Shown: positions 1 to 19,261 of the stretch, one piece after another | How positions within the stretch are numbered: the first letter of the stretch is position 1 | Layout of the letters: every line of letters starts with the position of its first letter | Assembly: GCA_027623195.1 (NCBI GenBank) | Contig: JAQBUT010000038.1 | Coordinates: 1 to 19,261 of the forward strand | Direction: 5' to 3' | Length of the DNA: 19,261 bases | DNA from: Chloroflexota bacterium | GTDB taxonomy: Bacteria; Chloroflexota; Dehalococcoidia; Lucifugimonadales; JADFKI01 | Notes under the pieces: model-generated | Databases searched by the model: none | What the model saw: only the letters and a program-made list of their open reading frames with translations | Told to the model about the DNA's origin: nothing | Position numbers and translations under genes: made by a program

Positions 1-182
1 ACTCAGGTTTCATCACCCAAAGTCTACCTTGAGAGGCCTTCTTTTTATACTTTTCCTAGAATCATCCAAATTCGGGATGACTCATGTTTAATTTACCTAA
101 CTTGGCTTTGTACCAAATGTCATTTTCAGGCTCTCGGTTAGACATATTCACCACTAGCCGCGACGGGTATGTATCGGATATT

Positions 183-207
183 CCGCTCACCCTGAGCCTG
201 TCGACGG
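183..207. repeat. Single degenerate arm of a dispersed REP/MITE-like repeat (CCGCTCACCCTGAGCCTGTCGAcGG)
   Basis: Resembles, from memory, the CTGAGCCTGTCGAAGG / TTCGACAGGCTCAG intergenic repeat family. It lies downstream of the LLM gene. I saw no partner arm in the window. Confidence 0.45.
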
Positions 208-281
208 ATGGTCTATGGAAACAGGCTCTCTTTGGTACCAAGCGACCTGGCGTCTGAGAATCCCTATTCAGGATGCACATC

Positions 282-1151
282 TTAAAGGGCGGAAACGATA
301 TCCCTGGCCCGCGTAATGGCTTCGATGTGAGCCTGCGGCGTGTCCAGACCGCTGTTCATGGTGTTGAAGGAAAGGTGCGTCGCCCCCAACTCCTTCCAGC
401 CCAAGGCGTCCTCAACACAGTCCTCTATTGGTCGATTGCCGACGGCCACCCAGCCTTCTAGGCCAATCGAGCTTGGGTCTCGCCCGCTCTCTTCGGCTGC
501 GGATCGCATCTTCTCAATCAGTGCCTTTCTGGAATCGTCCGGCTTGCCGGTGAGTATCCAGCCATCGGCCAGACGGCCCACACGCTGCGCGACTGCATCC
601 ACCCAGCCTCCCAACCAGATCGGGATAGGCCGCTGCACAGGTAGGGGATTCAGCCCCGCGTCGTTTATCTTGTTCCAACGACCTTCATAAGTCACCAGAG
701 GCTCCGTCCACAACTTGCGCAGCAACTCAATCTGCTCCTCTGAACGCTTGCCTCTGTTGTGGAAGTTCTCTCCCAGCGCCTCGTACTCAACTGGATTCCA
801 GCCTGTGCCAAATCCCAGTCGCAGCCTGCCCCCTGACAGTACGTCGGCAGCCGCTGCCTGCTTGGCCACCAGGACAGTCTGCCGCTGGGGCAGTATAATG
901 ATGCCCGACACCAGGCCAATCGTCTCTGTGATTCCCGCCAGGAAGCCAAAGAGCACGAAAGGCTCGTGGAACATATGGGTATGCCTATAAGGTCCCGTTA
1001 GGTCTGGATGGCTGGCCGGATTCGCGCCTACCACGTGGTCATATGCCAGTATATGATCGTACCCCAGTGCCTCCGCGGCCTGGGCATAAGCCTTCAAAGC
1101 GCCAGGGTCGTCTCCGATTTCCGTTTGGGGAAAAGTAACTCCAACTTTCAT
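282..1151 (-). CDS. LLM-class (luciferase-like) probable F420-dependent oxidoreductase, Rv2161c-like
   Basis: Motifs AE.LGYDHI...DHV, EPFVLFGFLA..T..I.L, LPQR, D.LSGGRLRLG.G.GW...EY and P.PVQRPIPIWLGG. GGAGGA lies 5 nt before the ATG at 1151, which is preferred over the TTG at 1154. Confidence 0.9.
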   Translation of the reverse strand: MKVGVTFPQTEIGDDPGALKAYAQAAEALGYDHILAYDHVVGANPASHPDLTGPYRHTHMFHEPFVLFGFLAGITETIGLVSGIIILPQRQTVLVAKQAAAADVLSGGRLRLGFGTGWNPVEYEALGENFHNRGKRSEEQIELLRKLWTEPLVTYEGRWNKINDAGLNPLPVQRPIPIWLGGWVDAVAQRVGRLADGWILTGKPDDSRKALIEKMRSAAEESGRDPSSIGLEGWVAVGNRPIEDCVEDALGWKELGATHLSFNTMNSGLDTPQAHIEAITRARDIVSAL

Positions 1152-1292
1152 CAACGTCCTCCATGCCTGTGTGCGTTTCCATGTGCCTGAACCGGGCGGT
1201 TCTAAGCTTCACGTTAGTGTAATATATATGCTATTCGGCGTGGCGATGTCCATTCTTCACCCCAAACACGCCGTCGAGGTTTACTTCTTTTT

Positions 1293-2717
1293 ATGGCAAG
1301 ATTTGATCTTATTCTAGCTGGTGGCACGGTGCTGGACCCGGCAAACGCTATGGACGGCATTGCGGATATTGGCATCAAGTCCGGCAGAATCGAAGCGGTT
1401 GCCCCTGAGTTAGACCCGTTCGACACCGAGAAGACCGTGGACGTAACCGGCAAGTGGGTTATGCCAGGGCAGATAGATACTCATGCCCACGTAGCAGGCC
1501 TATCCAGAAACTGGGACCCGGCCATTGGCTACGGCATGCTGGCGAAAGCGGGAACGACTACAGTGCTGGATATGGGTGGCACCGGCCCTAGCCTGATAGA
1601 CGGCATAAAGCGCAAGGGAGCGGGCCTCAACGTGGCCGGGCTTTTCGCCATGATACCCGGCTCCACGATACCCGGCCGGGACCCCGCGACGGACCAACTA
1701 GGCGATATCGTGTCGCTAGCCTTGCAGCAAGGTTGCATAGGCATAAAGATGCTGGGCGGGTACCATCCCTTCACTCCGGAAACAACCAGCGAAATTATTC
1801 GAGCATGCAACAACCAGATGGCCTACATAGCATTTCATCTGGGTACCAGGGAGTCGGGCAGCCACTTGAATGGCCTGCGAGAAGTGCCAGCGCTTGTTGG
1901 TGACGGACGCCTCCACGTTTGCCATGTAAACTCATACTGTCGCGGGGTCATCGAAGGCCCTGACGACGAGTGCGACGAGGCTCTGGACATCCTGGAAAGC
2001 ATGCGCGGTCAACTTAATTCTGAGGCGTACCATGCTGTCCAAAACGGGACCAGCGGCTCTTGCGACAGGGACGGTAACGTGATGGCAAACGTACCCCAGA
2101 ACTGCCTGAGAATGAGGAATTACCCCACTACCCGGGACGGCATGCGCCAGGCCATTCTGGATGGGTATGCCTCGGTCGTCGGCCAAAAGGGCGAGCAGAT
2201 AATGTACCTGCGAGGCCGGGAAGCCCTGGATATGTATGAGAAGCAAAACACACAAGTAGGTATGAGTTTTCCTGTAAACCTACCTTCCTCGGCATTCCAG
2301 TTGGCTACCTCCAAGAACGCGAAAGGCGAGTTCATCGTCGACGCGGTCAGTACCGACGGAGGCTCACATCCCAGAAACGTGGCAATTCAGAGCACGATGG
2401 CCCTGGTGCAATTTGGCGCCCTGACGAGACTTGAGATGGCATACAAGCTTTCTCTAACCCCTGCGCGAATGTTAGGCCTAATGGACAAGGGCCACTTCTC
2501 CGAGGGGGCCGACGCTGATATCACCGTTTTGGATCCTGCCATAAATGAGCCTGTAATGAGCTTCGTGGCTGGCGAGCCTATCATGATAAACGGCCAGGTC
2601 GTTGGCACCGGAGGACGTCTCATGGTGACTCCCCAGGGGGAGGCTGCGGCAAAAGACAGTGGCTTAGCCTACCAGGTGCTCGACCTGTCTCAAAGCAAGC
2701 TCTACGCGGGATATTAA
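1293..2717 (+). CDS. Metal-dependent amidohydrolase (dihydroorotase/D-aminoacylase-like superfamily), substrate unknown
   Basis: N-terminal beta-sandwich (LILAGGTVLDP...ADIGIKSGRI), PGQIDTHAH (HxH), GTTTVLDMG, further His (FHLG, HVCH), STDGG Asp, and C-terminal PARMLGL..KG....GADADITVLDP. Confidence 0.88.
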   Translation: MARFDLILAGGTVLDPANAMDGIADIGIKSGRIEAVAPELDPFDTEKTVDVTGKWVMPGQIDTHAHVAGLSRNWDPAIGYGMLAKAGTTTVLDMGGTGPSLIDGIKRKGAGLNVAGLFAMIPGSTIPGRDPATDQLGDIVSLALQQGCIGIKMLGGYHPFTPETTSEIIRACNNQMAYIAFHLGTRESGSHLNGLREVPALVGDGRLHVCHVNSYCRGVIEGPDDECDEALDILESMRGQLNSEAYHAVQNGTSGSCDRDGNVMANVPQNCLRMRNYPTTRDGMRQAILDGYASVVGQKGEQIMYLRGREALDMYEKQNTQVGMSFPVNLPSSAFQLATSKNAKGEFIVDAVSTDGGSHPRNVAIQSTMALVQFGALTRLEMAYKLSLTPARMLGLMDKGHFSEGADADITVLDPAINEPVMSFVAGEPIMINGQVVGTGGRLMVTPQGEAAAKDSGLAYQVLDLSQSKLYAGY

Positions 2718-2767
2718 CTTCACAGTCAATTGGTTTAAGCCGGTGGCACCACATAAACATACTGGTA

Positions 2768-2796
2768 TTGACTAAACATATATGAACCATTAATAT
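2768..2796 (+). promoter_or_regulatory. Sigma70-like promoter of the ABC transporter operon
   Basis: TTGACT (2768-2773), 17-nt spacer, TAATAT (2791-2796) in an AT-rich intergenic region 37 nt upstream of the start codon. Confidence 0.6.
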
Positions 2797-2801
2797 TCTT
2801 T

Positions 2802-2817
2802 ATCATAACTATATGAT
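2802..2817. promoter_or_regulatory. Palindromic operator candidate ATCATA-N4-TATGAT
   Basis: Perfect 6-bp inverted repeat over the predicted transcription start, immediately before the GGAGA RBS (2818-2822). Confidence 0.5.
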
Positions 2818-2833
2818 GGAGAATTTCTAAGTT

Positions 2834-3697
2834 TTGAAAACCCCCGTTCTTTTTGTTGCAGTTTTGCTATTAGTATTGATGGCAGGCTGCGGAACCAACG
2901 ATACCTCCCCTACGCTAAGGATTGCAGGCATCCCTGACCAGAACTCCTCAACCATAGCTCGTCGGTACGAGGTGCTAACTTCATACCTCAGCGAAGAGCT
3001 TGGGGTAAACGTTGAGTTCGTGCCAACCGTGGACTACGCTGCGACCGTCATCGGATTCAAGCAAGACGAAATTCAGATGGCGTGGTTCGGAGGTCTCACC
3101 GGTGTGCAGGCCCGCAAGGCAGTTCCTAGTTCTAGGGCCATTGCCCAACGGCCGCGTGATGCAGAATTCCATTCCAAGTTCATTATCAGCGCCGACGAGG
3201 ACGCCGACCACCTGGAAGACCTTGAGGACCTGACTTTCACCTTTGGCAGCGAAAGTTCAACGTCAGGTCATTTAATGCCGAGGTATTTTCTCACGGAGGT
3301 AGGCGTAGACCCAGACAAGGATTTCAGGGGGCCTCCCAACTACTCTGGGTCCCACGACAAGACCTGGAAGCTGGTGGAGAGCGGCGCATTCCAGGCTGGT
3401 GTCCTGAACGAGGCCGTATGGGACAAAGCCATCGCTGAAGGCGCAGTCGACCTGAGTAAAGCCCGTGAACTGTGGGTCACTCCGGCATATTACGATTACA
3501 ACTGGACGGTGCGCGGCGACCTGGATGGGAAGTACGGCGAGGGCTTCACCGACAAAGTACAAGCGGCCTTGCTGGCTATTGATTCAGATAATGCAGAGAT
3601 ACTCGAGTTATTTCAGACGGACAAGTTTGTCGCGTCCAATAACAGCAATTACCAGTCCATTGAAGACGTCGCTACGACCCTTGGAATAATAAATTGA
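2834..3697 (+). CDS. ABC transporter substrate-binding lipoprotein, PhnD-like, putative selenate-binding subfamily
   Basis: Signal peptide with lipobox MAGC (Cys19). Motifs IPDQ, VPTVDYAA.V..F, WFGGLTGVQAR, FTFGSESSTSGHLMPRYFL, SGSHD and YYDYNWTVR match my recollection of the TIGR04553-type subfamily. TTG start. Confidence 0.85.
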   Translation: MKTPVLFVAVLLLVLMAGCGTNDTSPTLRIAGIPDQNSSTIARRYEVLTSYLSEELGVNVEFVPTVDYAATVIGFKQDEIQMAWFGGLTGVQARKAVPSSRAIAQRPRDAEFHSKFIISADEDADHLEDLEDLTFTFGSESSTSGHLMPRYFLTEVGVDPDKDFRGPPNYSGSHDKTWKLVESGAFQAGVLNEAVWDKAIAEGAVDLSKARELWVTPAYYDYNWTVRGDLDGKYGEGFTDKVQAALLAIDSDNAEILELFQTDKFVASNNSNYQSIEDVATTLGIIN

Positions 3698-4482
3698 CCA
3701 GCCTGGACTCGCAAAGCGCCCCGTTCCTTACTCTGTCCGGAGTGCAGAAGGCGTATAACGGCCAGACAGCCTTGGCCCCGCTGTCGCTTTCCGTTCGAGC
3801 AGGCGAATCTATCGCCATAGTCGGGCCCAGCGGCAGTGGAAAGACCACCCTCCTCAACCTGATGGCCGGTGTCATTCAGCCAGACTCGGGAGCCATCATT
3901 TTGGGGGGCCACCAGCTTGCAGGCCTAAGGCCTAACGGCAAACTGTCTCGCCTCGTGGGCGTTATACCCCAGCAGTTCGACCTCGTTCCGCACCTCAGCG
4001 TTCTCCATAACGTACTAGCTGGTCGGCTAGGGAATTGGGGCTTAATCCAGTCCCTGATGTCTTTAGTCTGGCCACAGGAACGCCAACTCGCTTTACAGGC
4101 ACTTGAGCGTGTAGGCATACCCGAAAAAATCGAAGAGAGGGCATCCCGACTTTCGGGCGGAGAGCAACAGCGGGTTGCCATTGCCCGGCTACTGGTGCAG
4201 GACCCGCAGATGATAATCGCCGACGAGCCTGTGTCATCTCTGGACCCTGCGAGGGCAGAGGACGTTTTAGACATGCTGACCGGCATCGCCAGGGAGCGCG
4301 GCAAAACCCTTATCGCCAGCATACACACGCTGGATATTTCCTCCAGCTATTTCGATAGGGTCCTCGGTCTGCGCGAGGGCAGCCTGCTTTTCGACCTGCC
4401 CATGGCCGATCTGTGTCAACAGCAACTGACCAGCCTCTACCAGTTGAAAGAGACAGGCATTGGGGTCCCGGCAGGCCATTAG
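3694..4482 (+). CDS. ABC transporter ATP-binding protein, PhnC-like
   Basis: Walker A GPSGSGKTT, signature LSGGEQQRVAIAR, Walker B IIADEPVSSLDP, and the PhnC-typical NVLAGRLG. The TTG start overlaps the upstream TGA (TTGA). Confidence 0.9.
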   Translation: MTSLDSQSAPFLTLSGVQKAYNGQTALAPLSLSVRAGESIAIVGPSGSGKTTLLNLMAGVIQPDSGAIILGGHQLAGLRPNGKLSRLVGVIPQQFDLVPHLSVLHNVLAGRLGNWGLIQSLMSLVWPQERQLALQALERVGIPEKIEERASRLSGGEQQRVAIARLLVQDPQMIIADEPVSSLDPARAEDVLDMLTGIARERGKTLIASIHTLDISSSYFDRVLGLREGSLLFDLPMADLCQQQLTSLYQLKETGIGVPAGH

Positions 4483-5263
4483 AGGCCTTCTTGAAAGCCG
4501 TCGGCTCCTAACCTACCTTCTGGTCATCGCGGCCACCTGGAGCATTCTTTCCGTGGACTGGACCGGCCAACTGGTTCACCCGGGAGGTGCTGCCTCAGCC
4601 GCACAGATATTCTCAGCCCTCTTCACCCCCAGGCTCTCACCTGACTTCCTTCTTCTCGCGCTTTCGGCCAGTTGGACAACCTTGACCTTTGCTGTGGCAG
4701 GCATAACGCTGGCCATAGCCATAGGTCTGCCTATGGGCGTTTTGGGCTCGGGTGTCCTGTTGGCCCCTGGCGCACGTCGATTAACCACAATGGCAGTTGT
4801 GCGAGTGGTGCTTGGCTTCTTACGGTCCATACACGAGCTTGTGTGGGCATGGCTGTTTGTCGTGGCCATCGGCCTCTCGCCCATTGCGGGGATATTCGCC
4901 CTGGCCATACCTTACGCAGGAATATTGGGTCGCATATACGCAGAGATACTTGTCGATGTGCCCGAGCAACCGCTGAACGCCCTTCGATCATCAGGGGCGT
5001 CCGAGTTCAAGATTTTCCTGTACGGTCGCCTGCCCATGGCGTTGCCGGATATGCTCAGTTACACCTTTTATCGTTTCGAATGTGGCATAAGGTCGGCGGC
5101 CATACTGAGCTTCGTCGGCATTACGGGCTTGGGCTACCAGATCAAGCTATCCCTGGACGACCTGCTCTACAACGAGGTCTGGACGCTGTTGTTCTTCCTG
5201 GTCGCCCTGGTGGTGCTGGTGGACCTGTGGAGCAGCGTCGTGCGCAGGAGCGTGACGCAGTGA
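4460..5263 (+). CDS. ABC transporter permease, PhnE-like (1)
   Basis: Several TM segments, RSIHELVWA.LF, EAA-like loop ALRSSGAS, and YRFECGIRSAAIL..VG..GLG. The start is uncertain (TTG overlapping the ATPase end). Confidence 0.87.
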   Translation: MGSRQAIRGLLESRRLLTYLLVIAATWSILSVDWTGQLVHPGGAASAAQIFSALFTPRLSPDFLLLALSASWTTLTFAVAGITLAIAIGLPMGVLGSGVLLAPGARRLTTMAVVRVVLGFLRSIHELVWAWLFVVAIGLSPIAGIFALAIPYAGILGRIYAEILVDVPEQPLNALRSSGASEFKIFLYGRLPMALPDMLSYTFYRFECGIRSAAILSFVGITGLGYQIKLSLDDLLYNEVWTLLFFLVALVVLVDLWSSVVRRSVTQ

Positions 5264-6135
5264 ATGTTGGATTCCCGCCACCACACGGACGAGGGCTTTC
5301 AAAGTTCAGGCCTGGTGTTGGCCAAGCGTCGATAGCGGGCTTCCTGCTACTGGCCTCAATCTCCTGGGCGCACATAATTCTGGGAGACGACAGCGGCATA
5401 TCAGAACTTTTCAGCGCACAGACCTGGCAACGCCTTACCGAGTTCCTGGGGCTGCTTGCAGGGGCTGGAACAGACGGCACTCCAGCGTTTCTCAGCCCGG
5501 AATCCTGGCGACACGGCGCTAAGTTGGCCGTGGAAACTCTGGCCATGAGTGTGCTGGCCGCAGCGATGGCCGGTGTCGCCGTACTCCTGACCTTTCTACC
5601 GGCAGCACGCAATGTAGCCTACGGCGAATTGTCTGGGACAGGAGGCAAAGCGGGGAAGGTGGCCTTCTTTGTTCTACGGGGGATTTTTGTGTTCTCTCGT
5701 AGCGTGCCCGAGCTACTTTGGGCGATGCTAATTGTGTTCATGCTTTCGCCGGGAATCCTCCCCGGGGCCATCGCACTGGCAATCCACAACTACGGCATCT
5801 TGGGCAAGCTATCGGCTGAGGTAGTAGAGGGACTGGACACCCGTCCGGCACAGGCCTTGCGGTCGGCAGGGGCCGGCAAATTCCAGATGTTGGTCTACGG
5901 GATTTTGCCCCAGGCCTTGCCGCAGTTCTTGACGTACCTGCTGTACCGATGGGAGGTCATAATCAGGACAACCGTTGTGGTGGGATTCGTGGCGGCAGGC
6001 GGACTAGGCCACGAGTTCCGGCTACACATGAGCTGGTTCCAGTACGACGAGATTACGCTGCTACTCGTCTACTACCTGCTGCTGGTGCTGCTGGTCGACC
6101 TTGTATCCGCAGGCCTCCGAAGGCTGGCGCGGTAG
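5260..6135 (+). CDS. ABC transporter permease, PhnE-like (2)
   Basis: Likely start is the GTG at 5260 (GTGA overlap with the permease 1 stop, AGGAG at 5246-5250), giving 291 aa. Motifs RSVPELLWA, ALRSAGAG and YRWEVIIR...VVGFVAAGGLG. Confidence 0.87.
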   Translation: MNVGFPPPHGRGLSKFRPGVGQASIAGFLLLASISWAHIILGDDSGISELFSAQTWQRLTEFLGLLAGAGTDGTPAFLSPESWRHGAKLAVETLAMSVLAAAMAGVAVLLTFLPAARNVAYGELSGTGGKAGKVAFFVLRGIFVFSRSVPELLWAMLIVFMLSPGILPGAIALAIHNYGILGKLSAEVVEGLDTRPAQALRSAGAGKFQMLVYGILPQALPQFLTYLLYRWEVIIRTTVVVGFVAAGGLGHEFRLHMSWFQYDEITLLLVYYLLLVLLVDLVSAGLRRLAR

Positions 6136-6148
6136 GCAGTAATCTAGC

Positions 6149-7885
6149 CTAGAAAGGCCTGTATCGGTTAGCGATGGGCATGCGCCGGTCGCGTCCGAAG
6201 TTGCGGGGCGTTATTTTGATGCCCGGGGGCGCCTGACGACGTTTGTACTCATTGCGGTCCACCAGAGTGATGGCCCGCTTCACGTCTTCCTCAGAGAACC
6301 CCAAGCCGACTATCTCAAGGTAGCTCAGGTCGTCTTCCACGTAAGCCTTGAGGATCGGGTCGAGCACCGAATATGGCGGCAGGCTGTCCTCGTCGATCTG
6401 GTCCGGCCGTAGCTCTGCGCTGGGTGGCTTGTCGATGACCGTCTGGGGTATGAGATCCTTGCCTGCGACCCTATTGCGGTAACGGCATAGCTCGTACACC
6501 AGGACCTTGGGAACATCCTTGATTACGGCATAACCACCAGCCATGTCGCCGTAAATCGTTGCGTAGCCAGTAGCCATTTCGCTTTTGTTGCCGGTAGTCA
6601 GCACCAGCCAACCGAACTTGTTAGACACGGCCATGATGAGGTTGCCGCGAATTCGGGACTGTATGTTCTCCTCAGCGACACCCCATTCTGTGCCCTCGAA
6701 ACGCTCTCCCAGAGTGTTTAAGAACGCGGTGAAAGGCTCCTCAATCGGCAGTGTCCACATCTCGATACCCAGGTTATCCGCCAGGGCCTGCGCGTCCGTC
6801 ACGCTGCCGTGGGAGGAGTACCGCGACGGCATGGCGATCACCACGACGTTCTCGCTGCCAAGGGCGTCCACTGCAATAGCCGCCACTATGGTCGAATCTA
6901 TGCCGCCGGAAAGGGCGATGAGCACCTTGCTGAACCCGCATTTGCGAACGTAGTCACGGGTCGCCAAAACCAGCGCCTCGTACACCTCGCCAACCTCGTC
7001 AAATCTGGATACTTGAAGCTCAGGTATTTCCGGCTTCTCAACGTCGCCAATATAACCCGAAACGTTGACCAGCAAGGGAGTGCCGATCTCATCCAACATG
7101 GTGTCCCGCTCCTTACGAGGACGGGGGTCCCGCAGGCGAGAGCGGAATACGGATTCGACGTCCAAGTCCGCTACCAACAGCTCTTCCTTGAACTGGCTGC
7201 CGTGGGCCACAGCCTCACCCTCAGGGTCGAAAATCATGCTATCGCCGTCAAAGACCAGCTCATCCTGGCCGCCCACCAGGTTCACGTAGGCCACGAAAAG
7301 GCCATTGTCGGCAGCCCTTGTCGCCAGCATCTTCTCGCGAAAGCTGCGTTTGCCAGCATGGAAGGGCGATCCGTTAATGTTAACGATAACCTCGGCACCG
7401 GCGGCCCGCTGAACCACCATAGGGCCGGTGGCATACCAGATGTCTTCGCAGATGTTCACCCCAACGGCCGTGCCATTGATGGTGTAGACAGGACACTCCG
7501 TCCCGACTTTGAAGTAGCGGTCCTCGTCGAACACACCATAGTTCGGCAGGTACATCTTGTGGTACTTGCCTATGAGCTGGCCATCGTAGATAAATGCTGC
7601 CGAGTTATAGACGTCCTTGTCGGCGTCGATAAATCCGGTCACGACCCCTATACCTTTGGAGGCGGCGGTTATCTGTTCGAGCCGAACCAGGTTTTCATGA
7701 ATGAATTGGGGCTTGAAGAGAAGATCCTCTGGAGGATATCCGGGAAGCGCCATTTCGGGGAACGCCACCAGGTCCGCTTTGAGGTCTCGAGCCTTCTCGA
7801 TGTACTCGATAATCTTTTTTGCGTTGCCTTCTAGATCGCCGACAGTAACGTCAATCTGGGCCAGCGCCAACCTGAACTTACGCAT
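6149..7885 (-). CDS. nadE: Glutamine-dependent NAD+ synthetase
   Basis: N-terminal nitrilase-like domain with E-K-C triad (FPEM, YHKMYLPNYGVFDE, ICEDIW). C-terminal synthetase with SGGIDS, ENIQSRIRG, TGNKSE and KPPSAELRPDQ.D. Confidence 0.96.
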   Translation of the reverse strand: MRKFRLALAQIDVTVGDLEGNAKKIIEYIEKARDLKADLVAFPEMALPGYPPEDLLFKPQFIHENLVRLEQITAASKGIGVVTGFIDADKDVYNSAAFIYDGQLIGKYHKMYLPNYGVFDEDRYFKVGTECPVYTINGTAVGVNICEDIWYATGPMVVQRAAGAEVIVNINGSPFHAGKRSFREKMLATRAADNGLFVAYVNLVGGQDELVFDGDSMIFDPEGEAVAHGSQFKEELLVADLDVESVFRSRLRDPRPRKERDTMLDEIGTPLLVNVSGYIGDVEKPEIPELQVSRFDEVGEVYEALVLATRDYVRKCGFSKVLIALSGGIDSTIVAAIAVDALGSENVVVIAMPSRYSSHGSVTDAQALADNLGIEMWTLPIEEPFTAFLNTLGERFEGTEWGVAEENIQSRIRGNLIMAVSNKFGWLVLTTGNKSEMATGYATIYGDMAGGYAVIKDVPKVLVYELCRYRNRVAGKDLIPQTVIDKPPSAELRPDQIDEDSLPPYSVLDPILKAYVEDDLSYLEIVGLGFSEEDVKRAITLVDRNEYKRRQAPPGIKITPRNFGRDRRMPIANRYRPF

Positions 7886-7921
7886 CGAGCCTCCGAAGTG
7901 ATATCAGTATGGTATAGGCTT

Positions 7922-7949
7922 ATTATAGCCAGTATGTGGGCCCAGTCGA
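7922..7949 (-). promoter_or_regulatory. Probable sigma70 promoter of nadE
   Basis: Minus-strand TATAAT (7927-7922) with TCGACT (7949-7944) 16 nt upstream. A GGAGG RBS precedes the ATG at 7885. Confidence 0.45.
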
Positions 7950-8173
7950 TGGGAAGGCGACATATGATCAACAAGAAACACAGCGCTCCCGGTATCGATG
8001 GGAAGCCCTTTTCAGGTAGTAAAATAAACGTGTTGAGGGGATTAACTAACGCGTCTGACCGGCCATTACAGTGTGAATGACCGGCCAATTGTTGGATCAG
8101 CGGGTTGGAGTGCAGAATTAAAGGTTAGCCCAGGCAACACCAAGAAGAATGCTCACATGAACTTGGGGGCCGG

Positions 8174-9340
8174 CTAGATGCGGCTCTTGACGAACCTGTC
8201 GATGCGCTCCAACGCTTCCTCGATATTCTCCGTAGAGTTGGCGAAGGAGAACCTCACGAACCCATTACCATACTTGCCGAAGGACTCACCTGCGAGGCAA
8301 GCGACTCCAGCATCTTCTAGGACGCGATCAGCGAACTCTTGGCTAGTCATGCCCGTGCCTTCGATGTTGGGGAAGGCATAAAACGCACCCTTTGGCATGG
8401 CGCAGCGAATGCCGGGTATCTCATTAAGCCCGTTGACAATGAGGTCGCGACGGGTCTTGAACTCCGAAACCATGTCGTAGGAGTTACCTTGTGGTCCTCG
8501 CAAAGCCTCTAGCATCGCCGCCTGTGTAAAGCTTGCAGTACACGAAACGCTATTGGTAACCAGGCGGGAGATGGGCTCCACCAGTTCAAGAGGCATTACG
8601 CCGTACCCGGCTCGCCATCCTGTCATTGCGTAGGTCTTTGAGAAGCCATCCAGGATGATGGTGCGCTCTCGCATACCCGGGAATGCAGTGATGCTGTGGT
8701 GCTCTCCCTCGTACAGGAAACGAATGTATATCTCGTCCGACAGCACAATAAGGTCGTGCTCCTGCGCCAGTTGGGCAAGGGCCTTTAGCTCTTCCTTGGC
8801 TATCACGCTGCCGCAAGGATTATTCGGGGAGTTCACGATCATCAGCTTGGTCTTCTCGGTAATCTGGCTGGCCACCTCGCCAATGCTGATGTTGAAATCC
8901 AGGGACTCATGTAGCCTCATAGGCACAGGCACGCCCCCGGTGAAGCGGATCATAGACTCGTAAATCGGAAAGCCAGGGTTCGGGTAAAGAACTTCGTCTC
9001 CGGGGTCTATGAGGGCAAGCATCGTGAAAAACATTATAGGCTTGCCGCCCGGTGTTATGACGACGTTGTCGCCCGTGACTGAAATTCCGCGAGTCCGGGA
9101 TACCTCTTCCGCTATTTGCGCTCGTACCTCTGGAAAGCCTGGGGACGGTCCGTAATGAGTATTGCCACTGTTTAGAGCGTCAACTCCTGCCTGCACTACG
9201 TTTGGTGGAGTGGCGAAGTCAGGCTCACCGATCTCCAAATGAATGATGTCTTTGCCCTCGGCCTCTAACCTTCGAGCCTTCGCCAGAACTTCAAACGCCG
9301 TTTCGGTGCCCAGGGCGCCCATTCGCTCAGCCAGTCTCAT
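8174..9340 (-). CDS. PLP-dependent class I/II aminotransferase (aspartate aminotransferase-like)
   Basis: IGEPDF.TP, NSPNNPCG, SDEIY, GFSKTYAMTGWRAGY (PLP Lys), P.GAFY.FP and RFSFA. Start set at ATG 9340 (MRLAERM, GGAG upstream) rather than 9409, giving 388 aa. Confidence 0.92.
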   Translation of the reverse strand: MRLAERMGALGTETAFEVLAKARRLEAEGKDIIHLEIGEPDFATPPNVVQAGVDALNSGNTHYGPSPGFPEVRAQIAEEVSRTRGISVTGDNVVITPGGKPIMFFTMLALIDPGDEVLYPNPGFPIYESMIRFTGGVPVPMRLHESLDFNISIGEVASQITEKTKLMIVNSPNNPCGSVIAKEELKALAQLAQEHDLIVLSDEIYIRFLYEGEHHSITAFPGMRERTIILDGFSKTYAMTGWRAGYGVMPLELVEPISRLVTNSVSCTASFTQAAMLEALRGPQGNSYDMVSEFKTRRDLIVNGLNEIPGIRCAMPKGAFYAFPNIEGTGMTSQEFADRVLEDAGVACLAGESFGKYGNGFVRFSFANSTENIEEALERIDRFVKSRI

Positions 9341-9549
9341 TTGTCGGTAACTCCAGTAATAAGGGCCGTTTAAAGCCAGGAATAGCGTAAATTGGACAGT
9401 AGTATACACCGCGCAACGCCCTTATGGAAAACCATTTCATGCATGGAGGTGTTTCAGCTACTGTGATACACTTTTCAGGCAGATTTTCTTCCGAAATCCG
9501 TGCTTTTCCAAACACTTATTCCGCCGTCAGAGCATCCAGGAGATAGTCA

Positions 9550-10449
9550 ATGAAGGTGTATATCGGCCTACCCCGCGGATTCTGCGCTGGAGTTGTCCGC
9601 GCTATTGATATTGTGGAGCTGGCCCTGGAGAAGTTCGGCGCGCCCGTATACGTAAAGCATCAGATCGTTCACAACCCCTACGTAGTCAAATCTCTCGAGA
9701 ATAAGGGCGCCATCACGGTGGAGAATGTAGAGGAGATACCCGAAGGGTCTACCGTGGTTTTCTCCGCACACGGCTCACCCCCCGACGACTTCGCCAAGGC
9801 CAAGGGCAGGGGATTAAATGTCATCGATGCCACCTGTCCGCTGGTCACCAAAGTACACAACGAAGCCAAGAAGTATGAAAACGACGGCAGGAAGCTTATC
9901 CTGGTCGGCCACAAGGGCCATCAGGAGGTCAAAGGCACCATGGGCCAAACCGGAATGCACCTTATTGACGATAGAGAATCCATCGATCTGCCAAAATGGG
10001 ACGCCGAGACACCCGTAACCGTTCTTACTCAGACCACCCTATCGGTGGACGACACCATGCGATCCATTGATGAGATCCGCAGTCAATTCAGAAACGTCAT
10101 TGTCCGCAACGACCTTTGTTACGCCACCACCAATCGTCAGGCCGCCGTAAAAGAGCTTTCCAAGCTGGTCGAGCTTGTGCTGGTCATCGGCGCACCTAAT
10201 AGCTCCAACTGCAACCGGCTCAGGGAGGTCGCGGAGGCCCACGGCGTGACCGCCTACCTTATTAATGGTCCCGAAGAGCTGGAGCAGGCGTGGCTAGAAG
10301 GCGTGGAAAACGTCGGCATAACCTCCGGCGCATCAACCCCTGAAAAGCTAGTCCAGGCCGTTATTGAGGCCCTTCAACCCGAAGAGGTCATCCCAATCGA
10401 GGGAGCCGAGGAAGACATAAGCTTCGTGCTGCCCCGAGAGCTTCGTTAA
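9550..10449 (+). CDS. ispH: 4-hydroxy-3-methylbut-2-enyl diphosphate reductase
   Basis: PRGFCAGV.RA, IVHN, FSAHG, DATCPLVTKVH, H.EV.G, QTTLS, CYATTNRQ, SSN and ITSGASTP; three Fe-S Cys. AGGAGA RBS. Confidence 0.97.
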   Translation: MKVYIGLPRGFCAGVVRAIDIVELALEKFGAPVYVKHQIVHNPYVVKSLENKGAITVENVEEIPEGSTVVFSAHGSPPDDFAKAKGRGLNVIDATCPLVTKVHNEAKKYENDGRKLILVGHKGHQEVKGTMGQTGMHLIDDRESIDLPKWDAETPVTVLTQTTLSVDDTMRSIDEIRSQFRNVIVRNDLCYATTNRQAAVKELSKLVELVLVIGAPNSSNCNRLREVAEAHGVTAYLINGPEELEQAWLEGVENVGITSGASTPEKLVQAVIEALQPEEVIPIEGAEEDISFVLPRELR

Positions 10450-10516
10450 GGCTGCTTCGCTCGTAGACTGCCGCACCATGGCCTCTGAAAGCGATTTCCC
10501 CAGGAATCCATAATCG

Positions 10517-10897
10517 ATGATCAAATTCATGAGCATTCGGAAATGGTCTGCCATCTTGAAATTGCCCCGTCTGGCAGGTGAAATCAACACGGTCAGGGAC
10601 TTTTGGCTTTATCTCTTATCGTGGACAGCGCTCGCTGTAATACTGATACTGCCAATTGGCTTAACGAACCACATCATTAAAAATCAGGGGATTGACCGAT
10701 TCATTATCGTCAACGTTCTCTTGATGCTGTTGTTCATTGACGGCGGCCTCGCCCCTGTTATCGTACGGAAACTCGGTCAGAAAACGATTGATTCAGTTTC
10801 AACATTGGCACTAAGCGCTGCCCAAGTTATGATTTACTTAATAGCTGGGACTTCCGCCGTGCTTCACAGCTATCTGGACCCCCAACTTGATATATGA
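10517..10897 (+). CDS. Hypothetical small membrane protein (about 3 TM helices)
   Basis: 126-aa ORF filling the ispH-reductase gap, with three hydrophobic stretches. Its end overlaps the next start by 11 nt. No family recognised. Confidence 0.5.
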   Translation: MIKFMSIRKWSAILKLPRLAGEINTVRDFWLYLLSWTALAVILILPIGLTNHIIKNQGIDRFIIVNVLLMLLFIDGGLAPVIVRKLGQKTIDSVSTLALSAAQVMIYLIAGTSAVLHSYLDPQLDI

Positions 10898-12131
10898 CGT
10901 GATTGTGGTGGGAGCCGGTCCATCCGGGGCCACGGCGGCCCGGGAATGCGCAGAGCTGGGCCTGTCTGTACTTATGATCGACAAAGAGGAGTTTCCGCGG
11001 GATAAGCCTTGCGGCGGCGGGGTCACATTACGGGCTGCGAATCTCCTCCCTTTTGACCTCTCGCCAGTCGTGGAACGCGCCACTTCTGGGGTCCATTTGT
11101 CGATTAAGCAAACCCACGGCGTGACTCGCTTGGCACCTCACGACATCGTCTACATGACTCAACGGAGGCACCTGGACCAGTTCCTTGCGGAGAAGGCAGT
11201 GCGGTCTGGAGTGGTTTTCAAAGAAAAAACGTCGTTACAACACATAGAGCGCCAGGCAACTCAGATAAGCGTCCACACGGCAAACGAGATATTCCGAGGA
11301 CGAACGCTGGTAGGGGCCGACGGAGCAAATGGCAAAACGGCTAGACTTACGGGAATCAAGCTCGATATTAAGCAGCAGGTGGCCCTGGAAGGCAATGTTA
11401 GCCTCCCTGAAGGAATCCCGACTCAATGGGAACATGTAATGGGCCTGGATATTGGGTCGATTCGGGGCGGCTATGGATGGCTATTTCCGAAGCAAGACCA
11501 CCTAAACGTCGGAATCGGCGGCTGGCAATACGATGGCCCGTCGTTAAAGAAGCGGTTGCGAAGCCTGGCGACGTACTATGGATTCGACCCTTCGGCAATG
11601 TGGGGGGTGAGGGGACATCATCTGCCAGTTCGTAATCCACATTCACCTCTGGCTAGTGGAAATGTCCTTCTGGTCGGCGACGCAGCAGGTCTGATAGACC
11701 CCATGACCGACGAAGGAATACATTCCAGCTTTTGGAGCGGCAAGATGGCGGCCAAACATATCGAGAGATATATAGCGGGCCATACGCCAAATTTGGATGC
11801 CTATCAAGATCAATTGGAGTTAGAACTGGGGTTTGAGTTAGACATATCTCGAAAACTTCAAGACATTTTTCATCTGATGCCAGGTTTTTTCATGCGGATT
11901 GAGGCGAAGTCGGAACTGTTTTGGCACCTCATTTGCAGGATTATGCGCGGCGAGCAGACCTATGCCGGAGTGATGCGAAACCACACTTCCCTGGCTACTA
12001 TAGTAGACTTCATATCCGATACGGTTAGAGTCGCGCCCCCGCTGCAGCGCATGGCCGGGCTAAGGGACCCCGCGCCGCCGGAACGCTTCTTCGTTCGCAG
12101 CCGACGCCAAAGCGAAGCAACTGAAGCGTAA
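10887..12131 (+). CDS. Geranylgeranyl reductase family FAD-dependent oxidoreductase
   Basis: YDVIVVGAGPSG (FAD), FPRDKPCGGG, GADGANG, GYGWLFPK and LVGDAAG.IDP.T.EGI. TTG start. Confidence 0.9.
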   Translation: MIYDVIVVGAGPSGATAARECAELGLSVLMIDKEEFPRDKPCGGGVTLRAANLLPFDLSPVVERATSGVHLSIKQTHGVTRLAPHDIVYMTQRRHLDQFLAEKAVRSGVVFKEKTSLQHIERQATQISVHTANEIFRGRTLVGADGANGKTARLTGIKLDIKQQVALEGNVSLPEGIPTQWEHVMGLDIGSIRGGYGWLFPKQDHLNVGIGGWQYDGPSLKKRLRSLATYYGFDPSAMWGVRGHHLPVRNPHSPLASGNVLLVGDAAGLIDPMTDEGIHSSFWSGKMAAKHIERYIAGHTPNLDAYQDQLELELGFELDISRKLQDIFHLMPGFFMRIEAKSELFWHLICRIMRGEQTYAGVMRNHTSLATIVDFISDTVRVAPPLQRMAGLRDPAPPERFFVRSRRQSEATEA

Positions 12132-12179
12132 GAGCCATACGACAACCGATTCCCGACAAAACATATAACAGGAGAAATC

Positions 12180-12869
12180 ATGGAAATTCGAGTGGGAAGC
12201 CTCCTTAGGGGGGCCCAGGAGGCCGAGGGAACTGTCATCATCATCGACGTTTTCCGCTGCTTCACAACGGCGGCCGTGGCCTTTTCTCGTGGTGCCGAGA
12301 AGATAATCCTCGTAGCCGAGGTCCAAGAGGCGCTAGACCTCAAGTCCTCCGGCGTGGGTGAGCTTTGCGTAGGAGAGGTATCGGGCATGATGCCTGACGG
12401 ATTCGACTTCGGCAATTCACCATCGCAACTGGCAGTGGCCGATGTCAGAGGCAAAACCCTTATTCAGTCCACCAGGGCTGGCACGGTTGGGGTGACCGCC
12501 GCGAAAAACGCCTCCCAGATTTACGGAGGGTCTCTGGTGGTGGCCCAGTCCACCGCAAAGGCGATTCTTAAAAATCCGCCCGATCTGGTCAGCATCGTCG
12601 CAATGGGAGCGGGGGCCCTGGAAAGGGCTGACGAAGACGAGCAGTGCGCCCTTTACATAAGAAATCTCCTGCTAGGGCGAACTCCAGACAACCTAGCTGT
12701 GCGAAACCTTATCCTGGCCGGAGAGGAAGCACAGAAGTACGGCGACCCCGCCCGTCCGCATTTCCCGCTTGAGGACAGGGACATGGCCTTGGAAATAGAC
12801 ACTGTGCCATTCGCCATTAAAATCGGCACGGAAGACGGTCTCTTGGTCGCCAGGCCTGAGTCGGCGTAA
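12180..12869 (+). CDS. 2-phosphosulfolactate phosphatase (ComB) family protein
   Basis: VIIIDVFR..TTA, GEV.G....FDFGNSP, QSTRAGT and DED..CA. AGGAGA RBS. Confidence 0.85.
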   Translation: MEIRVGSLLRGAQEAEGTVIIIDVFRCFTTAAVAFSRGAEKIILVAEVQEALDLKSSGVGELCVGEVSGMMPDGFDFGNSPSQLAVADVRGKTLIQSTRAGTVGVTAAKNASQIYGGSLVVAQSTAKAILKNPPDLVSIVAMGAGALERADEDEQCALYIRNLLLGRTPDNLAVRNLILAGEEAQKYGDPARPHFPLEDRDMALEIDTVPFAIKIGTEDGLLVARPESA

Positions 12870-12915
12870 CGCAGCCTGTCCGGCGCGTAACCCAGTTAGA
12901 AAGGAACAGTACTCC

Positions 12916-13842
12916 ATGGAATATCGCCAACTTGGAAGGTCCGGCCTGCAGGTGTCCGCTATCGGGTTGGGGACCAATAATTTCGGTCGCAGGGTGGACA
13001 AGCGCGGGACTGAGATAGTCATCAACCACGCCCTGGACGTGGGCATCAACATGATTGATACATCCAACAGCTATAGCGCAGGCCTATCTGAAGAGTTCAT
13101 AGGCAACGCGCTAAAAGGGAAAAGGCAACGTGCCATCATTGCTACCAAGGTTTCCAGCCGCATGGCCGATGGCCCCAATAACGCCGGTAACTCCCGTCAG
13201 CACATAATCACGGAGGTGGAAAATAGCCTTCGAAGATTAGGCACGGACTACATCGATCTCTACCAGATGCACTGGTCTGACCCAAACACACCAATCGAAG
13301 AGACATTGCGAGCGCTGGACGACCTGGTCCACCAGGGCAAGGTCCGCTATATCGGCTGCTCGAACTTCATGGCCTGGCAACTCTGTGAAGCCGTTTGGAC
13401 TTCCAGGACTCAAGGACTCACGTCATTCGTTAGCGTTCAGCCCAAATACAGCATTATGGACAGGGAGGTGGAGGCAGAGCTTGCGCCTTTCTGTAAAGAG
13501 TACGGCGTCGGCATCCTCCCTTATTATCCCCTGGCCAACGGATTCCTGACCGGCAAGTACCACAGGGGTGAGGGCGCTCCCGAGGGCACGCGATTGGCGG
13601 AGAGCGATAGAGGAATGCTGACCGAGAAGAATTTCGACATGCTCGAAGCATTGGAGGCCTTTGCATCCAAGCGGGACCACACGGTGCTGGAGCTAGCTTT
13701 CGCCTGGCTGCTGGCCAACCCAGCCGTTAGCTCCGTGATCGCAGGCGCTACCAAGGCCGAGCAGGTCATAGGAAACGCCAAGACTGTAGGATGGCAGCTC
13801 ACGTCCGAAGAAATGGAAGAGTTGCGGGCAATCATCAAATGA
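12916..13842 (+). CDS. Aldo/keto reductase
   Basis: LGRSGLQVSAIGLG, DTSNSY, IATK, SLRRLGTDYIDLYQMH, GKVRYIGCSN and PLANGFLTGKY. Confidence 0.93.
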   Translation: MEYRQLGRSGLQVSAIGLGTNNFGRRVDKRGTEIVINHALDVGINMIDTSNSYSAGLSEEFIGNALKGKRQRAIIATKVSSRMADGPNNAGNSRQHIITEVENSLRRLGTDYIDLYQMHWSDPNTPIEETLRALDDLVHQGKVRYIGCSNFMAWQLCEAVWTSRTQGLTSFVSVQPKYSIMDREVEAELAPFCKEYGVGILPYYPLANGFLTGKYHRGEGAPEGTRLAESDRGMLTEKNFDMLEALEAFASKRDHTVLELAFAWLLANPAVSSVIAGATKAEQVIGNAKTVGWQLTSEEMEELRAIIK

Positions 13843-13904
13843 CGAAACAACCCGATTAAGTTCAGGATAGGCTCTCACGGCAGGGGACACACCCCTAAAT
13901 TGGG

Positions 13905-13933
13905 TTGACATACATCTTTTGCCTGAGTACGCT
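13905..13933 (+). promoter_or_regulatory. Sigma70 promoter of the surface-protein gene
   Basis: Consensus TTGACA (13905-13910), 17-nt spacer, TACGCT (13928-13933). Confidence 0.65.
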
Positions 13934-13956
13934 GCACCCGCACTCATCTCGACAGT

Positions 13957-14862
13957 GTGGGGATTCGTCCGGTGGGCACAAAGTCCGCAGCGCTTATATT
14001 ACTTGCGGCCTTCTGTTACTGGTTTGTTCCATTCCTAGTGGAGGCAGGGTCTTTGGCTCTTCCTCCCGGGGAGATCCAGTTTTCGGAGGCCACCTACAGG
14101 GACGGCGATACCGCCCTGGTGTTCGTTTACGACCCTGATCTTAGCCCGCCATCTAGCTGCAGTGCGGACTGGTCGGATATTCCGTCTCCTATCGAGGCCT
14201 TCGAGTGGTGGAATCTGGCGACAGGCGAACCGCATCCAGAGCATTATGCCCTCAACGCGGGCTGCCCGTTCGACACCGCATCGCCTTCACAGACGCCACT
14301 TAGGCCTACAATCCCTTTTTGGATCGCAAAGGTGGATGGAGTAGCGGCTCTGGTGGGCAACTTCGATCCATCTCTTGGGCGGATATCGTTTGCGTCCGCA
14401 GTAAACGCAAGCAGTACGGTGCATGCGCTATTCGAGTTCGACGAGGTAAATTACTATCCCGCCACCAGCACCGTGGCCCGGATTTTCAGCGAGTCCGACC
14501 CGGAAGGCGAGCCGGTATCCCTAACGGAGGTTTCCAGCGAGTCGGACCCCACTCCAAGCGCGGCATCTGCGCTGTTCAGGGGCGCTGTCACGGTATCAAC
14601 CGACCCCGGAAGTCAAACGCCGGCAGACGGCAAGGTGTGGGTGCGTAGAGGTGATTCACTGTACGTCGATTACCTGGGGCCAATTGCCGGCGACACGCCG
14701 GTCAGCTCTGCAACCGCCGATCTGGTACTGGCAGCGCCTACCCCCACGCCAACCCCTGTGCCGGCATCCGGTCTCATATCTCTAGCGGCGTTGGGTGGGG
14801 CCTTCATCGTCCTGATCTGGTGGCGACTGACCCATCCCCAACGTCTGAAACGCAAGCCCTGA
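13957..14862 (+). CDS. Secreted/surface protein with Pro/Thr linker and C-terminal sorting signal (VP motif, TM helix, basic tail)
   Basis: Hydrophobic N-terminal signal, acidic beta-rich body, and C-terminus PTPTPTP-VPASG-LISLAALGGAFIVLIWW-RLTHPQRLKRKP. The start codon is uncertain (GTG, weak RBS). Confidence 0.75.
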   Translation: MGIRPVGTKSAALILLAAFCYWFVPFLVEAGSLALPPGEIQFSEATYRDGDTALVFVYDPDLSPPSSCSADWSDIPSPIEAFEWWNLATGEPHPEHYALNAGCPFDTASPSQTPLRPTIPFWIAKVDGVAALVGNFDPSLGRISFASAVNASSTVHALFEFDEVNYYPATSTVARIFSESDPEGEPVSLTEVSSESDPTPSAASALFRGAVTVSTDPGSQTPADGKVWVRRGDSLYVDYLGPIAGDTPVSSATADLVLAAPTPTPTPVPASGLISLAALGGAFIVLIWWRLTHPQRLKRKP

Positions 14863-14865
14863 GAA

Positions 14866-15411
14866 TTAAGGCAACTTTGGCATATCCGCCCTGGGCTCCA
14901 CTTCAAAGGCATTCAACGCGCAGGCCAGCATGCCATAGTAACCAAAGGTTGCCGTCAACTCGGTCACACCCTGCTCGCCGTATTTTGACACGGCAGCTTC
15001 GTACGTAGCTTTCGAGACCCGGTGGTCGACAAGTATCTCTCGCCCATAGCTCACTATAAGAGCCTCGTCTTCGTTTAGACCGCTTATGTCCCGTTTGTTG
15101 GCTACAACGTCGATTGCCTCATCCCGAACGCCTGCTTTGCGGGCGAGAACCTCATGGGCGCCCCACTCGTATTCGCAATCGAACTCTCGGGCCGCGGTGA
15201 TTATCGCCAGCTCTTTGTCGGCGTCGGGCAGGGTGGACTCAAATCTTAGGTATGCGCCAAGGTGAGCCGCCCTACCGGCAACCTCCGGACTGTTGAGAAG
15301 GACTGAAAAGGGGCCACTCACACGACCACGGCTGGCCGCTATGGAGTCGAAGATATCCCCGTGCTCCGAGGCGACGTCCTGTTTCTCGGTGATCTGACGG
15401 ATTCTGACCAT
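14866..15411 (-). CDS. Carboxymuconolactone decarboxylase / AhpD-like family protein
   Basis: GPFSVLLNSP, LG.YLRF, KELAII.AARE..CEYEW.AH..LAR.AG and GV.ELTA..GYY. GAGGAG RBS. Confidence 0.88.
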   Translation of the reverse strand: MVRIRQITEKQDVASEHGDIFDSIAASRGRVSGPFSVLLNSPEVAGRAAHLGAYLRFESTLPDADKELAIITAAREFDCEYEWGAHEVLARKAGVRDEAIDVVANKRDISGLNEDEALIVSYGREILVDHRVSKATYEAAVSKYGEQGVTELTATFGYYGMLACALNAFEVEPRADMPKLP

Positions 15412-15520
15412 TGATTCTCCTCTGCGACGGCCCCTGAAGGGGGAGCGATTTGGGTGACGCTACGCCAGGGGGCCGGATGTTGGATAGGCGGGTTTACCGC
15501 AGCCATATTCTATCCAAATC

Positions 15521-17449
15521 CTAGCTGCGTGAAAACCGTCGTGGAACCTGGACGATGTAGTCCCAACCCAGAGTCACAATGAGGCCGAATATGCTTATGG
15601 CCAGAGTCATAAGGGAACGGTTGACTAATCCGGAAGAGAAATCGTTGTAAACGGTCTGAATTAATTGTATTAGCTTTTCCGCAATCAGTACCTTAGTCCC
15701 ACCGAAGCTTTGTTCGGCAACGGCGTCGGCAAGAATTCGCTCCTGTAACCCATCCAATAAGTTGCCGACTATAAGGCCGTAGACCACGCCAAACATCACC
15801 AGTATAACCAGGGAGGCCCCAGCCAAAGACCCGAAGGCCCACGTAAAGCGCCCCGACCAACCTCTCCCGCCCACGAAGGCAATTGCAATTATCAACAGCA
15901 ACACCGGTATGAAGGCAAGGAAGCCAAGGTTTCGAGCCAACTTCAGATAGGAGCGGGCGTTCTCCAGGATTGGTACGACCGAAGGGTAATTAGAATCGAC
16001 GTATGCTAAAAATTCGCTTTCGTCGAAAGTCCAACCGCCAGATATCAGTCCTCGGACGCGGGCAACATTGCTGGATGCTTTCTGACCGTCCACCTCGCCG
16101 AAGGCAAGCTCGCCCAGGTTCACCAGGAAATCCTCATCGGTATAGACCCAACCGTTGCGTACCCTATCCCTTATCGAGTCAACTACAGAAGATCCCTCTT
16201 GCATGCCTGCCAGCGACATTGTGTCGTAAAGATCCTGCTCAGTAAATACGATGCTTTCAGGAATCACTGATACGATACTGGCGCTAGCCACGGAACTGAT
16301 CTGGTCACTCAACAGCTTTGTAAGCTGCAGAACCGTCGTATTCTGCGGAATACACTCTACCTTACCCTGTAGCCCGCTGGCCAGAATCTGCTGAAGCGAG
16401 ATATTCTGGCAACTGGGTAAAGCGGCCACCGCTTCGTCAAGCTCACGAGAGACCGTGTCTTCTAGAACGACCACTGCCTTAGCCTTGATTTCGGTTAAGG
16501 AAATGGTGCTGCTAAAACTGTCCGCATGGCCAGTTAAAAACGGCGTAGCGTCATCGATAATTTGTTCCGCCTGCGCCTGTATCCACTCGGGAGGCGCAAC
16601 ATCCCGGAGCGCCGTAGCGATCTCCTGTTCCTCCAGTTGAATGCCGTAGGGAAGATTTATGCTGCCGCCAAGACTTTCGTTAACCAGTGGGTCGATTAGC
16701 TGGTCGTAGAGGCTTTCGTACGCACCGGATGCGTTCAGCAAGCCTTTGACCTCCTGAAGCCCAACCTCTACCCGGCCATCCAAAGGAACGACAATCCGGA
16801 AACTATCTGCTCTACCCGCAAGGTACGGCGTCACCTCATCCACTGCCGCAACGAATTGAGGCTCTACCCAATCCCTAGGCGCAATTCGTTCTACTGAAGC
16901 CAGAATCTGTTGCTCTGAAAGGTCTAGCTGCACAGGCAGACTACCAATAACGGTATCCGTTACCAGGGGCTTAACCATTTGATCAAATATTATGTCGTAG
17001 GTGTTGGAGCCTACGATAAGGCCCTTGAATTCGGTTGAAAGTGCATCGGCCCTGTCGGCGAACTCAACCTTTACGAGGAACTGCTCCCGCTCGCCTGTTA
17101 TGTAGGCCCCAAGCTGGCTAATTACATGCTCGGATACCCCCTGAACCCACGGTACCGGCAGCGCAGCGTTCATCGCTGTCACCACTTCATCGGTGCCAAT
17201 GCCCAGCGTTTCAAAGGGTCTGCTACCCAGCGTCCCTCCACCGGAACCTGAGGACTGTAAGTCAATAATGGCAGAGGTGGGGACATCCTTCAGGAAGAAG
17301 GTATAAACGTCTGAGCGGTCCAGAACTTCCGAATAGTAATCTGAGCGCAGCAAAGTTGAGTTGATCTGCCAGATGGCGAGGGCCAAGGTCAACAAGAAAA
17401 TCAGTAGGTCTACCATGAGAAAGGCAAGCGAGCGTCGTAACCACTTCAT
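15521..17449 (-). CDS. Large hypothetical membrane protein with internal repeats of about 94 aa
   Basis: 642 aa: one N-terminal TM, a large acidic soluble region with three repeats (Trp101/194/289), and about 3 C-terminal TM helices. Confidence 0.8.
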   Translation of the reverse strand: MKWLRRSLAFLMVDLLIFLLTLALAIWQINSTLLRSDYYSEVLDRSDVYTFFLKDVPTSAIIDLQSSGSGGGTLGSRPFETLGIGTDEVVTAMNAALPVPWVQGVSEHVISQLGAYITGEREQFLVKVEFADRADALSTEFKGLIVGSNTYDIIFDQMVKPLVTDTVIGSLPVQLDLSEQQILASVERIAPRDWVEPQFVAAVDEVTPYLAGRADSFRIVVPLDGRVEVGLQEVKGLLNASGAYESLYDQLIDPLVNESLGGSINLPYGIQLEEQEIATALRDVAPPEWIQAQAEQIIDDATPFLTGHADSFSSTISLTEIKAKAVVVLEDTVSRELDEAVAALPSCQNISLQQILASGLQGKVECIPQNTTVLQLTKLLSDQISSVASASIVSVIPESIVFTEQDLYDTMSLAGMQEGSSVVDSIRDRVRNGWVYTDEDFLVNLGELAFGEVDGQKASSNVARVRGLISGGWTFDESEFLAYVDSNYPSVVPILENARSYLKLARNLGFLAFIPVLLLIIAIAFVGGRGWSGRFTWAFGSLAGASLVILVMFGVVYGLIVGNLLDGLQERILADAVAEQSFGGTKVLIAEKLIQLIQTVYNDFSSGLVNRSLMTLAISIFGLIVTLGWDYIVQVPRRFSRS

Positions 17450-17631
17450 GTTAAACCACTTTATTTGATGATATATCTTTAGGCAATGCCTCTTAGTGGT
17501 GGTTTTGATTGAGTGTGATTAACTGGGAGATGCCACGACCTTACTCTTGCAGTAAAGGGCGTGCATCAAGCGCCGACCTAGTCAACCAGCCGTGTAGAAG
17601 GGGAACAAAATGTCGTAGCAAAAGACGTGGT

Positions 17632-17715
17632 GAGCACCCACGAAGCACGCTTGTGGAGGCAGGCCCCCTGCTGAGCCTCCGCATCGAAATCGAGGCCGTG
17701 GGCGTGTTGGACTGA
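17632..17715 (+). pseudogene. C-terminal remnant of a RidA/YjgF-family gene
   Basis: Translates as EHPRSTLVEAGPLLSLRIEIEAVGVLD*, resembling the RidA C-terminal P..STLVEV..L.....(V/I)EIEA.AV. The upstream in-frame sequence is not RidA-like. Confidence 0.5.
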
Positions 17716-17739
17716 GTACCTGTTAAGGCTACTTCAGGG

Positions 17740-18465
17740 TCAAAGGCCCTTGGCTATCTGTTCCTTTTGCCAAACAAAGTCGACCTCTGCGTCGTAGAAC
17801 TTGCCGGGATTTTCAGCGGCCCAAATCTGCTTTCGAATAATCCAGTTATCGGGCTCCAGTTCCGCCCCTTGCTTCCACAGGGCCATGGCTTCGGCATGAC
17901 GACCCTGATTCTGCATCTCGGTGCCCTCGCGGAAAAGTTCATTGGCCTTGTAGTGTTCCGGTGGGAGCCCAGGATCGGATGGCTCAGACGCCACCTCGCC
18001 GGTAGCGTTAACCCACTGGTCGACAATCGATGCGAATTCAGGCTTGCGAATGTCGAATCCACCCAGTTTTTTGTACTGGACGACACCTTGCTCATCTACC
18101 AGAAACCCGTTTGGCACGGCCTTAAAGCCATAAAGCTGACCCAGCAGGTTCTGCTCGTCCTTGACCGTTAAGAATTCAGTTTTGGCCCGCTGGACGTAAG
18201 GCAAAATTTTCTCGTCGCCCTGGGCGTCTATGGCGACCGATATGATTTCTACGCCCTTGTCCCTATTGTTCTCGAACCACTGTTGCCAGACTGGCAACTG
18301 ATTTCTACAGGCTCACCAGGATGCCCACATAAAAACTATGACCTTCTTGCCTTTGTAGTCCGACAGAGACAAATTTTCAGGCCCGGCCTCAGACCCTACC
18401 ACCGGCAGTGTGAAGTCCGGGGCGTGATCCCCAACTTTGAGGATGGATTTAGATGATGCAGTCAT
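17740..18465 (-). CDS. Probable selenoprotein: TlpA/ResA-like thioredoxin-fold protein (WASW-U-AC motif) with C-terminal TPR-like region, 241 aa
   Basis: ATG 18465 with GGAGAG RBS gives MTASSKSILKVGDHAPDFTLP...LSDYKGKKVIVFMWASW, then TGA (18315-18313, codon 51), then ACRNQLPVWQQ, in frame with the track ORF 17740..18297. A SECIS-like hairpin follows the UGA. Confidence 0.9.
18282..18298 (-). promoter_or_regulatory. Bacterial SECIS-like hairpin
   Basis: mRNA GUUGCCA-GUC-UGGCAAC: a 7-bp perfect stem whose apical loop starts GU, 21 nt after the UGA. Confidence 0.75.
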
Positions 18466-18514
18466 AGTTTCTCTCCGAGTCCCTATCATTTACCAGATCG
18501 ATTTTGCACAAGCC

Positions 18515-18748
18515 CTATTCGTAGAAGCTACAGCCTATACCGTGGTATCCGATTGTGACCTTTCCATCTTCCACAAGAACCGGCGTAATGCGCTCGCCGT
18601 CCGTAAGGGCCTCTAACTCCGCCCACTTTTCGGGCTCTATTGCCAGGTCTACTTCCCTGTAGGTTGTGCCCTTTTCATCCAGCTCCATCTTTACGGAGAC
18701 GCAAATGGTGCACTCTGGATGGGTGTAGATAACAACGTTGTCCGCCAA
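18515..18748 (-). CDS. Glutaredoxin-like protein (CTIC motif, C-terminal GIGC), UXX-star-like Cys form
   Basis: IYT.PECTIC..VK..L...G..Y.EVDL, the cis-Pro motif TPV, and tail VTIGYHGIGCSFYE*. TTG start with GGAG RBS. Confidence 0.85.
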   Translation of the reverse strand: MADNVVIYTHPECTICVSVKMELDEKGTTYREVDLAIEPEKWAELEALTDGERITPVLVEDGKVTIGYHGIGCSFYE

Positions 18749-18807
18749 TTTTCACTCCGTATCCACTTTGAACTTGGATGCCGCGTCCCCTTAGCTGAAG
18801 CAGGGCT

Positions 18808-19035
18808 TTAAGATACGCAGCCGATGCCATTCACGCCAACGATGACCTCATCGCCATCAATAACAACGGGCGTGAGCTTTACCCCGTCGGTATACTCTAA
18901 AATTTCGCCCCATCGCTCTGGATGAAGAGACAGATTTACCTCTTCATAATCTTTGCCGTCTTTTTCCAGGTCGGCTTTTACCTTATCCGTGTAGCCGCAA
19001 CCCAGGGTCGAGTAAACAAGAATCTTGTCAGCCAA
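18808..19035 (-). CDS. Glutaredoxin-like protein (CGYT motif, C-terminal GIGCVS*), UXX-star-like Cys form
   Basis: VYST.GCGYT, TPV, and a Cys exactly two residues before the stop. TTG start with GAGGTGA RBS. Confidence 0.85.
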   Translation of the reverse strand: MADKILVYSTLGCGYTDKVKADLEKDGKDYEEVNLSLHPERWGEILEYTDGVKLTPVVIDGDEVIVGVNGIGCVS

Positions 19036-19233
19036 GTCAGATCACCTCTTCGCTAAATGTTGTATCCGGCAATACATAAGAATTTAAAAGAATTTTGAGC
19101 CATTCCCTATCCATTAGATACGGATTAATTCTAAAAGATTCGGTCCATCAATGCAAAAGGCCCGTTACCGGTTCATTACTGAGGTGGTATCGGTTTTTTA
19201 GACAGGTAGCTAAGAGAGAGTCCCGCTCCTAAA

Positions 19234-19261
19234 ATGACAGAAATAAAGGAGCAGGAAAATG
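19234..19261 (+). other. Probable start of a divergent gene running out of the window
   Basis: Either ATG 19234 (MTEIKEQEN...) or AAGGAG-N7-ATG at 19259. Too little sequence to identify the product. Confidence 0.35.

Follow-up and report, generated by a model that had tools for sequence, protein, structure and literature searches.

The results of our analysis indicated that the gene at 17740..18465 (reverse strand) was real and was routinely truncated by gene callers, and that, with its conserved in-frame UGA and downstream hairpin, it very probably encoded a 241-aa selenoprotein. We predicted that this protein was a cytoplasmic disulfide oxidoreductase of the TlpA/ResA type, in which Sec51 would be the attacking residue and Cys53 the resolving residue. 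The window, which is the whole 19,261-nt stretch of DNA that was analyzed, was the entire contig C53 of a 3.0 Mb source genome (G000) that was 87% complete, and the close database relatives of the protein carried the label Chloroflexota. The features of the gene were as follows.

17740..18465, reverse strand: full coding sequence, 241 aa with a predicted Sec at codon 51 (frame read-through and aligned relatives)
18471..18476, reverse strand: RBS-like GGAGAG, 5 nt before the ATG at 18465 (Met at this position also in a relative of the same genus)
18313..18315, reverse strand: in-frame TGA, predicted Sec51, the attacking residue (aligned with the first Cys of CxxC; TGA in 99 of 99 loci, 80 of them the best of 428)
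18307..18309, reverse strand: Cys53, the sole Cys of the protein and the predicted resolving partner in U-x-C (unchanged in 16 of 16 rows)
18282..18298, reverse strand: putative upper stem-loop of a bacterial SECIS, from UGA+15 to +31, with 7 bp and a GUC loop that starts at +22 (fold and covariation)
18001..18444, reverse strand: TlpA/ResA/DsbE-type thioredoxin domain, about residues 8-155, with the invariant Pro118 as the expected cis-Pro (AF2, Foldseek, VIA-align, and alignment)
17743..17961, reverse strand: helical tail, residues 169-241, with one TPR (175-207) and a family-specific RKQxWAxExPxxFY...DxxWQ segment (Pfam, model, and NF041054)

Translation of the frame from the ATG at 18465 to the stop at 17742-17740 gave 241 codons with a single internal TGA, which was codon 51 (18315-18313) in the sequence WASW-U-A-C-RNQLPVW. 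A previous sequence-only reading had extended the frame upstream through this TGA to the ATG at 18465 and had predicted that gene callers would truncate the gene, and both proposals held. Gene calling with table 11 split the frame into 18313..18489 and 17740..18297, and 117 of the 120 protein matches listed were 161-196 aa long and did not span the active site; the NCBI entries of 185 aa belonged to this group. The terminal codon was also TGA and served as a true stop, and the genes of relatives stopped at the same place, mostly with TAG or TAA. An alternative start at the ATG at 18489 was rejected, as the extension was not conserved. In profile searches, the 50 residues before the internal TGA and the 190 residues after it each matched ResA/TlpA-type models separately, and both flanks were homologous in 16 aligned relatives.

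All 99 short-form loci, 90 of which were distinct in the 45 nt counted from the UGA, had TGA at codon 51; they comprised 19 genome loci and the best 80 of 428 confirmed metagenome stretches. The main pattern of the metagenome scan started downstream of the site. Because the loci were related by descent, their numbers exaggerate how independent the observations are. In two studies, contigs of four other runs covered codon 51 and listed no other letter at 18313-18315; in runs X3 and X4, the Cys53 codon had a synonymous TGT>TGC variant. Because the TGA was present in all 99 loci and the four other runs agreed, it was neither a sequencing error nor a one-off allele. When the protein was searched against 61 related genomes at an E value of 1e-20, 20 genomes gave 21 matches, all with exactly one TGA; 17 were short forms (about 235-241 aa), and 4 were long forms with an added N-terminal domain. 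In a class-wide sample, 28 of 301 genomes gave 30 matches, and 28 of these had one TGA (this tally takes in an unpublished genome, G302, used only there and in its locus listing). The two exceptions (L110 and L115), both long forms, had TGC at the site; the pattern used to read this codon covered 25 of 28 listed loci. Thus, the alternation of Cys and TGA at codon 51 that the sequence-only reading had proposed to look for, with homology on both sides, was seen. A search of genome contigs with the single protein yielded 55 loci, all of them distant CxxC-type relatives and none close.

The residue between Sec51 and Cys53 in the 99 loci (80 being the best of 428) was A in 51, G in 26, N in 7, V in 5, M in 4, S in 3, and D, R, or E in 1 each. 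The idea that U-A-C was an unusual and distinct variant was rejected, as Ala was the commonest middle residue.

Cys-containing homologues were also present among database proteins. The tail motif was found in 62 of 150 representative homologues, and 10 of these 62 fit the site pattern: 6 had C-x-C, 1 had W-x-C, and 3 lacked the pair. The remaining 52 started after the site or were missed by the site pattern. The C-x-C homologues were the tail-bearing P0143, P0146, P0166, P0177, P0125, and P0254, together with P0133. Seven other homologues (P0122, P0200, P0214, P0243, P0252, P0123, and P0136) kept the fold and tail and lacked one or both redox residues (SGS, DVS, DSC, CGS, and others). Replacements of the redox residues included S-x-S, D-x-S, and A-x-G; therefore, the fold can persist without Sec/Cys chemistry, and these homologues possibly form a noncatalytic branch.

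Four database proteins (P0007, P0081, P0092, and P0128) had Trp at the site. Such proteins would be expected if the TGA were read as Trp, one form of the view that the TGA is not a Sec codon at all; the other form is that it is a stop, produced by a nonsense allele, a sequencing error, or the presence of two genes. The sequence-only reading had held that Trp in homologues would count against Sec. None of the four Trp entries lay on a contig longer than 1504 nt, and P0081 ran on for four residues beyond the point where its own cluster mates end, the first of these residues being Trp, an overrun that fits a gene caller reading TGA as Trp. For these reasons, the entries were best read as TGA mistranslated by the gene caller. 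Trp read-through was rejected on these grounds; the source genome also ends genes at TGA. In the case of a stop, the split would, in the predicted model, sever the fold between its central strand and the helix that follows. With the TGA retained in 99 of 99 loci (80 the best of 428), we regarded a stop or Trp codon as scarcely credible.

The hairpin behind the UGA provided a further line of evidence for Sec. The region 18270-18312 folded with an energy of -10.9 kcal/mol, and the hairpin satisfied the bacterial SECIS model given in the available part of a 2026 review (loop of 3-9 nt, G in the first two loop positions, stem of 4-16 bp, 16-37 nt from the UGA, and MFE <=-7.5; PMC13188914). The folding energy did not differ significantly from that of shuffled sequences (z of -0.15 to -1.12). 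The stem paired Leu-Pro codons with Trp-Gln codons, and its conservation was examined in the 90 distinct loci listed; kinship among loci inflates all of the covariation counts that follow. At positions +16 and +30, both synonymous, the pairs were C-G in 58 loci, U-A in 18, and U-G in 14, so that the positions were paired in 90 of 90 loci; the C-A mismatch occurred in none, against 18.8 expected from codon use. A control pair in the same loci showed no association (p 0.37). The Leu codon of the stem was YTG in 87 of the 90 loci, against 40 expected. Positions +21 and +24, which are third bases of Pro and Val/Gly codons, formed a Watson-Crick pair in 76 of the 90 loci (shuffle mean 23.9) and in 31 of 36 after thinning to <60% identity (background 0.30). 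This covariation points to a +21/+24 pair that closes a two-base G-U or G-G loop in those 76 loci. Closure of a two-base loop by a pair is reminiscent of SECIS structures in complex with SelB. The other 14 loci, including the source gene, had A at +21, which is able to pair with U at +25. In the TGC genes at L110 and L115, the loop G was replaced by A and one stem pair was broken. Separately, the same-genus locus L031 (G001:C212) had an A-C mismatch in the SECIS stem, with TTA for TTG; a mismatch at this pair occurred in 3 of the 90 loci listed, and its genome, which was 86% complete, contained selB and selD and gave no selA match. The synonymous covariation across these loci makes the family a clean data set for the study of SECIS elements.

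The source genome contained selA (554 bits), selB (311 bits), and selD (385 bits), all above the curated cut-offs, and a tRNA-Sec with a TCA anticodon, also above its cut-off; its selD itself contained one TGA. All four components that the sequence-only reading had asked for were thus present, and the Sec machinery was complete. Together with the TGA in 99 of 99 loci (80 the best of 428), the hairpin covariation, and the Cys homologues, this machinery supported the earlier proposal that the UGA is recoded, and Sec is almost certainly inserted by SelB with Sec-tRNA at the hairpin. Among the TGA-carrying genomes of the relatives set, selA was found in 16 of 20; G001, G042, and G059 gave no selA match and contained selB and selD, and G060 (74% complete, long form) had the TGA and no match to selA, selB, or selD. 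The genomes of L110 and L115, which carry TGC at the site and are 96% and 94% complete, gave no match in the selA profile search, and G129, a TGC genome in a single contig, also had no selB or selD above cut-off.

A genome-wide scan of the source genome for UGA codons followed by hairpins returned 73 matches among 2758 candidates, many of them plainly false, and was too loose for a count of the selenoproteome. Further in-frame TGAs were noted at C11:127689, C24:88104, C44:2835, C2:11735, C9:140409, C37:34288, C1:47392, C33:21799, C44:77108, C1:6249, C3:47143, C65:80284, C65:97712, and C37:45681. Judged by eye, these 14 motifs resemble those of known selenoproteins (AhpD-like CxxU, DUF3179 UxxC, CxU, UGSC, Prx-like UxxC, and OsmC-like types). 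According to the available part of the BSepDB article, Dehalococcoidia genomes have 46-49 selenoproteins (PMC13326102).

The earlier assignment of a TlpA/ResA fold was borne out by structure. The AF2 model of the whole chain, with U modelled as C, had a pLDDT of 90.4 and a pTM of 0.87. The top 20 Foldseek rows shown were all TlpA, ResA, or DsbE types (3gl3 at E 7.4e-13), and VIA-align superimposed 139 residues on 3gl3 with a Z of 19.5 and an rmsd of 1.8. As had been proposed, the UGA fell at the place of the attacking Cys in a contracted U-x-C site: in alignments with 3hdc, 3gl3, and 3kcm, codon 51 took the place of the first Cys of W-C-x-x-C and Cys53 that of the second, and a gap of one residue preceded Cys53. 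The residues invariant in 16 rows included W47, W50, U51, C53, R54, Q56, P58, and P118 in the domain and K212, Q213, W215, F223, Y224, and W232 in the tail. A hydropathy scan revealed no signal or membrane segment (highest 19-residue value, 0.93), and the protein is likely, judging from its sequence, to be a cytoplasmic Sec/Cys disulfide oxidoreductase.

We also considered that the selenoprotein might be a peroxidase, in which Sec51 would reduce peroxides directly, Cys53 would resolve, and the UXX-star protein encoded upstream would recycle the enzyme. Sec favors peroxidase chemistry, the best Pfam match was PF00578 (AhpC-TSA; 71.1 bits, cut-off 26), and peroxiredoxins appeared from rank 5 in VIA-align. 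However, the PxxxT/SxxC peroxidatic motif was absent, and VFMWASW preceded the site instead; the W-C...C-R-x-x-x-P register of TlpA/ResA proteins and Pro118 were kept, the Foldseek rows shown lay with TlpA/ResA/DsbE types, and NCBIfam Prx models scored 35 bits or less. In addition, the Cys homologue P0146 was fused, in a single gene call, to a separate AhpC/TSA domain, an arrangement better suited to the reductant of a peroxidase. In the available parts of the literature, the family was named "Prx-like (UGC-containing)" in 2008 (PMC2398784) and TlpA disulfide reductase in 2026 (PMC13188914). On balance, we considered a peroxidase unlikely.

A Sec-dependent dehalogenase-like enzyme that works in the manner of a deiodinase seemed very improbable. 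The first 50 residues had a weak match to NF038285 (deiodinase_rel; 15.7 bits), and one database homologue, P0211, was joined to a DehI domain. However, the cut-off of NF038285 is 250, the match was absent for the whole protein, the P0211 fusion was a single gene call, and the top 50 structural matches were without a deiodinase.

Compared with ResA, TlpA, and DsbE (CcmG), the source protein that we predict to be a disulfide oxidoreductase shared the fold (Z of 19.5 to 3gl3 and 18.7 to ResA 2f9s), the attacking position, and the Pro of the cis-Pro loop. It differed in having U-x-C rather than C-x-x-C, which is one residue shorter, and an extra C-terminal helical tail, and the membrane anchor or signal of those proteins was not seen in the hydropathy scan. 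ResA and TlpA models matched far below their cut-offs (76 of 170 and 47 of 230 bits, respectively).

The closest published kin were the 46 "Prx-like (UGC-containing)" selenoproteins of Zhang and Gladyshev, as given in the available part of their 2008 article (PMC2398784). The source protein fits this family as an ordinary further member, and the family has been in print since 2008; reviews of 2022 (PMC9312934) and 2026 (PMC13188914) include it in the parts available, the latter as TlpA disulfide reductase with MDE0950781.1 as the representative. Shared features were the AhpC-TSA/TlpA fold and the WASW-U-x-C site, with Sec one residue before Cys. Likeness was judged by eye from the site and tail motifs in the accessible portion of Dataset S1, in which two GOS reads had U-G-C-R-G-Q-L-P-G-W and one of them also had the same TPR and IRKQxWA tail. 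The reads differed in having extra N-terminal sequence and Gly as the middle residue where the source protein has Ala, and WUAC and QLPVW were absent from the accessible portion of the 2008 supplement (PMC2398784). Because 26 of 99 loci (80 the best of 428) had Gly and the U-G-C and U-A-C rows were intermixed in the tree, Gly seems to be a label rather than a family boundary. Our literature search found no experiment on, and nothing on the function of, any family member.

The sequence-only reading had also assigned the protein to a WAxxUGC family. The kinship stood, but strict membership in NF041054 (WAxxUGC_long) did not: this best NCBIfam match scored 133.9 bits against a cut-off of 300. Model positions 83-194 (thioredoxin domain) and 270-327 (tail) were matched, whereas the N-terminal domain (about 1-80) was absent, and the upstream DNA held UXX-star genes instead. 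The source protein had U-x-C-R-x-Q-L-P where the model has U-G-C-R-x-D-L-P. As controls, the long forms L047 and L050 passed the cut-off (318 and 319 bits), and the short forms L032 and L034 failed (163 and 150 bits). In the tree, short and long forms grouped together against CxxC proteins (100/100); the short forms were not resolved as one clade (2 changes), and of the 8 CxxC rows meant to serve as the outgroup, 4 were captured. These results call for a correction of annotation, as the NCBIfam model misses the short form and 117 of the 120 relatives listed lack the active site.

The tail had been read as a TPR-like element that may select a client protein. A single TPR was indeed found, with a Pfam TPR_2 score (18.2 bits) below the cut-off of 27, but selection of a client was not supported: a TPR client-binding groove consists of three or more tandem TPRs, and one repeat makes no usual groove. 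The tail was also already present in sequences published in 2008 and in the NF041054 model. Modelled alone, it had a pLDDT of 90.3, and a structure search with the tail alone found nothing at E 0.001; the best matches were TPR proteins with a Z of 8.1 or less, ordinary for helical bundles, and about 48 residues were well covered. A complex prediction for the tail (165-241) and the UXX-star protein at 18515-18748 scored 0.00 against a mark of 0.32; with no folded controls, this score speaks neither for nor against contact. Given the high pTM of the whole chain, the tail in the model likely lies against the thioredoxin domain and serves for structure or docking, unlike a classic multi-TPR client groove.

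Two UXX-star genes were located upstream of the selenoprotein gene.

18515..18748, reverse strand: UXX-star family 2 glutaredoxin-like gene, Cys form, with N-terminal CTIC and C-terminal GIG-C-SFYE (NF041211, 114.4 bits, cut-off 100)
18808..19035, reverse strand: second, divergent UXX-star glutaredoxin-like gene, Cys form, with CGYT and C-terminal GIG-C-VS (NF041212, 70.5 bits, cut-off 66)

The first gene ended 49 nt upstream of the selenoprotein start and had the GxG-[U/C]-xx end of family 2 as well as a score above its cut-off; relatives had a Sec-encoding orthologue at the same place. The second scored 76.6 bits against NF041211, below 100, and only these two genes in the source genome passed the NF041212 cut-off. 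According to the available part of the 2026 review, UXX-star family 2 was defined by Haft and Tolstoy in 2025 in a study on selenoprotein neighborhoods (PMC13188914), and the pairing with the short form may already be described there or in its supplements. Of the 85 informative loci (from the 99 loci, 80 of them the best of 428, after 14 with too short a flank were set aside), 47 had a same-strand UXX-star homologue within 1.5 kb upstream, as did 14 of the 19 genome loci. Because the other 38 informative loci had no UXX-star gene within 1.5 kb upstream, despite at least 600 nt of room, the pairing is not obligate.

Among the matches listed, the upstream gene encoded Sec in 44 loci, and 37 of 43 distinct UXX-star proteins were Sec forms with CxxS and a hairpin behind the UGA. 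The 6 Cys-form genes had, by eye, no comparable G-looped stem behind the site. Compared with the Sec forms, the window genes had Cys for Sec, CxxC for CxxS in one copy, no SECIS-like hairpin, and a second, divergent copy. Since the CTIC copies clustered with Sec copies, one from the same family (97/99, with only 72 columns), the change likely ran from Sec to Cys with a gain of CxxC. Tandem Cys-encoding pairs occurred at three loci: the source window, the same-genus L031, and the metagenome locus L136. A single feature set this window apart, namely that the upstream gene was duplicated and converted to the Cys form.

The neighborhood also bore on a third possibility, in which the U-x-C pair and the UXX-star arm would bind or pass on Cu, Hg, As, or another soft metal or metalloid with no disulfide exchange. 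A heavy-metal P-type ATPase-like gene, identified by eye from its motif, lay upstream in 8 of the 90 loci listed, but the window and most of the loci lacked one. Pro118 speaks against this idea, as disulfide exchange goes together with the invariant Pro of thioredoxin folds. According to the available part of the 2026 review, UXX-star proteins may use their Sec to bind metal (PMC13188914). We considered a metal-handling role to have a slim chance.

Clustering of neighbors in the 90 distinct loci listed revealed no other widely shared gene; the largest true neighbor clusters comprised 7-9 of 90 loci, and the top clusters were shadow frames. The eight loci with the ATPase-like gene were L154, L043, L162, L186, L189, L190, L200, and L206, and in 4 of them a YHS-like gene accompanied it (both by eye). 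In the window, 15521-17449 (reverse strand) encoded a 642-aa protein that was hydrophobic at both ends and matched nothing in Pfam or NCBIfam; in 7 of the 90 loci, a gene of this type followed the selenoprotein gene downstream in the same orientation. The gene at 14866-15411 (reverse strand) encoded a CMD/AhpD-family protein (PF02627, 34.9 bits) that contained a single Cys and lacked CxxC. A tRNA gene was found beside the gene pair in 5 of 15 loci scanned: tRNA-Asp downstream in L035, L038, L041, and L043 and tRNA-Ala upstream in L036 (1071-1146). A tRNA scan of 16243-19261 in the window found none, and a promoter scan found one site (19157-19128), which is at chance level (1.7 expected).

Returning to the disulfide oxidoreductase, we propose the following mechanism, with chemical steps that draw on the fold and on known thioredoxin chemistry. 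SelB and Sec-tRNA would bind the hairpin and insert Sec at codon 51. The Sec51 selenolate, positioned opposite Pro118 where helix 52-70 begins, would attack a client disulfide, and Cys53 would then free the client and leave a Sec-Cys bond that spans one residue. A partner protein would re-reduce this bond; on gene order only, we put forward the product of the first UXX-star glutaredoxin-like gene upstream as the candidate. Potentials of -130 to -200 mV, which are relatively oxidizing, are given for other CxC redox sites in the available part of one report (PMC3173608). By analogy, such values hint at isomerase-like or easily reduced behavior, and Sec may shift the potential.

A broader reading, which we offer tentatively and hold to be possible rather than probable, is that Chloroflexota have a dedicated selenium redox relay of two proteins, the short U-x-C TlpA protein and the UXX-star family 2 glutaredoxin, with the C-terminal Sec arm of the glutaredoxin exchanging with U-x-C. 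In this genus, the relay would be half converted: the partner would have gone from Sec to Cys, lost its SECIS, gained CxxC, and been duplicated, and the TlpA protein would have kept its Sec. If the UXX-star link is functional, it would provide a testable partner for two uncharacterized selenoprotein families, and the Cys-form partners would be easy to express. If the relay is true, the unmodelled short clade has been almost wholly missed by databases, and this genus would offer a natural experiment on which step of the relay needs selenium.
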